This document shows positions 1 to 61,808 of a stretch of DNA of 61,808 bases, piece by piece. The DNA comes from a virus (taxonomy: Duplodnaviria; Caudoviricetes): positions 1-61,808 of IMG/VR virus record IMGVR_UViG_3300020402_000001; one strand, given 5' to 3'. The notes under the pieces are model-generated. The model worked only from the letters and a program-made list of their open reading frames with translations. It searched no databases and was not told where the DNA came from. Each line of letters begins with the position of its first letter. Positions within the stretch are counted from its first letter, which is position 1. The translations under genes were made by a program, and so were the position numbers.

Positions 1-55
1 CCTTTGCGATTCTGTCATTCGGGCGGCTTTTGCAGCAGGCACGCATTTGGGGTAT
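1..55. repeat. 55-bp terminal overlap (copy 1) marking a circular assembly
   Basis: Bases 1-55 are identical to 61754-61808, and an ORF reads through the junction. Confidence 0.95.
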
Positions 56-195
56 GCTCTTTTTGATCCACTTGCAGATTTTCTTCCACATTCTCTAAAT
101 CCTCCACCCTTTTTTTTGGAACCTATGTCTACCCATTTTTGGCTGAACCATTTTTTCAGTCCACCCTCTTTCATGTACTGAATGTTTTTTTGCAT
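1..195 (-). CDS. 5' part of a 92-aa basic protein spanning the circular junction (continues 61753..61670); missed by the ORF track
   Basis: ATG at 195 overlaps the upstream TAA (TAATG). Reads MQKNIQYMKEGGLKKWFSQKWVDIGSKKKGGGFRECGRKSASGSKRAYPKCVPAAKAARM...FAKA*. Confidence 0.85.
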   Translation of the reverse strand, partial: MQKNIQYMKEGGLKKWFSQKWVDIGSKKKGGGFRECGRKSASGSKRAYPKCVPAAKAARMTESQR

Positions 196-1163
196 TACAT
201 TAAATCTTTGTAGTAGTCAGCCATGCCGCCTTTATTGAACTTTTTACTTGATACAATTTTTTCTAGTTTTGGTCTTCCTATTTTTTTTAATTTATCTATA
301 TCATCTTTTGTAGGTCCTTTACCCCTAATTCTATTACCAATTCTTATTTGTTTATTAAAAATATCTCTTACTTTGCCTGGAGTTCCTGCATCAAAGCCAC
401 CACCTTTAGAGTATCTCTTCATCATGCCACCACCCATTTTTTTTGGCATAGGATCTGATGGTAAAAATCCTTGTGCTGCTCGTTTAGCTTTAGCTGATTG
501 TATTGCTCTTTTTGCATTCTTAATATCTCTTTCAGTAAGTCTGTCTGTATTTTTTTTACTCTCAGCTTTTACGTATGTTTTGGTTCTTTCTTTTAACTTG
601 TCAAAATCTCTTTTATTCATGCTTGGTGCGTCCTTTAAAAATCTATTAATCTTATTTTGAAATACACCCATAACACTTCTTCTCTCACCCATTGTTCCAG
701 TATCAGCACCACCACCTTTGTTCATCATTCTAGCTTTTTGTAATCTACCCAAAGCTGATTGACTACCTGCAGTCATACCACCACCCATTTTCTTATCGAC
801 TTTTTTCTTTTTGCCAATACCAATTACAATCATCAGTGCACCTTTTTTAAATCTTTTTGGTCTTGGTCTTTTGTCTTCATTTCCTGTTAAAGTATCATAA
901 GCTTTTTTCTTTTTTTGATATTCTATTTCTCTAGGACTTAAAGATCTTCTAATATTCTTTTTATTTCTTAAAGGTGGTTGTGGTTTTTTTATAAATTCAC
1001 CTTCACTTGCTTTTTTTGGTCCCCAATCTTTTCTTTTAGTTCCTGACGGATCTTTAATTTTACCTGCACAAATTTTAGAAGCGTATGCGTTCGCATATGC
1101 CGAAGGATAGACCGAAAATTTTCGCTTCGCTGCAGCTTTACCTCTAGGACATAATTTAGTCAT
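195..1163 (-). CDS. Lys/Arg-rich modular protein with repeated xxGG motifs, putative internal head protein
   Basis: 322 aa, highly basic, N-terminal YPSAYANAYASKIC module, several KKMGGG/NKGG repeats. Confidence 0.75.
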   Translation of the reverse strand: MTKLCPRGKAAAKRKFSVYPSAYANAYASKICAGKIKDPSGTKRKDWGPKKASEGEFIKKPQPPLRNKKNIRRSLSPREIEYQKKKKAYDTLTGNEDKRPRPKRFKKGALMIVIGIGKKKKVDKKMGGGMTAGSQSALGRLQKARMMNKGGGADTGTMGERRSVMGVFQNKINRFLKDAPSMNKRDFDKLKERTKTYVKAESKKNTDRLTERDIKNAKRAIQSAKAKRAAQGFLPSDPMPKKMGGGMMKRYSKGGGFDAGTPGKVRDIFNKQIRIGNRIRGKGPTKDDIDKLKKIGRPKLEKIVSSKKFNKGGMADYYKDLM

Positions 1164-1550
1164 CTATTTTTTTCCTCCGTTACGAAATATTTGTGTTCCC
1201 TTTATACCATATATCGATGCCACGACCAAGATCCACAAATTTGTAAACCATGACGGGAGCTGTGAGAACATATCAAAGAAAAGTTTTACTTTGTCCATCG
1301 CAGTTGGATCATCCGATATCACTGCCCAAGCGAGCACCAACACGGGCAAACTTAATATGATGAGGACCGCCTCGTCTTTCCAGTCTGATTGTCGAGCCTC
1401 TAAAAGTTTTCCTTGGTAAGCTTCCTCACCTCGTGCTTGACGCTCTGCGTGTAATAATTGAGCATCAGACATTGCCATCTTAGCTTTTTGCTTGTTAGCG
1501 TAAATTTTGCTACCCGCACTAACCGCTAACTTGATTGCACTTAACCACAT
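1164..1550 (-). CDS. Membrane protein, putative holin
   Basis: Hydrophobic helices (AVLIILSLPVLVLAWAVI, WFTNLWILVVASIYGI), a WKDE motif and a basic C-terminus. Confidence 0.55.
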   Translation of the reverse strand: MWLSAIKLAVSAGSKIYANKQKAKMAMSDAQLLHAERQARGEEAYQGKLLEARQSDWKDEAVLIILSLPVLVLAWAVISDDPTAMDKVKLFFDMFSQLPSWFTNLWILVVASIYGIKGTQIFRNGGKK

Positions 1551-1908
1551 TGTACTTGTCCTTCCTTCGTTGACACATATAGTCTACCATTTTTCCGACA
1601 GTTGCGAAAGCCCCTTTACCTGACATCTTCCACTTCCATGTTTGTTTCCATTTAGGATTTCGAACTTTTACAGGTAGTATTGAACCACCAAAAAAATCTT
1701 TAAATCTTTGAATTATGTCTTTATCGCACATTTCAATAGAACATTGAAATGATTTTCTACCATTGCCTTTACCCCAAATACCAAAACTACCCTCTCCATC
1801 AAAAATTCCTGCAAGAAAAAGTATTTTACCTTCTTTTGTAAGATTATCGTAGGCCGATGAATTTTTTACCAGTGACTTGTATGTTTTTAATTCCTTTGAT
1901 GTCAGATT
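1519..1908 (-). CDS. Single-motif LAGLIDADG homing-endonuclease-like protein; start codon uncertain
   Basis: The frame is open upstream of the track's ATG (1731) as far as 1908 and encodes FLAGIFDGEGSF (motif 1789-1815). Confidence 0.75.
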   Translation of the reverse strand, partial: NLTSKELKTYKSLVKNSSAYDNLTKEGKILFLAGIFDGEGSFGIWGKGNGRKSFQCSIEMCDKDIIQRFKDFFGGSILPVKVRNPKWKQTWKWKMSGKGAFATVGKMVDYMCQRRKDKYNVVKCNQVSG

Positions 1909-2029
1909 TTACTCCTGGTTCTCTATGTGGACACCCTCCTTTTTTCAGACCTTGTGGTTTTGGTCCTCTTTCAGGTGGTGGCCCGCTTGAAACTCCTCCG
2001 CTTAATCCTTTTTCGTTATTTCTTCTCAA
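1844..2029 (-). CDS. Small basic Gly/Pro-rich protein downstream of portal
   Basis: 61 aa, GPPPERGPKPQG, ends VTGKKFIGLR, overlaps the portal stop. Confidence 0.65.
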   Translation of the reverse strand: MRRNNEKGLSGGVSSGPPPERGPKPQGLKKGGCPHREPGVKSDIKGIKNIQVTGKKFIGLR

Positions 2030-4343
2030 GTTTTTGCCTCGCTACGTCTAATCTTTCATCTGATTGTTGGTCTTGAACTGCAAGACGATCATAATCAAAT
2101 TCTAATCTCTCTGCAGCTCTTTGGTTTTCTTGTTCTTGTTTAAATTGTGTCTCTTCTGCTTTTCTTTGCATGTCCATAGCTCTTAAATCAACTTCTTGTT
2201 GTTTAATTCTTACTAATGGATCTTGTTTTGCAAGATTTGCCTGCATTTCTGTTTGTGCTAGCTCTTGTGTAATAGCTGCAGCTCTTTTTGCTACCTCAGC
2301 ATCAAACATTATTTGAAATTGTTCCGGATCAGCTTGTTGCATAGCAGCCATATTTGGATCTTGTGCCATCGTAGCTGCAACTTCTGCTCTTGCTTTGAAA
2401 GAAATGTGGTCAGATATGTGTGATTGCATCAAAGCATACACCTGCGGGTTAATTTGCACCATTCTTGTAGCCATAAAAGCCATGTGTGCTGCTATATGGG
2501 CATCATGATCTTGGAATTCAAAGGCTGTAAGCAGTTTCATTTGCAATGCTCTTGCATTTTCTTTTGCAGGATCCATTGGTTCAGGTTGTTTTGGTGCAGG
2601 TTTTAAAATTGTTTCAATTTGTTTCGTACCAAGTGCCTCGTAAACACGTCTATAAGCTTCATGTATGTTGTGAATTGCAGGATTTGTCTGTGCAATTTGT
2701 AATTGTGTCTGTGCAAGCGTCACTCTTTGCGCCATAGACATAATATTTGGGTCTGCAACTGGTAAAACATCAACTCTTCCGTCAAAATCTGCAGATTTTA
2801 TTTGTCTTGGGCCACCATAAACGTCATACGGGTACTCTGGTGGTAAAAATTCACCACAAATTCTTGCTAAAATTTTAAATTCTAGTCTCATTGCGTAGTA
2901 ACAACGCTTGTGAACACCACTCATCACACGTGAACCACGTTCCATCATAGCAATCGTAGTACCAACAGCCCTATTTTGTGCATCGTTACCGATATTATTA
3001 TCAGTTGTTGCCGCAAATTTTTGTCCTGCTTGAACAACAAAACCTAAAAGATTAAATAATGTTGTTGAAGGCTCAGTAAAAGGTAGGTTAAAGAATTGGT
3101 CTCTTATATTTCCACCCGGTGCATCGACATCTCTGAACTCTCCAGGTTGAATTGGTTGGTCATCATCTCTAACTCTGATACCTCTAGACTTAAATCCTGC
3201 TGGTAAATTTTTTAAAGTACCTGCATCGATCAATTGTCTTAAGGCTTGTGTTGCTGCAGTTGATAATCCACCAATCATATGTGTTAAACCAAAACCATAA
3301 AAGCCAAGACCAGGTAAAAATTTGTAATGCACAAAGTATTCTACTCTTGCATAATTTAAATCACCAGGTTTGTAGTTTCTATAAATAGATAAAATCTCTC
3401 CAGAGCCTTCATCAATTGTAACTATGTATGGAATCTTTACCGCTTTAGCATTTTCATCAAAATCTTCGTAGTCATCTAAATTTAAATCAACATGCATTTC
3501 TAAAATTGTATGCAGATAATCGTCTCCTGTTTTTTTAACACCTTCAATTTCATTTAATTTTTTCTGTAAGTTGTCTGGCTCTGGTTGTCCTTCTGTTAAT
3601 TCTATATCTCTATAAAATCCTGCAGCCATTTTTTTATTAACTTCGTTTTTAGTCATTTTGAAAGCATGAGTAATTCTTTCACAATCTTTCAAATCTGACG
3701 CGTAATAAGGAACTACTATTTCCTCTGCCTGCAAAAATTTAGATACTGGTCTTCCTAGTAATTCATCATAATATATTTTTTTGAATGTAGAACCTGAAAG
3801 TGGTAAGTAGAAAAGCATCTGATCCATATCAGTTGTATATTCTTCCATGTCTTCCATAAGAAGATAGTTCATATATTCTTTCACACGATCTGCCTGTTGT
3901 TCTACAGCAGGTGTTACTAAACCAATCGTCTGTACTCTTACAGGACCATCAGATGGTACAAGTTCTTTGTACGCTTGTGCTTGGAACTGTGTTACAGCTT
4001 CAGATAACATTGGGTGAGTAACGTTAGAGGCACCTTTAAAAGGTCTTGTCACATTTACGTACTTTGTACCCAACAGGTCTAAGCCTTTGATGTAAGCATC
4101 TTCCCAATCTTTTCTCGATAGCTTATCTTTTTTGTATTCTTGAACAAGCTCAGAGGCCATTTCTCTTAAAGTACGTTCATCCATGTTCTCTGCTAGATTG
4201 GCATTAAAATCGTCTTGAGGTCTTTCCTCAGCTACTTCTTCACCTTCAACAGAGACATCTACAGGCATTCCATCAGGTTGTTCCTGAATTTCTTCTACCT
4301 TGATTTCCTCATCTACAATTTCATTATTTTTCTCTACAGCCAT
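2016..4343 (-). CDS. Portal protein (P22-like, with C-terminal Gln-rich barrel)
   Basis: 775 aa, downstream of terminase, HPMLSEAVTQFQAQ and FYGFGL motifs, coiled-coil tail. Confidence 0.85.
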   Translation of the reverse strand: MAVEKNNEIVDEEIKVEEIQEQPDGMPVDVSVEGEEVAEERPQDDFNANLAENMDERTLREMASELVQEYKKDKLSRKDWEDAYIKGLDLLGTKYVNVTRPFKGASNVTHPMLSEAVTQFQAQAYKELVPSDGPVRVQTIGLVTPAVEQQADRVKEYMNYLLMEDMEEYTTDMDQMLFYLPLSGSTFKKIYYDELLGRPVSKFLQAEEIVVPYYASDLKDCERITHAFKMTKNEVNKKMAAGFYRDIELTEGQPEPDNLQKKLNEIEGVKKTGDDYLHTILEMHVDLNLDDYEDFDENAKAVKIPYIVTIDEGSGEILSIYRNYKPGDLNYARVEYFVHYKFLPGLGFYGFGLTHMIGGLSTAATQALRQLIDAGTLKNLPAGFKSRGIRVRDDDQPIQPGEFRDVDAPGGNIRDQFFNLPFTEPSTTLFNLLGFVVQAGQKFAATTDNNIGNDAQNRAVGTTIAMMERGSRVMSGVHKRCYYAMRLEFKILARICGEFLPPEYPYDVYGGPRQIKSADFDGRVDVLPVADPNIMSMAQRVTLAQTQLQIAQTNPAIHNIHEAYRRVYEALGTKQIETILKPAPKQPEPMDPAKENARALQMKLLTAFEFQDHDAHIAAHMAFMATRMVQINPQVYALMQSHISDHISFKARAEVAATMAQDPNMAAMQQADPEQFQIMFDAEVAKRAAAITQELAQTEMQANLAKQDPLVRIKQQEVDLRAMDMQRKAEETQFKQEQENQRAAERLEFDYDRLAVQDQQSDERLDVARQKLEKK

Positions 4344-4345
4344 AA

Positions 4346-6271
4346 TTAATTATACCTTCTTGTTTTGAACATATCTACTACAAGACCTCCCATGTGTCTG
4401 TAGGTTTTCTGTGTTTGCCTCATTAATGGAGATACTTTAACTGCAAAAGCATCAAAATACAACCTTGGATCATTCTGTAAAATAAGCTTATATCCCTTCT
4501 TTGGATCTTTAACGGCTTCAGTATGAAACTCATTTGTTATCTCTTTGCCTTTCATCTTGTGTGAATCTGGATATTTAAATTTTTCTTTCGATACACTTTT
4601 GTAAGGAAGTTTAGGATCTGACAGAGATATTTTTGTGGGTCCTGCTTTTGTTCCATAAAAGTTTCCTAGTTTTCTCATCAGCTCTGGCATTACAGCTTTA
4701 CCTCTTTTATCAATACCTTTACCATCTGCGTATCCATAAAATCTTTCATTACCTTTTTTATAACCCTGTCTAAAACTTAATTTTGAAAACGGTGCAACGG
4801 CTACGTAGTCAACACCTTCTCTTGCAGCTTTCTGTGTAAGATATTTAAGTGCATGATCTCCATAAGCATCGGCCTCAACAAGTGGAAAATAATCAAATCT
4901 TTCTCCTCCTGTATTTCTTCCTGAGAAAGTTCTATTTAATTTGTTTTGTACATCTCTCAATTCAGCAGACAATGCTTGTACTTTATTAGGTTGTCGTTTA
5001 GCCATGGCTTCGTTCATCTCTTGCATAATCTTTGCTCTGTTGTTTGCAAGTAAGTTTAATTCAAGGTCTGCTTGAAAAGGATTTGTTCTAGTATCTCCTG
5101 ATAATTGTTTTACTTTAGATAATTGTTTGGCTACGCTTTGGTTAACATCAGATTGTATTTCATTAATCATAAATACTTTTTTACCCTCTGGTGTAAATCT
5201 TGTGTCATATCTTATGTGATAAATATTGTTAGTTTCTTTTGGAAGTGCCTCACCAAAATGACCTCCCTTATTGAAAGGATTACGATTTGATGAAATTGGA
5301 TCATCTAAAACCATAATTGTTTCTCGATAATCTTTTCCTCCTTGAAGAGTATAATTTGTTTCGCCCCCGTAATAGGTTTTATTATTTTTCAAAGGTGCAT
5401 GTGCCTCGTTTACTTCACCTAAAACTTTGTTCATAACTTTTCTATCTTCAGGTCTCATTCTAGCATTATTTCTGACAGCTTTGATTTCATCTGCGAAAGC
5501 AGTTATAGCACCTCGTCCTTGATCATTTCTTAAACCACCAAGTTTATATATAACTTCATCTATACCATCTGTAATTTCATCAGATCCTCGTATAGCTGAT
5601 TGTGCATAATTCTTTCTTATATTTTTTAATTGATCAGCTGCATTTTGAGTAGTTCGTTCAAAAGTCTCCATAGCACCTTTTGGCATTCCAAGTTCTACAG
5701 GTCTCAATCTATTCACAGGATTTAATTTAATCATAGCACCTAGATCATTACCATCTAGCTTTAATCCAAACTTCTTAGCTGCATATAATAATCCGCCTGT
5801 TAAATCTCCAGCTTCATTAAAGATAGCTAAATTAGAATCAAACAATTCTTCTTTGTTAATAACAACTTCTTTTCCTTGAAATGGGCCAGAGTCATATCTA
5901 AATTTTTTGGGTTCTCTTACAGTTCTTGAAGTAGGTTTACCAAATACTTTTAGATTAACTTTTCTAGTTGACGTTAAATGATCTATCCATTCATCTGCAG
6001 AAAACTTACCTGCACCTTTTTTCATTATCCAATCATAAGTAGATGAACCAAAAGCAGGTGCTGTGTCATCACCCATGTGCAGTGGTTTTGTTTTCTTTAA
6101 AACAACAGGTGGGTTTTTAAGTTCTACCTTTGCTAGTTCTTTTCCGGTGTCCTGTGTCAATGGCTTCTCGTAAGTGAGAAGCTTTTGTTTTTGTCCGGTG
6201 GCCGGTGATGGATCTGGTTTCTTACCGAATACCTTACGGCCTATCCCAAATAAGATATTCTTAAGGGACAT
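4346..6271 (-). CDS. Large phage protein with a YRE..H..HIR..NEIQSD domain resembling large polyvalent protein domains
   Basis: 641 aa. Motif recognised from memory. C-terminal YRHMGGLV tag. Confidence 0.55.
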   Translation of the reverse strand: MSLKNILFGIGRKVFGKKPDPSPATGQKQKLLTYEKPLTQDTGKELAKVELKNPPVVLKKTKPLHMGDDTAPAFGSSTYDWIMKKGAGKFSADEWIDHLTSTRKVNLKVFGKPTSRTVREPKKFRYDSGPFQGKEVVINKEELFDSNLAIFNEAGDLTGGLLYAAKKFGLKLDGNDLGAMIKLNPVNRLRPVELGMPKGAMETFERTTQNAADQLKNIRKNYAQSAIRGSDEITDGIDEVIYKLGGLRNDQGRGAITAFADEIKAVRNNARMRPEDRKVMNKVLGEVNEAHAPLKNNKTYYGGETNYTLQGGKDYRETIMVLDDPISSNRNPFNKGGHFGEALPKETNNIYHIRYDTRFTPEGKKVFMINEIQSDVNQSVAKQLSKVKQLSGDTRTNPFQADLELNLLANNRAKIMQEMNEAMAKRQPNKVQALSAELRDVQNKLNRTFSGRNTGGERFDYFPLVEADAYGDHALKYLTQKAAREGVDYVAVAPFSKLSFRQGYKKGNERFYGYADGKGIDKRGKAVMPELMRKLGNFYGTKAGPTKISLSDPKLPYKSVSKEKFKYPDSHKMKGKEITNEFHTEAVKDPKKGYKLILQNDPRLYFDAFAVKVSPLMRQTQKTYRHMGGLVVDMFKTRRYN

Positions 6272-6279
6272 CGTCCCTC

Positions 6280-7269
6280 CTAATACATTTTTGTAGGTTT
6301 ATTTCTACCTAGTTTAGTTTTAACGGTCACCGAACCACCGACACTTTTGTTGGTGACTCTTACGATAGTTTTATCTTTTAAAAAAGGATCTGCATCATAA
6401 CTGTATCTGTAAGGATTATTATCTGCATCTCTTTCGAGACCCCCTTGACCACCACTATATTTTTTATTTTCACCTAAGATAACAAACATTTGTTTCTTTT
6501 TTTTGTCTTTTCCAGGTAAGCTTGGTACTCCTGCTCTTCTTCCTGGTTTCGGTTTTCTTTGTCCCATTCTTCTTGCTTGTGCGGCAGTTGGAGATCTTTG
6601 AGCGTCTCCACCTTCAGCATAATTAGTTGGTCTCATCATCATGCCGCCACCCATTTTTTTCTTAGGCTCATCTTTTTTCTTTTTCATTTTAGATTTTAAA
6701 TATTGTGATACAGCAACTGCCCCAGCAACAGGTAATAAAAGTTTTTTACCAAGAGATGTTGCTTGTGCTGCTTTCAAAGCTCTTCTAGCTATTTTAGAGC
6801 TTTTTGATGCTTCTGGTAGTTTTGGTTTTACACCAATGATTGTGCTAACAGCTTTTCCTTTGTCTCCAGCACTCACACCTGTTTTAAAAACTTTTTGGTA
6901 TCCAGAAAAAGTTTTACCCATTGCAGATTTAGCAGTAGTGCCAGGTATTGATTTAGCACCAGCAAGTTCCATTCTTCTTTTTATAAAGTCACCTCTTTTA
7001 GCTTTCATGACTTTACCGGGTTTCATCTTCTCGTCTTGTAAACCTTTACCTCTACCTTTTGCTTTTTCTGCTCTAAGTATTTTGAAATCTTGTGCATCGA
7101 TTCTGTTATTTTTATTCTTGTCTAATTTTGCTTGGCCGCCTGTTAATTTTTTATCTGTTTTAAATCCTTCATTTGCATCAGTGTTTTTTAATTTACTTCT
7201 TGCAACTTCAGACCCCTCAATAAAAGTATCTTTTTTAGATTTATCTTTTTTCAAAATTCTTATCGGCAT
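6280..7269 (-). CDS. Basic protein with an EF-hand-like loop and xxGG motifs
   Basis: DKNKNNRIDAQDF loop; KKMGGG, YAEGG and KSVGG motifs. Confidence 0.7.
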   Translation of the reverse strand: MPIRILKKDKSKKDTFIEGSEVARSKLKNTDANEGFKTDKKLTGGQAKLDKNKNNRIDAQDFKILRAEKAKGRGKGLQDEKMKPGKVMKAKRGDFIKRRMELAGAKSIPGTTAKSAMGKTFSGYQKVFKTGVSAGDKGKAVSTIIGVKPKLPEASKSSKIARRALKAAQATSLGKKLLLPVAGAVAVSQYLKSKMKKKKDEPKKKMGGGMMMRPTNYAEGGDAQRSPTAAQARRMGQRKPKPGRRAGVPSLPGKDKKKKQMFVILGENKKYSGGQGGLERDADNNPYRYSYDADPFLKDKTIVRVTNKSVGGSVTVKTKLGRNKPTKMY

Positions 7270-7277
7270 AGGTTCTC

Positions 7278-8756
7278 CTAATAATATTTATACTCTTTTT
7301 CTAATTTTATTGGCGGGTCGTCCCAATCGTCCGAGTACGTTGAAACAAATCCACCTTGTCGATATCTTAACACAGCTTGGGTCATGCTGTCTACATAGTC
7401 ATCATATTGACCGTTCGGAAAAGCAGCACATTCCTCAATTACTTCTTGAGCAAAGTGCTCATCCAAAGGAGCAAATACCATGCCAGATTCAAACACAGGA
7501 GCACAGCTATTGATACGTGTATGCTTATCTCTGCCTCTTGCAGGCACATAATCTATAACAGGTATACCTGCACGTCTAAGCTCATGTATCAATGGTTGTC
7601 CAGATGCTTTTGCTTCAATTATTACAGTTTCCGGTTCCCAGTATTTATATTGCTCTATTGCAACATTTTTTAAATCTGGAAAATCATACCTCCCCTTCAT
7701 AGCATCTAAAAGTAAAATACATTTTTCATAACCTTCTACAGGCTCAAAGATTCCCCATGTTGTTATCGCTGAGTAGTCTGCAGTTTCTTTTTTTGAAAAT
7801 GCAGTATCATAACTTTGAATGACATGTAGTAATTTTGGGAGGTAATCTCTATCCCAATCCTGCCACCATTCACGTTTTATGATTGCACCTTCTTCTGAAG
7901 TTGGGTCCTGCATGTATTGTGCGTTCCAGTTCTTCGTTGAGATAGATGCTTTGACAGAATCTAAATCTTCTTTACTCCAATACTCTGGCCATACAGGTTT
8001 ATCGTTTGGTAAAATTGCAGGGAACTCAATTACGTTCCACTTGTCCGCTTTTGGTTCTGATTGAGCCTTCACTAAACGACCAGTAAGATCGTCTACCGCC
8101 CACCGGGTCATTACAACTAGGATACGGCCTCCTGGTTGCAAACGCTGTCTGGGTCCTGAACTATACCATTCATAGGCTCTGTCCATAGCAGAATCTGACA
8201 TTGAGTCTTGTTCCGTATGTGGATCATCGATAATAAGTAAGTCCGCCCCTCGTCCTGTGATAGAACCGCCAACACCCGCTGCAAAGTATTCCCCACCATG
8301 ATTGGTCTCCCAACGTCCTTTTGCTTTACTATCTTCTCTCAAAGTAACATTACCAAAAATTTGTTTATATTCTTTTGTGTTCATTAAGTTACGAACCTTA
8401 CTACCGAATCTAGATGCAAGTTCAGCGTTGTGTGATACCTGCATAATTTTTTTCTTTGGATACTTTCCAATATACCAAGCAGGAAACAGATAAGATGCAA
8501 ATTCAGATTTAGTATGTCTAGGAGGCATATTAATGATGAGCCTCTTTGCATCTCCATCAGCTATGTCTTGAAATGCTTCAGCAATAATTTGATGGTGCCC
8601 ATATTTTTTTGGGTCCTTTGTTTTACGATAAATAAAATCTTGCCAAACAGTTTCAGCAAAAATTAAAAAATTATCCTGGCATAACTTGATCCACTCTAAT
8701 TGCTTTTTTAAAATTAGATCCTTTAATTCGTCTTCTGTAAGATGTTCAATATTCAT
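7278..8756 (-). CDS. terL: Terminase large subunit
   Basis: Walker A-like MPPRHTKS, Walker B LLIIDDP, MTRW coupling motif, RNase H-like SYDTA and DDYVD. Confidence 0.95.
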   Translation of the reverse strand: MNIEHLTEDELKDLILKKQLEWIKLCQDNFLIFAETVWQDFIYRKTKDPKKYGHHQIIAEAFQDIADGDAKRLIINMPPRHTKSEFASYLFPAWYIGKYPKKKIMQVSHNAELASRFGSKVRNLMNTKEYKQIFGNVTLREDSKAKGRWETNHGGEYFAAGVGGSITGRGADLLIIDDPHTEQDSMSDSAMDRAYEWYSSGPRQRLQPGGRILVVMTRWAVDDLTGRLVKAQSEPKADKWNVIEFPAILPNDKPVWPEYWSKEDLDSVKASISTKNWNAQYMQDPTSEEGAIIKREWWQDWDRDYLPKLLHVIQSYDTAFSKKETADYSAITTWGIFEPVEGYEKCILLLDAMKGRYDFPDLKNVAIEQYKYWEPETVIIEAKASGQPLIHELRRAGIPVIDYVPARGRDKHTRINSCAPVFESGMVFAPLDEHFAQEVIEECAAFPNGQYDDYVDSMTQAVLRYRQGGFVSTYSDDWDDPPIKLEKEYKYY

Positions 8757-8900
8757 ACCGTTTGGGACCCTAGTATATTTATGTATATTGCTTTGTAAAC
8801 CTCAAAGCTCGTCAGAGCTGTGCCTTCTAACGCGAATTTGTGCCGTAAATTTAGAATTGCAGGTCGAAGTAAGTTGTGAGCCTTGCTATGCGATAGATAC

Positions 8901-8926
8901 ACCAATGGCGCAATCGCGCCATTGGT
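8901..8926. terminator. Hairpin separating the early cluster from terL
   Basis: ACCAATGGCGC-AATC-GCGCCATTGGT, a perfect 11-bp stem, T-rich on its + strand 3' side. Confidence 0.65.
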
Positions 8927-8936
8927 TTGTTTATTA

Positions 8937-9200
8937 TTACTCTTGTGTAGGTGTTAGCTGTTGTACCAACGTACTAAATTTTTCTAGTATGTTATTCTTA
9001 AACTCATCAACAACAGCGTTGCCTTGATTTTCTAATATGTGCTTTTCACACTCGCCCATTAATAACTGAAACATTATTTCATAGTTAAGTTGTTTCTTTG
9101 CACCATTAGAAACCAACATATCTTTAAGTTGAGTTGGCGATTTCTCGCCAACCCTTTCAGCTAATACATTAGCAATATTGATTAAACTATTATTGGGCAT
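8937..9200 (-). CDS. Hypothetical protein (putative early gene)
   Basis: 87-aa ORF with a GGGGA RBS, coupled to the upstream gene. Confidence 0.75.
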   Translation of the reverse strand: MPNNSLINIANVLAERVGEKSPTQLKDMLVSNGAKKQLNYEIMFQLLMGECEKHILENQGNAVVDEFKNNILEKFSTLVQQLTPTQE

Positions 9201-9513
9201 TGTTATCCCCTATTGCTTTGTACTCTTGATATTCAATTTCAGTACAGAACTTATTGAATAAATCATTGTGAGCAATTTTGAAATTAGCAGTTTCAAATTT
9301 CTTCCTCTTACGATTTATTCTTTGTAATCCAAAACTATTACCATTCTCATCTTGTACAATGATTAAGTTTTGATTTGTTCTCTCAAAGCAATCAACAATG
9401 TTTTGTTTCATTGTGTCTAACTCTTTACTTAGTCTATTTGCTTTAAGCTTTAGTTGTGCATATGCAAGTACGATTTTCTTTTCGTCTTGATTTAGCTTTT
9501 TTGCTTTTTGCAT
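9190..9513 (-). CDS. Hypothetical coiled-coil protein (putative early gene)
   Basis: 107 aa, RBS AAAGAGG, own promoter at 9558-9585. Confidence 0.8.
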   Translation of the reverse strand: MQKAKKLNQDEKKIVLAYAQLKLKANRLSKELDTMKQNIVDCFERTNQNLIIVQDENGNSFGLQRINRKRKKFETANFKIAHNDLFNKFCTEIEYQEYKAIGDNNAQ

Positions 9514-9557
9514 TTTTACCTCTTTGTTAAGTTATGTATTCTTATGAATACCCCCTT

Positions 9558-9585
9558 GTCTTATCAAATCCCATTATTATTGCAA
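9558..9585 (-). promoter_or_regulatory. Sigma70-like promoter P1 with ATGGGA box
   Basis: TTGCAA-N16-TAAGAC with an extended TG; shares ATGGGATTTGATAAGA with P2. Confidence 0.6.
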
Positions 9586-9588
9586 TAG

Positions 9589-9819
9589 CTAATTTAACTT
9601 TTTTTTATCTTTTTTATTAAGCAAATTATTAATGGTATCAACATTTGGCTCAACCTCTAGTTGTACTGCTAGATTTCCGAATAGTTTTTTAATCATCTCG
9701 GTGAACTCGCGCTGGTGTCGTTCCCCAGCTTTAGTTGTTTCATCAACCTTTTTCTTTTCCACACGAGAACGAGGCGAGGCGACAATGTCGCCTCGCTTGT
9801 TATTATTTGGCATTACCAA
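9589..9819 (-). CDS. Hypothetical protein; true start may be downstream (e.g. MIKKLF at about 9696)
   Basis: ORF track. The 5' part overlaps a strong hairpin and AACGAG motifs. Confidence 0.4.
   Translation of the reverse strand: MVMPNNNKRGDIVASPRSRVEKKKVDETTKAGERHQREFTEMIKKLFGNLAVQLEVEPNVDTINNLLNKKDKKKLN
9774..9796. terminator. GC-rich inverted repeat
   Basis: GCGAGGCGACA-A-TGTCGCCTCGC, just downstream of the 9813 gene. Confidence 0.55.
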
Positions 9820-10241
9820 CTACACCAATATTCTACAACCTTGCCCTCGCTTATGGCTTGCTCACAGAATTTTAAAAACTTGATATCTTGCTCTTTGTAC
9901 TCTTTCACACTCTCCTCTTGGAATTGTTGCCCCCAGAAGAAACCATCTTCAGCGTGATAATCAGAAAAGCCTTTCTGTATCTGTTCGCCTAGTTCTTCAA
10001 CGACTTCCTTAGTCAGATAACAAGGTGCTTCTTGATCTCCATTAAAACCTAGATGTGCAAGAAAACCCTCAGTCTTTATAGCAGGGTTTTGATCTGCCCA
10101 TTTCTTAGCCATAAACTCCTGTAGTCTTGCGTGCTTTCTCCAAACGAAAATGTTATTTTTATCTCCGTAATCATCTTCGTTGTAGTATTTTTCCCAATCG
10201 ACTTTAGTGCCTCTTAGGTGTGCGTGTTGGTCTAAACCCAT
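9813..10241 (-). CDS. Conserved-type phage protein (MGLDQ..WRKH..GFFWG), putative early gene
   Basis: Start reassigned to ATG 10241 after AAGGAG; acidic 142-aa protein. Confidence 0.8.
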   Translation of the reverse strand: MGLDQHAHLRGTKVDWEKYYNEDDYGDKNNIFVWRKHARLQEFMAKKWADQNPAIKTEGFLAHLGFNGDQEAPCYLTKEVVEELGEQIQKGFSDYHAEDGFFWGQQFQEESVKEYKEQDIKFLKFCEQAISEGKVVEYWCSW

Positions 10242-10270
10242 ATCTTCTCCTTTGTTAGTTAATGGTTTGC

Positions 10271-10319
10271 GTGGTTGAGTTGCGATATCTTCGTTTGCCG
10301 ATGTACATATCTCAACCAC
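10271..10319 (-). promoter_or_regulatory. 5'-UTR stem-loop of the 10241 gene
   Basis: Perfect 9-bp stem GTGGTTGAG/CTCAACCAC with a 31-nt loop, starting at the predicted TSS of P2. Confidence 0.55.
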
Positions 10320-10325
10320 AATCTG

Positions 10326-10354
10326 CTCTTATCAAATCCCATCTATCAATGCAA
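10326..10354 (-). promoter_or_regulatory. Sigma70-like promoter P2 with ATGGGA box
   Basis: TTGCAT-N17-TAAGAG with an extended TG. Confidence 0.6.
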
Positions 10355-10481
10355 CAATTATCTTTTAGAACCATTCTAAACTAGCGACCTTACCATTCTT
10401 CTTGCCACCAGAAGTTCCTGCGCCCAGCCCCCTGAACTTTGTCAGCTGCACCAGCCAGGTCTGGTTCAAACGACAACGAGG

Positions 10482-10589
10482 TTAGAACAAATTCCCTACG
10501 ACAGCGAGAATGGTGATTGCACTCAAGAAGAGCACAGTACTTGGAAACATTAGAAGTAAGATGAGGTACGCAGTGATCATGATCCACAT
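10482..10589 (-). CDS. Small hydrophobic membrane peptide (35 aa)
   Basis: MWIMITAYLILLLMFPSTVLFLSAITILAVVGNLF, the 3' part of track ORF 10482..10724. Confidence 0.5.
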   Translation of the reverse strand: MWIMITAYLILLLMFPSTVLFLSAITILAVVGNLF

Positions 10590-10662
10590 ACCGTGCTGCC
10601 AGTCCTGCTTCCCAGCAGCAGGTACTGCCGGGGCCGGTTCAATTGTAAACGAGACGAGGCCT

Positions 10663-10863
10663 TCATTTCTCCTCCTTAACGAGCGACTCCGCCCACGTGT
10701 TACCGTTTGCGATGCAGCGGTCACCTGGTCCTCCAGTTAATGCATATACCTTTCCAGCTTCAGGTTTATCTTCTTTCACGGCATCTGCAGCGTGCCAACC
10801 ATCCGGTGGCATGTTCTCCTTGTTCATTTGCTTTACTAATTTATGTAACGTTGTACGGGCCAT
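10663..10863 (-). CDS. Hypothetical protein (putative first early gene)
   Basis: 66 aa, strong RBS AAGGAGGT, promoter P3 upstream. Confidence 0.75.
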   Translation of the reverse strand: MARTTLHKLVKQMNKENMPPDGWHAADAVKEDKPEAGKVYALTGGPGDRCIANGNTWAESLVKEEK

Positions 10864-10896
10864 ACGGCACCTCCTTCTTTGTTAGTTGATCAGGCT

Positions 10897-10925
10897 TAGA
10901 TAAGATAAGATGGGACAAATGTCAA
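10897..10925 (-). promoter_or_regulatory. Sigma70-like promoter P3 with inverted ATGGGA box
   Basis: TTGACA-N17-TATCTA; the spacer contains TCCCATCT. Confidence 0.65.
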
Positions 10926-11055
10926 GAGCTTTTCTTCAGAACCAGCAGTTCCTGGAGATCCAGTCCTGAAGCTCACGCTGCTGGGGGGGTCAGACCTTTG
11001 TCAAACGAGAACGAGATTTTGCTTGACATCAGAACGAGATCCAGCTGCAGGTGCA

Positions 11056-11117
11056 TGCCATCACCGGCCCCCCGCTAACTAACAAAGAGGGAAAGAAACG
11101 AGGGGCGGGAAATGGCA
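11056..11117 (-). ncRNA. Candidate antisense hairpin RNA (anti-RBS loop)
   Basis: Stems UGCCAU/AUGGCA and CCCGC/GCGGG close a loop containing CCUCUUUGUUAGUUA, complementary to four gene leaders. Confidence 0.5.
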
Positions 11118-11221
11118 CGAGCTTCCGTACGCTGCAGCACGGGTCACCAGCTGCAGCTCCGGCAGGGACCAGTCGGTGTCCTTTGAACGAGAACGAGCGA
11201 GGTTTCTCAACGAGAACGAGA

Positions 11222-11611
11222 TCACGCTGCCTCCTGAAGGAGATCCAGCAGGTTACGCTGGACCAGTGGCCATTGTAACGGGAACGAGAACGAGGCAACG
11301 GGCTTCAACGAGCGAGGATCAGTGAAACCGAACACCGGTCTGTACAGTTTAAGAGACCTCTGCAAAGGGGTCTCTTTCAAGATAAATACTTTACCACCTG
11401 CTTTTACATACTTGTTGATCCAAACTATTTGCCATTTATTAAGCTTAGGATAACTGAGTTCATCTGATTTTAATTCTAACCAATAAATACCCTTTTGGTG
11501 CACAGCATGAACATCAGGTATACCGTTAATTGTGCTAGATTCTATGCGAGTTAGAAACGATTCAGTCAGTCCTTTTTTTACCTTTTTCCAGAGATTACTT
11601 TCGCTTGGCAT
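11222..11611 (-). CDS. VRR-NUC / Holliday junction resolvase-like PD-(D/E)XK nuclease
   Basis: ES..W, RIES, GIPDV, WLELK and Q..W motifs. Confidence 0.8.
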   Translation of the reverse strand: MPSESNLWKKVKKGLTESFLTRIESSTINGIPDVHAVHQKGIYWLELKSDELSYPKLNKWQIVWINKYVKAGGKVFILKETPLQRSLKLYRPVFGFTDPRSLKPVASFSFPLQWPLVQRNLLDLLQEAA

Positions 11612-11908
11612 TTAGATCAGTTTTTTTATATTTTTAATTACACTGTTAGGTATAATAGTGCTATTTCCTATTTCTTCAATCTCACCTTTTTCAGATTCAG
11701 AATAGTCTCCAAACACTCTAGTTATACCTTTTGATTGAGTCAGGAGATGGCCTTTCGTAACACACACAGGCAGTTTAGCTTTTAATAAATTATCCATGCT
11801 TTGCCACGAGCTGTCAGAACAAATATCAAACCATTCAATCTCAACCAAAGGATATCTGTCCTTCCAGTTCTTAGACCTTTTATTTATTGAAATTTTTTTT
11901 CTTGTCAT
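11612..11908 (-). CDS. Conserved-type phage hypothetical protein
   Basis: LVEIEWFDI..GHLL..IIPNSVI pattern, in an operon with terS. Confidence 0.75.
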   Translation of the reverse strand: MTRKKISINKRSKNWKDRYPLVEIEWFDICSDSSWQSMDNLLKAKLPVCVTKGHLLTQSKGITRVFGDYSESEKGEIEEIGNSTIIPNSVIKNIKKLI

Positions 11909-11991
11909 TCACCTCTACCTTTACATTACCCACTGAAGTGAACATCGTAGAATTGTGCACGCTGTTAAAAACTTTGATCCACTCAGACCAA

Positions 11992-12516
11992 CTAGCCGTT
12001 TTCAACTTCTTCAACGTGCTTGGACTCAACCTCGATGGTTTTGGCATTATAGCCATCGATCTTTTCCGATAACTCGGATAATTTGTTTTCGAGTTCCTCA
12101 CGTGACATTCCCTCCAGACCTGTTACTTTAACTTCTTTTCTATCAACAAAAGCCCCTGCTAATTGTCCTGATCTATATTCAGCATTGATGGCAGCAGCAT
12201 ATTGATCTTTCTTTTCAGCTTTGTCAGCTAATCTTTCAAATCTTTTATATCTTCTAAGATTATCACTTTCATACTTTTTGATTTCTTTATCAAATCTTTG
12301 ATCAAAGTATTTAGCAACATGTGGATTATGTTTTCTTGATAAAAGCCTGGAGGCAATCACACCATAATCATTTTCATTTTTACAAACATAACCTGCACGT
12401 TTTAAAGCTTCAGCCTGAGTTATCGATCCATGATCTTGTACCATTATCTCCACAAACATTTTTTGTTTTGGAGTAAGATCATCAATAGTTCTTAATTCTT
12501 TTTTCTTTAAACCCAT
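11992..12516 (-). CDS. terS: Terminase small subunit
   Basis: LTPKQKMFV..AEALKRAGY..ASRLL N-terminal HTH typical of TerS. Confidence 0.8.
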   Translation of the reverse strand: MGLKKKELRTIDDLTPKQKMFVEIMVQDHGSITQAEALKRAGYVCKNENDYGVIASRLLSRKHNPHVAKYFDQRFDKEIKKYESDNLRRYKRFERLADKAEKKDQYAAAINAEYRSGQLAGAFVDRKEVKVTGLEGMSREELENKLSELSEKIDGYNAKTIEVESKHVEEVENG

Positions 12517-13067
12517 TAGACGTATTTAGAAATTATCTTTTTTAATTTTTTAGATTGACCTGCATGTGCCTTAGATGCTTTATCTAATTTACCTGCAACG
12601 TTTTTCAAAGTTTCGACATCACCACCTTTTTCATAACCGAATTTTCTCAATCTAATTTTTTTATAATTTCTATCTGCTGAGATAGCCATCTCTTTCAACA
12701 TTTGTTTTCTTTGTTGTCTAGTGAGTGGCTGCACTTGTAAAGTTTTACCCGCTTTATCTGATGCATACGCTTTACCAACAATTACAGGTTTTCTAAATTT
12801 TGCTTTTTCAGCTTTACCTTTTGCAATACTTAACTTAATTCTGTTTTTTAATCCTGGTTGTGCTTTAAACTCAGCTTGGCCTGTTACTTTCAATCCACGT
12901 AATTGTTTTTTTAGAAAAGACTTTTTTAGATCGTAAGGCTCAACACCAGCTCTATTTGGATCTCTTTTGGCAGCTCTTATCTGTGCTTTTTGTTTTCTGT
13001 AAATTTTACGAAAAGCCTCTTTTGCTGTTTTAAAGGCTAAGCCAGACATTTGTAATTTTTTCATCAT
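12516..13067 (-). CDS. Lys-rich basic protein with YEKGG motif
   Basis: 183 aa, C-terminal KASKAHAGQSKKL module. Confidence 0.75.
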   Translation of the reverse strand: MMKKLQMSGLAFKTAKEAFRKIYRKQKAQIRAAKRDPNRAGVEPYDLKKSFLKKQLRGLKVTGQAEFKAQPGLKNRIKLSIAKGKAEKAKFRKPVIVGKAYASDKAGKTLQVQPLTRQQRKQMLKEMAISADRNYKKIRLRKFGYEKGGDVETLKNVAGKLDKASKAHAGQSKKLKKIISKYV

Positions 13068-13077
13068 AATTTTTTAT

Positions 13078-13300
13078 TATATAGATTATTTCATCACAAA
13101 GTAACTACCTGAAATTGTTTTGATTGCGTTCCCGCAAGATTGGTGTCTCTCGGGGACACCACAGGGACACCACAGGGACACCATCAAAATGGACTATTAT
13201 CGTTGATATATATGACTAATAGAGCATCAGGGACACCAGGGACACCTATTTTACCCCCAGGGGTACTTTTTATTAGTAAGGGGTCTAGATAATCTATATA
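13078..13300. repeat. Iteron-like GGGACACC array flanked by a 12-bp inverted repeat; candidate replication origin
   Basis: GGGACACC at 13153, 13164, 13175, 13230 and 13239; TATATAGATTAT (13078) and ATAATCTATATA (13289). Confidence 0.75.
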
Positions 13301-13335
13301 GAAGAAAATTTACCTTTGTCCGTTGGCCGGTATTC

Positions 13336-13344
13336 TGTTATACT
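13336..13344 (+). promoter_or_regulatory. Extended -10 promoter
   Basis: TGtTATACT upstream of two hairpins and the 13452 gene. Confidence 0.5.
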
Positions 13345-13350
13345 TAACCT

Positions 13351-13432
13351 GTGTTTACTAATTTCAAACACTTAATTGATATTCCTCTGGGGGTTTTAAT
13401 CATTTTATGCTCTCTTGACTTTCCCCCAGGGG
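13351..13432 (+). ncRNA. Candidate two-hairpin small RNA or leader with anti-RBS loop
   Basis: GTGTTT/AAACAC and CCTCTGGGGG/CCCCCAGGGG stems. The second loop is the reverse complement of AAGAGAGCATAAAATGATTAAAA. Confidence 0.4.
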
Positions 13433-13451
13433 TTATACATCTAAGACCACC

Positions 13452-14051
13452 ATGACGAATTTTCTAGATTCACAATATCAAATCATCAAACAAGCCATTT
13501 CACCGGACACAGCAAAAATCTCTTATCAATACCTAATCAATAAAAAAGAATTATATTTTAAAACAAAAAAATCTTGGCCTAAAATAATCAAAGACAACAT
13601 AGACTTTGAAATGTTTGGTTATTTAGGAGACTTCCAAGCACCGACCACCTGGTGCACTTATGGAGATTTACTAATGGAAACCATACTCATCAATTTACGA
13701 AAAAAAATGGAAGAGATAACTCACCTCGAATTAGATGAACAATATGCATATGCAAGACTATACAAAACGGGAGATGAATTAAAAAAACACAAAGATAGAT
13801 TTGAATGTGAAATTTCAACAACTTTAAATTTAGGAGGAGACTTATGGCCAATTTATCTAGAACCAGATATCAAAGTAGAGCTTACGCCTGGAGATATGCT
13901 AGTCTACAAAGGAGCAGAAATAGCTCATTGGAGACACGTTTTTACAGGAAAAGAGTGCGCACAAGTATTCTTACATTACACTAGAAAAGGTACAGGTAAA
14001 AAATACGACTCAAGACAGTTTTTATGTTTACCGAAAATATTCGTTAAATAG
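13452..14051 (+). CDS. 2OG-Fe(II) oxygenase
   Basis: YARLY..LKKHKDR..EIS..HWR..QVFLHY, giving an HxD..H triad. Confidence 0.85.
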   Translation: MTNFLDSQYQIIKQAISPDTAKISYQYLINKKELYFKTKKSWPKIIKDNIDFEMFGYLGDFQAPTTWCTYGDLLMETILINLRKKMEEITHLELDEQYAYARLYKTGDELKKHKDRFECEISTTLNLGGDLWPIYLEPDIKVELTPGDMLVYKGAEIAHWRHVFTGKECAQVFLHYTRKGTGKKYDSRQFLCLPKIFVK

Positions 14052-14706
14052 ATTTCATAGTAGGTACAGGATATTGTATCGGGCCACCTTCTAATTTAAT
14101 TTCTCTTATAAAAGATATTAACGTAAGTCTTTCATGATCTGTCAACATAGGATTCGATGCATGATAAGCATTACCATCAAAAATTATTAATCTATTATAA
14201 ATACCTTCAACACTAAAAGTTTTTTCAAAGGCATTATTATTTAATTCTTTCGCTTCTTTAATTTTTTCTAATGTATCTGGTGGTAAGCCATGCTCCTCAT
14301 TACTAAAATACTTATGTTTAAAATATCCTGATTTTTCAATTATTTGGCTGTTAAAATCCTTTGGTTTAAATATAGAAGTGCCTGCAGTATTATTTTTATT
14401 TAAATAAAGTATTGCAGTAAATCTAACACCATCATTATGGACCCAATTATCATGTTCTAATTTATGAGTTCTTTGAAAAAATGTATCTGCACTAAATCTT
14501 AAATCTCTCATTTGATGCGGATAAAAAATCGTACAAATTTTTAAATTTATCCAATTAAAAAAATCAAAATCTAATTCATGCAGCTTACTTGTCCTGGAGC
14601 CCGGACTCACTGTTGTTTTAACATAATCAAATTTTTTTGATAACTCTACTACACTGTCAGGATCATCTAGAAAATTATCTACGCAGGTAAAGCTGGGAAA
14701 AAGCAT
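14044..14706 (-). CDS. 2OG-Fe(II) oxygenase-like protein
   Basis: VDNF, WVHND, YLN..GTS, YNRLIIFDG..YH, R motifs. Confidence 0.8.
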   Translation of the reverse strand: MLFPSFTCVDNFLDDPDSVVELSKKFDYVKTTVSPGSRTSKLHELDFDFFNWINLKICTIFYPHQMRDLRFSADTFFQRTHKLEHDNWVHNDGVRFTAILYLNKNNTAGTSIFKPKDFNSQIIEKSGYFKHKYFSNEEHGLPPDTLEKIKEAKELNNNAFEKTFSVEGIYNRLIIFDGNAYHASNPMLTDHERLTLISFIREIKLEGGPIQYPVPTMKSI

Positions 14707-14714
14707 AAAATAAT

Positions 14715-15128
14715 TTACTTCTTTTTTTGTAAATTTACAATTTTTTTCATTATTATTCTTCGTTCACCTGAGTCACCTGCAGCTCTATATTCTTTGTATA
14801 AAGTTCGATATTTAACCCAAGACTGTTGCAGCTCAGTAAATATAATTTTATTTTCTTTTAATAGATTTATATATTTTTCATGAATTATTTCAGGATCGAA
14901 ACCTGCGTACCAACAAACACTTTCAAAAGATTTATTTTTTTCTAAAAACCAATCATGAGCATCTTTTTTTAAATATGACTCTTGCTTGCTGCCATGTGTT
15001 GTCAAAGCATCTTCAAAGGCCTGCAGCACTATAGCTTGAAACAATCTTTGTTCAGGACATTTATCGGAGATTACTTCTGCAGCCATATCAGTGCCCAAAA
15101 TTTTTAACAAGTTTGGTGAATAACTCAC
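14715..15128 (-). CDS. Conserved-type phage protein, possible transcription regulator
   Basis: EQRLFQAIVLQAFEDA..A..WF..F..VC..AG.DP pattern. Confidence 0.7.
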   Translation of the reverse strand: MSYSPNLLKILGTDMAAEVISDKCPEQRLFQAIVLQAFEDALTTHGSKQESYLKKDAHDWFLEKNKSFESVCWYAGFDPEIIHEKYINLLKENKIIFTELQQSWVKYRTLYKEYRAAGDSGERRIIMKKIVNLQKKK

Positions 15129-15288
15129 GAAACCTCCTTTGTAAAATTCTTGGAGATCCCGCTGTTACAGCAAATTCGTAATCTTCATAAGCCTCGCTTA
15201 TAAACTCAGACCTTTCTTTACCGTCTAAGTTTTTACAAAATGAAATTGATGCAGCAATGTATTGTTTATCAAATAAATCCATCAGCAT
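15088..15288 (-). CDS. Hypothetical protein
   Basis: ORF within the operon, ATG at 15288. Confidence 0.6.
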   Translation of the reverse strand: MLMDLFDKQYIAASISFCKNLDGKERSEFISEAYEDYEFAVTAGSPRILQRRFRELFTKLVKNFGH

Positions 15289-15290
15289 AA

Positions 15291-15332
15291 CCACGGTGTG
15301 GGAAAAGATATGGATGTGGAATTACACCGTGG
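15291..15332 (-). ncRNA. Intergenic hairpin with anti-RBS loop
   Basis: 9-bp perfect stem CCACGGTGT/ACACCGTGG; loop contains AUCCAUAUCUUUUCCC. Confidence 0.45.
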
Positions 15333-15584
15333 CTATACATTTTTGACGACCAGTTTTAAACCTTTAGCTTGTGCAGCTTTCTTTCTACCTGAACGCCAAC
15401 ATTCCTCAATTTTATCAAGAAATGCTAAACTGAAATTTCCTAAACCAAAGTCATTCCCACAATACAACTGAAACATGAGACTTGTCATCTCGTCATATGT
15501 CTTTTTATTTGGACATATCATCACAAGCTTTTTAAGAGCTTGATCCAATGCTTCTGGACTGCTTTTTTTCGCAGCTTTACCCAC
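15333..15584 (-). CDS. Hypothetical protein
   Basis: 83 aa, GTG start with AAGGAG RBS. Confidence 0.75.
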   Translation of the reverse strand: MGKAAKKSSPEALDQALKKLVMICPNKKTYDEMTSLMFQLYCGNDFGLGNFSLAFLDKIEECWRSGRKKAAQAKGLKLVVKNV

Positions 15585-15732
15585 TAAAATCTCCTTAAAT
15601 TAAAAGTTAAATTAGCGATTCGTTGTTATTTGGAAATAAGGTGTTTTGTTAGCCTCACCTTTTCATTCTTGGCCTGGAATACGTATTAAGATTAATATAT
15701 ATTTTCTGATGGATATCAAGTATTAATATTAG

Positions 15733-16272
15733 ATGCATTCTTACTCTATCGTCAAAGATATACTACCACCTGATGCAGTCAGTTATCTCATTGACATTGT
15801 CAAAGGTCTAAATTTTAGAATTGCTAATGATAGTGATGAATATTTTGATAACTTATTTAAAAAAGATTTACCTTTTCAAGGTATGAGCAGAATTACAAAT
15901 GAACCTCCAATAGGTGAAAGAGAAGTTAGATTGAATGATTTTGGTTTTATTATTGCACAAATAGCATGCAAACAAGCAGAACTAAAAATACTTAGAATAC
16001 ATAGATTTATGTGGAATTTTTACAAAAGAGGTGAGCTTGGTAACTTTCATATTGACGAAACAAAAGATAATTTTCACACAATTTTATATTCACTTAATAC
16101 AAATGATGGTTACCTTGAGTTAGAAAATGAAAAAATATTTGATGTGGCGGATGAAGCAAAAATATTTCCGAGTAAAATACTACACAGGGGTGTAGGGCCA
16201 ACAAAAAGTAAATTTAGATTGAATTTAAATATAGTGGTTGAAACAGCCCCAGTCTCCCGGGGCTGCACCTAG
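15733..16272 (+). CDS. 2OG-Fe(II) oxygenase (inverted insertion)
   Basis: FHID..ILYSLN..HRG..R.NLN. Confidence 0.8.
   Translation: MHSYSIVKDILPPDAVSYLIDIVKGLNFRIANDSDEYFDNLFKKDLPFQGMSRITNEPPIGEREVRLNDFGFIIAQIACKQAELKILRIHRFMWNFYKRGELGNFHIDETKDNFHTILYSLNTNDGYLELENEKIFDVADEAKIFPSKILHRGVGPTKSKFRLNLNIVVETAPVSRGCT
16244..16265. terminator. Hairpin at convergent gene ends
   Basis: CAGCCCC/GGGGCTG stem, followed by TTT on the - strand. Confidence 0.5.
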
Positions 16273-16275
16273 GGT

Positions 16276-16491
16276 TTATTTGCCGTTCAAGAGTTTCTTT
16301 CCTTGTGAAAGCAAATTCTCTTTCATCTTCTCGTAAGGCTTGTTTTCTTTTTTTGCTATTTTCCTTACTTCTTCATCAACTAATTTTGCGATCATGCTAC
16401 CAGGTCTTCTGAAGCCTGCCTTTCCCATCGCTCTAATCAGAGTGTATGATTCGATATCAACTGCACAAGATTTCCATTTAGTGATGTCCAT
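16276..16491 (-). CDS. Ribbon-helix-helix-like DNA-binding protein
   Basis: KWKSCAVDIESY strand followed by two helices. Confidence 0.55.
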   Translation of the reverse strand: MDITKWKSCAVDIESYTLIRAMGKAGFRRPGSMIAKLVDEEVRKIAKKENKPYEKMKENLLSQGKKLLNGK

Positions 16492-16500
16492 GTTTTTCTC

Positions 16501-17283
16501 CTAATGCTCTTGATATTCTTTAGACTCAAAGAAATCAAGAAGTTTTATTTTCTTTTTACTACGACCACTATTGAAAATCCTTTCAATAATAGTGATATAG
16601 TCTTTCGTGCTAGTTCCCGATAAGAACCAAGAGGATTTAGTTGCACAGGCATTCCTAAATCTTTTGTAATCAAAATCAGGGTGTTTGTCCGCCACGATGT
16701 ATGCATAAACCATAGATCTTTTTAGTCTACGTTTTGTATCGTCCATACCTAAAAAGTATTTTCGTAGCTGCATAAGTTGTGCACCAACACGATCACAGTT
16801 TTCAATACCTCCTGCAGGAATTTGAAAATCTCCAGTCTTAAATTCTGTTCGAATTCTATTCCACAGTGAGCATTGTTTTAATAAAAGAACCATGGCCTCA
16901 GAAACATTCATACCATACTGGCTCATTTTGTTTCTGCAAATTTGATAATCTCTTTTCTGCCTCGCGCAGTGATGATTCAAATAAGCTTCCATGGACCAAT
17001 TCTTTCTACCTGTGTTGAGTCTTGCAACATCAAGTGGATCATCAGAATTGATTATGATGTATGGTATCTTCAGGTCTAGTTCTTTTCTAGCCTGCAAAGT
17101 GTGTTGACCATCAATCACTTCCATATTTTTATTTACACGTATCGGATCAAAAAGATCTTTCTCAGCAATTAACTTTTTTAATTGTCTTACGTGTGCTTCG
17201 TCTACAGGTCTATTACCTCTAGCCTTTTTAAACTTTGAGTAATCAGTTGTCTCAAAGTATTTATTTTTAATCGCATTATTCAT
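16501..17283 (-). CDS. ParB/Srx N-terminal domain protein
   Basis: GNRPV..H, PI.V, VIDGQHTLQA motifs. Confidence 0.8.
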   Translation of the reverse strand: MNNAIKNKYFETTDYSKFKKARGNRPVDEAHVRQLKKLIAEKDLFDPIRVNKNMEVIDGQHTLQARKELDLKIPYIIINSDDPLDVARLNTGRKNWSMEAYLNHHCARQKRDYQICRNKMSQYGMNVSEAMVLLLKQCSLWNRIRTEFKTGDFQIPAGGIENCDRVGAQLMQLRKYFLGMDDTKRRLKRSMVYAYIVADKHPDFDYKRFRNACATKSSWFLSGTSTKDYITIIERIFNSGRSKKKIKLLDFFESKEYQEH

Positions 17284-17298
17284 ATGTATCTTTTCCTC

Positions 17299-17406
17299 CT
17301 AATAAAATATTGCGTACATAAGTGCTCCAAAAATCATCAACAAAATTTTTGGTGGCACGATTAATAAAAAAAGCAAAAAAACAAAACTAAATATCTGGTT
17401 TGTCAT
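17299..17406 (-). CDS. Small hydrophobic membrane peptide (35 aa), missed by the track
   Basis: MTNQIFSFVFLLFLLIVPPKILLMIFGALMYAIFY with AAGGAGG RBS. Confidence 0.65.
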   Translation of the reverse strand: MTNQIFSFVFLLFLLIVPPKILLMIFGALMYAIFY

Positions 17407-17659
17407 TTGCCTCCTTAAGTTGATCCTCAATCAGTTTACGTGCAAGCTGCTCATTAATTGGATAGACAGGTATGTCTTCAAAATGTGCTGCACACTGTTG
17501 AAGTTTTTTCATCGCCTGTTGAAACTCATCATCTGAATATTCAAGTGGCGTGTGGCCGTTGGCCGTTACTAATGGTACATGACTAAGTATGTTATCAATC
17601 CTTGTAATCCAAGAATTGAAAACCATGGAGTCTGATTTAGTTTTTAGATTTTGACTCAT
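17387..17659 (-). CDS. Hypothetical protein
   Basis: Start MSQNLK with GGAGG RBS. Confidence 0.7.
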   Translation of the reverse strand: MSQNLKTKSDSMVFNSWITRIDNILSHVPLVTANGHTPLEYSDDEFQQAMKKLQQCAAHFEDIPVYPINEQLARKLIEDQLKEANDKPDI

Positions 17660-17930
17660 CAAACCTCCACAGGTTAAAGTTACGAACCATTTCATTTAAT
17701 CCGCTATGAAACTTTATCTTACCATTTAGTATGTCTTGACACTTATGTGATTTGTATGTTTCACCATTCACAGTCAATGTCAGTTCTTTAGTTGACTCAT
17801 TAAACTCAACTGAGAAGACATGAGTCATGACAACGCTCTTTGGTTTTACTTCCCACTCAGGCTTTAAAACCAAGGCTTCGCCCAACTTCTCAGCTGCAGT
17901 CATTGCTGCTTTCTCTTCTTCTGTTTTCAT
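17637..17930 (-). CDS. Hypothetical protein, first gene of the P4 operon
   Basis: Start MKTEEE after ACTAACAAAGAGG. Confidence 0.75.
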   Translation of the reverse strand: MKTEEEKAAMTAAEKLGEALVLKPEWEVKPKSVVMTHVFSVEFNESTKELTLTVNGETYKSHKCQDILNGKIKFHSGLNEMVRNFNLWRFDESKSKN

Positions 17931-17969
17931 GATAACCTCTTTGTTAGTATTTTTTAAAAACATCAGATC

Positions 17970-17997
17970 CTTATAAAGAAAAAGATGGGATATGCAA
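17970..17997 (-). promoter_or_regulatory. Sigma70-like promoter P4 with inverted ATGGGA box
   Basis: TTGCAT-N16-TATAAG; the spacer contains TCCCATCT. Confidence 0.55.
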
Positions 17998-18029
17998 GGA
18001 AAAAATGTTATAGGATAATATAGGAATTT

Positions 18030-18302
18030 ATGACAAAATTTGTATTAGTAATGTTTATGTGTAGCGTGGTCAGTGGCCAGTGTCCGTCATCACATATCCC
18101 TGGATTTTCATTTGAAAGCCACACAGCCTGTGTAGAATATGGCTATAGAGTGGCACATGGCACATTTAAGACACTTAAAGAAAATGAAGAATTCACTGAT
18201 GAATACATAGAAAACAACAAAATAGTGGTTAAATTTGAGTGCAGACCTGTACAATTACCAAAACCAATAGTTCCACCACCAAAGCCAAAAATTGGCGCAT
18301 AG
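18030..18302 (+). CDS. Exported or membrane-anchored Cys-containing protein
   Basis: Hydrophobic N-terminus, 4 Cys, Pro-rich tail. Confidence 0.7.
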   Translation: MTKFVLVMFMCSVVSGQCPSSHIPGFSFESHTACVEYGYRVAHGTFKTLKENEEFTDEYIENNKIVVKFECRPVQLPKPIVPPPKPKIGA

Positions 18303-18337
18303 TTGATTTTCAATCACTTTTTGATATATAATAATAC

Positions 18338-18604
18338 ATGAAGCTATATCGCGTCCAAGCAAAATATAAAAACATATTAATTGATGAGATGCTTGAGGCT
18401 GAGAACGATAAGGCTGCTCTTGACACGTTTTACAAGAAGGTTGAGTCAGGAGATGTAACAGAGAAGGATGCTGGTGGTTTTTTAAATCCAGATAGACTTT
18501 TTATAACCTTCGAGGAGGTTGACCGAGATGCAACTACAAAAGTTAATATCGGAAAAACTTCAGTTGGAGTCCAAGTGGGCGAACCAAGCACTGGAGCAGG
18601 GTAG
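18338..18604 (+). CDS. Hypothetical protein (probably leaderless)
   Basis: TATAAT at 18327-18332 lies 5 nt before the ATG. Confidence 0.7.
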   Translation: MKLYRVQAKYKNILIDEMLEAENDKAALDTFYKKVESGDVTEKDAGGFLNPDRLFITFEEVDRDATTKVNIGKTSVGVQVGEPSTGAG

Positions 18605-18716
18605 AGTAACTCCAGACATGAAGTGGATCGATATCAAGATCAAAGATCTTAGAACTAAGATTAATGATCAAAGTGTTGAAGACGCAAAAAAAGGTCTTTA
18701 CGATATAGCTAGCTAG
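18528..18716 (+). CDS. Hypothetical coiled-coil protein
   Basis: ATG 18528 with GAGGAGG RBS. Confidence 0.7.
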   Translation: MQLQKLISEKLQLESKWANQALEQGRVTPDMKWIDIKIKDLRTKINDQSVEDAKKGLYDIAS

Positions 18717-18897
18717 ACTAGCAAAAAAAAATCAATTTTATTCCCAAGGCTAGTGCGCTCTAAATTTTCCAAAAAGCATGCAGTGTCGCATCTAGAATGA
18801 AACCCCTGTAACAGGCAGTCGTCTACTATTCAATAAATTAAAAAATAGAATTTTTGCTCGTGGTATAATAGTAAATAAAAAAATAAAAGGAGAGCAA

Positions 18898-19029
18898 ATG
18901 ACGTTTGAATGGAAACACCCAAACTATTACAAAGAACTTAAAAAAATATATGAAGAGGAGTTTAAAGACCAGCCTTCCGAAGAGAAGGAAGATCAATCTC
19001 CTCCCGACACTGAGGACACTCAGAAGTAA
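18898..19029 (+). CDS. Small 43-aa protein missed by the track
   Basis: TGgTATAAT (18861-18869), AGGAGAG RBS, MTFEWKHPNYYKELKK... Confidence 0.7.
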   Translation: MTFEWKHPNYYKELKKIYEEEFKDQPSEEKEDQSPPDTEDTQK

Positions 19030-19111
19030 TCTTATGGCTTTCTGAAGCATCGTACCAAGTTTCAACAAAACCTTTTCCTTGGCATCTAGGACACTTATTC
19101 TTTGGCTTCAC
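18962..19111 (-). CDS. DnaJ-type zinc-finger mini-protein
   Basis: CPRCQGKG..ECPQC; GTG start overlapping the polymerase end. Confidence 0.65.
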   Translation of the reverse strand: MKPKNKCPRCQGKGFVETWYDASESHKITSECPQCREEIDLPSLRKAGL

Positions 19112-20963
19112 CCCAGCTTCTTCCCAATGCAACGTCCACTTTGAATGGGACTTTGAGGTTTTCGATAGCATTCTCCATTACCTCCTTTACCCCATGAATA
19201 TCTTCTTCATGGTTGATAGAAAAGCATAACTCATCGTGAATCTGTAGTAAAGGCTTATAACCTTTCTTGTAACAATTTATCATAGCCTGTTTTGTTTGAT
19301 CTGCAGCTGATCCTTGAATTAACCTATTTAAGGCTTTGTAAGTAAAAGCTCTTCTGATGTTATTACCATAAATGGCCTTAGCCTCCTCGTATTGCATGGC
19401 CTTGTTCATTCCGAAGGTAGCAGGCTCCCACATGTCAAATCGGCATTTACGACCCCTTATTGTTCGAATAAAGCCATATTTTGAGGCACTGTTAGTGACA
19501 GCTTCAGCTAATTTCTTAACAAAAGGTACCCTAGAGTGGTACTTATTTAAAAGATTTTCAGCAGCGTCTTTTGAAATACCTAATTCTTTGGCTAATTTAG
19601 CTTTACCCATACCATAGAATAATCCTAAATTAATTGTCTTTGCATGAGTTCTTGATATGCCAGCCATATCAGCAACAATTTGATGGAAGTCTGCAGCTTC
19701 ATTTTTATAAGCATCTATAAAATCATCTGCGCCTGTAAATTGTTCGTCTACACTTGCTGCATAGTGTGCCACCAACCTTGGCTCTTGTTGGCTGTAATCA
19801 AAACTACCCCACTGTTTACCTTCTTCAGGTAAAAATAAACTTCTTATTTTATCACCATACTCTTTATTACGAGCAGGTATCTGCTGCAAGTTTGGATTTG
19901 AATAAGATAATCTACCTGAGACTGTGCCACCTTGATCAGATCTTAGTTGATTTATTTCAGAATGTATTCTACCTTTATGAACATAACGTTGAATTGAGTC
20001 TATAAATGTTGAATGGAATTTATTTATTTCTCTTGCTTGTCTTATTAGTTGCGCTATCGGGTTATCACAGTTTACTAACCAGTTTTGGGTAAAGCTAGGT
20101 TCATCACTTTTCGGTGTCCGCGGGTAATCAACACCAATCCTGTCAAACACTTGTGCTACTGATCTTGCTGCCCAAATATCAACATCCATAGTTGTTTGTT
20201 TTTTTATTTGGCCTAACACCTCAGATTCTTTACCTTTGAATTCTTTTTTAAGAGCTGCAGCTTTCTCTTCATCTACTCTTATGCCCCGCATTCTTGTTTC
20301 AATTAAAATGGGTAACAGCTCCATTTCCATCTCCCAAACATCGTGCAAGCTTTGTTTTGAAATTTCTGTTTTAAAATGTTGCCAAAGTCTTAAAGTTAAT
20401 CCAGCATCTTGCTCTGCATAAAAACCAACGTAGCCTGCAGGTAGTCTCCAAAGATCTGCCTTTGGATCTATTCCCCACTCTTTTGCTTTCTCATTCAAAA
20501 ATGTTTCGTTTTTAATTTCACCAAGATAATCTTTAGCACAAGCATTAAGACTAAAACTAAATCTGTTTTCATTTATTAAGGCAGCAGCAATCATAGTATC
20601 CACAATAGGACCATTGATATCAAAACCATTTATCTTTAACCAACCAACGTCATAACTTGCATTATGAAATATTTTGACTGCAGGAGTTTTTAAAATGTCT
20701 TGCATCCATGCGCAGGTTATGGCTGAGTCCATATTACCACCAGCATCATGATGAATAGGAAAATACCACTGTTGATCATAAGCAGCCACTGCGAAACCAA
20801 CTATGTGCCCATCAAATGTAGCCCAACCAGCACCTTTGTTTTTTATGTTTGGATCCTTTGTCTCCAGGTCGATAGCTATTTCTTTTGCCTGTGACAGGTC
20901 AGGGTACTCACTTGGGCAAACCCAATCACTGTCGTTGTAAATAAAATTTAATTGATGTGTCAT
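19095..20963 (-). CDS. DNA polymerase family A with 3'-5' exonuclease
   Basis: ExoI DLET, motif A DYSQQEPR, motif B KTINLGLFYG, motif C QIHDEL. Confidence 0.95.
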   Translation of the reverse strand: MTHQLNFIYNDSDWVCPSEYPDLSQAKEIAIDLETKDPNIKNKGAGWATFDGHIVGFAVAAYDQQWYFPIHHDAGGNMDSAITCAWMQDILKTPAVKIFHNASYDVGWLKINGFDINGPIVDTMIAAALINENRFSFSLNACAKDYLGEIKNETFLNEKAKEWGIDPKADLWRLPAGYVGFYAEQDAGLTLRLWQHFKTEISKQSLHDVWEMEMELLPILIETRMRGIRVDEEKAAALKKEFKGKESEVLGQIKKQTTMDVDIWAARSVAQVFDRIGVDYPRTPKSDEPSFTQNWLVNCDNPIAQLIRQAREINKFHSTFIDSIQRYVHKGRIHSEINQLRSDQGGTVSGRLSYSNPNLQQIPARNKEYGDKIRSLFLPEEGKQWGSFDYSQQEPRLVAHYAASVDEQFTGADDFIDAYKNEAADFHQIVADMAGISRTHAKTINLGLFYGMGKAKLAKELGISKDAAENLLNKYHSRVPFVKKLAEAVTNSASKYGFIRTIRGRKCRFDMWEPATFGMNKAMQYEEAKAIYGNNIRRAFTYKALNRLIQGSAADQTKQAMINCYKKGYKPLLQIHDELCFSINHEEDIHGVKEVMENAIENLKVPFKVDVALGRSWGEAKE

Positions 20964-21700
20964 CCTACCTTTTTAATCACATAGCTTATATAGTAATTAT
21001 GTAAATTTTCATAAACAATTTTTTTATCTTTATATAAATCTATGTAAAATTTTTTTACATCTTCATCTAAATTATGTCTTTTGTTAAAGTAATTTATTTC
21101 ATCAAGTACTGCACCTAAAACAAAAAATGTTATGTTTCTTTTTTCTAGCATGTACAGGCCTACATCTTTTATATTTTTTTCAAAAATTAAATCATCCATT
21201 ATTTCAAATGGATCTGTCATTAAGTAAAGACCGTTTGGTTTTAAAACTCTTTTTACTTCTTTGTAAAAATTTTTATCATCTCTGTAACAATGATTGCTCT
21301 CTATGTTGTAAACAATATCGAATGAATTATCATCATAATTTAGTTTATTTGCATTTTGACAATCGTACTCTACGTCATTAAATAAATTTTTTGCATGATT
21401 AATTGAGTTCGAATTGATGTCCACAGCACAAACCTTTTTAAATCCAAAATACTTTTTTAATAAGTGTGATCCATAACCTAAACCACAACCGATATCTAAT
21501 AATGAAATGTCTTTCATATTTAAACCTACAATTCTTAACAAATGAAAATACAAATTTATATTGTTTTTCCAAGGCATGTCATCTTGGTCATACATCGCCA
21601 GGTTATCATCATAGTATCCATGATTAAAAAATAATTTTGTGTCATTACGTTTAATTAATTTATTTAAAATTTGATTGTACTCTTGAACAACGTTGTTCAT
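20960..21700 (-). CDS. Class I SAM-dependent methyltransferase (small-molecule or protein type)
   Basis: LLDIGCGLG, FDIVYNIES, RVLKPNG; very AT-rich. Confidence 0.85.
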   Translation of the reverse strand: MNNVVQEYNQILNKLIKRNDTKLFFNHGYYDDNLAMYDQDDMPWKNNINLYFHLLRIVGLNMKDISLLDIGCGLGYGSHLLKKYFGFKKVCAVDINSNSINHAKNLFNDVEYDCQNANKLNYDDNSFDIVYNIESNHCYRDDKNFYKEVKRVLKPNGLYLMTDPFEIMDDLIFEKNIKDVGLYMLEKRNITFFVLGAVLDEINYFNKRHNLDEDVKKFYIDLYKDKKIVYENLHNYYISYVIKKVG

Positions 21701-21939
21701 TTTTTTGTGTCTTTAAGTTTTTTTATTTCTAAATCACAATAGTGTTTTATTTTTTCTAAATCTTCTATTTTGTTTTTATGTAGATACCTGCATACATATT
21801 TAATAACGTTTCCTTGAAAAAAAGAGAGATTATTTTTTGAAATAAATTCATATGGTTGAATCGTAAAAAATTTATAGTGACTCCCCCCGATTTGTTTATC
21901 CTGCGGAAACGCTTCATCAAATAAGTCTTTGTTTGTCAT
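21697..21939 (-). CDS. DUF3310 / T7 gp1.7-like nucleotide kinase domain
   Basis: QIGGSHY..GNVIKYVCRY..K..EDLEK..Y. Confidence 0.8.
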   Translation of the reverse strand: MTNKDLFDEAFPQDKQIGGSHYKFFTIQPYEFISKNNLSFFQGNVIKYVCRYLHKNKIEDLEKIKHYCDLEIKKLKDTKK

Positions 21940-22139
21940 AGTTTAAACTCCTGTAATATTCTTAACTTCTCCTCTGCGTTTGCAATTTTTTCAATTAATT
22001 TATCTACTTCATCTACGTGCTGTGGATGTTCTCCAATTCCAACAGGTTTTTCTAAGTATATTTTTATTGTAGCCTCTGCCTCAGATATTTGAGCGTTGTA
22101 TCTATCTGTTAAGGCATCGATTATTATTCTCTTAAACAT
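21936..22139 (-). CDS. Conserved-type phage protein (VGIGEH motif)
   Basis: 67-aa helical hairpin with PVGIGEHP. Confidence 0.75.
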   Translation of the reverse strand: MFKRIIIDALTDRYNAQISEAEATIKIYLEKPVGIGEHPQHVDEVDKLIEKIANAEEKLRILQEFKL

Positions 22140-23742
22140 AATTTGCCTCGTATAGTTTGTAATATTTTCCTAATGGAAAATTATATTGATGATAAGTTCC
22201 TAATAAATGTAAGCTTCCTTTAGATCTCGTAGCTCCTGTATACCAAACTCTTAACTCTTTAACCTTCTCCTGCAAATTCTTTTTGTCAAAATGAGATGGA
22301 AAATTACATTTACTCGCAAGAACCACATTGTCAGCCTCACCACCTTTTACCTGATGAATAGTATCTATAATTATCTTTGGTGGCTGAGTAAGATCTACAC
22401 CTTCCTTCATTAATTTATTGAAGTATTGTTTATCTTTATCTTTAAATTTTCTTTTAAACACCTGATTCCATGGTCCTTTTTCATCTCTCATACCACATCT
22501 GAGATGTAATTCATCAAAATTAAATACTTGATTTGGGTGAGCAAAACTCCACTTTTTGCTGTCCGATGACCGGTATCCGTGATCTATGTTTAATAAATAT
22601 TCGTACATGGTACACGCTTCTTGTCTATTTATAGAACCACCTTCACATATCTTATTCCAATATTCTATTGCCATAAATTGTGATGGGTCAAAAGATTTGT
22701 TACCTTTTACGTCTTGATAATACAAAGATAAGTTACGTGCCTCCTGTTGCAGCTCTTTCTTAACATCATTTATTCTAGCCAATACCATCCAGCTGCCTTC
22801 CATATCCCAAGGAACTTTCTTCAAAGAATTCCATTTGTGAACGCTGCCTTCTTTTTGGTTTGAGTAAAATTCTTTTTGAACTCTATTATCACCCATACTG
22901 TGAAGTAAACATTTAGAAAAAAAATGTATGTTTTTATTTAAACGCACAGATTTTTTTAAGACTAAAGCTTTTCCTGGAAACCTTTGAAACAATGTTACAT
23001 CAGCACCATTCCATTCGTAAATGGCCTGATCATCGTCTCCTGCTATGTAAACTCTATCCACTCCTTGCGCTATCTTCACAACCATATCCCATTGTAAAGG
23101 TGTTAAGTCCTGAGCTTCGTCTACCATTAAAACCTTGAAAGGCACTACCAAACCATCTGATACATATTTTTCAACCATATCAGTGAAGTCTAATCTATCC
23201 GGTGTCCGTTGGCCGTTCTCAAGTTCCATAGTTTTAAATTCTTCATACCCAGCAATAATTGATTTGAACTGCTGTAATCTCACAGCTTTTCTAGATTGTT
23301 GTTTGTAAAGAACTACAGGATCTATTTTCATGTTTCTTGCTCTATCGTAAATTTGTAAAGACCAATTATTGTAAACTTTGGCATCGTCATGGCCATCTTT
23401 GTAATTAACTTTTACAGTTCCATACTGAGTATGAAACATCAGGAGGTCAGCTCTAGGGTCTAAAACGGGAATCTCAGCAAACTGTTGTCTCGCCAAAGAA
23501 TGTAATGTTCGAAAGTATTTGAAATCATCCTGATCATATTCCTTGAATCTTTTACGTACTCTATCGACACACTCGTCAACAGCTTTGTTGGTAAATGATA
23601 TGTAACAAATTTCATCTGGTGAATATCCTTTTTTTAAATATCGTTGAACACGTTTTAACAGATTTTCAGTCTTACCTGTACCTGGAGGTCCAAATATTTT
23701 AATTGTCTTCCCACGCAGCTTTTGATTTAGTGAATTTGACAT
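22132..23742 (-). CDS. UvrD/REP-like SF1 helicase
   Basis: GPPGTGKT, SFTNKA, VDEAQD, GDDDQAIY, TIHQVKGGE, YTGATR. Confidence 0.92.
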   Translation of the reverse strand: MSNSLNQKLRGKTIKIFGPPGTGKTENLLKRVQRYLKKGYSPDEICYISFTNKAVDECVDRVRKRFKEYDQDDFKYFRTLHSLARQQFAEIPVLDPRADLLMFHTQYGTVKVNYKDGHDDAKVYNNWSLQIYDRARNMKIDPVVLYKQQSRKAVRLQQFKSIIAGYEEFKTMELENGQRTPDRLDFTDMVEKYVSDGLVVPFKVLMVDEAQDLTPLQWDMVVKIAQGVDRVYIAGDDDQAIYEWNGADVTLFQRFPGKALVLKKSVRLNKNIHFFSKCLLHSMGDNRVQKEFYSNQKEGSVHKWNSLKKVPWDMEGSWMVLARINDVKKELQQEARNLSLYYQDVKGNKSFDPSQFMAIEYWNKICEGGSINRQEACTMYEYLLNIDHGYRSSDSKKWSFAHPNQVFNFDELHLRCGMRDEKGPWNQVFKRKFKDKDKQYFNKLMKEGVDLTQPPKIIIDTIHQVKGGEADNVVLASKCNFPSHFDKKNLQEKVKELRVWYTGATRSKGSLHLLGTYHQYNFPLGKYYKLYEANYV

Positions 23743-25270
23743 CTTTGTTTTTATGCTCCGTTTGTTTCGGTAAAGCTACCACCCAGTGTCTACTATCAAC
23801 ACCTTGAAACTTCTTCTTTGGTTTCGCTCCACCTTGTTCTAAAAATCTTGTGCATTCTTTTTCATTCCAATTGTAACCCATTTTTTTCATAAAAGATCTA
23901 AACGTCTCTAATTTAAATCTCATCTCTGATTCATCTCTCCAAATATTATCAGAATCTATTTGATCAAATTCTGTTGTATCTTCTACATCCTCTAAAAACC
24001 TTGTCATCCTATTATTAAATACATCGTCACGTTCTTCTGTAGAATCAAAACCTTCCATGTCATGTTTGTTTGCCATCAATTCTTCAAGCCAGTCTCTATA
24101 TGGATCGGGATCTCTTTTTGTAGGTTTTAATGGCCTCCAAACTATATCATAATTTAATAGCTGCTCCCCAAGCAACTGTTGTTGGTATAATTGTTTTGTT
24201 GATAATCTTATAGTTTTACCTTGTATTGGTAAAATCCAATATGGTTCAGGATAAGAATTTACTTTCATTAGTTTACCTACTTCAGGCAAAGCTTCATTTG
24301 CTCCTATGCCTAATTTTCTTTTTACACATTCACTTGAAACGCAATGCATTCTTGCAATAGAAGTTTTACATTTATAAGCATACTCTTTGTTTTCGACTCC
24401 TTTAAATATATTTTCTAATTCTTTTGGATGTAATCTTTCTTCACAAACTTTTGTCATCATGTCTCTTGTCCAATCTTGGTACATGACAGGATCGGGATTA
24501 ATTTTTTTACCCAGCACAGCTACATTGAACATAGCATCGTTACGGCCTTCACCTTTTTTAACTTTATTTTTCATAAAATTTACAACACAAGGTGGGTAAT
24601 CCTTAGTGCTATCATCTTGAAATATTTTTAATTTTTTAAACTCGGCAGGAGTAAGTCTAAATTTAGAAACAAATGTAAATAAATTTTCTAGTTTTACAGA
24701 ATTACAATTATCATCCATTGCAACTCTTGTTGTCATGTTTGCCTTTTGGTAAGGCAAGTTAACAAAATTACCTTTTCTTTTTTCATCCCATTTCTCTGGT
24801 GTTAAATCTACTTCGTCTTGCGCAGGAAAAATATCTGTAGTGGTGTCATTGATACCTAGATCAGAAGCAAGCTCAATTAACTTTTTACGCATCGCAGATG
24901 CAGGAACTACACCTTCAATGAATAAAATTAAATGGAGTCCGTTGGATTTTGACCTGAATGGTACGAGTGGGTATTTTCTTTTCCGTATAATCGATATAAC
25001 TTCCTGATGCTGTATATTATAACGATCAACATCGATGACCCCCCAACTGCATGTATTATCATCTCTGATAGGGACAGATCCATAATAAGCTTCTCCTTTT
25101 AAATGTTGCACCCAATGATCTTTTGTCATTGGTGAAGGTTCAACCCAATGTTTGAATTCTGCCTTACCTTTAGAATTTTTCTTACCAGTAGGTTTGGAAA
25201 CACCAAAATATGTAGTAGAGCCTTGGAAGAGTTCTACAAACTCTCCCAAGGTTTTGTCAAGTACATCCAT
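23699..25270 (-). CDS. Archaeo-eukaryotic-type primase with PriCT-like region
   Basis: IDVD, RSKSNGLH, PPC..EGRND motifs. Confidence 0.8.
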   Translation of the reverse strand: MDVLDKTLGEFVELFQGSTTYFGVSKPTGKKNSKGKAEFKHWVEPSPMTKDHWVQHLKGEAYYGSVPIRDDNTCSWGVIDVDRYNIQHQEVISIIRKRKYPLVPFRSKSNGLHLILFIEGVVPASAMRKKLIELASDLGINDTTTDIFPAQDEVDLTPEKWDEKRKGNFVNLPYQKANMTTRVAMDDNCNSVKLENLFTFVSKFRLTPAEFKKLKIFQDDSTKDYPPCVVNFMKNKVKKGEGRNDAMFNVAVLGKKINPDPVMYQDWTRDMMTKVCEERLHPKELENIFKGVENKEYAYKCKTSIARMHCVSSECVKRKLGIGANEALPEVGKLMKVNSYPEPYWILPIQGKTIRLSTKQLYQQQLLGEQLLNYDIVWRPLKPTKRDPDPYRDWLEELMANKHDMEGFDSTEERDDVFNNRMTRFLEDVEDTTEFDQIDSDNIWRDESEMRFKLETFRSFMKKMGYNWNEKECTRFLEQGGAKPKKKFQGVDSRHWVVALPKQTEHKNKDVKFTKSKAAWEDN

Positions 25271-25273
25271 AAA

Positions 25274-26062
25274 TTAAAATGGAGTCTTGGCTACTTGTTC
25301 TTCTTTATTATGATTCACTCTCACTGAACCTTTTTTACAGCTCTCATAAAAATCGAAAGCACCTTTCATGACCTCTGGATCTTGCACAGGTCCTTGATGT
25401 TCGATCTCCCAACCAAACCATGATCCTAAGTTATTTTTTTCTAACACAGTCTTCATAGTATATTGTTGAGTGAATGGAGCAGGTTTGAAAAAGCCTTTAC
25501 CATCCTTTTTCTTTTGTCTTAATGACATCATCATAGAGTTCCACTTCTTAGATTTTTTTCTTTGAGTGGACTTCATTGTAACTAAAGCTGTTGATGACTT
25601 CTCTTCTTCGACAACCATTACATAGTGAGAAGCTGTCTCCTCAATGTAATTGCCATTCTCAAGACGATCTTTTCCATCGTCACCTCTAGTTGTTTTACTC
25701 ATGATATCTGAGTCTGCAGGATAAACATTTACAGGAGCGACAGCACCTTTATCTCTATCTTTCCATTCAATGTACTCCAATTTGTAAAAGCAAGGAATTA
25801 CAGTTATTCCTTTTTGACCATCATACAATTCATCGGTAACTGTATTATAGATCATACCTGCTTTTGCTTCTGGCATAAAATTACTATCACCTTGAGTGAC
25901 TTGTGGTGATAGTTGTCCCAGAACTTTAAGGAATGGTAATGCTAGACTTTTAGAATCTACATTCTCAAATCCTTCGTCAGCAAACTGCTCAATATTTATA
26001 TTAGCTAGCTGACCTTCTTTTTTAATCGACACTTCGTTCGATTGTCCGTCTTTTATCTTCAC
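25274..26062 (-). CDS. Putative single-stranded DNA-binding protein
   Basis: In the replication module, PFLKVLGQLSPQ, C-terminal TPF. Confidence 0.6.
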   Translation of the reverse strand: MKIKDGQSNEVSIKKEGQLANINIEQFADEGFENVDSKSLALPFLKVLGQLSPQVTQGDSNFMPEAKAGMIYNTVTDELYDGQKGITVIPCFYKLEYIEWKDRDKGAVAPVNVYPADSDIMSKTTRGDDGKDRLENGNYIEETASHYVMVVEEEKSSTALVTMKSTQRKKSKKWNSMMMSLRQKKKDGKGFFKPAPFTQQYTMKTVLEKNNLGSWFGWEIEHQGPVQDPEVMKGAFDFYESCKKGSVRVNHNKEEQVAKTPF

Positions 26063-26072
26063 GTTTCCTCCG

Positions 26073-26615
26073 TTACTTGTTAGTTGTTATTTTCGTTTTA
26101 TTAGCAATGTATACTCCAAACAAATCAAATGGTAATTCTTTACCAGTTTCAACTTGCTCTCTCACAAACGCCTTAAGAGTCATTGGTTCAACTTTTTCTT
26201 TTTTATTATAGTTAAAACCAAACTTCTCACAGACACCTATAAGTTCAGAAACTTGATTATCTTGACCACGACCAAACGAAGCTGTCACGGTATTTTTAAT
26301 CAAGTCTTCAAAACCTTTTTCTCTTAACCAAGAAAAGGCTTCTTCAACTCTAGACTCAGGGATTTTTGCAGCATAGAAAGGTTTAACTTCTACTGTTGAT
26401 CCATCTTTAAGTTTTAATAAAGACACACCAGCCTGTTGCATCATCTCTGGAATGATTCGTTCTTCCATGTCTCGAATTTTGTGTTTCAATAATGAAATCG
26501 ATTCTTCCTTTTCTTTGAGTTGACTTTGGAGTTCATTGAGTTGGTTACATTTATCAGATATTGATTTGACATTATCTTGATCAATGTCAATGGATGACAT
26601 TTTTTCTATATCCAT
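26073..26615 (-). CDS. Conserved-type replication-module protein
   Basis: Start MDIEK with GGAGG; AFSWLRE.G..DLIKN and EPMTLKAFVRE motifs. Confidence 0.75.
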   Translation of the reverse strand: MDIEKMSSIDIDQDNVKSISDKCNQLNELQSQLKEKEESISLLKHKIRDMEERIIPEMMQQAGVSLLKLKDGSTVEVKPFYAAKIPESRVEEAFSWLREKGFEDLIKNTVTASFGRGQDNQVSELIGVCEKFGFNYNKKEKVEPMTLKAFVREQVETGKELPFDLFGVYIANKTKITTNK

Positions 26616-26684
26616 ATTTTCCTCCTGCAGTCTCTTAAAATAATCTCTTGAAATTTGCAACAAGAAAATATATTTAATTCGCAG

Positions 26685-28112
26685 ATGTGGAAATACCCGT
26701 ATAAAACAAAACCTTACGAACACCAACGTAAGGCATTAGAAGCTTCTGCTGAAAAAGTCCAATGGGCTTACTTCATGGAGATGGGTACAGGTAAAACAAA
26801 AGTAACTATTGATAATATTGCTTATTTATTTTTTCAAAGAAAAATTACTGCTGCTCTAATTATTGCACCAAAATCTGTGTATACAGTATGGGAAACTGAG
26901 ATAGAAACCCATTTACCAGATCAACTTAAATATAAAACTTATAAATGGAATATAGATAAACCTAGTGTTTATACAAAATTAAATGATTACAAAGACCTTA
27001 GAATCTTTCTAATTAACGTAGAGGCTTTATCAACTAAAAGGGGGTATGAAGCTTGTGTTGATTATTTAACTAAAAATAAATTAAATTTTGTAGCACTGGA
27101 TGAATCAACCACCATAAAAAACCGACAAGCAAAACGAACAAAAAACATTTTAGGATTACGGCAATTATCGTATATAAGGCGTATACTAACAGGATCCCCA
27201 ATAACAAAATCTCCATTGGATCTTTTTACACAATGTCAATTCTTAAGTCCAGAATTATTAGGTTTCTCAAGTTATCTCGCTTTTAGAAATAGGTATGCAG
27301 AAATGACTGATATACCTGTAGGTTCAGGTAGATATATTAGTGTTCCAAAATATTATAAACGCTTGGAGGAGTTAGAAATAAGACTGCAACAGTTTTCTAC
27401 TAGAATACGAAAAGACCAATGTCTAGACCTGAAGCCGAAGGTACGTCAGAAAAGATACATTGAACTCGAAGGTGAAAGCAAAAATATATATGATCGTTTA
27501 AGAACTTCAGCATTGGCCATAGTTGAAGATAGTACAATATCATTCTCTAATAAACTTACAGAAATTATAAAGTTACATCAAGTATGCAATGGTTTTACTA
27601 AGAATGATGATGGAGAAATCATGAGTTTACATGAGTCTAAAATCAATGCGTTAGAAGAAATAATCAATGAAACAGATGGTAAGATTATTATATGGGCTAA
27701 CTATATTCATAACATCAAACAGATTATAATGTTTCTAAAGAAGAAGTATGGAGAAGAATCTGTCGTATCTATTTATGGAGAAGTTAATGTCGAAGATAGA
27801 AAAAAAGCTGTTGAACGTATACAAACAGATGAAAAGACTAGGTTTATGGTCGGAAATCCTACTACTGGCGGTTTTGGTCTCACTCTTACTGCTTGTAATA
27901 CTGTTATTTACTTCTCAAATAATTACAATCTAGAAGTTCGTATGCAATCAGAGGATAGGGCACATAGAATGGGCCAAAAAGGTTCTGTGGTTTATATTGA
28001 TATTGTAGCTAGAAACACTCTGGATGAAGCCATTATGAAGGCTTTAACAAAAAAAGGACAGATAGCTGCCAAAACTCTTGGTGAAGAAGATCTAAGATCC
28101 TGGTTGTTGTAA
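26685..28112 (+). CDS. SNF2-family SF2 helicase
   Basis: EMGTGKT, DEST, LTGSP, GGFGLTLT, QSEDRAHRMGQ. Confidence 0.92.
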   Translation: MWKYPYKTKPYEHQRKALEASAEKVQWAYFMEMGTGKTKVTIDNIAYLFFQRKITAALIIAPKSVYTVWETEIETHLPDQLKYKTYKWNIDKPSVYTKLNDYKDLRIFLINVEALSTKRGYEACVDYLTKNKLNFVALDESTTIKNRQAKRTKNILGLRQLSYIRRILTGSPITKSPLDLFTQCQFLSPELLGFSSYLAFRNRYAEMTDIPVGSGRYISVPKYYKRLEELEIRLQQFSTRIRKDQCLDLKPKVRQKRYIELEGESKNIYDRLRTSALAIVEDSTISFSNKLTEIIKLHQVCNGFTKNDDGEIMSLHESKINALEEIINETDGKIIIWANYIHNIKQIIMFLKKKYGEESVVSIYGEVNVEDRKKAVERIQTDEKTRFMVGNPTTGGFGLTLTACNTVIYFSNNYNLEVRMQSEDRAHRMGQKGSVVYIDIVARNTLDEAIMKALTKKGQIAAKTLGEEDLRSWLL

Positions 28113-28760
28113 TTTATTATATTGTTCTAATCTCTCTAAAAATTTATCCCCGTACTCCTTCAAATCCGCCTCTGAGAGCTTAAATTCTTGATATTGGAGG
28201 TCTCGGGTGCAAATTGATATTACCCCCTGTTCTATGGGCCCGTAGTTCGTTGTATGGGCTAAATAATAGGCACCTAGCTGTAATTTGTAGTCCTCAACCC
28301 ATTCTTCTTTTTTTGGCCTATTTGCTTGCTTCCAATCCACTATGCTTGGTTTTCCGTAGGCCACAGCTGCTAGATCACAAGTGCCTGCAAATTTATTTTG
28401 ATATTCAAGGCTTATCTCATTTCCCCAAATCTCATCTAATTTAATATTATCTAAAATGGTCTTGGCCATCATTCTAGGTTTTGTGCCTTCTTCTTGAGCA
28501 TTGTAATATCCTTGACCTGTTAGATAATACTCTAAAACCTGATGCATCTCAGTTCCTACAGTAGATGCTTGTTGCATAATTCTATCAGCCTCTTTTTCTC
28601 CTACACGCCTACGCCAATTATCTAAAAATCTTTTGTCTTTAGTGGCACTGAGTATAGTTGTTACTGAGGGGACTTTCACATTATCAACCAAATACTTCCT
28701 ACCAGTTGTATCTGAAAATCTATTGTAATGTTTGTATGGATATTTTCTAATTAACTTCAT
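28092..28760 (-). CDS. PD-(D/E)XK exonuclease (RecB/MGME1-like)
   Basis: PSVTTIL, GTEMH, AGTCD..IVDWK, QLGAY. Confidence 0.88.
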   Translation of the reverse strand: MKLIRKYPYKHYNRFSDTTGRKYLVDNVKVPSVTTILSATKDKRFLDNWRRRVGEKEADRIMQQASTVGTEMHQVLEYYLTGQGYYNAQEEGTKPRMMAKTILDNIKLDEIWGNEISLEYQNKFAGTCDLAAVAYGKPSIVDWKQANRPKKEEWVEDYKLQLGAYYLAHTTNYGPIEQGVISICTRDLQYQEFKLSEADLKEYGDKFLERLEQYNKLQQPGS

Positions 28761-28945
28761 TGTGTAATTAATACAATTATGACTGATGCCATACCTGTAA
28801 TTAATACACCTGCTGAAGTCAACATTATTTTTTCTATTCTGCTCACAGACTTTTCAAGATTATGAATTTTATCATGTGTTTGTTTTTGCATTATTCTGCA
28901 AAGTTTTTCGTGTGATTCTATTTTTTGTAAAGCCTCTTTAGACAT
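28757..28945 (-). CDS. Small coiled-coil protein with C-terminal TM helix (XhlA/holin-like)
   Basis: HEKLC..Q coiled coil followed by a hydrophobic tail. Confidence 0.55.
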   Translation of the reverse strand: MSKEALQKIESHEKLCRIMQKQTHDKIHNLEKSVSRIEKIMLTSAGVLITGMASVIIVLITQ

Positions 28946-31900
28946 TTCTTCTTCTCTGCGCTATAGCAGCTCCTGTTGGGTCGTTAGGAAATAAAGCCGA
29001 AAACTGTTGTGCGTTTACTTGTTGTCCGGTGGCCGGTGTTTGTTGCACAGGATTTTCTAATTCGATATTCTCTGTTACTCTTGCTTCATCTGCTTCAATA
29101 TCTCTAGCAGCCTGTTCGTTCTCAGTTTCAATCTCTGCTCTTGCAGTAGCTTGAACATAGTCTACCATTTGATTATCTGTCTCAACATTACCTGAACTTG
29201 GTACAAAGTCTTGTGCATACATTGATTGTATTGTTTCTTTCGGTAAAGTCTTTTCATCATATCTTGGTTGCGGTGAATCAAAAGGCATACCTAATATTTC
29301 ATCTTGTATTCTTACTGGATCAATATCTCTTGGATTAATTTTTGGATTATCTTCTTCTTCATCTAAAACATAATTCATTAATCTTGCAAATGCTTCACGT
29401 TTCTGTGTAAGTCCCGCAGCAGTAATTTTAGAGCTATAACTTCTTCCGTATCTTTGACCTCTAATTTTTTCGCCTTTAGCAATTTTTAAAGCTTCATCAC
29501 TACCTAAAGCATCATTCAAATATCTTAATGCAACTGGATCAGATAAAATTCTTCCTGCTTTTCTTGCCAAAAATAAAAATACTGCAGGTGCTAATGGATT
29601 AACTGCAGCCATACCACCTCCAATAACCACACCTGATAATACACCTCTACCTCCTGATAAAGTAAATCTTCTTTGTAGGAATGTAGAAGTATCAGATATG
29701 TCAACGTCAGATATTGCTTTCATGTAGTCTGTGAATTTTGTAAACTCTTTAAAACCATTTTTACCCAACATAGATTCCATTTTTTTTCTACCAAGATCTT
29801 CTGTGGCTTTACCAATTCCAAGGTTGTCCATAAATTTGTTTATGTTGAAATCTGCAAAGTCTTTTGGGCTAAATTTAATTTTTGATACATCATAAATACC
29901 ATTATTCAATCTCACATCATCAATCGAAAATGCTCTACCACTTGCAACAGTATCTGTTCCTAATTCTTGCATTGCTTCAGTCATGTATTTGTTACCTGAT
30001 TTAACCATGACATTTTCAGCCACATCATCAAAAATTGATTTTGCCTGTGGACTTCCTGCTGTATCAAATGATTTAAAGAATGTGTTAAATAAATATCTTG
30101 CTTTAGCAGCTTCAAACAAAGCTTTACCATTTGATGTAGCATTTTTACCTGCTGCACCTATAATTACTTTAAACTGTTCAATAGCCTCTGCTGAGTTTGT
30201 TGCAAAAACATCTTTTTCCATTTGTTTAAACATTAAGTCTCGCGGTAAACCTCCGACTCCTGTAATTCCATTAACGCCTCTTTGCGTAAATAATGATGTA
30301 TCAAACTTTCTAAACGATTTTACAATCGGGTCTTTGATGAAACCCATCAATGCAGAGAATGTTGCATTAGCTTCTTTTAACTTATCATACATTTGCATTC
30401 CTTGTGTGGTTTTGTAAGCCATGTCTGCATCAGCAAATTCTTTACCACTTTGTTTCACCATGTTTTCATAACTCTCTCTTAACACATCATCTCTTAAAAA
30501 ATTATCTTTTGTAAGTTTTTGACCAAACTCAGCCAGATCTTGTTCCATATATTCTCTCAATTGCCATACTGAACCTGTAGGTAATTTAAAATCTGTGCCT
30601 TCAATAGCTCTGTTTAACATTCTCATTACACCGCCATATTCTTTTGGAGTAATTAAAGATCCTTGTAATGAAGCAATAGCTTTCATGTATAAAGACAATG
30701 GGTCAGCACCATCTTTTAAGTATTTATCAATTGCTTTTACATCTATATCTCCTATGCCTTGAGAGTATCCAGGTATGTCAGGAAACAGTTGTCTATTTTG
30801 TTCTACAAGTTCTCTTGCATATTTAGCTGTTCTATCTAATCCTATTACTCTTGGATTACCCATAGCTTCAGCAACTTCTTCAAACATTGTATACTTTGCA
30901 CCAATTACAGCTGCGTTTTCTTTAAATACTTGTGCAGCTTGATTATAAATTGATGATGAAAGAGCTGATGTTTTCATTAGTGGTGCAAATTTTACAATTC
31001 CATCAAGATACATTTTACTTGCCTCTTGCTCTGCACCTTGTAATGCTTTTCTTCCTATACCTGATACAAATGGAAATACACCAACAGTCTTAAAATAATT
31101 TCTACCTAATTCAGAAAAAACACCATCTTCTATTCCTGTCATAAGAGGAAGCGGTAAACCTTTTTCTTTTGCAAACTCAGATAATCTTGCAGCCTTTTCT
31201 CCTTTAGCACCAAATAATTTTACACCCAATTTACCCAATGGACCCATTATAAAAGGTGTAAGTGCAGCAGCTCCTGCATTCCATTTTGCAGCCGTTGTTG
31301 TAGCTCTTGCAGCATTTAGTAAAATATTTTGATCAATTTCTTTTTCTGGTATATCTCTAAAATCATCTGTTATTGCATTAGCAATCATTATACCAGCTTG
31401 TTCATTTAACATGTCATATGTAATTGAACCTGTTCCTGCACCTGCTGTACCTCCTAAAACTGAATACAATTCAGCTCTACCTGCAGGACTTCGTAATATT
31501 TTTTCAGGAACATCTGCAGCTCTAGCTAATAATTTTAAAGCTCCACCAAATAATTTTAATCTACCTGGAAGTTTATCTGCTAAGTTTGCAGCTTTCTTTG
31601 CCATGGTTGCAGGACCTTTCATCCATAGATTACCAGACTTTGCAGCACCATATATTTTTTTTCTCATAGCCACATAAGGTGCGATAGATCCAGATAAGTC
31701 ACCTGCAAGTTCTGCAGTTGGTCTTCCTTTGAACATAGAGTCTTCTGCTTTGAGAGCAGCTCCTATTGGATCAGCGTAGAACTCATCTCTTCTTGCTATG
31801 TCGCCTGCTGCTTTTTCTTTTTGTAAACCTAACTCACTCATTGTAGGTCCTTTAAGTTCGCCTCGTTTTATAAGCTCATCAATAGCCTGTCTGCTTCTCT

Positions 31901-31967
31901 TATCTAACTCAAGAAGACTTATATCTTTATTATCTAATTTTTTTTGAAGTTCTTTTAGTGTAGCCAT
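28938..31967 (-). CDS. Large internal virion (ejection) protein, putative
   Basis: 1009 aa, Ala/Gly-rich helical, last of three in podovirus ejection-protein position. Confidence 0.6.
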   Translation of the reverse strand: MATLKELQKKLDNKDISLLELDKRSRQAIDELIKRGELKGPTMSELGLQKEKAAGDIARRDEFYADPIGAALKAEDSMFKGRPTAELAGDLSGSIAPYVAMRKKIYGAAKSGNLWMKGPATMAKKAANLADKLPGRLKLFGGALKLLARAADVPEKILRSPAGRAELYSVLGGTAGAGTGSITYDMLNEQAGIMIANAITDDFRDIPEKEIDQNILLNAARATTTAAKWNAGAAALTPFIMGPLGKLGVKLFGAKGEKAARLSEFAKEKGLPLPLMTGIEDGVFSELGRNYFKTVGVFPFVSGIGRKALQGAEQEASKMYLDGIVKFAPLMKTSALSSSIYNQAAQVFKENAAVIGAKYTMFEEVAEAMGNPRVIGLDRTAKYARELVEQNRQLFPDIPGYSQGIGDIDVKAIDKYLKDGADPLSLYMKAIASLQGSLITPKEYGGVMRMLNRAIEGTDFKLPTGSVWQLREYMEQDLAEFGQKLTKDNFLRDDVLRESYENMVKQSGKEFADADMAYKTTQGMQMYDKLKEANATFSALMGFIKDPIVKSFRKFDTSLFTQRGVNGITGVGGLPRDLMFKQMEKDVFATNSAEAIEQFKVIIGAAGKNATSNGKALFEAAKARYLFNTFFKSFDTAGSPQAKSIFDDVAENVMVKSGNKYMTEAMQELGTDTVASGRAFSIDDVRLNNGIYDVSKIKFSPKDFADFNINKFMDNLGIGKATEDLGRKKMESMLGKNGFKEFTKFTDYMKAISDVDISDTSTFLQRRFTLSGGRGVLSGVVIGGGMAAVNPLAPAVFLFLARKAGRILSDPVALRYLNDALGSDEALKIAKGEKIRGQRYGRSYSSKITAAGLTQKREAFARLMNYVLDEEEDNPKINPRDIDPVRIQDEILGMPFDSPQPRYDEKTLPKETIQSMYAQDFVPSSGNVETDNQMVDYVQATARAEIETENEQAARDIEADEARVTENIELENPVQQTPATGQQVNAQQFSALFPNDPTGAAIAQRRRNV

Positions 31968-34138
31968 TATTGTAACTGTATATTACCTAATACATCCTCC
32001 GTGCTCATTCCATCAAAGAATCCAGGAAGATCTCCCTGTATAGCTTGTCCTTCTGGATCAGTAATGTTGTATCTTCTTCTATAGTTAGAAATAGTTATTG
32101 AGTCACCCAAGTATGCGTTAGTGTAATCAAACTCGAGACGTTCAATATCTTTCAAGATTGTTTCATTAACAGCTTCTAATGATTGAATAACAGATTTTTC
32201 CCCTCTTAGCATTGGGAATACGTTGACAAGGTTTTGTGCCATCTTAATGTCTTTCTCTGTTAACCTATCTTTTGATTTCAATGAGTTAGCTAATGCATAA
32301 GTCAAAATAGTTTCATTGATAGCTAATCTCTCTAGGTCTGCACCTGTATCCTTGAACACACCCATTTCTTTCAAAGTTTTCTTAAATAAAGAATTACCTT
32401 TACCAAACCTATCATTTAAATATTTCTCTGCTTCTTCTTCTGTTTTACCACCGTTAATCAAACCTTGTTTAACATCTTCTCTCATCTCTGCTATTTTTGC
32501 CATACCATCTTCTTGACCGAAGAAGCCCATACCAAAGTCATTCATTGCATCACCTAGACGTTTAGTAAAGATGTTAAGTCTACCTTTAGGACCTCCAACA
32601 ACATCTTCTTTCTTTAAGATATTAATTGAGTCTCTACCTAAGCTGTAAGCTTTATATTTAGAAGACAGATCATGTAAAGTTTCCGTTTGTTCTTTTGCAG
32701 CAAAATCTGCTTGTAAGAATTTGTCATATGATCCATAAGGTGCTGTAATGAATAACTGTCTGCCATATGGATCTTTCTGTCCATACACAGCATATTGAAC
32801 CGTTCCATCTTTTAATCTTCTAGCAGTAACGTTTTGAGTTCCTCTTTCATCAGTAATTTGTATGATGCCTGGTGTTGCGTCAGGAAATTCTGGTGCTTCA
32901 AGAACTGCATTTCTTGCCTCTATCTCATCTCTTGCAAGCTCCAATGCATCAGACATAAAATCATTTTCTAATTCATTTTCTTTAAGTTTGATTGTTGCAT
33001 AGTTGTTAACTGCAGGACCAAGTGCAGCTCCGAATACTTCAAGTGCCCCACCTATGCCACCTTTGGTGGTTTTACCAGTAAGTAAACCTGAGGCTAAGTT
33101 TGCTAGAAATACAAGTTTAGCTTGTGACTTTTGTCCCGCCATCAATTCTTTTCTATATTGTTTAGCCAAAGCAATCGTTTCGTTTGTTACAGGTGTTCCA
33201 TCGCCTGCAGCTACTTTGCCTGTAGCTGTGTTTTGTTCTTGATCTTTTACTAATTTTTTATTTGCGTCTTCCTCAGTTTTAACATCTTCATCAGTTTTTT
33301 GAGCCAACAATGTTTTATCTTCTTTTGGTGGCATATTATCCTGTATTGTTGTTTTCTTAGCACCAATCAAAGGAGCTTTCAAATTAGGATCTACATTGTT
33401 AGCTACTACTTTTGAAATATCTACATCACCTTGCACAACTTCGGATTTATTATCCTCTTCAGTTAATCTATCTTTATAATTTATTCTACCTGAGCCTGGC
33501 TTAGCACCTTTGTTTTGTTTTAATGATTGAGCAGTTAAATTCTTTTCAGGTGCACCCTCAGCTCCAACTAATTGTGCATCTCCTAGATAATCATCTATTG
33601 CAGGTAAAACTTTTCTTTCAGATACAGGTGTTTCTCTATAAGCTTTCATACCTGCCGCTATTGGTTTAAAAGCATATTTATCTGCTACATCATATCCAAA
33701 TTTTGCAAGACCTGCAGCTCTAACATATGGATTTAAGGCAGCCGCTCCCGATATACCATAAGTAACTAAACTTCTTGCAAGAGGATTTTCTATATACTGA
33801 CCAACATAAGGATCAACTACAGATGCTATACCTTCCACACCAAGCAAGCCTGGAATTAATCTTCCAGATCCAAATGTTCCTTTAGCAGAAAATTGAGGAC
33901 TCTTAGGATTCATAATTTGTTGAATACCTTGTCTTGATTGTTTGAATTCTGAACCAAGTTTTTGTAAAAAACCTTGAGGTTTTACTACTGTGCTTGGCAG
34001 TCTATTTGGATTTACAACACCAGTAACATTAGGACCAGGAGGACCTACCATGACACCTACTTGTGCATGTATAGGTTTTAAGTGACCTTTTCTTAAAGCC
34101 TTTTGTCGAAACATAGGTCGGTTTAAAACTCTATTCAT
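31967..34138 (-). CDS. Internal virion (ejection) protein, putative
   Basis: 723 aa, N-terminal LNRPMFR, helical. Confidence 0.55.
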   Translation of the reverse strand: MNRVLNRPMFRQKALRKGHLKPIHAQVGVMVGPPGPNVTGVVNPNRLPSTVVKPQGFLQKLGSEFKQSRQGIQQIMNPKSPQFSAKGTFGSGRLIPGLLGVEGIASVVDPYVGQYIENPLARSLVTYGISGAAALNPYVRAAGLAKFGYDVADKYAFKPIAAGMKAYRETPVSERKVLPAIDDYLGDAQLVGAEGAPEKNLTAQSLKQNKGAKPGSGRINYKDRLTEEDNKSEVVQGDVDISKVVANNVDPNLKAPLIGAKKTTIQDNMPPKEDKTLLAQKTDEDVKTEEDANKKLVKDQEQNTATGKVAAGDGTPVTNETIALAKQYRKELMAGQKSQAKLVFLANLASGLLTGKTTKGGIGGALEVFGAALGPAVNNYATIKLKENELENDFMSDALELARDEIEARNAVLEAPEFPDATPGIIQITDERGTQNVTARRLKDGTVQYAVYGQKDPYGRQLFITAPYGSYDKFLQADFAAKEQTETLHDLSSKYKAYSLGRDSINILKKEDVVGGPKGRLNIFTKRLGDAMNDFGMGFFGQEDGMAKIAEMREDVKQGLINGGKTEEEAEKYLNDRFGKGNSLFKKTLKEMGVFKDTGADLERLAINETILTYALANSLKSKDRLTEKDIKMAQNLVNVFPMLRGEKSVIQSLEAVNETILKDIERLEFDYTNAYLGDSITISNYRRRYNITDPEGQAIQGDLPGFFDGMSTEDVLGNIQLQ

Positions 34139-34147
34139 TTAATCCTC

Positions 34148-34990
34148 CTATTGTTGAGCACCTTGATAAGCCGCAAATGCTCCTATTCCTGTACCTACTG
34201 CTTGTGCTAATGGACTTGTTGATGGTGTAGTACCCATCGTGACACCTGATTGTGTTTTAGGTCCAGCAGCGTATAGGTTAGCTAAAAATTCTGCTCTTTG
34301 GTAAGGCTCATATTGTTGTTGTAAAGTAGATTGTCTTTGTGCATCTAACGTAGCTTGAGCTAATTGCCTTTGGACACCACCAGCTTGCATTAATTGTTGA
34401 ATATCGCTTTGACCCATTTGTTGTTGCAATTGACCCATTTGACCTAACTGATTACCTGCTGCTAACCCAACTTGTTGTTGTCTTTGAGCTGCACCTAATG
34501 CAGTTCCAAAACCTTGAGCTTGTGCTCTACCCATTGCATCTAAAGTTCTACTTTGAAGCTCAGCTTGTTGAACACCTTCTCTTCCTCCACCAAATGCACC
34601 AGCACCAACTGCTTGAGCAGCTAATTGATTTTGCATCATTTGACCTTGTCTTGCAATTTCATCAGTTACATATGATTGATAAGGATTTAAAAATTGTGCT
34701 ATTTGTGCTGCACCAACTGGAGCTGCCGCTTGTTGAATTGCACTAATACCACTAGCAACTGTAGGTGCTCCTACTCCTGTTGTTCCTGCTTGTGTAAGTC
34801 CTCTTTGTTCTAAACCTGAGAAAGGGGCAACTTTTATGTCTGGCAAATTAACAGGTTGGTTTGCAACCTGTCTTGCAATGTCCATCAACTCAATTTTTCT
34901 CTCCTCTATACCAGGAGCTTCACGCATTATTTGTGTTTGCGTTGATGGTGTGCTCGGTGCGCTTGATCTTCCTCCTCCAAAAAAACTCAT
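34148..34990 (-). CDS. Gln/Gly/Ala-rich DNA-transfer or pilot-like protein, putative
   Basis: FLNPYQ..V, AGAFGGGR, hydrophobic C-terminus. Confidence 0.6.
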   Translation of the reverse strand: MSFFGGGRSSAPSTPSTQTQIMREAPGIEERKIELMDIARQVANQPVNLPDIKVAPFSGLEQRGLTQAGTTGVGAPTVASGISAIQQAAAPVGAAQIAQFLNPYQSYVTDEIARQGQMMQNQLAAQAVGAGAFGGGREGVQQAELQSRTLDAMGRAQAQGFGTALGAAQRQQQVGLAAGNQLGQMGQLQQQMGQSDIQQLMQAGGVQRQLAQATLDAQRQSTLQQQYEPYQRAEFLANLYAAGPKTQSGVTMGTTPSTSPLAQAVGTGIGAFAAYQGAQQ

Positions 34991-34991
34991 A

Positions 34992-35453
34992 TTATATCCA
35001 TCTTTCTAGTTGTACATGTTTCTTCTTCCAACCCCATTTTTTTGAAACACGTTCCCATCCTGGTCTTGCCATGATGCTCATTCTTTTACATTGGTTGTGA
35101 TGTGCAAAATCTGTTACTGTTTGAATAAGTTGATCTTCCCAAAATTCTCTTCTCTTACCAGTACAAATAACTATTTCGTATTGTTTAAAGTTTGGTAGTT
35201 CTGCAATTCTTCCAATACAAACACCAAATACTTTATTCTCTTCTGTTTCGTCAGAACCAAACATAATCCAACATTGCATTACATCTTTTTTTAATTCTCT
35301 GAATACCCACTCAGCATCAGCATACTTACCAGAAAAAGTTAAAGCTTCTGCAACCATGAACTCCATCAAAGGCCAAAACCTATCTATGTCTTTTGGTTCT
35401 ATTGGTAATATGCTTACTAACGGCTTAATTCGTTTTTTGCTGACTGTACCCAT
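34992..35453 (-). CDS. GNAT-fold-like protein
   Basis: FA...C..MSIMARPGWER pattern, upstream of ejection genes (T7 gp13-like position). Confidence 0.5.
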   Translation of the reverse strand: MGTVSKKRIKPLVSILPIEPKDIDRFWPLMEFMVAEALTFSGKYADAEWVFRELKKDVMQCWIMFGSDETEENKVFGVCIGRIAELPNFKQYEIVICTGKRREFWEDQLIQTVTDFAHHNQCKRMSIMARPGWERVSKKWGWKKKHVQLERWI

Positions 35454-36408
35454 TTTTCTCCTTTAATAAATCAAAGACTCTTTTGTATCGTCTTTGTTGT
35501 TCATAAAAGTATTGGGCACCTTTTTCTCTCATATCTTTAAAGCTGTTTGGATTCGCTCCAGCTATGATTCCAGCACCTAATACGCCATCTGCTCTTGTTA
35601 CAAACTCTCCGTCTGCTAATTGAGCTAACATTGTATCCTCGTCTTTATCACCTACTCCTGCACCATCTTCAACATATCCTCTTGCTCTAACGTAATTGTT
35701 AGAATCGTTTTCGTCATGAGTTGTTTTTGATGGAAGGTAGTTTATACCACCTTCATTAAATTTTTTTATCTCTGCAATACCACCAGTTCGTAATCTTTGT
35801 ATGTCGTAAGAGTATGGACCTATTTGTCTTTGTCCTCTACCTTGTTCTTCTGGTTTATAAATTGTTTCGTATTCTTTTTCTTGTCCGGTATCCGGGTCGA
35901 TGTATTTGTAATTACCTCTTTGTTCAGCCATTTTAAGATAACCCATGTTATACCCAGGTGTATAAATATCTACAGGTCCTTGGTCAAATGCACCTAAGGC
36001 AAATGGAACACCAGCTGCGAGTGCAGAAATTTTTAAAGGATCATATTCCATACCATCTTTTCCTTCTCTTCTAAGTAAAATATCTGATAAAGATTTACCT
36101 TGTTCTGCTGCAGGAGGTGTTCCTCCCATTTTAACTTGAGGTAGATCTTTCGGCATTGGTGCTACTGTTTGTTTTACTTGTGGGAACAATCCTGATTTTA
36201 AAAATGCTGGTTGACTTCTTATAAAAGCGGATTGAGTTGCTGGGGAACCAAAAGCACTTATACCTGTAGTTCCTAAAGTATATCCACCATAAGCTCCTGT
36301 TGCAGCTCCAAACAGTCTACCAAGGCCAGATGCTCCAGAATCCTTTGCACCTTTGTATCCTTGATATCCTCCGTATGCTGCAAGTGCGTAAGGTAAGAGG
36401 TGTATCAT
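35425..36408 (-). CDS. Virion-associated protein with xxGG motifs and a D..LAQLADGEFV domain
   Basis: LRTGG, FNEGG, then GVGDKDEDTMLAQLADGEFVTRADGV. Confidence 0.7.
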   Translation of the reverse strand: MIHLLPYALAAYGGYQGYKGAKDSGASGLGRLFGAATGAYGGYTLGTTGISAFGSPATQSAFIRSQPAFLKSGLFPQVKQTVAPMPKDLPQVKMGGTPPAAEQGKSLSDILLRREGKDGMEYDPLKISALAAGVPFALGAFDQGPVDIYTPGYNMGYLKMAEQRGNYKYIDPDTGQEKEYETIYKPEEQGRGQRQIGPYSYDIQRLRTGGIAEIKKFNEGGINYLPSKTTHDENDSNNYVRARGYVEDGAGVGDKDEDTMLAQLADGEFVTRADGVLGAGIIAGANPNSFKDMREKGAQYFYEQQRRYKRVFDLLKEKNGYSQQKTN

Positions 36409-36453
36409 TTATAAAAATTCTCCTTTTAGATCTAAAAGGCTAATATTACCATT

Positions 36454-37365
36454 TTACTCATTGATTATCAACTCATCGATGAATTTACCTGCGTATTGGT
36501 GTTCTCCAACATGGATGATTTCGTCAAGTACATATGCATAACATTTGCCCCCAATATCCTTCCACAGCTTACAGAAGGCAAAATCTTCTCCTAAATAAGT
36601 CTTTGTAACTGGGTCATGAAGTGTATCAAAAAAATTCCACATATGCTTCTTTTTCACTACCTCTCCATTGATGACTGTATTTTGCCGTATGTCTTTTTCT
36701 GGATATGCTTTTATTAATTTATCGAAAACTGACCTTTTAATTAACATGCAACCAGTGGGACTGTGTGTAACTTCGATGATGCCATCTTTAACTTGAATAT
36801 CCTTATCATCAGGAACTTTCATAGGATAGGTGTTCATGCTTTGCGCTAGTTCCTCAGGTGTTTTTATTCTACCTTGTTTCATTGCTTGAAAAGCTTTATT
36901 CCAAAGCAATGTCTTAAGAGGATAAGGTATAGATATCACATCCTTATCAGCATCTAACATTTTAAATATTGATTTTGGATTGAAGTGTATGTCCGAATCT
37001 ATAAACAAAAGATGCGTGCATTTGCTTTCAAGAAACCCCGACACACATAAATTTCGACCTTGTGTTACTAATGATGACTTCATTATCTGTGCCTCATAAT
37101 TTACTTTTTTCTTATGACATAATTTTGTAAAATTAATTAGAGATTGCACGTAGTGTAAAGATACTTCTGAATGACAAGGTGTTGCTAAAAATATTACATT
37201 TTTTGACACCTCAGATTTATCATAACCCATAGGTCCTGTATCAGTTCTTATGTCTTTTAATGTTTGATAAGTATCTTCGTTTACAAAAGTCTCTTGTTTG
37301 TTTTTCCAAATTGGTTTTGTGACTTCATCATGATCGTATCCTTGTATATTATCTTTATCGTCCAC
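36454..37365 (-). CDS. Glycosyltransferase (GT-A fold)
   Basis: ATPC, GRN, THLLFIDSDI (DxD), TGCMLI, GEDFAFC. Confidence 0.85.
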   Translation of the reverse strand: MDDKDNIQGYDHDEVTKPIWKNKQETFVNEDTYQTLKDIRTDTGPMGYDKSEVSKNVIFLATPCHSEVSLHYVQSLINFTKLCHKKKVNYEAQIMKSSLVTQGRNLCVSGFLESKCTHLLFIDSDIHFNPKSIFKMLDADKDVISIPYPLKTLLWNKAFQAMKQGRIKTPEELAQSMNTYPMKVPDDKDIQVKDGIIEVTHSPTGCMLIKRSVFDKLIKAYPEKDIRQNTVINGEVVKKKHMWNFFDTLHDPVTKTYLGEDFAFCKLWKDIGGKCYAYVLDEIIHVGEHQYAGKFIDELIINE

Positions 37366-38281
37366 GCAGTGCTCCTTTCAAAAATGCCTCCCATTCTTTT
37401 CCTTTTTTCTCCCAGGAGTAAAATCTTTTTGCATACTTCTGTTGTTCCTCTAAATGTTCTTGTATTATAGGTGAATGTAGATGTGCACATGCAGAATCAA
37501 TAGCACTTGCAAATAAAATTGATAAAGCTTCATAATTATTTGTAAAGTTTACATAGATAGGCCACTCTGCACATGTTTCATATAATGCACCGTAGTTTGT
37601 TGTAACCATATATAATCCTGAACTCATTGCTTCTAATGCACCAATACCAAAGGTTTCTTCAAAGACGCTCGGGTAAGTCCACATTTGATAATCAGTAATT
37701 CTATCTAAAATATATTCATGAGGTTTATAACCCATGTAATTTACATTTGGTAACTTCTCTGCTTGATCAAATAGTGCTTGGTATTTATAATTGTTTTGTT
37801 CATAAAACTCTTGTCCATATATTTTTGTGCTTGAGTAAACATCTAAAGTTACGTTAGGTGTTTTTATGTATTGCATTGCACCAAGCATTACGTTTAGTCC
37901 TCTCCATGGAGTTGAGTGGAATAATAGTTTTACTGGATCACCTTTTTTATATATTTTTCTTTCTGGAAAATGTGCGCTACCATTTTTGATAACCATTGAT
38001 CTCTCTGTTGGTATTCTATAAAAGTATCTAAACTTCTCATAACACCAATGTGAATTGAATATGTACCAATCATATTCCTTATGTCTTTTTGGATTACCAA
38101 AAAACTCATGAAGGTTAGGTTGGTCGTATGAATTTTTTTGCCAAAGAATATTTAATTTATCTGGATCTAGAGGAACTTTTCCAGGCACCGATGTACATAT
38201 TTGAGTTTGATCTAATAACTTATTATCGCAATGCTTTCGAAGCATTTCGAACTGTAGCTCAGTACCACCTCTAGGATTCAT
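37355..38281 (-). CDS. Glycosyltransferase (GT-B, family 4-like)
   Basis: GGTE, RGL, YPS.FEETFGIGALEAM (EX7E). Confidence 0.88.
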   Translation of the reverse strand: MNPRGGTELQFEMLRKHCDNKLLDQTQICTSVPGKVPLDPDKLNILWQKNSYDQPNLHEFFGNPKRHKEYDWYIFNSHWCYEKFRYFYRIPTERSMVIKNGSAHFPERKIYKKGDPVKLLFHSTPWRGLNVMLGAMQYIKTPNVTLDVYSSTKIYGQEFYEQNNYKYQALFDQAEKLPNVNYMGYKPHEYILDRITDYQMWTYPSVFEETFGIGALEAMSSGLYMVTTNYGALYETCAEWPIYVNFTNNYEALSILFASAIDSACAHLHSPIIQEHLEEQQKYAKRFYSWEKKGKEWEAFLKGALRGR

Positions 38282-38478
38282 TATTCTTTTGTACTACCAA
38301 ACAATGTCAATTTTGCAACAGTTATTTCCACGTGTTGTGAAAAGTCATCTTGCGTAGTTTCAGTGTTTGGATCAGCTACATCTGCATCAAAAGCTTCTTT
38401 ACTCTCATAGACTTGACCAGTCTTTTTGTGTTTTATAACTTCTTTTGCCTCAGCTGGTATTCTTTTTATTTCACTCAT
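38281..38478 (-). CDS. Hypothetical protein
   Basis: 65 aa with AAGGA RBS. Confidence 0.7.
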   Translation of the reverse strand: MSEIKRIPAEAKEVIKHKKTGQVYESKEAFDADVADPNTETTQDDFSQHVEITVAKLTLFGSTKE

Positions 38479-38488
38479 GTTGTTTCCT

Positions 38489-39070
38489 TTAATTATCTTT
38501 AAACTTTAATTTTATATTAAAAGCAACCGTAATCCTAGTCTTATCTAATGGATTATGGGTAACTCCATGTACCATATATGATGGGAAAAGTAAAAACTGA
38601 TTTTTATAATTTTTTAGAGGGTGCATGCAACTAAACTCATTCATATCATCGAAATATTCCCATAAGCCTGACATTGTAGACGAATAGTCTGGTCTTTTAA
38701 AATATATGTGTCCTGTGTCCGGTGGACATTCTACATAATAAACTCCAGAAAAATGTGAATTACTATGATTATGTTCTCGATTATATGAATATTGATTATT
38801 GTCATTTATCCACATGTTTAAAAAATTTATTTCAAAACCTCTTTTATAAAAGAAGTCATTACTAAATACTGTGGCTGACCATTGTAAAAGTTTATTCTCT
38901 AAATACTTATTAGTTATATTTGGTGTTTGATACCCATGTTCATTTGATTTATGAACTCCAATACCTTTTTCTTTTTCATCCGATAAAATTTTTTTACTTA
39001 ACTCATGAAATTGTTCATCTTCAAAATTATCTACAAATATAGAATCTTGGAAAATAGTATACTTCATCAA
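38489..39070 (-). CDS. Putative 2OG-Fe(II) oxygenase (TIGR02466-like)
   Basis: WIN..HNH..SGVYY..FPSY..H.V..R..AFN. Confidence 0.85.
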   Translation of the reverse strand: MMKYTIFQDSIFVDNFEDEQFHELSKKILSDEKEKGIGVHKSNEHGYQTPNITNKYLENKLLQWSATVFSNDFFYKRGFEINFLNMWINDNNQYSYNREHNHSNSHFSGVYYVECPPDTGHIYFKRPDYSSTMSGLWEYFDDMNEFSCMHPLKNYKNQFLLFPSYMVHGVTHNPLDKTRITVAFNIKLKFKDN

Positions 39071-39195
39071 CGACCTTGGCGGTTGTATTTCTTATAATCC
39101 CTTTTCTCATTTTTGTTAAGACTTTTTTTATGTCGACCAGGACGCTTTTTAGGTTTTGGTCTTGGTATAAAATTAACGAATTTACGCTTAGCCAT
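39067..39195 (-). CDS. Very basic 42-aa peptide missed by the track
   Basis: MAKRKFVNFIPRPKPKKRPGRHKKSLNKNEKRDYKKYNRQGR, coupled on both sides. Confidence 0.75.
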   Translation of the reverse strand: MAKRKFVNFIPRPKPKKRPGRHKKSLNKNEKRDYKKYNRQGR

Positions 39196-39527
39196 TATTC
39201 TCTAGTAATCTCAAGAACTGACACTATACCTGCTATCTTATCAGCAGTAGCAGCCTGTATTTTTATTGCATCTCCAGACTCTAAAACCATACTGCTTTTA
39301 ACTAAATTTTCTACAGTCTTAGATCCTAAATTCACCAGAGCAACTTCAAATTCTGCATTTGAATCTGATGAGTCCACAGTAAATACTGTAACGTCAATCG
39401 CACCAGAATGAATGTTTGTTGTTTGTATGGCTTTTACAATCGAAGTGGCATTAGTGGGCACTGTGTATACAGTTGTTGCGTTTGTATTTGTAAGATCAAA
39501 CATTGCATTTTTGTAAGTATTAGCCAT
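39195..39527 (-). CDS. Small beta-rich virion protein, putative
   Basis: TTVYTVP..LESGD.I pattern. Confidence 0.65.
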   Translation of the reverse strand: MANTYKNAMFDLTNTNATTVYTVPTNATSIVKAIQTTNIHSGAIDVTVFTVDSSDSNAEFEVALVNLGSKTVENLVKSSMVLESGDAIKIQAATADKIAGIVSVLEITRE

Positions 39528-39687
39528 ATATAAAAAAATTAAATCTTTCTTGTTCTTCTTTTAGTTCATTTAGAAACGATGTGTTTAACACATCTTTAAG
39601 CGTGCTTAAAGCCTCCTGTATCTGTCTTTGGTTTGATACATCATATTCTTCTTTTGGTTCTGGTATTTGTATATTTATTTTAGCCAT
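39520..39687 (-). CDS. 55-aa tail-module protein missed by the track
   Basis: MAKINIQIPEPKEEYDVSNQRQI.., overlapping both neighbours. Confidence 0.75.
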   Translation of the reverse strand: MAKINIQIPEPKEEYDVSNQRQIQEALSTLKDVLNTSFLNELKEEQERFNFFIYG

Positions 39688-40480
39688 GGAGTGCTCTACC
39701 TCTTTCTTGTGAGGCTTTATTACTTGCAGCTACTGAAGCTGCTTTTGCTTTGGCCATTTGTGCAGGTGAACCTCCTTCTCCTCCTCCTCCTGTTTTTTTA
39801 ACAGAGGCAGGTGCTTTACCTCCACTACTCTTGATTTGATTCAAAGCTTTTGCATCAGCTGATTTTCTTTCTTCTAAAAGTTTTATCCTGTTGAGAAGAT
39901 TTGTTGGGTCCTTACCTGCTTTTAGCAGTCTTGGAATTCCTTTTTCTTTTATGGTTTTAATTCTTTTATCGTAAGCTTTATCTAAACCTATTGTTCTTTC
40001 TTTACCAAATTTACCACCAGTCAAATCATATAAGAGACCACCTGAAATAGGATTATAACCTGCCATTAAATCTCCTTGTTGTATTCTACCAATATCATCA
40101 GTCCCATACAGACCCTCGAAGTAACTTCTCGATGCTGCTGTTATAGGATCCTCAGGTGGTAGTACCTGAGTTGCTATTCCAAGCGCAAGACTGCCTGGAC
40201 CAATAATTGGTAGATTGCCTATTTTAGGTAAATTAATTTTATTTAGTATTTTATTTTTTATAAAATTTTTAGCAGTATTTTGGACTATATTATTAGATTG
40301 CATATTGTTGTAGATAGGAGCTATTCCAACTGGAGCTGATTGATCAAATCTTTGTGCAAATAAATCCATATTTCTTGGCACTATACCTGCAGCTTGCATT
40401 TTTTGATCATTTATTAATCTTGTTAAATCACTAGTGCCTGACGTAGATATCAAACCATCTCTGTTCATTACATTAATCAT
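39680..40480 (-). CDS. Hypothetical virion-associated protein
   Basis: 266 aa, TAATG-coupled to the nozzle gene. Confidence 0.65.
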   Translation of the reverse strand: MINVMNRDGLISTSGTSDLTRLINDQKMQAAGIVPRNMDLFAQRFDQSAPVGIAPIYNNMQSNNIVQNTAKNFIKNKILNKINLPKIGNLPIIGPGSLALGIATQVLPPEDPITAASRSYFEGLYGTDDIGRIQQGDLMAGYNPISGGLLYDLTGGKFGKERTIGLDKAYDKRIKTIKEKGIPRLLKAGKDPTNLLNRIKLLEERKSADAKALNQIKSSGGKAPASVKKTGGGGEGGSPAQMAKAKAASVAASNKASQERGRALHG

Positions 40481-42648
40481 TATCTTTGTCCATCTGGTTG
40501 AGTGTCTGCTCTAAATGTGCCATATCTCCAACTCTGGTTTGTTGCAGTGTTTTCTACTTTCAAACTAGCAAATCTTGCTCTAGCTCTAGTGTCTACTTTA
40601 GTTGTTGAACTGTTAATTGTAAAGGGCCCTAAAGGTGATGATGTTTCATTATCAACTGGGAAATCTTTAAGTAATATTGATATTTTAGCATCTCCAGTAA
40701 GTATTTTAAAATCAGGCACAAATCTTCTCATGCTCATAAAATACTGACCGTTACCTTCTACGTCTAAATCAAAATCTCCAGATTGAATAAATGAAGTAAT
40801 TGCTGTGGATGTGCCAGTGGAGTCAACTTGATTAGTTCCAATTTCATGAGCATAGTAGATGGATGCACCATTTGCATTTGTGACTCCATTTATTGTTGGA
40901 AAATTAGGCACACTTGATGATTGAAATTCTGTTGCATACGGATTGTCAAATAAGGTTGCATCATAATAAGTGCTTCTAGCTAAAGTCCCTGTAGTCCAAA
41001 CGTTCTCAGCATAATTATAAGTAACCACTCTGTCTACTTCTGAACTTCCAGCTTTTGGGTAAAACCAATTTAATTCTGAATACAAAGTATTATAACCACA
41101 GAAGACAGTCTCTCCAGCATTGTAATTTATTCCTAGATTATTTCCGTTTGTTGTAAATACAAAATCCTCTACAAGGCAAGGTAAAGATTTTACGGTACCA
41201 TCAAATACAAAGAAACCCCCTGCTTGACCCATCCAATAAACTGCTCCATCTACATGTTTGATAGAGTGTTGTCCAATAGCTCCACAGTTAGAACCAACTT
41301 GACGAATAGAAAATGTAAAAGGTGGGCCAACAAATTGCATTAAATAAGCAGATGTGTTGGTTAGTATAAGGATGTAATCTTTACCTCTTACAGCTCCAAT
41401 AATTTTTGTACCACTATCTAGTCTAAAAGTACCAGCTGTGTTTGTGGACGTAGGTGTGTAAGACCCAGTATTTTCTTGATCAGAGAACCTTATGAACATT
41501 GGATCTTGTGTATTTACATCGCCTACTGTTGTTTCAGTTCCCAACATAATCAAATGTCGATCTCTTTCAGATACAACTGATAAAACGGAAGCAGTCGGTG
41601 CTCCATTTATTACAGTTGCTCGTGTATTCAAAGCATTGGTATTTGCTGCTATCGGATTCCAAGAAAAAGTTTTTCCATTTTTATTTGTTGCAATAAGTTG
41701 CTGTCCAAAATTATCTAAGGACCATGAAGCAGGATCTAGAACTACAGTAGAGGTCGTTGTTGCTTGACCCCATCCTATGAAATTAGATGCATCAGTCACT
41801 GTAGCTCCGTTACTGTGTGATGCTGCAGTGGTTCCTGAAGCACCTCTTGATGAAATTACTATGTCATTGCTAGAGATAGAACTATAAGAAATTAATTCTG
41901 ATCCTATTGCTACTGTTCCTGAAGCAGGCAATCCAGAAGTAGACACTAAAGTAATATTTGTTAAAGACCCGTTATTACCTCCAGAGGCAGTTAGCGCACC
42001 ATTAAGTTGTGTAGTAACTGCTCCTGAAACTGTACCTCCCCATTGTCCAGTACCAAAACCAAAACCAAATGTTTGTGTCAAAGGTCCAAATCCAGCATAA
42101 GGATTGATGGTCGCTGATCCGGTGGCCGTTGTCGTCCCTCCTGCAGCAACTGAAACTTGTATTGTAAATGAGTTTGACGTTGCAGTTAAAACTTCAAATG
42201 GATTATCTGTAAATACTGTTGTTGCATATCCAGAACCATTAGGCACAGTCACTGAAGTAAATGTAAATAAATCACCTGCTACCAAACCATGTAAAGCTTT
42301 GTTTACTGTTATTGTCTGTGGAGCACTTACACTGTTTATTGTAAAGGTAGCTCCTGTTACTGCTGAGTCTAATGGAGTAATATCGTAAAATTGTCCTGAG
42401 TAATAAGCAAACAATGCTTTGTGTGTTCCAACAGCAGCATAAGATCTGCCATCAAGATCTGACCAAATATGTTGAGCCCTTGCAGCTCCCACTAATGTGC
42501 TTGAAGTTAATTGTTGCCATCCACCTATTTTTTCAGGTAAACCATATCTAAATCTAACATTATCTCCATCGACCCATTGACCTTCAGCACCTGTTTCGGT
42601 CACCTGCTTATTGAATCCTGGTCGTATTTGAACACTTGTTAATGGCAT
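40480..42648 (-). CDS. Tail nozzle / head-stabilisation protein (P22 gp10-like) with inserted beta domains
   Basis: 722 aa, DNVRFR..PEKIGGW, IRFSDQE, YNY.EN.W motifs. Confidence 0.7.
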   Translation of the reverse strand: MPLTSVQIRPGFNKQVTETGAEGQWVDGDNVRFRYGLPEKIGGWQQLTSSTLVGAARAQHIWSDLDGRSYAAVGTHKALFAYYSGQFYDITPLDSAVTGATFTINSVSAPQTITVNKALHGLVAGDLFTFTSVTVPNGSGYATTVFTDNPFEVLTATSNSFTIQVSVAAGGTTTATGSATINPYAGFGPLTQTFGFGFGTGQWGGTVSGAVTTQLNGALTASGGNNGSLTNITLVSTSGLPASGTVAIGSELISYSSISSNDIVISSRGASGTTAASHSNGATVTDASNFIGWGQATTTSTVVLDPASWSLDNFGQQLIATNKNGKTFSWNPIAANTNALNTRATVINGAPTASVLSVVSERDRHLIMLGTETTVGDVNTQDPMFIRFSDQENTGSYTPTSTNTAGTFRLDSGTKIIGAVRGKDYILILTNTSAYLMQFVGPPFTFSIRQVGSNCGAIGQHSIKHVDGAVYWMGQAGGFFVFDGTVKSLPCLVEDFVFTTNGNNLGINYNAGETVFCGYNTLYSELNWFYPKAGSSEVDRVVTYNYAENVWTTGTLARSTYYDATLFDNPYATEFQSSSVPNFPTINGVTNANGASIYYAHEIGTNQVDSTGTSTAITSFIQSGDFDLDVEGNGQYFMSMRRFVPDFKILTGDAKISILLKDFPVDNETSSPLGPFTINSSTTKVDTRARARFASLKVENTATNQSWRYGTFRADTQPDGQR

Positions 42649-42677
42649 GCCGTATTATAGCATATTGTAATGTTCAT

Positions 42678-43280
42678 TTAAAGTTTGAGGCTAGTCAAGT
42701 CTTCTTCTCTGCCCATTTCACCTTTTATCCAGGTATTGAAAGATATAGATATTCTAGTCTTTTGATTTTGGTTTGGGCTTACGCTGTGCCACAAGGTAGA
42801 AGGAAAAAGAAATAAAGCATTCTTTTTTGTTGGGTATCTCCACGAATGTGAATTAAATATATTACCTTGTTTCATTCTAGGTTCTAGGTTTTTAAATATT
42901 GAATCATAGTTTGAAAATTCAATTTGAGTTTCATTTTCATCTAGATAAAAGACTCCACTTAAAAAACTATTTGGATGGCAATGTACTCCGTGTCTTTCTC
43001 CCATCTTTGTGAAATTGACCCATGATTGTGTAATGTAAGGTTCTGAATCTGTAAATTGCATCACATCATAATAATATCTTGAAACATAAAATTTAATCCA
43101 TCTTTTCAATCCTTCTAAATTTGGCTCATCAAGTATATACCTATTTGATGAAATATTATTATTACCGTTAAAAATACTATCTTGTAATTCTATAAAGTTT
43201 CTTTCCTCCTCTTTTAGATTGTATCTTTCATCTGTAATCATTACAGGATAAGCAAACAAAGGTTCTAATTTAAAACTCAT
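42678..43280 (-). CDS. Putative 2OG-Fe(II) oxygenase (TIGR02466-like)
   Basis: SWVN..HCHPNS..SGVFY..FPS.L.HSV..RISISFN. Confidence 0.88.
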   Translation of the reverse strand: MSFKLEPLFAYPVMITDERYNLKEEERNFIELQDSIFNGNNNISSNRYILDEPNLEGLKRWIKFYVSRYYYDVMQFTDSEPYITQSWVNFTKMGERHGVHCHPNSFLSGVFYLDENETQIEFSNYDSIFKNLEPRMKQGNIFNSHSWRYPTKKNALFLFPSTLWHSVSPNQNQKTRISISFNTWIKGEMGREEDLTSLKL

Positions 43281-43860
43281 ATTGTGAATCGTTACTTCCT
43301 ACTGTTCCCACTGGTTGAATGTTCATGGCTATACTATATCTGTTATAATTTGTTTTGTTAAGATTTACTCTATGTAAAAGACTTGCAGGAAACATAATAA
43401 AATCTCCAGCAGAAATTTTAACAGTCTCTGTTTGATTATGTAAAAAATTTCTATCAGTATCAACACCCCAAAGGATAGGTAATGTTTTTCTAAAATTAAT
43501 AGAATTATCTTTATCTCCTTTTGGATAATACACAGCTGACATGAAATAATTAGAATGTGTATGATATTCAGACTCTGAATCAGGAGTAACCTTTGTAACC
43601 CACGACCTAGCAATTTTGAATTTGTTTTTGATACCTAACTGATCAAAACCTTTTTGAATATACTCATTAAAAACTTTCTCATAATTCAGTTCTAATGTTT
43701 TTATAAAGTTATATTCGACAGAGGTATAACATCCTCTACTTTGAAAAGTTTTTTTATATTCTATTTGTTCAAGATGTTTTTGAAGTTCCTTATTATCTAA
43801 AGGTAGGTTTTGAAAATAACAAAAATATTCTGGAAACAATAATTGGACATTATTCATCAA
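43270..43860 (-). CDS. Putative 2OG-Fe(II) oxygenase (TIGR02466-like)
   Basis: SW..HTHSN..SAVYY..FP..L.H.V..RYSIAMN. Confidence 0.85.
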   Translation of the reverse strand: MMNNVQLLFPEYFCYFQNLPLDNKELQKHLEQIEYKKTFQSRGCYTSVEYNFIKTLELNYEKVFNEYIQKGFDQLGIKNKFKIARSWVTKVTPDSESEYHTHSNYFMSAVYYPKGDKDNSINFRKTLPILWGVDTDRNFLHNQTETVKISAGDFIMFPASLLHRVNLNKTNYNRYSIAMNIQPVGTVGSNDSQYEF

Positions 43861-44065
43861 GTTTTATTTCATCATCTTCGTTATTTAATTGATTGTATTT
43901 TTTAGGTATTGCATTCATGGCATAAGCACAAATGTCTGCTAAAACATTTACAAATCTTTTCATAGCTATGTGCGAAAAAATTAATTTTTTATTCTTTACT
44001 ATTGTTTCAATTTCCTCGTCAGAAAAAATTAGGTGATGTTCACCATTATTTCTTTGTATCTTCAT
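43850..44065 (-). CDS. Small hypothetical protein
   Basis: Likely start MKIQRNNGE (44065). Confidence 0.55.
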   Translation of the reverse strand: MKIQRNNGEHHLIFSDEEIETIVKNKKLIFSHIAMKRFVNVLADICAYAMNAIPKKYNQLNNEDDEIKLDE

Positions 44066-44636
44066 ATTGGCAACCAATATATTGTCTTTTGTTAAATTTG
44101 CAATCTTTAAAAGGACCATCTTGGTCTACATAATATAGTTCAACTTGTGATGTATAATTACCTTTAAATTCCTCTCTATACGGATCGCACTCATCTAAAA
44201 AAATACATGCATCACCTTCATCAAAATTAACTGTTTTACCATCTAAAATTATTGGCCATGTTTCTCCATCTGTTTCAATATTTAAAAATACACTTACTTC
44301 TTTTGCTCCATCTCTTTTTGATTTAGCTACATCGCTTGCTATTTGATAAGGTCTCCACAAAGAATAAGATGAAAATAGTTTTAGTCCAGTAGCTTTCTCT
44401 ATAAATTCTTTTTTACATTCTAATAAAGATTCCATCACTACATCGTATTTGTGTGTAATTTTAAATCTGTTAGATGGTTCTATTTTTTTCTCGTCCTCCT
44501 TCGTAAGAGGCCAACTTATATTATTATAGGTAGTGTTTATAAGTTGTATCCTGCAGTACTGTTTAAATAAATCTAATTCAAATTTATTCAAAAAGTTTTT
44601 TAATATTTTATATCTGTTATTTTTTATTGTATCCAT
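44046..44636 (-). CDS. Degenerate 2OG-Fe(II) oxygenase paralogue lacking His ligands
   Basis: Aligns by eye with the 13452 protein, but both histidines are absent. Confidence 0.7.
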   Translation of the reverse strand: MDTIKNNRYKILKNFLNKFELDLFKQYCRIQLINTTYNNISWPLTKEDEKKIEPSNRFKITHKYDVVMESLLECKKEFIEKATGLKLFSSYSLWRPYQIASDVAKSKRDGAKEVSVFLNIETDGETWPIILDGKTVNFDEGDACIFLDECDPYREEFKGNYTSQVELYYVDQDGPFKDCKFNKRQYIGCQYEDTKK

Positions 44637-45196
44637 GTTACCATTGTATATCTTGTCCCTTTAGTGACTGGTGTAACAGCGTGTGGGTACAAATGGTTAC
44701 TTGGAAATACAACACACCTATTTTTCTTTTTCTCTATTTTTTCAGTCTCAGTGCTATTTGAATTATGCATTATTAGATCTCCACCTTCATAATCATCGTT
44801 TATAAATAAAATCAAACTCAACATTCTTGGTAATGTTTTATAATAATCTACATGAACATTATATTTACCACCAGGTGGGTACTTTAAAATTTGTGGGTTT
44901 TCTATACTGACAGGATTTAAATATTTACTTCCAGTAACTTCTTTGTAGTTGTTCATTAGATTTTGTGTAAGATATTTAGTTATGTGAAACCAAAAGCTTG
45001 TCGCTGGATCTGAATCTAAATCTAAACCTATTACTTCTACATTACGCACACTATCATCTTCAGCTAAAGTTCCATGTTCATCTGTTATGATTGTGCCAGG
45101 ATGTGATGTTTTAGATTTTATAAATTTTAAAAACTTGGCGTTTTGGTCATCGTTTAAAAAACCATCAAAGATTCTTATAAATCTTTTTATCTCCAT
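44624..45196 (-). CDS. Prolyl-4-hydroxylase-like 2OG-Fe(II) oxygenase
   Basis: LKY..G..Y..HVD..LS..NDDYEGG..FPSN..YPH.V.PV..G.RY. Confidence 0.88.
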   Translation of the reverse strand: MEIKRFIRIFDGFLNDDQNAKFLKFIKSKTSHPGTIITDEHGTLAEDDSVRNVEVIGLDLDSDPATSFWFHITKYLTQNLMNNYKEVTGSKYLNPVSIENPQILKYPPGGKYNVHVDYYKTLPRMLSLILFINDDYEGGDLIMHNSNSTETEKIEKKKNRCVVFPSNHLYPHAVTPVTKGTRYTMVTWIQ

Positions 45197-45933
45197 TTTT
45201 TTTTAATCCAATACTTATCTTGGTAAAATCTCCATACAGACACCATGTGGTCAATAATTTTTAATGCTCTTTTATTCATATCTTGTTCTTCAATATTCAT
45301 TTTCCAATCGTCTCTTTTGAAAGGTATGCATTGTGCTATTACAGTTCCTCTTTTGATTATTGTATCTAGTTGTGGATGCTTTTCAGAGTTTACAATAAAC
45401 GGCAAATTAATTTGATTATCCCAAGTGTCTGTTTCAATAACACCCGATACAATTTGAAATCTGTCATCATGATTATTCATTGGTGCAATAAACAAAGTCG
45501 AATAACCAGGAGGTGTTTTGATTCTCCATGGATTTGAAAATTTTAAAACAGCAGCTTGGTGTCCACCATTTTTTTCTACCATATATGAATCCTTTAATTG
45601 ATTTGGGTTGTGGGCTTGAAAACCAGTTGGAAACTCGAGACCTAATCTTGATATTAAAACTGGATCGTAAGTATCTGGGTTACCATACCTGACATCTGTA
45701 AAATACTTACCGTCTTCACCTTTTTTATGCTGCACCCACATGTCGTGAGTTATTTTCAATGCATAGCCCATAGTCAGAGCATCCATAAAAGGCATACAGC
45801 CTTTTACAGTTTTAACCTCTTTTGTGTGTTTTATGTTTCTAAACCAGCTTGGAATATGCTGACTTATAGGCTCTGGTTTACAATCATCTAATGATTTAAT
45901 AAGTGCTCCAGGAGCTTCAAATGTGATCTGCAT
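45187..45933 (-). CDS. Conserved-type protein often found near oxygenases (TVK.C.P.D..GY, KF.NPW..TPPGYS)
   Basis: Motif pattern; function unknown. Confidence 0.7.
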   Translation of the reverse strand: MQITFEAPGALIKSLDDCKPEPISQHIPSWFRNIKHTKEVKTVKGCMPFMDALTMGYALKITHDMWVQHKKGEDGKYFTDVRYGNPDTYDPVLISRLGLEFPTGFQAHNPNQLKDSYMVEKNGGHQAAVLKFSNPWRIKTPPGYSTLFIAPMNNHDDRFQIVSGVIETDTWDNQINLPFIVNSEKHPQLDTIIKRGTVIAQCIPFKRDDWKMNIEEQDMNKRALKIIDHMVSVWRFYQDKYWIKKKWR

Positions 45934-45945
45934 AAAGCAGAACTA

Positions 45946-46410
45946 TTACATTATTTCATAAATATGTAAATAAGAACTATCTGCTTGATAAGCATAATAC
46001 CAAGGATTTTTGTCATCAGTACCACCTACAGCAGAAAAATCTAATCCTTGAAAAAGAGAAATAGCAGAATCAATCTCAGACATCTTTGGATGACTTGGCC
46101 AATTACTTTTTATTGTTTGATACTGAGAAACAATATTATCTCTTTGTTGTTCTAAATCTTCTGTTGACCAAATAGGTGCTTGTCCAACTTCTGACATATC
46201 ACGCCAAGTTATATTGTTACTATCATCATAAGACTCAGGAACTAAAAGATCTTGTTTAATTTGATTATATTGATCTGTAGAAATATCTATTTGTTGATGC
46301 GATTCTCCGTTTATCCATACGGCATTATCAATGGCAGTTTGATCCGCAGCCATTGCTTGGAGAACTCCTGTTTGATTTGCAGAGTCTGCTTTAAATAATA
46401 AGTATGCCAT
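45946..46410 (-). CDS. Putative tail fibre assembly or accessory protein
   Basis: Acidic, directly downstream of the fibre gene. Confidence 0.5.
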   Translation of the reverse strand: MAYLLFKADSANQTGVLQAMAADQTAIDNAVWINGESHQQIDISTDQYNQIKQDLLVPESYDDSNNITWRDMSEVGQAPIWSTEDLEQQRDNIVSQYQTIKSNWPSHPKMSEIDSAISLFQGLDFSAVGGTDDKNPWYYAYQADSSYLHIYEIM

Positions 46411-46421
46411 AATAATCTCCT

Positions 46422-47651
46422 TTAAATACTTTCAAATACAAATAAGTGACCTGTACCACCTGCTTGTTGGTTGTTACCACCATTTTGTGTTGATGCTGGT
46501 AGAGTATATAAACCTGCAGGTGTATAATTAGATCCCAACGTATGGTTTCCTGAGTTGATGGTATGATTACCAGGACTTCCTGGATTTGAGTTACCACCTT
46601 GGTTGGGATGTCTTCCTCCGTTACCTGCGTTACCTGCGTTAGCAGTAATAAAAGTTGATGGTGATCCGAAGTTAGATGCGTTACCCGCACTTCCACCATT
46701 ACCTGGGTTACCAGCATTTCCTGGACTTCCACCATTACCTAATGAGTATGCATGACCTTGTGATCCAGAGCAATCGTGAACCGAAAGGCCGTATCCGCCT
46801 CCGCCACCTTCTCCTCCGCCCTGGCCCGTCCACTGAGCCTGGCCTCCGCCTCCGCCTCCGCCACCTCTTAGGTAGACCATCATTTTAGAAGCGTTAGCTT
46901 GAGTAGTGTGTGTACCACTTCCTGAACTTGTGTTTCTGAAAGGAGCGAATCCTCCTCCACCTGCAGCTCCAGACGAAGCCGCTGTTACTCTTCCTTGAGC
47001 ATCTACAGTAATTGATGCAACTGTATAATCTCCAGCAGTTACGGCAGTGTTTGCAAGTTTATCAGCAGTCACAGCATCATCCGCAATATTAGCAGTGCCT
47101 ACTGCACCATCCGCAATAGCTGCGGCTACAACAGCATCATCCGCAATTTTTGCACTAGTTATCGCATCATCCGCAACTTTTGCAGTGGTCACTGCGCTAT
47201 CAGCAATTTGTGCTGCAGCTACTGTGCCACCTAAAGTGTCTAATGACACTTCATTTAAATTTGTTCCGTCTGCATAAGCTGCATAAATTTTTGCAGCGTC
47301 TAAAGTAAATCCTGAACCTGAAGCAGTTTTGATTGTTAAATTTTCAGGATTAGTTAAACCTGTTGCATCAAAGATATAAAATTTTTCTATTGAATCTGGA
47401 ATAGTACAAACTGTGCTCGCTGCAATTGTTGCAGTTGCAAATTTGATAACCATGTTTCTTGCATTTGATAATTGAGCATTTGACATTACAAGAGCAAGTG
47501 TACCACCACTTGATAGTGTAACTTGTTCAAAACCTGATACGGCTTGTTGAATTAAATTTAAGTTTGTATTTGTTTTGTCGCCCCATGTACCCGCATTTTC
47601 ACCGGTAGCCATTAGCTCCAATTTTAGATCTGATGAATAACTTGATGCCAT
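46422..47651 (-). CDS. Tail fibre with 10-aa IADxAVT repeats and Gly-rich C-terminus
   Basis: GENAGTWG N-terminus, VDAQGRVT, GGGGGGG and GNxG repeats. Confidence 0.75.
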   Translation of the reverse strand: MASSYSSDLKLELMATGENAGTWGDKTNTNLNLIQQAVSGFEQVTLSSGGTLALVMSNAQLSNARNMVIKFATATIAASTVCTIPDSIEKFYIFDATGLTNPENLTIKTASGSGFTLDAAKIYAAYADGTNLNEVSLDTLGGTVAAAQIADSAVTTAKVADDAITSAKIADDAVVAAAIADGAVGTANIADDAVTADKLANTAVTAGDYTVASITVDAQGRVTAASSGAAGGGGFAPFRNTSSGSGTHTTQANASKMMVYLRGGGGGGGGQAQWTGQGGGEGGGGGYGLSVHDCSGSQGHAYSLGNGGSPGNAGNPGNGGSAGNASNFGSPSTFITANAGNAGNGGRHPNQGGNSNPGSPGNHTINSGNHTLGSNYTPAGLYTLPASTQNGGNNQQAGGTGHLFVFESI

Positions 47652-47688
47652 AAAAAATTCTCCTTAATAAGTTCTTATTTTACATTAT

Positions 47689-49158
47689 CTAAGCAGCCAA
47701 ATCAACTGTAGTCCAAACATTTGTAACTCCTAAGTCAACCTCTTGCCATGGTGTAATATTAGGGTCGCCTACAGAGCTAGTCAAGACTATGCCTGTAACA
47801 GCTACATTTGCATTAGATTGAGTGGCCTCTTCTCCCATTGCTGACGTCAAAGATAAGCCAGATACCCCAACAATTTGAGCAGGTATTTCAGTGGCATTAC
47901 CAATACTTGTTGATAATGCTTGACCTGTAACTGGCTCTACAGTGCTCTGTACAAGAGCGTCATTGCCAAGTGCCATATTCATTGCAATACCTGTCACATC
48001 AACAGGTGTGTTTTGGAATGCCTCTGCAGAACTAATAGCACTTGTTAAAGCTTGTCCTGTCACCTCTTCAGTTGTTGATTGTTCTAGAGATGGAGATCCC
48101 ATTGATGAAGTCATTGTGTGTTCAGACACAGTCAGTGAAATATCTTGATCAACTTGTATTGAGAAAGTTCCTAAAGTTAATGAAAGTGATTGACCAGTTA
48201 CGTTTGCTGTAAAGTCAGTTGATGCATCTTCATTTCCAATTGATGATGTTAAAGATTGACCTGTGGCAAGAGCAGAATAATTTACACCCCATCCTAAGTT
48301 ACCCCAGGAATCTCTACCCCAACCTTCTCCTGTTAAAATTGATTCATCAACAGTTGCTACTCCTATACTTGTAGATGCAGTAATCCCAGTAACAGGTACA
48401 CCAATACCAATAACACTAGATCCAGAAGACATTTGCAGTAATCCTGCAGTTGTAACTTGTTGAGTATGCGATGTTCCAGAAGTGTCATCACCTTGAGATA
48501 TTGTTAACGATTGTCCAGTTACATCAACATCTGCATTCGCTGACATTGTTTCTGAGCCAATGGCAGTAGTTAACGATTGTCCTGTTACAGAAACTGTTGG
48601 TGCATTTAATTCACCCCATTGGTTTTCACCCCAACTATCTCCACCCCATCCAACTTCTATTACACCTTCAGCAACTACGCTTCCAATAGCTGAAGTTAAT
48701 GCTTGCCCTACTATCATTGCATCAGGAGCAGCATCAGCAACACCTATGCTTGAAGATAAAGCTTGTCCAGTTGTTATTAAAGTTTGATTGATTGTAACAA
48801 CTTCATTACCTATAGATGAAGTTAATGATTGTCCAGTTACATCAACTGAAACATCAATTGATGCTACTGCAGCTCCAATGCTTGAAGATAAACTTGAACC
48901 AGTTACAAGATTTCCAACTTGTCCCCACTCACTGAAACCCCAAGTGTTTGCACCCCAACCATTGTTAAGTAAATCTATTGTTGATGATCCAACAGATAAT
49001 AAAGAAGCTATACCTGTTACTGATTGTTGAGTATTGAGTTCTATTGTTTCATTGCCAACACTTGAGGATGCACTTACACCAGAAACAACAACTGTGAAGT
49101 CATTTTGTGCTCCATAGTTACCAGCGTTCCAAGTGAGTGATCCCCAAGTATTTGACAT
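47689..49158 (-). CDS. Repetitive structural protein (WG-x3-WG-x3-WG and VTGQSLTSSIG repeats)
   Basis: 489 aa, Ser/Thr/Gly-rich, no Lys and only one Arg. Confidence 0.75.
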   Translation of the reverse strand: MSNTWGSLTWNAGNYGAQNDFTVVVSGVSASSSVGNETIELNTQQSVTGIASLLSVGSSTIDLLNNGWGANTWGFSEWGQVGNLVTGSSLSSSIGAAVASIDVSVDVTGQSLTSSIGNEVVTINQTLITTGQALSSSIGVADAAPDAMIVGQALTSAIGSVVAEGVIEVGWGGDSWGENQWGELNAPTVSVTGQSLTTAIGSETMSANADVDVTGQSLTISQGDDTSGTSHTQQVTTAGLLQMSSGSSVIGIGVPVTGITASTSIGVATVDESILTGEGWGRDSWGNLGWGVNYSALATGQSLTSSIGNEDASTDFTANVTGQSLSLTLGTFSIQVDQDISLTVSEHTMTSSMGSPSLEQSTTEEVTGQALTSAISSAEAFQNTPVDVTGIAMNMALGNDALVQSTVEPVTGQALSTSIGNATEIPAQIVGVSGLSLTSAMGEEATQSNANVAVTGIVLTSSVGDPNITPWQEVDLGVTNVWTTVDLAA

Positions 49159-49174
49159 AAAAACATTTTACCCC

Positions 49175-49624
49175 TTATGCTATTCTAAGAATCGCAGCAG
49201 AAGTAGTAAATGCAGGGAACTGAATTGTAAAAGTTCCAGAAGTCGCTGTTTTATCTCCGCCAAAATCTAAAACACAAACAGCGTCAGTAGTGTTTGAACC
49301 ACCAGCAGTTGTTGTGTTGTAAATTAATGCTCCTCTTGCAGTAAGTGTTACACCTACAAATGATAAATCAGCAAAATCAGTAATAGCTGTATTTGTCGCT
49401 AAAGATGTTCCCACGTTTACTAGTGCTTTTCCACCAGCTGTGTATCCTGAAGGCGATGATACTTCATTTGGTGTAGCATAGCCTACAGTAGATTTTCCTA
49501 AAGACGCAGAGTTAGTATACATAGCTAATTTGTACGTGCTACCACCTGGGTTTTGGAATTTATGTGCTCCTTCTAATAATTCTTTTTTGAAAGAGTTACA
49601 GATTGCGTTAGTTGTTATTGCCAT
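49175..49624 (-). CDS. Virion structural protein
   Basis: SFK.ELL, GYTAGG, TARGALIYN, LDFGGDK. Confidence 0.7.
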   Translation of the reverse strand: MAITTNAICNSFKKELLEGAHKFQNPGGSTYKLAMYTNSASLGKSTVGYATPNEVSSPSGYTAGGKALVNVGTSLATNTAITDFADLSFVGVTLTARGALIYNTTTAGGSNTTDAVCVLDFGGDKTATSGTFTIQFPAFTTSAAILRIA

Positions 49625-49641
49625 AAGGCCTCCTTTTTAAA

Positions 49642-50301
49642 TTAATTGTTTGGAGATGGTGATGGCACTTTTACTCTTGGTACACCATCATCATACTCCG
49701 CACGTCTTCTTCTGCCCATTTGTTGTAAGGCAAAATTTTGTAATTCTTCATTATACTTACCTTTATACAGGTTGTATAGGTTGTCGGGACCTTTTAAAAA
49801 GCTATATGCCTCAGTAAGGACACCATGTAACAACATAGACTCTTGGTATTTAGCCAAAAACGTCTGGTTAGTTGAAGTAAATTCTGGTGGATTTTTTATA
49901 TAATTTATTTGAACTGTATCTGCAGCAGCAGGAACTGGAGCCACTATTATATTAAACGCATCGTAATTAGCAAAATACTTTGGTGTGCCTTGTCTTCCTG
50001 TTCCGTTAAACTCAGATATAAAACTTGTATCTCTTTTTTCTAAAAAAGTTCTACCACCTCCTGAACCAATGTGTTCAACAGATCTTAAAACTAAAGCATC
50101 AGCGGGCATAGAAACGGCTCTATTGCCAGCTGTAAAAGTTGATGTTGCATATTTTCTTGTGTCGTCATAGTCCACTTTACCTGCTACATCTAACTCAACA
50201 CTTCTTATGAAGTCTTGAATTATTGCATCAGTCAATACATTACTACTTACTTCTGTATAATTTCTGACTTGTGTTAAAAAATTTGAATGTGTTACGGCCA
50301 T
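49642..50301 (-). CDS. Head-tail adaptor-like protein
   Basis: G.PKY, .APVP, LL.G.L.EAY motifs. Confidence 0.65.
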   Translation of the reverse strand: MAVTHSNFLTQVRNYTEVSSNVLTDAIIQDFIRSVELDVAGKVDYDDTRKYATSTFTAGNRAVSMPADALVLRSVEHIGSGGGRTFLEKRDTSFISEFNGTGRQGTPKYFANYDAFNIIVAPVPAAADTVQINYIKNPPEFTSTNQTFLAKYQESMLLHGVLTEAYSFLKGPDNLYNLYKGKYNEELQNFALQQMGRRRRAEYDDGVPRVKVPSPSPNN

Positions 50302-50747
50302 TACGATATACTCACTGTTACGTTTCCAATTAATACTCTAGCTTGTCTTCTTACATTTTGTAAAGAAGGATCCTCAGGAACCATGCTATGTATAGTAGTG
50401 GTTAAACCATTTGATGTTGTTTGAAACTCTTGTGTTTTAAAAGCAAATTCGCCTGGTAAACTTAAATCTGCAACACCTACTGAAGCTCCTCCACTATCTG
50501 AAACTGTTCCATCACCAGCTGTTAAAAATTTTTGTGTTGGTTGTTGAAACTTCATAACTCTTGGGTTTTGAAGAGCAATGGCATCAGCAACTGTACGTCT
50601 TCTTCTTATCTGAGGATGTTTTGGCTCAAACTCTGTGTAATGAACTAATGATCCATTCCACTCCTTGACCATTTCTTCATACGGAAATTCCATGCCTGAT
50701 CTATCAGATATAGCTTTTGATCTTTTACCTGTTGCAAATGTTCCCAT
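50301..50747 (-). CDS. Conserved-type phage protein
   Basis: AISDRSG..F.Y..EW.G..E.KHPQ. Confidence 0.7.
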   Translation of the reverse strand: MGTFATGKRSKAISDRSGMEFPYEEMVKEWNGSLVHYTEFEPKHPQIRRRRTVADAIALQNPRVMKFQQPTQKFLTAGDGTVSDSGGASVGVADLSLPGEFAFKTQEFQTTSNGLTTTIHSMVPEDPSLQNVRRQARVLIGNVTVSIS

Positions 50748-50749
50748 TA

Positions 50750-51445
50750 TTAAACTCCTGATGGATAAAATGATTGTGGACTTATGTAAACAGACGTTCT
50801 TTGACCGTCTTCATCTAAAGCTCTTTTCATTTCATCTTCATATATTTGTTTATTCTGTTGCACTAATTGTGGGTTAATTTTCATAGATAAATAATATCCT
50901 AACCCTGCAGCCATACATGGTAAAAATCTGTAAGCAACATCTGCCTGATTGTGGTAAGCACCTGCATCTTCAATTCTTTTTAAAACATAATATTTCAATG
51001 CAGTGTAAGTATTTAAATCTGGTGTTTGATACAAACTTATTTTTGGAGTTGTTTGTCTATCTACATAATATTGTGAAGGAGTTCCTGTTGATAATTTATT
51101 AGGAATCGCTGCATATGCAGATCTATCAATTTTTGTAAGTGATACATCTTGTGTATCTGAACTATCAGAAGCCGTAAGAGTTGATGAAATAAACGCCTCT
51201 AATACATCGCTTACGTCAGATGCTACAGTGTAGGTAGCTTGTCCTGAAACTAATGCTTTTTCATTTAATTCAACCTTCCAAAGATGAATACCTCTGTTTC
51301 CCCATTCTGCAAATAACAAATTTAAACTTGTACGTGCAGATTTTAAATCATAACCAGAATTTGTTCTTACACCACAACGTTGATAGCCTTCTTGAATAAT
51401 ATCATCTATATCTAGATCAAATGATGTAGTTCCTGATGTAGCCAT
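50750..51445 (-). CDS. Head-tail adaptor-like protein (P22 gp4-like position)
   Basis: ARTSLNL..EWGNRG, G.PSQY, FLPCM.AGL.YY. Confidence 0.65.
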   Translation of the reverse strand: MATSGTTSFDLDIDDIIQEGYQRCGVRTNSGYDLKSARTSLNLLFAEWGNRGIHLWKVELNEKALVSGQATYTVASDVSDVLEAFISSTLTASDSSDTQDVSLTKIDRSAYAAIPNKLSTGTPSQYYVDRQTTPKISLYQTPDLNTYTALKYYVLKRIEDAGAYHNQADVAYRFLPCMAAGLGYYLSMKINPQLVQQNKQIYEDEMKRALDEDGQRTSVYISPQSFYPSGV

Positions 51446-51618
51446 TATAATATATCTTTATAGTAATCTGTTAGACCACCTGTTTTCATACCAGGTAGTT
51501 TGGGTTGTGTTCTAATTGATTTATTTTTCTTTTTTCTGTCAGCACGTTCCTTTTGTACCTTTTCAATTATTTTTCTTATACTTTCACCAATAGGTCTCAA
51601 ACCTTCTGTTCTAGCCAT
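51445..51618 (-). CDS. 57-aa basic protein missed by the track
   Basis: Ends GMKTGGLTDYYKDIL, similar to the C-terminus of 195..1163. Confidence 0.75.
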   Translation of the reverse strand: MARTEGLRPIGESIRKIIEKVQKERADRKKKNKSIRTQPKLPGMKTGGLTDYYKDIL

Positions 51619-51892
51619 TTTTAAATCCCTTTAATAAAGGTCCGTAGTATTTAACTAAAGACGCGTTGTTTACTTTTTTACCTGCCAATTCAGAATGCAT
51701 GTATGAACCGATATAAGGTTCTTGCTTCATTTTAGTTCCAGGTGCTTTTGATGTTGTTTCGGAGAATGCAGCTCTGCCCATGGCTGCTTTCATAACTTTA
51801 CCTGCAGGCACACAGTTAGGCACCATCTTGTTACCTTTTTTCTTCATGCCTTTTTGAACGTATCCGTCCCAACAAGTTCCTTGCTTTGCCAT
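51611..51892 (-). CDS. Basic protein with CWDGY..VPNCVP module
   Basis: 93 aa, AGGAGG RBS. Confidence 0.75.
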   Translation of the reverse strand: MAKQGTCWDGYVQKGMKKKGNKMVPNCVPAGKVMKAAMGRAAFSETTSKAPGTKMKQEPYIGSYMHSELAGKKVNNASLVKYYGPLLKGFKNG

Positions 51893-52026
51893 TAGTCCTC
51901 CTTTTTAGCGGCCGCTTTGAGAGTGTGTATCTTCTCCTTTTTGCGGTTGTACAACTTCTTTGATAATACCACCTTTAATTTATATAATCTAGACCTTAGA
52001 TTTTTTGCTATGGGGTTTTTAGACAA
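51892..52026 (-). CDS. 44-aa basic peptide, ArfA-like pattern; missed by the track
   Basis: TTG start, SKNPIAKNLRSRLYKLKVVLSKKLYNRKK, TAATG-coupled downstream. Confidence 0.6.
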   Translation of the reverse strand: MSKNPIAKNLRSRLYKLKVVLSKKLYNRKKEKIHTLKAAAKKED

Positions 52027-52495
52027 GGTCTTTTGCAGAACCAATTACGGGCTTATATTTAGTTTTTCCCTCTGATTTGTATGCGTGTAAGAATTGTTTT
52101 CTTGGTTGGTCAGTAGTATAGCTGCAATGTATCCATCCACTGTTTGGCTCGCCTGGAGTATAGAACTCTAATATTAACTGATCGTAGTCTAAATTCTTAT
52201 TAATCCAATCAGCTAGCTCTGCATTATCTGTTCCCATACATTCGAAATCAGCCGCCTCAGCTTTGGCATGCTGTGAATTTACAGAGCTACCTATCTTTAG
52301 ACACAGCTGTTCACTACGGAAGCCGCTTGTCACCTTGACCCTACCAAAATGGTCACGTACCGGCTGTAGAATATTTTCACAAAGTGCTTTTAGTTTTTCT
52401 ATTTGACCTGAGTTAGGATTGTTGTTGATATCAAGCCTGACAGCAGTGTCGGATTTAATTAATTCTTGAAGTGTAAAATTACGTGATAAGTTCAT
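52019..52495 (-). CDS. Endolysin, peptidase M15A family
   Basis: NFTLQE, SGFRS, SQH..AEAAD, WIHCS zinc ligands. Confidence 0.88.
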   Translation of the reverse strand: MNLSRNFTLQELIKSDTAVRLDINNNPNSGQIEKLKALCENILQPVRDHFGRVKVTSGFRSEQLCLKIGSSVNSQHAKAEAADFECMGTDNAELADWINKNLDYDQLILEFYTPGEPNSGWIHCSYTTDQPRKQFLHAYKSEGKTKYKPVIGSAKDLV

Positions 52496-52977
52496 ATAAG
52501 ATTTATATTAATGTTGATTCTAACATCTGTATTAGTTTGTGATATAGCTCTATGTTTAAGTTTTCCATCAAATTCAATTAATTCATTTTCATTCGAAACA
52601 AACTTTTCTCCATTTTCAAACTCTGTATACCCATTATTACTGTTTATGTTAAGTAATGCAACCCTATGCGGAAATTTAAAATCAACATGAAAGCTAGGTT
52701 TTCTAACAATTATTTGTGGATTAGCTGTATACATATTCATTTTTATTCTTAAAAGTTTTTTGAAATTTAATTTACCTAATATTGGCAATGCTATAATATT
52801 AAAAAAATTACTTTTTATTTGTTCTTCGTCAAATAATGTATGGCAATAAAAGAAGTCTTTATCAGATTCTAATGTAGCATACTCATAGAAATACCAAGGA
52901 ACATCAAAACTAAACAAAAGTTTTTTTAAATTTTCAAATTGATCTGTATCTAAAAAATTATTTTTTGTCTTTATCAT
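52492..52977 (-). CDS. 2OG-Fe(II) oxygenase-like protein
   Basis: FHVD..N.NNGYT.F..FDG...H..R.NIN. Confidence 0.8.
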   Translation of the reverse strand: MIKTKNNFLDTDQFENLKKLLFSFDVPWYFYEYATLESDKDFFYCHTLFDEEQIKSNFFNIIALPILGKLNFKKLLRIKMNMYTANPQIIVRKPSFHVDFKFPHRVALLNINSNNGYTEFENGEKFVSNENELIEFDGKLKHRAISQTNTDVRINININLI

Positions 52978-53608
52978 TCATTTGATAGAACATTCTATCT
53001 GAATCTTCTGTTACCATTTTTGTATCTTCCGCATCCCAGTAAGTAGTTTGTACTTTATAGTCTGGCCAGCTGTTATCAACAGTATAACTATTAACGTGCC
53101 ACAGGCAACGATTATTAGGCTGAGCTGCATAATTGCCATTAGTGAGAGCCAATATATGCGCACACTTATGTTCTTGAGGTATTTCAGAATGTTCAACGTC
53201 CAAGATATTAGTATCTGGATGGGCCCAATCAATAGTGAATAAATACTGTCCATGATAAAACTTTTTATCAAGGCCCAGAAATTTGCCATTTAAACCATCC
53301 AACCAATCAAAGCAATGAACACTAGGCCAATAGCTAAAAGAGTTCCACAACTCCAACTGCTGTGTTGACATATCCGGCACTTCGGCTCTAGAAAAACGTT
53401 TTTGAAAAAACGCTGAAATAGGCAACCTCCAATAGCACGCACCATTTGGAAGCATAATGTTAAATAATATTGCACGACCTGAAATGGAAGTAAGACCAAA
53501 GATAACACAGTCACTACTAAGTTTTTTATATTTTTCATCCATGTCATAAAGATATTCTTTTCTGATTTTACAATATATTGGAGGAATGTTTGCGTTCAGA
53601 TAAGCCAT
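52958..53608 (-). CDS. Conserved-type phage protein of unknown function
   Basis: YLNANIP, RLPISAF, YLFTIDW, EHKC, AQPNNR. Confidence 0.8.
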   Translation of the reverse strand: MAYLNANIPPIYCKIRKEYLYDMDEKYKKLSSDCVIFGLTSISGRAILFNIMLPNGACYWRLPISAFFQKRFSRAEVPDMSTQQLELWNSFSYWPSVHCFDWLDGLNGKFLGLDKKFYHGQYLFTIDWAHPDTNILDVEHSEIPQEHKCAHILALTNGNYAAQPNNRCLWHVNSYTVDNSWPDYKVQTTYWDAEDTKMVTEDSDRMFYQMNDKDKK

Positions 53609-53705
53609 GTTTATATTTTTCCCTCCAATAGTTTTTTCTTTCTAAGATTCTAATTCGTTTTTCTAGTATATCAAATCCTAAAAGTTTTTTTAATAAATAT
53701 ATCAT
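53568..53705 (-). CDS. 45-aa hypothetical protein missed by the track
   Basis: MIYLLKKLLGFDILEKRIRILERKNYW.., TAATG-coupled. Confidence 0.55.
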   Translation of the reverse strand: MIYLLKKLLGFDILEKRIRILERKNYWREKYKHGLSERKHSSNIL

Positions 53706-53914
53706 TATTCTAATATTAAGGACTTGATACCTTTTCTCCCTTTGTAGATCTCTGTCTCTGCTTTACCCTTGTAGCATTTGTAAGATACAGATTCAGAATA
53801 CTCCCTCTCCGCGTGACGCTTCCCACGAAGGCACGCAGCCATGTTTTCCTGAATTAAGTGTTCCTTGATCTCTCCGTTTACAAACATTAGCAGGGCCACT
53901 ATAGACTCAATCAT
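53705..53914 (-). CDS. Small Cys-containing protein
   Basis: VALLMF..EH..CL..KR..Y.C; start MIESIV. Confidence 0.65.
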   Translation of the reverse strand: MIESIVALLMFVNGEIKEHLIQENMAACLRGKRHAEREYSESVSYKCYKGKAETEIYKGRKGIKSLILE

Positions 53915-53987
53915 ATTTCCTCGCATAAATTAATATTGATAAAACTATAATTGAAACAATTATTCCTGTAAAAAATAAACCTATCAT
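53907..53987 (-). CDS. 26-aa single-TM peptide missed by the track
   Basis: MIGLFFTGIIVSIIVLSILIYARKYD, ATGA-coupled. Confidence 0.5.
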   Translation of the reverse strand: MIGLFFTGIIVSIIVLSILIYARKYD

Positions 53988-54412
53988 TCTGCTTTCTTCT
54001 TTCCGTTTGTGTATCCAAGATCTCTATTTGCATCTTTGAGCTTTTCAATATCTATCAAAACCTTGTCCATCTGTCCTCTTAAAAACTCGATGTTTACTTT
54101 ATTTAAAGCCATATTCTCAATATGTTTATTTAACTTGTCTGTTGTCTTATAAAGATCTTCGATCATCATGAATTGCTCAGAATCAGCGGGCAGTGAACCT
54201 AGTTGTCCACGTGGCCATTTTATTCTAAACTCTGTATTCTCTTCTAGATCCTTTTCCATAATCTGTATACGAGTGTCTGCAACATTAAGACGTTCTATAA
54301 TTTGAAAATAGCCCATGGTGCCGAGTGCTACGATAACGATCAGCGAGGCAACCGTCTTCATAGGCATCTGCACGGCTGCCTCTTCCGATATGTTGAGTGG
54401 TTTCTTACTCAT
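53984..54412 (-). CDS. TM plus coiled-coil protein (possible lysis accessory or spanin-like)
   Basis: N-terminal TM helix, coiled coil, WPRG motif. Confidence 0.55.
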   Translation of the reverse strand: MSKKPLNISEEAAVQMPMKTVASLIVIVALGTMGYFQIIERLNVADTRIQIMEKDLEENTEFRIKWPRGQLGSLPADSEQFMMIEDLYKTTDKLNKHIENMALNKVNIEFLRGQMDKVLIDIEKLKDANRDLGYTNGKKKAE

Positions 54413-54415
54413 AAA

Positions 54416-54640
54416 TTATTTTGACCAAAGCCAGTCTTTGACTTTTTTAAATGGCCATGAAACTATGTCCCAAACCCATTTTATAATTTTTTTTGCCATA
54501 TCATCCTCCTTTATTATTTGGTGATTACAGATTAAACAATTACAACCAGGCACTGTCAAGCATTGAGCAGTGTTTGGTGTAGGTCCAACTCCTTTACAAT
54601 GACAAGGATGAAGACAATTTATACATACTAACATTTCCAT
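54416..54640 (-). CDS. Cys-rich mini-protein, possibly two overlapping short genes
   Basis: CxxCxHxCHC..CxCxxC, then an internal GGAGG RBS before MAKKIIKWVW. Confidence 0.55.
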   Translation of the reverse strand: MEMLVCINCLHPCHCKGVGPTPNTAQCLTVPGCNCLICNHQIIKEDDMAKKIIKWVWDIVSWPFKKVKDWLWSK

Positions 54641-54936
54641 CTTCTTCTTGCCTGTCTTATTCTAGAATTAGGATCATTTCTAGTTTTTGCACTAGCTCTT
54701 TTTAATTGTCCTAAAGATCTTGCACAATAACTTTTTCTTCTTTTTGCAGCCTTTGATCCTGGCTTCACTTTACCTGTTACAGCTGTTTTTAATTTTGATC
54801 CTGGGTTTGCTCTTCTATAAGCAGCCACACCAGCTGCAGTCATTCCCGCACCCTTTTCAGTTGGTCTGAAATTTTTTTTATTTCGAGCTGGCATAACATC
54901 ACCACCTCTTTTATATGCTTCTAATTTTTTATACAT
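54628..54936 (-). CDS. Basic protein with GAGMT..RRKSYCAR module (DUF6321-like)
   Basis: 102 aa with an N-terminal YKRGG tag. Confidence 0.7.
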   Translation of the reverse strand: MYKKLEAYKRGGDVMPARNKKNFRPTEKGAGMTAAGVAAYRRANPGSKLKTAVTGKVKPGSKAAKRRKSYCARSLGQLKRASAKTRNDPNSRIRQARRRWKC

Positions 54937-54937
54937 A

Positions 54938-55246
54938 TCAACCCGTATAAGTTATCGTTACGCTTCCACTTGCTCCAGTTAAATTATACACTAATCCATT
55001 CTTTAACAGTATACCAGATCCAGGTACATAAATTTCTAATCCTTCAGTCCCATAATTAAACGTAGCTTTTGCATTTCCAGGTGAACTAGCATCAGCAGAA
55101 TCATAAAAAACAATTGCTGCTGACGCTATACCTTTTGCTTGTATAGAGGTAATTCTCATTCTCCCAGCTTTGCCAAGAGTATTTGCACCAACAGTAGTTA
55201 ATGTTAGTACATTTTGATCTGATGAAAAACTACCTCCACCACTCAT
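54938..55246 (-). CDS. Small beta-rich virion protein
   Basis: P.SGIL..G motif, paralogue-like to 55249..55578. Confidence 0.65.
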   Translation of the reverse strand: MSGGGSFSSDQNVLTLTTVGANTLGKAGRMRITSIQAKGIASAAIVFYDSADASSPGNAKATFNYGTEGLEIYVPGSGILLKNGLVYNLTGASGSVTITYTG

Positions 55247-55248
55247 AA

Positions 55249-55578
55249 TTATTTATTCGTAGTTGTTAGGTTAGGACCTGAAAACTTATCTGTTAACAAA
55301 GTATAAGCTGTAACATGTGTTTTTGTTTTACAAAAAATACCTTGTGGAAACAAAATACCGTCTTCTGGAAAATTAAAATTAATAACATCGCCCGTTGGAA
55401 CATCTGCTTGAAATAAAGTCGTTCCAGAGTTTGAAGTCGTAGTTAACTCTAACACTCCTGCACCACCGCCACTTGAAGCAATAATTATTCCACGAAGTCT
55501 TACAGGTGCTGCGATAATTGCATTCGTCCCTGCTGCTGCATCGGATCTTGTTGCTTGTATGTCAGTTTTAGCTGCCAT
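55249..55578 (-). CDS. Small beta-rich virion protein
   Basis: RLRG..PEDGILF..G motif. Confidence 0.65.
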   Translation of the reverse strand: MAAKTDIQATRSDAAAGTNAIIAAPVRLRGIIIASSGGGAGVLELTTTSNSGTTLFQADVPTGDVINFNFPEDGILFPQGIFCKTKTHVTAYTLLTDKFSGPNLTTTNK

Positions 55579-55594
55579 TTTATTCTCCTAGTTT

Positions 55595-55614
55595 GTGGCT
55601 CCCGAAGGAGCCAC
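55595..55614 (-). promoter_or_regulatory. cUUCGg tetraloop hairpin without U-tract (mRNA stability or processing)
   Basis: GTGGCTCC-TTCG-GGAGCCAC between two late genes. Confidence 0.6.
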
Positions 55615-55621
55615 TAATTAA

Positions 55622-56173
55622 TTAACCATATATTTTATACGCAATCACCCAAGTAAATAATCCTTGAGCAGATGCATTTGTAGTATTTGTGATCTGTAAA
55701 AATATATTTCTTGTAGAATTGATTGAGGTGTTAACTCTTGGAGACGCAGCAGGTGAAGCATCACTTGCAGTTGTATCTAATAGAGTTAAAGTGTAATGAG
55801 CACCTTCAGGTACAGTAGTTCCACCATCTAAAATTTCATCAGTGGATGCAGCTACTAATTGAGCACCGCCTGTAGCAGTTCCAACTTTGTAACCAATGTC
55901 ACCTGAAGCAACAGTGGGTGCAGATGTGCACACAAGCTGAATGCTTGTAATAATTGATCTTGCAGGTTGTGCGAACGTAACCTCGTTTGTTCCCGCTGTA
56001 GATTCAACTTTTGCAGTTGCCACAACACCTTGACCTTGTATTTGTGTTCCAACGTACTGACCAGATGAATTTATTTCAAAAACATTTGTGAAAGCACCTG
56101 TTGAAGCATTTTTAGTAGCACCAATAAAACCGTTTTCCGATCGTACCGGTCCGCTAAATGTAGTATTTGCCAT
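55622..56173 (-). CDS. Virion protein (capsid decoration or spike-like), MANTTFSGPVRS type
   Basis: Ser/Thr/Ala-rich beta protein near the capsid gene. Confidence 0.65.
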   Translation of the reverse strand: MANTTFSGPVRSENGFIGATKNASTGAFTNVFEINSSGQYVGTQIQGQGVVATAKVESTAGTNEVTFAQPARSIITSIQLVCTSAPTVASGDIGYKVGTATGGAQLVAASTDEILDGGTTVPEGAHYTLTLLDTTASDASPAASPRVNTSINSTRNIFLQITNTTNASAQGLFTWVIAYKIYG

Positions 56174-56179
56174 AATTTT

Positions 56180-56255
56180 CTCCTTTGTATAGCTTTGATT
56201 ATGCCGTCTCTATACCGTCTGCCTAGCCAGTCGACATAATAGTTTTTTCTAGGTC
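56180..56255 (-). ncRNA. Structured leader RNA, candidate Mu-gpT-DE-like element
   Basis: Stem AUUAUGUCG/CGGCAUAAU plus two crossing pairings (CCUAG/CUAGG and GUAUAG/CUAUAC). Confidence 0.55.
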
Positions 56256-56293
56256 TTTTGATTATATAGGAAATAGTGCAGTTATCCAATAGG

Positions 56294-56830
56294 TTACCAA
56301 CTTTGTACCTCGCCCATGTTGAAAGCTATTGCAAATTTAGAAGAATCCTCTTCATTTGGTGCGCAACCATGTGTTAAAAAACCACTAAAAACCACAAATA
56401 CACCAGGTTCAGGTTTCACTTCCTGTCTAATTTCAGGAAAAATCAAATTTTGTTTTGATGAATTTAAATAAATAACTCCTGAACAAGGATGCCCAGAATG
56501 TTTATGAAAACTGGTAAAACTATTTTTTCTTAATTCTATACCCCATGAATGCACAAGATTAAAAGGCTCAAGTTTAATTTCATTGTTGATATAATAAACA
56601 ATTTTTCTTAAAGGATCTAAAAATTTTTCTTCTTTATTAAAAAATTTCCAATCAGTCATCAAACCTTTGACATTAGTAATTGGTTTAAACTGATGCTCAG
56701 TTCCCCAACAACCTTTTATTGTTTCTATTAGATAATTTGAATCTAAATCTATTTTACCTTTAATGAAAAAATATTCTTGTTCAATTTTTTTATTGAAAAA
56801 CTTTTCAATGAACATGGCTTCAAATACCAC
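56294..56830 (-). CDS. Putative 2OG-Fe(II) oxygenase
   Basis: SWG..FHKH..SGVIYL..F..L.H..IAFN. Confidence 0.8.
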   Translation of the reverse strand: MVFEAMFIEKFFNKKIEQEYFFIKGKIDLDSNYLIETIKGCWGTEHQFKPITNVKGLMTDWKFFNKEEKFLDPLRKIVYYINNEIKLEPFNLVHSWGIELRKNSFTSFHKHSGHPCSGVIYLNSSKQNLIFPEIRQEVKPEPGVFVVFSGFLTHGCAPNEEDSSKFAIAFNMGEVQSW

Positions 56831-56867
56831 AAAAAAAAGGGCAGTGCAAATAAATGCACCGCCCTTT
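56831..56867 (-). terminator. Rho-independent terminator after the capsid gene
   Basis: AAAGGGCGGTGCA-loop-TGCACTGCCC-T8. Confidence 0.85.
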
Positions 56868-56888
56868 AATATAGACTTTTAAATACTA

Positions 56889-57806
56889 TTAACTAGTTGG
56901 TAAATTTCCGTTACCAAAAATACATCTTGGATCAGAGAATCCAAAAGAGTATCTTTCTCTAGCTTTGAATCTTACGTTTCCAGTATCGAAGTCACCTTCC
57001 ATTGCAGTTTTGATTGGTGATCTAACAAACATTTTTAGTCCATTAGGTACATCAGTCAATAAGAAGAAAGAATCTGTATCAGTAAGGAAGTTATTCACTG
57101 AATATCCTTCTGGTACCATTCCCATGCTTCTTACAGCATTGATGTCATTATCTGCAGTTCCTGTTCTCATAGGAGACTTCATAATTCTCTCAGCAGTAAA
57201 TTGTAATTCTTTTGGAATTATCATTTTTCTACCTTGAGCAGCTATTCTTAAGCCTCTCTCATCGACAAAACCAGCAATGTCAATCAATGACTGCTCTAGT
57301 GAAGTTTCGTTAAGATCTGCAGCTGTTGCTAAAACATTCGAGAAAGTTCCTCCTGTTGCAAGTGGGTGAGATGCATTTATTAATGATACTCCGTCACCAC
57401 CTGTTACAGTTGTAACTTGCGCGTTGTTTAACACATTAGCAGCTTTAACTTGCTTCGTGTTTGCCATAGATCTTGCAAGAGCTCTTGTGTATCTCGCTGC
57501 AAGTCTATCATATAGGTTATCTTCGATTGCTTCTTCAGTAATTGCAAATGCTAAAGCAATAGTTTCGTGGTTGTATCTAGCAGTGAAAGTTTCAGTTGCT
57601 TGATCAAACACAACTCCAGCACCTTCTTGTTTAGTTGGTGCAGAAGCGAAACCTGCTAACATTACTTCTTCTTCAAAAGCTCTGTCAGATGTTTCAGTAG
57701 CATAAATCTCAGCATGCTGATTTTCATATCTACTATATTCCAGGCCGAATAAAGCATTCAAACCTGGCTCTAGTTCTTTAACTAGTTGTGATCGTGATAT
57801 CGCCAT
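56889..57806 (-). CDS. Major capsid protein (Mu gpT-like family)
   Basis: 305 aa, MAISRSQLVKELEPGL..KARERYSFG, strong RBS, downstream terminator, head-module position. Confidence 0.88.
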   Translation of the reverse strand: MAISRSQLVKELEPGLNALFGLEYSRYENQHAEIYATETSDRAFEEEVMLAGFASAPTKQEGAGVVFDQATETFTARYNHETIALAFAITEEAIEDNLYDRLAARYTRALARSMANTKQVKAANVLNNAQVTTVTGGDGVSLINASHPLATGGTFSNVLATAADLNETSLEQSLIDIAGFVDERGLRIAAQGRKMIIPKELQFTAERIMKSPMRTGTADNDINAVRSMGMVPEGYSVNNFLTDTDSFFLLTDVPNGLKMFVRSPIKTAMEGDFDTGNVRFKARERYSFGFSDPRCIFGNGNLPTS

Positions 57807-57818
57807 AGTTTAACTCCT

Positions 57819-58397
57819 TTACGCTATACCTGTTCCACTTCTGTAGAAGTGGTTGTTGATTCTAACTAGTACATTCGCATTTGATGTAGAAGTGTCAGAA
57901 TTTTCTGGATCTTGCGAAATATCAATTGCTTGAACAGCAAAAGTTGTTGCAGTTCCAGAAACACTAACGTCTAGCATCGCTTGTGAAATACCAGTTGTTG
58001 TACTACCATTGTTACTGTCTAACGAGTAGTTTTTGAAAAGATCCGCTCTTGTAAAAGCAGCATCCGCATTCATCAAAAACACAGCATCTGGATCATCAAC
58101 AACGAAAGCAACAATGTCACTTGCGTTTGTTGAAGCCGGATAAAAGTTTTTGTATGTAGGCTTCTGCGTAGTTGGATCTGTGAAAAAACATCCGTTAAAT
58201 ACACCCACAACAGCTTCCGATGTATTGTAAACATGTCTCTCAATATTTCCAGTTGATACAGGTATTACCAAATCACCTTGGAAGATATTTTGATCGTAGT
58301 TAGCTTTAATCGTATATCTGTTTTGAGCACCAGCTAATGGAGTACCATCTAGTTTTCTGTATGGTCTTAGACCAAACTTTTCTAGTTGATTTGCCAT
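57819..58397 (-). CDS. Capsid-associated (decoration or cement-like) protein
   Basis: FGLRP, IFQGD, GVF.GC, V.DDP motifs, immediately upstream of the capsid gene. Confidence 0.6.
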   Translation of the reverse strand: MANQLEKFGLRPYRKLDGTPLAGAQNRYTIKANYDQNIFQGDLVIPVSTGNIERHVYNTSEAVVGVFNGCFFTDPTTQKPTYKNFYPASTNASDIVAFVVDDPDAVFLMNADAAFTRADLFKNYSLDSNNGSTTTGISQAMLDVSVSGTATTFAVQAIDISQDPENSDTSTSNANVLVRINNHFYRSGTGIA

Positions 58398-58461
58398 AGT
58401 TGTTTAACTCCTTTTAAACGTTTTTTATTTATCCAAGCTACTTGTAGGTATCGCAAAAATA

Positions 58462-58929
58462 TTACTTCTTACGAGAACCGCCAAAGGTAACTCTAGACTG
58501 CCTATCAATATTGATTGGCATGTCCGGGTGTTGTTCCTTCATAAGATCCCTATCAATCGCGTCTGTTCTATCTTGAGTAATTTTTCTAAAATACTCAGCA
58601 CGTTGTTTCAGAATCTCTTCTGGTATCCTTGCCAACACAAGGCCCCCAATTCCGACAAGCCCAGCATGTTTGCCTTCAGAAATGACTGGATAATCGTTTG
58701 GACCAATTTCACTTATAAGTGTATCAGCCTTCACAAATTCCCAACCCTCTCTCAGTTTTTTCGAAACGTTTGCAACGTCCTCAAAACCTGCAATTGCAGT
58801 TCGTATCCATCTATGTGCATACCCCTGCGGAGCAGCTGGCGCATCCAAACTGGATGGTGGAGTCCAATCTTTTTTTCTAGTTTGCTTAATTCTAGTTTCA
58901 GACTCGCGTGAAGTTTTTATTTTTTCCAT
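58462..58929 (-). CDS. Conserved-type head-module protein
   Basis: W.PPS.LDAP, HRWIR, REGWE, GGLVLARIP. Confidence 0.7.
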   Translation of the reverse strand: MEKIKTSRESETRIKQTRKKDWTPPSSLDAPAAPQGYAHRWIRTAIAGFEDVANVSKKLREGWEFVKADTLISEIGPNDYPVISEGKHAGLVGIGGLVLARIPEEILKQRAEYFRKITQDRTDAIDRDLMKEQHPDMPINIDRQSRVTFGGSRKK

Positions 58930-58930
58930 G

Positions 58931-59929
58931 TTATACTCCTTCCTTCACGTATTTTGCGTATTCCTCTAGTGGCACCCCTAATTTCTTAGCGATAACTACC
59001 TGTGATTTGGTGAGTTTCACAGACTTGCGTCCACCTGATCTTCTACTTACAGAGGCAACATTTTGGACGGGTGCAGCCTTCTGCGGTTGTTCTTCAGTCG
59101 AAGATTCGGCAAACTTCTGAGGGAAATATTCCTTCATACGTTTGTTGATTTGATTATAATACTCATCACTTTCCCCGTCAATTCCCTGCTGTATAAGATC
59201 CTCATGAATACTCATGGCAGCACCAGTAAGCACTCTATCCGTACCGAACCAATCATTTTCTTCTGCCCATTTCTGCGCTCTTGGACTGATTGGAGCTTGT
59301 GGTTGTGCCTCCTGTGGGGCTTCTGGTTGTGACTCTGCTTCTTTTTTCTTTGCCTCTTTTTCACTTAGAGACATAGAAACCTTTTCTTTTTCAACAGCCA
59401 ATTTTGTAAGCTGATCATTAGCTTCCATTATCTTGTCTGTGTCATTTTCATCAAGAGCAGCTTTAAGACTTGCTTTAGCTTTATCTCTTTCTGAATCTAT
59501 CCTTGCATCGTATTGTTTAAGATAGTTTGTGTCAGTTTCTTCAAATTTTTGATTGACGTTATCAAACCTATCCTTCAATCCTTTTGCATAATCCATTGCA
59601 GCTTTTTCTCTTCTTTCAGCTTCACGGATTTGAAAGGTTAGTTTTTTGATTCTCTTTTGAACCTTTTCAGAGTAATCTTCTAAATCCCCTTTATCATCCT
59701 CAACCTTTTGCTCTACTGGTTGTGGTTTTTCTTCAGGTTCTTCTTTAGTCTCCTGTAAAAGTTCTTTTGCCGATTTACCACTTTGTGTAACATCAGTATA
59801 TCCTAGATCGACATTTTCTTTTTGTGCAAAAGACTCATCGGGTTCTTTTGGACTTTCAATATCGACATTTTCTTCATTGACACCATCTGTGTCTAACTCC
59901 ACTTCGGGAGTTTTGTTTTCTTCAGCCAT
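58931..59929 (-). CDS. Scaffolding protein, putative
   Basis: Acidic coiled coil, WA..N.WFG, C-terminal IAKKLGVPLEEYAK. Confidence 0.75.
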   Translation of the reverse strand: MAEENKTPEVELDTDGVNEENVDIESPKEPDESFAQKENVDLGYTDVTQSGKSAKELLQETKEEPEEKPQPVEQKVEDDKGDLEDYSEKVQKRIKKLTFQIREAERREKAAMDYAKGLKDRFDNVNQKFEETDTNYLKQYDARIDSERDKAKASLKAALDENDTDKIMEANDQLTKLAVEKEKVSMSLSEKEAKKKEAESQPEAPQEAQPQAPISPRAQKWAEENDWFGTDRVLTGAAMSIHEDLIQQGIDGESDEYYNQINKRMKEYFPQKFAESSTEEQPQKAAPVQNVASVSRRSGGRKSVKLTKSQVVIAKKLGVPLEEYAKYVKEGV

Positions 59930-59938
59930 TTGTCCTCC

Positions 59939-60385
59939 TTAATAATGGTGCAAAATATCTGATGGGTCTGCAATTTTTGCTATGACTTCATCGTCATTCA
60001 AAATTCTTACTTCACCACCTTCTATCTTGAATCTTGAGCCTGCGTATCTACTAAAAATTATCCAATTATTTAGTTCGCACCAAGGCCCTTTTGGAAATTT
60101 ATCTTTGTCTTGATAACAAAGATCTCCCATTTTCAATACGAGACCACAAACTGTAGTCATCTGTATTGTTTCTTGCGTTGTATCAGAAAGAATAATTCCA
60201 CCCTTTGTTTTTTTAGGTCCAGCGTATGGTAAAACCAATAATCTGTATCCTGTAGGTGTAGGTAGACTTTCTAATGTTGATTTTTTGATCGCTTTGGGAT
60301 CAAGGACTGTTTTGACTTCTTCTTCAGCTTTATAAGCGTCTAAGAGTGCTTCAGTCCGTTTCGGTGTCTCCGTGGACTTGTTCAT
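59939..60385 (-). CDS. groES: GroES-like co-chaperonin
   Basis: PTGYRLLV..KTKGGIIL..RYAG..RILNDDEV. Confidence 0.88.
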   Translation of the reverse strand: MNKSTETPKRTEALLDAYKAEEEVKTVLDPKAIKKSTLESLPTPTGYRLLVLPYAGPKKTKGGIILSDTTQETIQMTTVCGLVLKMGDLCYQDKDKFPKGPWCELNNWIIFSRYAGSRFKIEGGEVRILNDDEVIAKIADPSDILHHY

Positions 60386-60569
60386 CTTCTATCTCCTGTT
60401 TATCCAGCAGGTCTTTAAGATCCTGTTGCAAATCTTCTAAAGATTTGATTTGACCTCTAACATATTGTAGTTGCTCCATAGTGTCAACACTATATATAGC
60501 GGTCTCCTTGAGTCTGTTTAAACGTTTTGAGATAGCTCTTTGTACTAAAGATATTGTATTAAGATCCAT
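60351..60569 (-). CDS. Small coiled-coil protein
   Basis: Y..GQI.SL pattern, upstream of groES. Confidence 0.7.
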   Translation of the reverse strand: MDLNTISLVQRAISKRLNRLKETAIYSVDTMEQLQYVRGQIKSLEDLQQDLKDLLDKQEIEDEQVHGDTETD

Positions 60570-61092
60570 AAGTTCCCTTCCAATCTTTAGGATAATAATT
60601 AAAATTTATGTTTACTCTCACTTGTTTGTCAGTTTGTGAGGTTCCACGATGCTTAATGTTAGAATCAAATATAACCATTCTATTTTTAACACTTTCTATT
60701 TTTTCTCCTGTTTCAAATTCTGTGTAACCATCGTTATCGTTAACATAATAAATTGAAGTTACATTATCGTCATAATCTGTATGAAAACCATGTAAAACTC
60801 TCTCATCAGTCAAAGTAATACAATTTGCTTTTACTCTAATTAATGATTTTACCTCTAATTTTTCAACAATAGGTTTTATTATAAGATAATATTTTGAAGT
60901 AATTTCATTTTCGAAAAAAAATGAGTGAACAAACTGAAAATGTTTTTTTGGATCTTTCATCTCATGATCCCAATGAGTAATTATATTGTGATAATACCAC
61001 GGAAACATCGGGTGTACCATATCGTTTTCAACTCTGTCCGCTTCTTCTTGAGATAAATAATTATCTATAACTTTTATACTTTTTGAAGACAA
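60559..61092 (-). CDS. 2OG-Fe(II) oxygenase-like protein
   Basis: FHTD..YYVNDNDGYT..NRMVIFD...H..R.NINFNY. Confidence 0.85.
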   Translation of the reverse strand: MSSKSIKVIDNYLSQEEADRVENDMVHPMFPWYYHNIITHWDHEMKDPKKHFQFVHSFFFENEITSKYYLIIKPIVEKLEVKSLIRVKANCITLTDERVLHGFHTDYDDNVTSIYYVNDNDGYTEFETGEKIESVKNRMVIFDSNIKHRGTSQTDKQVRVNINFNYYPKDWKGTYGS

Positions 61093-61649
61093 ATTTTGTG
61101 ATCTCCTTTTTCTAAAACTTTAAAATCCCACCAATGTAAAGCCTGGTAAACTGATTTCATTTGATAGTATTTATAGTCATCAAATACAAATCTAGTTCCT
61201 ACTCTTGATCTATCTGCAAACCATACTGCTTCTCTTAGAACATCAACTGTTGTGTGTGGCCCGTCAAAATGCACTAAATCATATATTACTTCTTCCTTAG
61301 AAAATCTGTTCATAAATTCTCTATCTGTCATATGGAAAAATAAATAATTTTTTTCATGTTTAAAATCTTCTAACATTTCTTTTTTCATTTCATCATCATA
61401 ATTAGCTGTAATTGGTTCTTGATTATCAAAGTGGACGTAACTCAGATTGTTATATGGATCTATTGCAATATGATGATAAGGAATATCTTTAATTTTCATC
61501 TGCATTGCCATCATTATTATCTTGGATCCTAAACCTCTACGCACACCTATTTCAGCTGTAGTTACGTGTTTTGGATTTTCTGGTAATGGAAGCTCTAAAG
61601 TCCATTTTCGTAGAAGTTCGTATTCTACTGAATCTCCCTCTATTGTCAT
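61074..61649 (-). CDS. Class I SAM-dependent methyltransferase (Methyltransf_24-like)
   Basis: EIGVRRG, IDPY, HFDGPH, FDD. Confidence 0.82.
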   Translation of the reverse strand: MTIEGDSVEYELLRKWTLELPLPENPKHVTTAEIGVRRGLGSKIIMMAMQMKIKDIPYHHIAIDPYNNLSYVHFDNQEPITANYDDEMKKEMLEDFKHEKNYLFFHMTDREFMNRFSKEEVIYDLVHFDGPHTTVDVLREAVWFADRSRVGTRFVFDDYKYYQMKSVYQALHWWDFKVLEKGDHKICLQKV

Positions 61650-61669
61650 AGAGGCACTATATAAATTAT

Positions 61670-61753
61670 TTAAGCTTTTGCAAATGTTTTAACATTTGTA
61701 GGTTTGCCACCTACACCTTGTGCTTTACTTCTCTTTCTTGCAACAGCAGAACG
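61670..61753 (-). CDS. 3' part of the junction-spanning 92-aa protein
   Basis: In-frame continuation from position 1; TAA at 61670-61672. Confidence 0.85.
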   Translation of the reverse strand, partial: RSAVARKRSKAQGVGGKPTNVKTFAKA

Positions 61754-61808
61754 CCTTTGCGATTCTGTCATTCGGGCGGCTTTTGCAGCAGGCACGCATT
61801 TGGGGTAT
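61754..61808. repeat. 55-bp terminal overlap (copy 2)
   Basis: Identical to bases 1-55. Confidence 0.95.

What the first reader, a model, noticed from the sequence alone, without database searches (positions are those of the whole stretch)
11056..11117. Candidate trans-acting antisense hairpin against the shared RBS of four putative early genes
Seen: four minus-strand genes (starts 9513, 10241, 10863, 17930) share the leader (AC)UAACAAAG next to or overlapping their Shine-Dalgarno. A fifth copy (TAACTAACAAAGAGG, 11076-11090) is in the opposite orientation with no start codon at RBS distance. On the minus strand it sits in a loop closed by CCCGC/GCGGG and UGCCAU/AUGGCA. That loop pairs 13 nt with the 17930 leader, 12 with 10863, 12 plus G:U with 10241, and 11 plus 4 (one bulge) with 9513. 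It lies downstream of the terS operon. Established: loop-presented antisense RNAs act in trans in P1/P7 (C4) and P4 (CI). Inference: a later transcript shuts off early translation at several loci.
Basis: partly seen in the sequence, partly recalled or inferred. Interest (0 to 1): 0.85.

Follow-up and report, generated by a model that had tools for sequence, protein, structure and literature searches.

The report
Conserved anti-leader RNA hairpin in pelagiphages
A strongly conserved RNA stem-loop in a group of marine SAR11-type phages displays, in its loop, the exact complement of the ribosome-binding leader shared by a few phage genes, so it most likely silences those genes by base pairing.

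Summary
The window is an HTVC023P-type pelagiphage-like genome. On the minus (gene-sense) strand, 11054-11119 folds into a stable hairpin (z -5.0). Its 20-nt loop is the complement of the leader ACUAACAAAGAGG that precedes the ATGs at 9513, 10241, 10863 and 17930.

New evidence from relatives:
- The hairpin occurs once per locus, downstream of terS, in 68 of 80 related IMG/VR loci.
- Its stems are rebuilt by compensatory changes: 92.6% of cells pair, against 40-57% in slid controls, and 10 of 18 pairs change on both sides.
- There are 75 G.U cells against 3 A.C cells, so the folding RNA is the minus strand.
- The loop core CCUCUUUGUU is at least 98% conserved except one column (82%).
- The plus-strand "RBS" reading fails, because the only nearby ATG is kept in 6 of 45 distinct rows.

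The hairpin always lies upstream of a conserved sigma-70-type promoter, which is usually followed by a gene with the leader. No conserved promoter or terminator flanks the hairpin.

My reading is an anti-RBS RNA made on read-through transcripts. It may act in cis, like T4 gene e, and/or in trans after processing, like P1 c4. Transcription, trans action and "early" timing are not shown. HTVC023P has the leader but no hairpin. There is no Rfam match and I found nothing in print.

The parts
11054..11119 (-). RNA stem-loop with an outer and an inner stem. The covariance model hit spans 11055-11120.
   Evidence: Fold. Covariation. Model R1 scores 87.2 bits on the minus strand against 25.9 on the plus strand. 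75 G.U cells against 3 A.C cells.
11077..11096 (-). 20-nt pyrimidine-rich loop CUUUCCCUCUUUGUUAGUUA. The anti-leader core CCUCUUUGUUAGU is the complement of 11078-11090(+).
   Evidence: Loop columns CCTCTTTGTT are at least 98% conserved in 45 distinct rows, except one T column at 82%.
10897..10925 (-). Conserved sigma-70-type promoter, TTGACA, 17 nt, TATCTA, with a CCCATC spacer. It lies between the hairpin and the first leader.
   Evidence: A promoter-like match follows the hairpin in 62 of 64 rows. This is a consensus match only; no transcription start was mapped.
10874..10886 (-). Leader and Shine-Dalgarno region of the 66-aa gene 10663-10863. It is the nearest target, about 190 nt downstream of the loop.
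   Evidence: (I1: 16 nt, 94% complementary), (rank 1, -20.1 kcal/mol).
10247..10259 (-). Leader of the gene starting at 10241 (142 aa).
   Evidence: rank 15.
9519..9531 (-). Leader of gene 9190-9513 (107 aa).
   Evidence: rank 7.
17936..17948 (-). Leader of the gene starting at 17930 (97 aa). It is an exact 13-nt complement of the loop and lies behind a related promoter (TTGCAT..CCCATC..TATAAG).
   Evidence: rank 2.
11222..11611 (-). Endonuclease-like gene, called ORF A here. Its stop lies 105 nt upstream of the hairpin, and its conserved tail runs into the GC-rich stretch.
   Evidence: PHROG 2165 (E 1.4e-11) and PHROG 93 (E 2.1e-7). Synonymous changes and a kept frame in relatives.
11992..12516 (-). 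Terminase small subunit, upstream on the same strand.
   Evidence: PHROG 51 and Pfam Terminase_2.
11004..11294 (-). Span holding four exact copies of CUCGUUCUCGUU (11283-11294, 11209-11220, 11186-11197, 11004-11015) that flank the hairpin. They are conserved as sequence, not as structure.
   Evidence: Paired copies occur in at least 120 IMG/VR stretches.

Best explanation
The element is a strand-specific RNA stem-loop. It sits in the untranslated stretch between the stop of the endonuclease-like gene (11222) and a conserved sigma-70-type promoter (10897-10925). It has no conserved promoter or terminator of its own, so it is probably made as part of transcripts that read through from the terS operon. 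Its stable, freely evolving stem holds open a 20-27-nt pyrimidine-rich loop. The nearly invariant core of that loop (CCUCUUUGUUAGUU) is the complement of the short 5' leader and Shine-Dalgarno region (ACUAACAAAG(G)AGG) carried by 2-6 counted copies per near-complete genome.

I propose that it is an anti-RBS element that pairs with these leaders and blocks 30S binding. The primary target is the first leader behind the promoter, about 190 nt downstream. On read-through transcripts this keeps the downstream operon silent, while promoter-proximal transcripts, which lack the hairpin, are translated. This is the logic of T4 genes e, soc, 49 and I-TevI. If the hairpin is released by processing, it could also act in trans on the other leaders, as c4 RNA of P1/P7 does.

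Shown: the structure, the folding strand, loop conservation, the complementarity and the synteny. Inferred: transcription, the pairing itself, and any effect on translation.
For: Structure and strand:
- MFE -35.5 kcal/mol, z -4.96 on the minus strand, against z -1.95 on the plus strand.
- On a MAFFT alignment of 64 hairpins (45 distinct), 92.6% of cells pair against 40-57% for slid partners. 10 of 18 pairs change on both sides, and 0 of 500 shuffles reach the score.
- On the model-fitted alignment of 79 hits, 94.5% of cells pair and 15 of 18 pairs change on both sides.
- 75 G.U cells against 3 A.C cells.
- Divergent members have wholly different stems around the same loop.

Uniqueness: the model finds one hit in the window. 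The next hits are the complements of the leaders at 9513, 10241 and 10863. RNAalifold on 20 full regions finds only this helix.

Distribution: 68 of 80 terS-anchored loci at E<=1e-7 and 71 of 80 at E<=1e-3. I read from the coordinates that 8 of the other 9 contigs end too soon after terS to hold it.

Complementarity. In near-complete relatives G001, G002 and G004, AACAAAGRRG has 2-6 sense copies and one antisense copy, which lies in the hairpin (with the coordinates).

Synteny: a promoter-like site follows the hairpin in 62 of 64 rows, and a leader-bearing start lies within 600 nt in 47 of 64.

Co-variation:
- The dinucleotide before ACAAAG is the same in the loop complement and in the first downstream leader in 56 of 66 unique loci. 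The permutation mean is 31.5, the maximum 46, and 0 of 10000 reach 56.
- After removing loop and leader main effects, own pairs are 1.10 kcal/mol more stable. The permutation sd is 0.26 and 0 of 10000 are as low.

Precedents: T4 RBS sequestration (PMC3014915, passages read) and c4 RNA (PMC12197685, passages read).
Against: - No RNA evidence. The two metatranscriptome runs gave no contig over the hairpin.
- The co-variation rests on few independent events, and 10 of 66 loci are discordant. Variant loops (CCUCUUAGUU, CCUCUUUAGUU) usually pair worse with their own leaders than the majority loop would. Other leaders do not track the loop.
- HTVC023P has the leader on gp23, gp24, gp26 and gp27 but no hairpin and no hairpin-borne antisense copy. 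So the leader does not need the hairpin.
- In 17 of 64 rows no leader-bearing start lies within 600 nt. In 6 of those rows none was found at all, partly because the contig ends.
- Loop-to-leader pairing in cis would be a long-range, pseudoknot-type contact that MFE folding cannot show.
- Two of the four window leaders are not outliers in the duplex scan.
Confidence: 0.48

Rival explanations
1. A free-standing or processed small RNA, made later in infection, acts only in trans and shuts off translation of a regulon of early genes at several loci.
For: - The anti-leader is presented in a large open loop of a very stable hairpin, as in c4 (PMC12197685, passages read).
- The only exact 13-nt match is with the remote 17930 leader.
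- 2-6 sense copies of the leader core per near-complete genome share the target.
- The hairpin persists where no close downstream leader is found.
Against: - No conserved promoter or intrinsic terminator around the hairpin.
- Fixed position just upstream of a promoter and first leader.
- Only the first downstream leader tracks loop variants.
- The timing of the target genes is unknown.
- Leaders 9513 and 10241 are not energetic outliers.
Confidence: 0.2
2. The hairpin is a protein-binding or RNase-processing site, for example for a phage translational repressor, an RNA chaperone or RNase III. Its loop is read by a protein. The complementarity to the leader is then a relic of an inverted duplication of a leader cassette.
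For: - Conserved loop sequence with free stems is also what a loop-reading protein would give.
- The flanking CUCGUUCUCGUU repeats look like protein sites.
- Leaders exist without the hairpin in HTVC023P.
- Variant loops do not compensate.
Against: - A relic would not keep 10-13 nt of exact complementarity across lineages whose stems have been fully replaced.
- The best-conserved loop bases are exactly those that pair with the leader core AACAAAGAGG.
- Loop and first-leader variants are associated.
Confidence: 0.15
3. The motif works as double-stranded DNA, as an operator, a recombination hot-spot or a packaging site that functions in either orientation. The copy in the hairpin is then just one more site.
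For: - A DNA-binding protein would explain a shared motif in both orientations, and joint change of sites.
- A metatranscriptome contig of a relative diverges from the window exactly at the 10241 leader (loose end at 10257). This fits recombination at the motif.
- The region lies between terS and terL and is full of direct repeats.
Against: - The stems covary with 75 G.U against 3 A.C cells, a signature of RNA on one strand.
- The model scores 87 bits against 26 by strand.
- All sense copies overlap the Shine-Dalgarno sequence at a fixed distance from start codons.
- There is only one antisense copy per genome.
Confidence: 0.07
4. The plus-strand copy is the ribosome-binding site of a real or decayed plus-strand gene.
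For: An ATG at 11112 follows a second GAGG at suitable spacing and opens a 24-codon ORF.
Against: - The ATG is kept in 6 of 45 distinct rows, because that base is one side of a covarying stem pair.
- The plus strand scores and folds worse.
- No frame is conserved across relatives downstream of ORF A.
Confidence: 0.01

Closest known systems
c4 antisense RNA of phages P1/P7 (and the related CI RNA of P4)
   Same: - A non-overlapping antisense RNA encoded on the same strand as, and upstream of, its target.
- The complementary bases are displayed in a hairpin loop.
- The target includes the ribosome-binding region (PMC12197685, passages read).
- That c4 is cut out of the same transcript as its target is my recollection, not from a call.
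   Different: - No match to any Rfam family in 9000-13500 at E<=1, so it is not a homologue.
- One loop instead of two.
- The host phage group is described as lytic (PMC12753301, abstract).
- Several leaders share the target sequence.
- Processing and trans action are unproven.
RBS sequestration on read-through transcripts in T4 (genes e, soc, 49, I-TevI)
   Same: An upstream sequence complementary to the Shine-Dalgarno region of a gene, with a promoter lying between the two arms. Only long upstream-initiated transcripts carry the inhibitory arm (PMC3014915, section 29 passages read). The window has the same order: loop, promoter, leader.
   Different: - In T4 the two arms form one local stem-loop. 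Here they are about 190 nt apart (120-600 nt in relatives).
- The upstream arm is itself the loop of an independent, covarying hairpin.
- The same leader recurs on other genes.
sar RNA of P22 and OOP RNA of lambda (phage antisense RNAs)
   Same: Small phage RNAs that repress by pairing near a translation start (PMC12197685, passages read).
   Different: Those are transcribed from the opposite strand of their target and so are fully complementary. This element is encoded elsewhere on the same strand and shares only 10-16 nt with its targets.
PeSL mobile regulatory cassettes of T4-type phages
   Same: A stem-loop next to an early-type promoter at the borders of small genes in a hypervariable region, with signs of recombination at the shared motifs (loose end at the 10241 leader).
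   Different: PeSLs recur many times per genome and their loops are not complementary to leaders. Here there is one hairpin per genome.

Membership tests
C4 antisense RNA family (P1/P7 c4, P4 CI) | Sequence and structure match to the curated covariance model | tested here: not met
   Rfam 15 scan of 9000-13500, both strands, E<=1: no match to any family.
C4 antisense RNA family (P1/P7 c4, P4 CI) | Antisense bases shown in hairpin loops and complementary to the RBS region of a target on the same strand, not overlapping it | tested here: met
   The loop at 11077-11096 is complementary to the leaders at 10874-10886 and 17936-17948.
C4 antisense RNA family (P1/P7 c4, P4 CI) | Two loop segments pairing with two target segments | tested here: not met
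   Only one conserved helix and loop in the 300-nt region. That c4 has two such segments is recalled, not from a call.
C4 antisense RNA family (P1/P7 c4, P4 CI) | Processed out of the target's own transcript into a discrete small RNA | not testable with these tools
   The RNA runs gave contigs only, and none over the hairpin.
T4-type RBS sequestration on read-through transcripts | An upstream arm complementary to the Shine-Dalgarno region or start of the next gene on the same strand | tested here: met
   16 nt at 94% between 11077-11092 and 10872-10887 (I1). A leader-bearing start lies within 600 nt of the hairpin in 47 of 64 rows.
T4-type RBS sequestration on read-through transcripts | A promoter between the arms, so that proximal transcripts lack the inhibitory arm | tested here: met
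   TTGACA, 17 nt, TATCTA at 10897-10925. A like site follows the hairpin in 62 of 64 rows. This is a consensus match only; no start site was mapped.
T4-type RBS sequestration on read-through transcripts | The RBS buried in a predicted local helix | tested here: inconclusive
   The MFE of the 446-nt stretch keeps the hairpin and does not pair loop with leader. Such a loop-to-distal contact is a pseudoknot that the program cannot predict.
Intrinsic (Rho-independent) terminator | GC-rich stem followed by a run of U | tested here: not met
   The scan lists no minus-strand terminator-like site at the hairpin. The 3' flank reads GCACCUGCAGCUGG.
Protein-coding sequence across the hairpin | A reading frame kept across relatives | tested here: not met
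   Downstream of the ORF A stop, the frames differ between relatives. The plus-strand ATG is kept in 6 of 45 rows.

The most novel reading that the evidence does not exclude
A c4-like regulatory RNA in a lytic marine phage group. The hairpin is cut from the terS-operon transcript and its loop acts in trans on a small regulon of phage genes that share one 5' leader, timing their translation. It would be the first regulatory RNA described in pelagiphages. The CUCGUUCUCGUU repeats around it may serve as loading sites for a protein, for example Rho or a phage RNA-binding protein, that completes the switch.
Probability: 0.25. Interest if true: 0.8.

Novelty: new variant of a known kind. Interest (0 to 1): 0.64.

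Why it matters
[quoted passage not shown] Almost nothing is known about how they time gene expression. That paper reports mosaic temporal classes in HTVC027P (section 12 read). By the GenBank annotation its three odd-class genes, gp30, gp33 and gp34, lie between terS and terL. That is the same part of the genome as this hairpin.

The element has covariation good enough for a curated RNA family, sits at a fixed place in the genome, and has an obvious pairing partner. This gives a directly testable handle on post-transcriptional control in these phages. It would also extend loop-presented, same-strand antisense control beyond the temperate enterobacterial phages where it was found.

Tried and rejected
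Known families and close relatives:
- Rfam gave no match in 9000-13500 at E<=1.
- blastn of 10600-11700 against GenBank phages found no match. So no deposited phage in that collection carries the region at that sensitivity.

Coding readings of the GC-rich stretch:
- The small ORFs 11079-11225, 10973-11056 and 10896-10976 looked coupled through GTGA overlaps. Their frames are not kept in relatives.
- The plus-strand RBS or gene reading is rejected.

RNA evidence. One search found two metatranscriptome runs, each with a 0.06 share of words. Laid on 9000-13000, they gave six short contigs at 9207-10315 and 10667-10814 and none over the hairpin. Contigs cannot show absence, strand or ends, so this says nothing either way.

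HTVC023P. Its two reverse-strand near-copies of the leader, each with 1 mismatch, were fetched and folded. Neither is a hairpin-loop copy.

Other deposited relatives:
- A search for an anti-leader to the different leader of phage 023Pt_psg01 gave only leaders of genes on both strands.
- A lenient model search of HTVC023P, 023Pt_psg01, HTVC027P and DSL-LC04 gave only weak hits, 11-16 bits. The full-length ones, in HTVC027P and 023Pt_psg01, lie in other GC-rich structured intergenic regions without a convincing anti-leader loop.

Energy scans:
- An all-against-all duplex scan timed out.
- The reduced scan of 660 nt downstream of each hairpin was noisy, because purine-rich coding stretches compete with the leaders. 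I replaced it with tests restricted to leaders.
- The own-versus-other loop comparison may be inflated by the majority loop being a generally better binder, so I rely.

Literature:
- One search was too loose to be useful.
- 'pelagiphage' plus 'small RNA' returned 2 unrelated papers.
- 'HTVC023P' returned 10 papers, seen as a listing. I opened only PMC12753301, where a term search found no occurrence of 'promoter' or 'antisense'.
- My statement that I found nothing in print rests and on the Rfam scan only.
- Supplementary Table S3 of PMC12753301 (temporal class per gene) could not be seen and may bear on the timing of genes in this region.

Full report
**What the window is.** The large terminase at 7278-8756(-) is 71% identical in protein to that of Pelagibacter phage HTVC023P. 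The small terminase is at 11992-12516(-). Most ORFs listed lie on the minus strand. As in HTVC023P, terS and terL are separated by several kilobases of small genes of unknown function. The finding lies in this stretch, 105 nt after the stop of an endonuclease-like gene, called ORF A here (11222-11611). The local DNA is 58-60% G+C in a genome of about 35%.

**The observation.** The shared leader is real.
- ACTAACAAAGAGG with up to 2 mismatches occurs 6 times (2.83 expected; 5 of 100 shuffles reach 6).
- Four of these copies are on the minus strand directly before the ATGs at 9513, 10241, 10863 and 17930.
- One exact copy is on the plus strand at 11078-11090.
- The bare 8-mer TAACAAAG is not enriched. 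The signal is in the placement of the copies.

On the minus strand, 11054-11119 folds at -35.5 kcal/mol, z -4.96, with the anti-leader in a 20-nt loop. The plus strand folds less well, z -1.95. Scanning the loop against both strands of the window puts the 10863 and 17930 leaders first and second on the minus strand. The 9513 leader is seventh and the 10241 leader fifteenth, among purine-rich sites. So two of the four proposed targets stand out energetically and two do not.

**It is a conserved RNA structure.** Relatives were collected in two ways: 80 IMG/VR loci through terS (79-100% identity) and at least 120 stretches through a local repeat.
- blastn aligns the region 10864-11345 at 70-96% identity to 78 loci, 63 of them distinct.
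- In a MAFFT alignment of the 64 hairpins (45 distinct rows), 92.6% of cells form standard pairs against 40-57% when partners are slid. 10 of 18 pairs show changes on both sides, and 0 of 500 shuffles reach the covariation score.
- On the model-fitted alignment of 79 hits the figures are 94.5% and 15 of 18. That alignment leans towards the structure.
- Stem types such as GCCCCUCG/CGGGGGGC, GCCCCAUG/CAUGGGGC, GGCCACCG/CGGUGGCC, GCCCACG/CGUGGGC and GACCAGGUC/GGCCUGGUC replace one another around the same loop.
- There are 75 G.U cells and 3 A.C cells, so the folding strand is the minus strand.
- A covariance model built from the alignment scores 87.2 bits on the minus strand and 25.9 on the plus strand. 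It finds no second copy in the window. Its next hits are the complements of the leaders at 9513, 10241 and 10863.
- It hits once per locus in 68 of 80 terS-anchored loci at E<=1e-7, in 71 of 80 at E<=1e-3, and in 67 of 100 repeat-anchored loci.
- By my reading of the coordinates, 8 of the 9 terS loci without a hit end less than about 900 nt after terS.
- RNAalifold on 20 full-length regions predicts this helix and nothing else.

**The loop is what is conserved.** In the 45 distinct rows, nine of the ten columns of CCTCTTTGTT are 98-100% conserved and one T column is 82%. The next four columns, AGTT, are 80-91% conserved. The complement of this core, AACAAAGAGG, is the core of the leader. Even members whose stems share nothing with the window keep UUUGUUAGUU.

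**What it is not.**
- It is not the RBS of a plus-strand gene. The only ATG nearby, at 11112, belongs to a covarying stem pair and is kept in 6 of 45 rows.
- It is not coding on the minus strand. ORF A is truly coding to its stop, with synonymous changes through FTDPRSL and a kept frame to ...EAA*. Beyond that stop no frame is shared.
- It is not an intrinsic terminator, because there is no U run.
- It matches no Rfam family.

**Context.** Directly downstream lies a conserved sigma-70-type promoter, TTGACA, 17 nt, TATCTA, with a CCCATC spacer, at 10897-10925. A like site follows the hairpin in 62 of 64 rows.
- In many loci the leader begins about where this promoter would start transcription. 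The motif would then be most of a roughly 20-nt 5' UTR (inference).
- A start codon preceded by the leader lies within 600 nt of the hairpin in 47 of 64 rows. In 11 rows it lies further away, and in 6 none was found, partly because the contig ends.
- The gene behind the promoter differs between phages.
- No conserved promoter or terminator brackets the hairpin itself. It is therefore most simply made by read-through from the terS operon.
- In three near-complete relatives, AACAAAGRRG has 2-6 sense copies and a single antisense copy, which falls inside the hairpin (with the coordinates).

**Do loop and leaders change together?** Only partly.
- Most loops are the majority type. Variant loops (CCUCUUAGUU, CCUCUUUAGUU) mostly face unchanged leaders, with which the majority loop would pair better.
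- Three loop states at the two bases before ACAAAG (UA, AA, CA) do go with the same state in the first downstream leader in 56 of 66 unique loci. The permutation mean is 31.5, the maximum 46, and 0 of 10000 reach 56.
- After removing loop and leader main effects, own pairs are 1.10 kcal/mol more stable than swapped ones. The permutation sd is 0.26 and 0 of 10000 are as low.
- These tests ignore relatedness. The AA state is essentially one clade and the CA state two or three lineages, so only a few independent events are involved.
- Other leaders in the same loci do not follow the loop.
- The association, limited to the first downstream leader, favours that leader as the main partner.

**A result against necessity.** HTVC023P carries the same leader on gp23, gp24, gp26 and gp27 and about ten sense-strand near-copies genome-wide. 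It has no hairpin, and its two reverse near-copies are not in hairpin loops. The leader therefore has a life of its own, probably as an unstructured 5' UTR with an extended Shine-Dalgarno sequence (inference). The hairpin is an addition in the window's subclade.

**Mechanism.** The order is anti-leader, then promoter, then leader. This is the order described for T4 genes e, soc, 49 and I-TevI. There, long upstream transcripts carry an arm that buries the RBS, and promoter-proximal transcripts lack it (PMC3014915, section 29 passages read).

Displaying the antisense bases in a hairpin loop, upstream of and on the same strand as the target, is the design of c4 RNA of P1/P7 (PMC12197685, passages read). 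That c4 is processed from the target's own transcript is my recollection.

I therefore read the element as an anti-RBS RNA made on read-through transcripts. I judge cis action on the first downstream leader the better supported mode, and trans action on the other leaders possible. As a further inference, the C-rich CUCGUUCUCGUU repeats and a silenced first RBS could together favour Rho-dependent termination of read-through. That idea is untested.

**Limits.**
- There is no transcript evidence.
- Nothing shows that the targets are early genes. PHROG and Pfam give them no function.
- The HTVC027P transcriptome paper reports mosaic temporal classes (PMC12753301, section 12 read). Its per-gene table is a supplement that I could not open.

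**Verdict.** The hairpin is a new, well-supported RNA motif of one pelagiphage subclade. The antisense interpretation is plausible and partly supported. Its trans mode and its timing are open.

Noticed in passing
window 9762-11294, minus strand: CTCGTTCTCGTT occurs 11 times with up to 2 mismatches (2.7 expected; 0 of 100 shuffles reach 11). Eight of the 11 are minus-strand copies within 9762-11294, four of them exact. The other three, each with 2 mismatches, are plus-strand copies elsewhere. The repeat is conserved as sequence, not structure, in relatives. Pairs of it occur in at least 120 IMG/VR stretches. It may be a protein-binding site (pac/terS, the ParB-like protein at 16501-17283, a transcription factor, or Rho loading).
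   Followed up: partly
window 10897-10925 (-) and about 17965-17995 (-): A phage-specific promoter consensus, TTGACAnnnATCCCATnnnnTCTTATnTAAG, is conserved in relatives and sometimes duplicated. A looser version (TTGCAT..CCCATC..TATAAG) precedes the 17930 leader.
   Followed up: partly
window 9559-9574 and 10327-10342, minus strand: There are two exact copies of the 16-mer ATGGGATTTGATAAGA, 45-85 nt upstream of the leader-bearing starts 9513 and 10241. ATGGGAT is the reverse complement of the ATCCCAT in the promoter spacer.
   Followed up: no
window 11222-11345, minus strand: The endonuclease-like ORF A has a conserved C-terminal tail (..YRPV..FTDPRSL..SFSFPLQWP.VQ...EAA*) encoded in the GC-rich stretch. 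One CTCGTTCTCGTT repeat lies inside it and is invariant at the DNA level. This suggests overlapping coding and nucleic-acid constraints.
   Followed up: partly
window 10320-10662, minus strand: A second GC-rich (about 50%) stretch follows the 66-aa gene, with modules like those around the hairpin. It includes a possible 35-aa hydrophobic ORF at 10482-10589 (MWIMITAYLILLLMFPSTVLFLSAITILAVVGNLF, part of the 80-aa ORF).
   Followed up: no
window 10257 (RNA run X1, record 2): A metatranscriptome contig matches 10129-10257 without a difference and then diverges exactly inside the 10241 leader (table 7). This suggests that the leader is a mosaic junction between related phages.
   Followed up: no
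L001 (HTVC023P) 2850, 3568, 5078 and 5934; intergenic 3450-3567: The cultured phage HTVC023P has the same AACTAACAAAG leader on four genes between terS and terL. In one intergenic region a local hairpin (GGUGGUGUUGGUU..AACUAACACCAC) could bury a leader-like copy.
   Followed up: partly
L198 (HTVC027P) 6093-6560 and L002 (023Pt_psg01) 5134-5450: Other HTVC023P-type clades have different GC-rich, hairpin-rich intergenic regions at the comparable place. These share a CUGAUCCCUG(A/G)UC... long hairpin and lie upstream of a TTGACA promoter. In HTVC027P the genes with unusual temporal classes (gp30, gp33, gp34; PMC12753301 section 12) lie in this terS-terL region.
   Followed up: no
window 17964-18030: A short divergent intergenic region separates the leader-bearing minus-strand gene (start 17930) from two plus-strand genes (18030-18302 and 18338-18604). 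It looks like a regulatory switch point.
   Followed up: no
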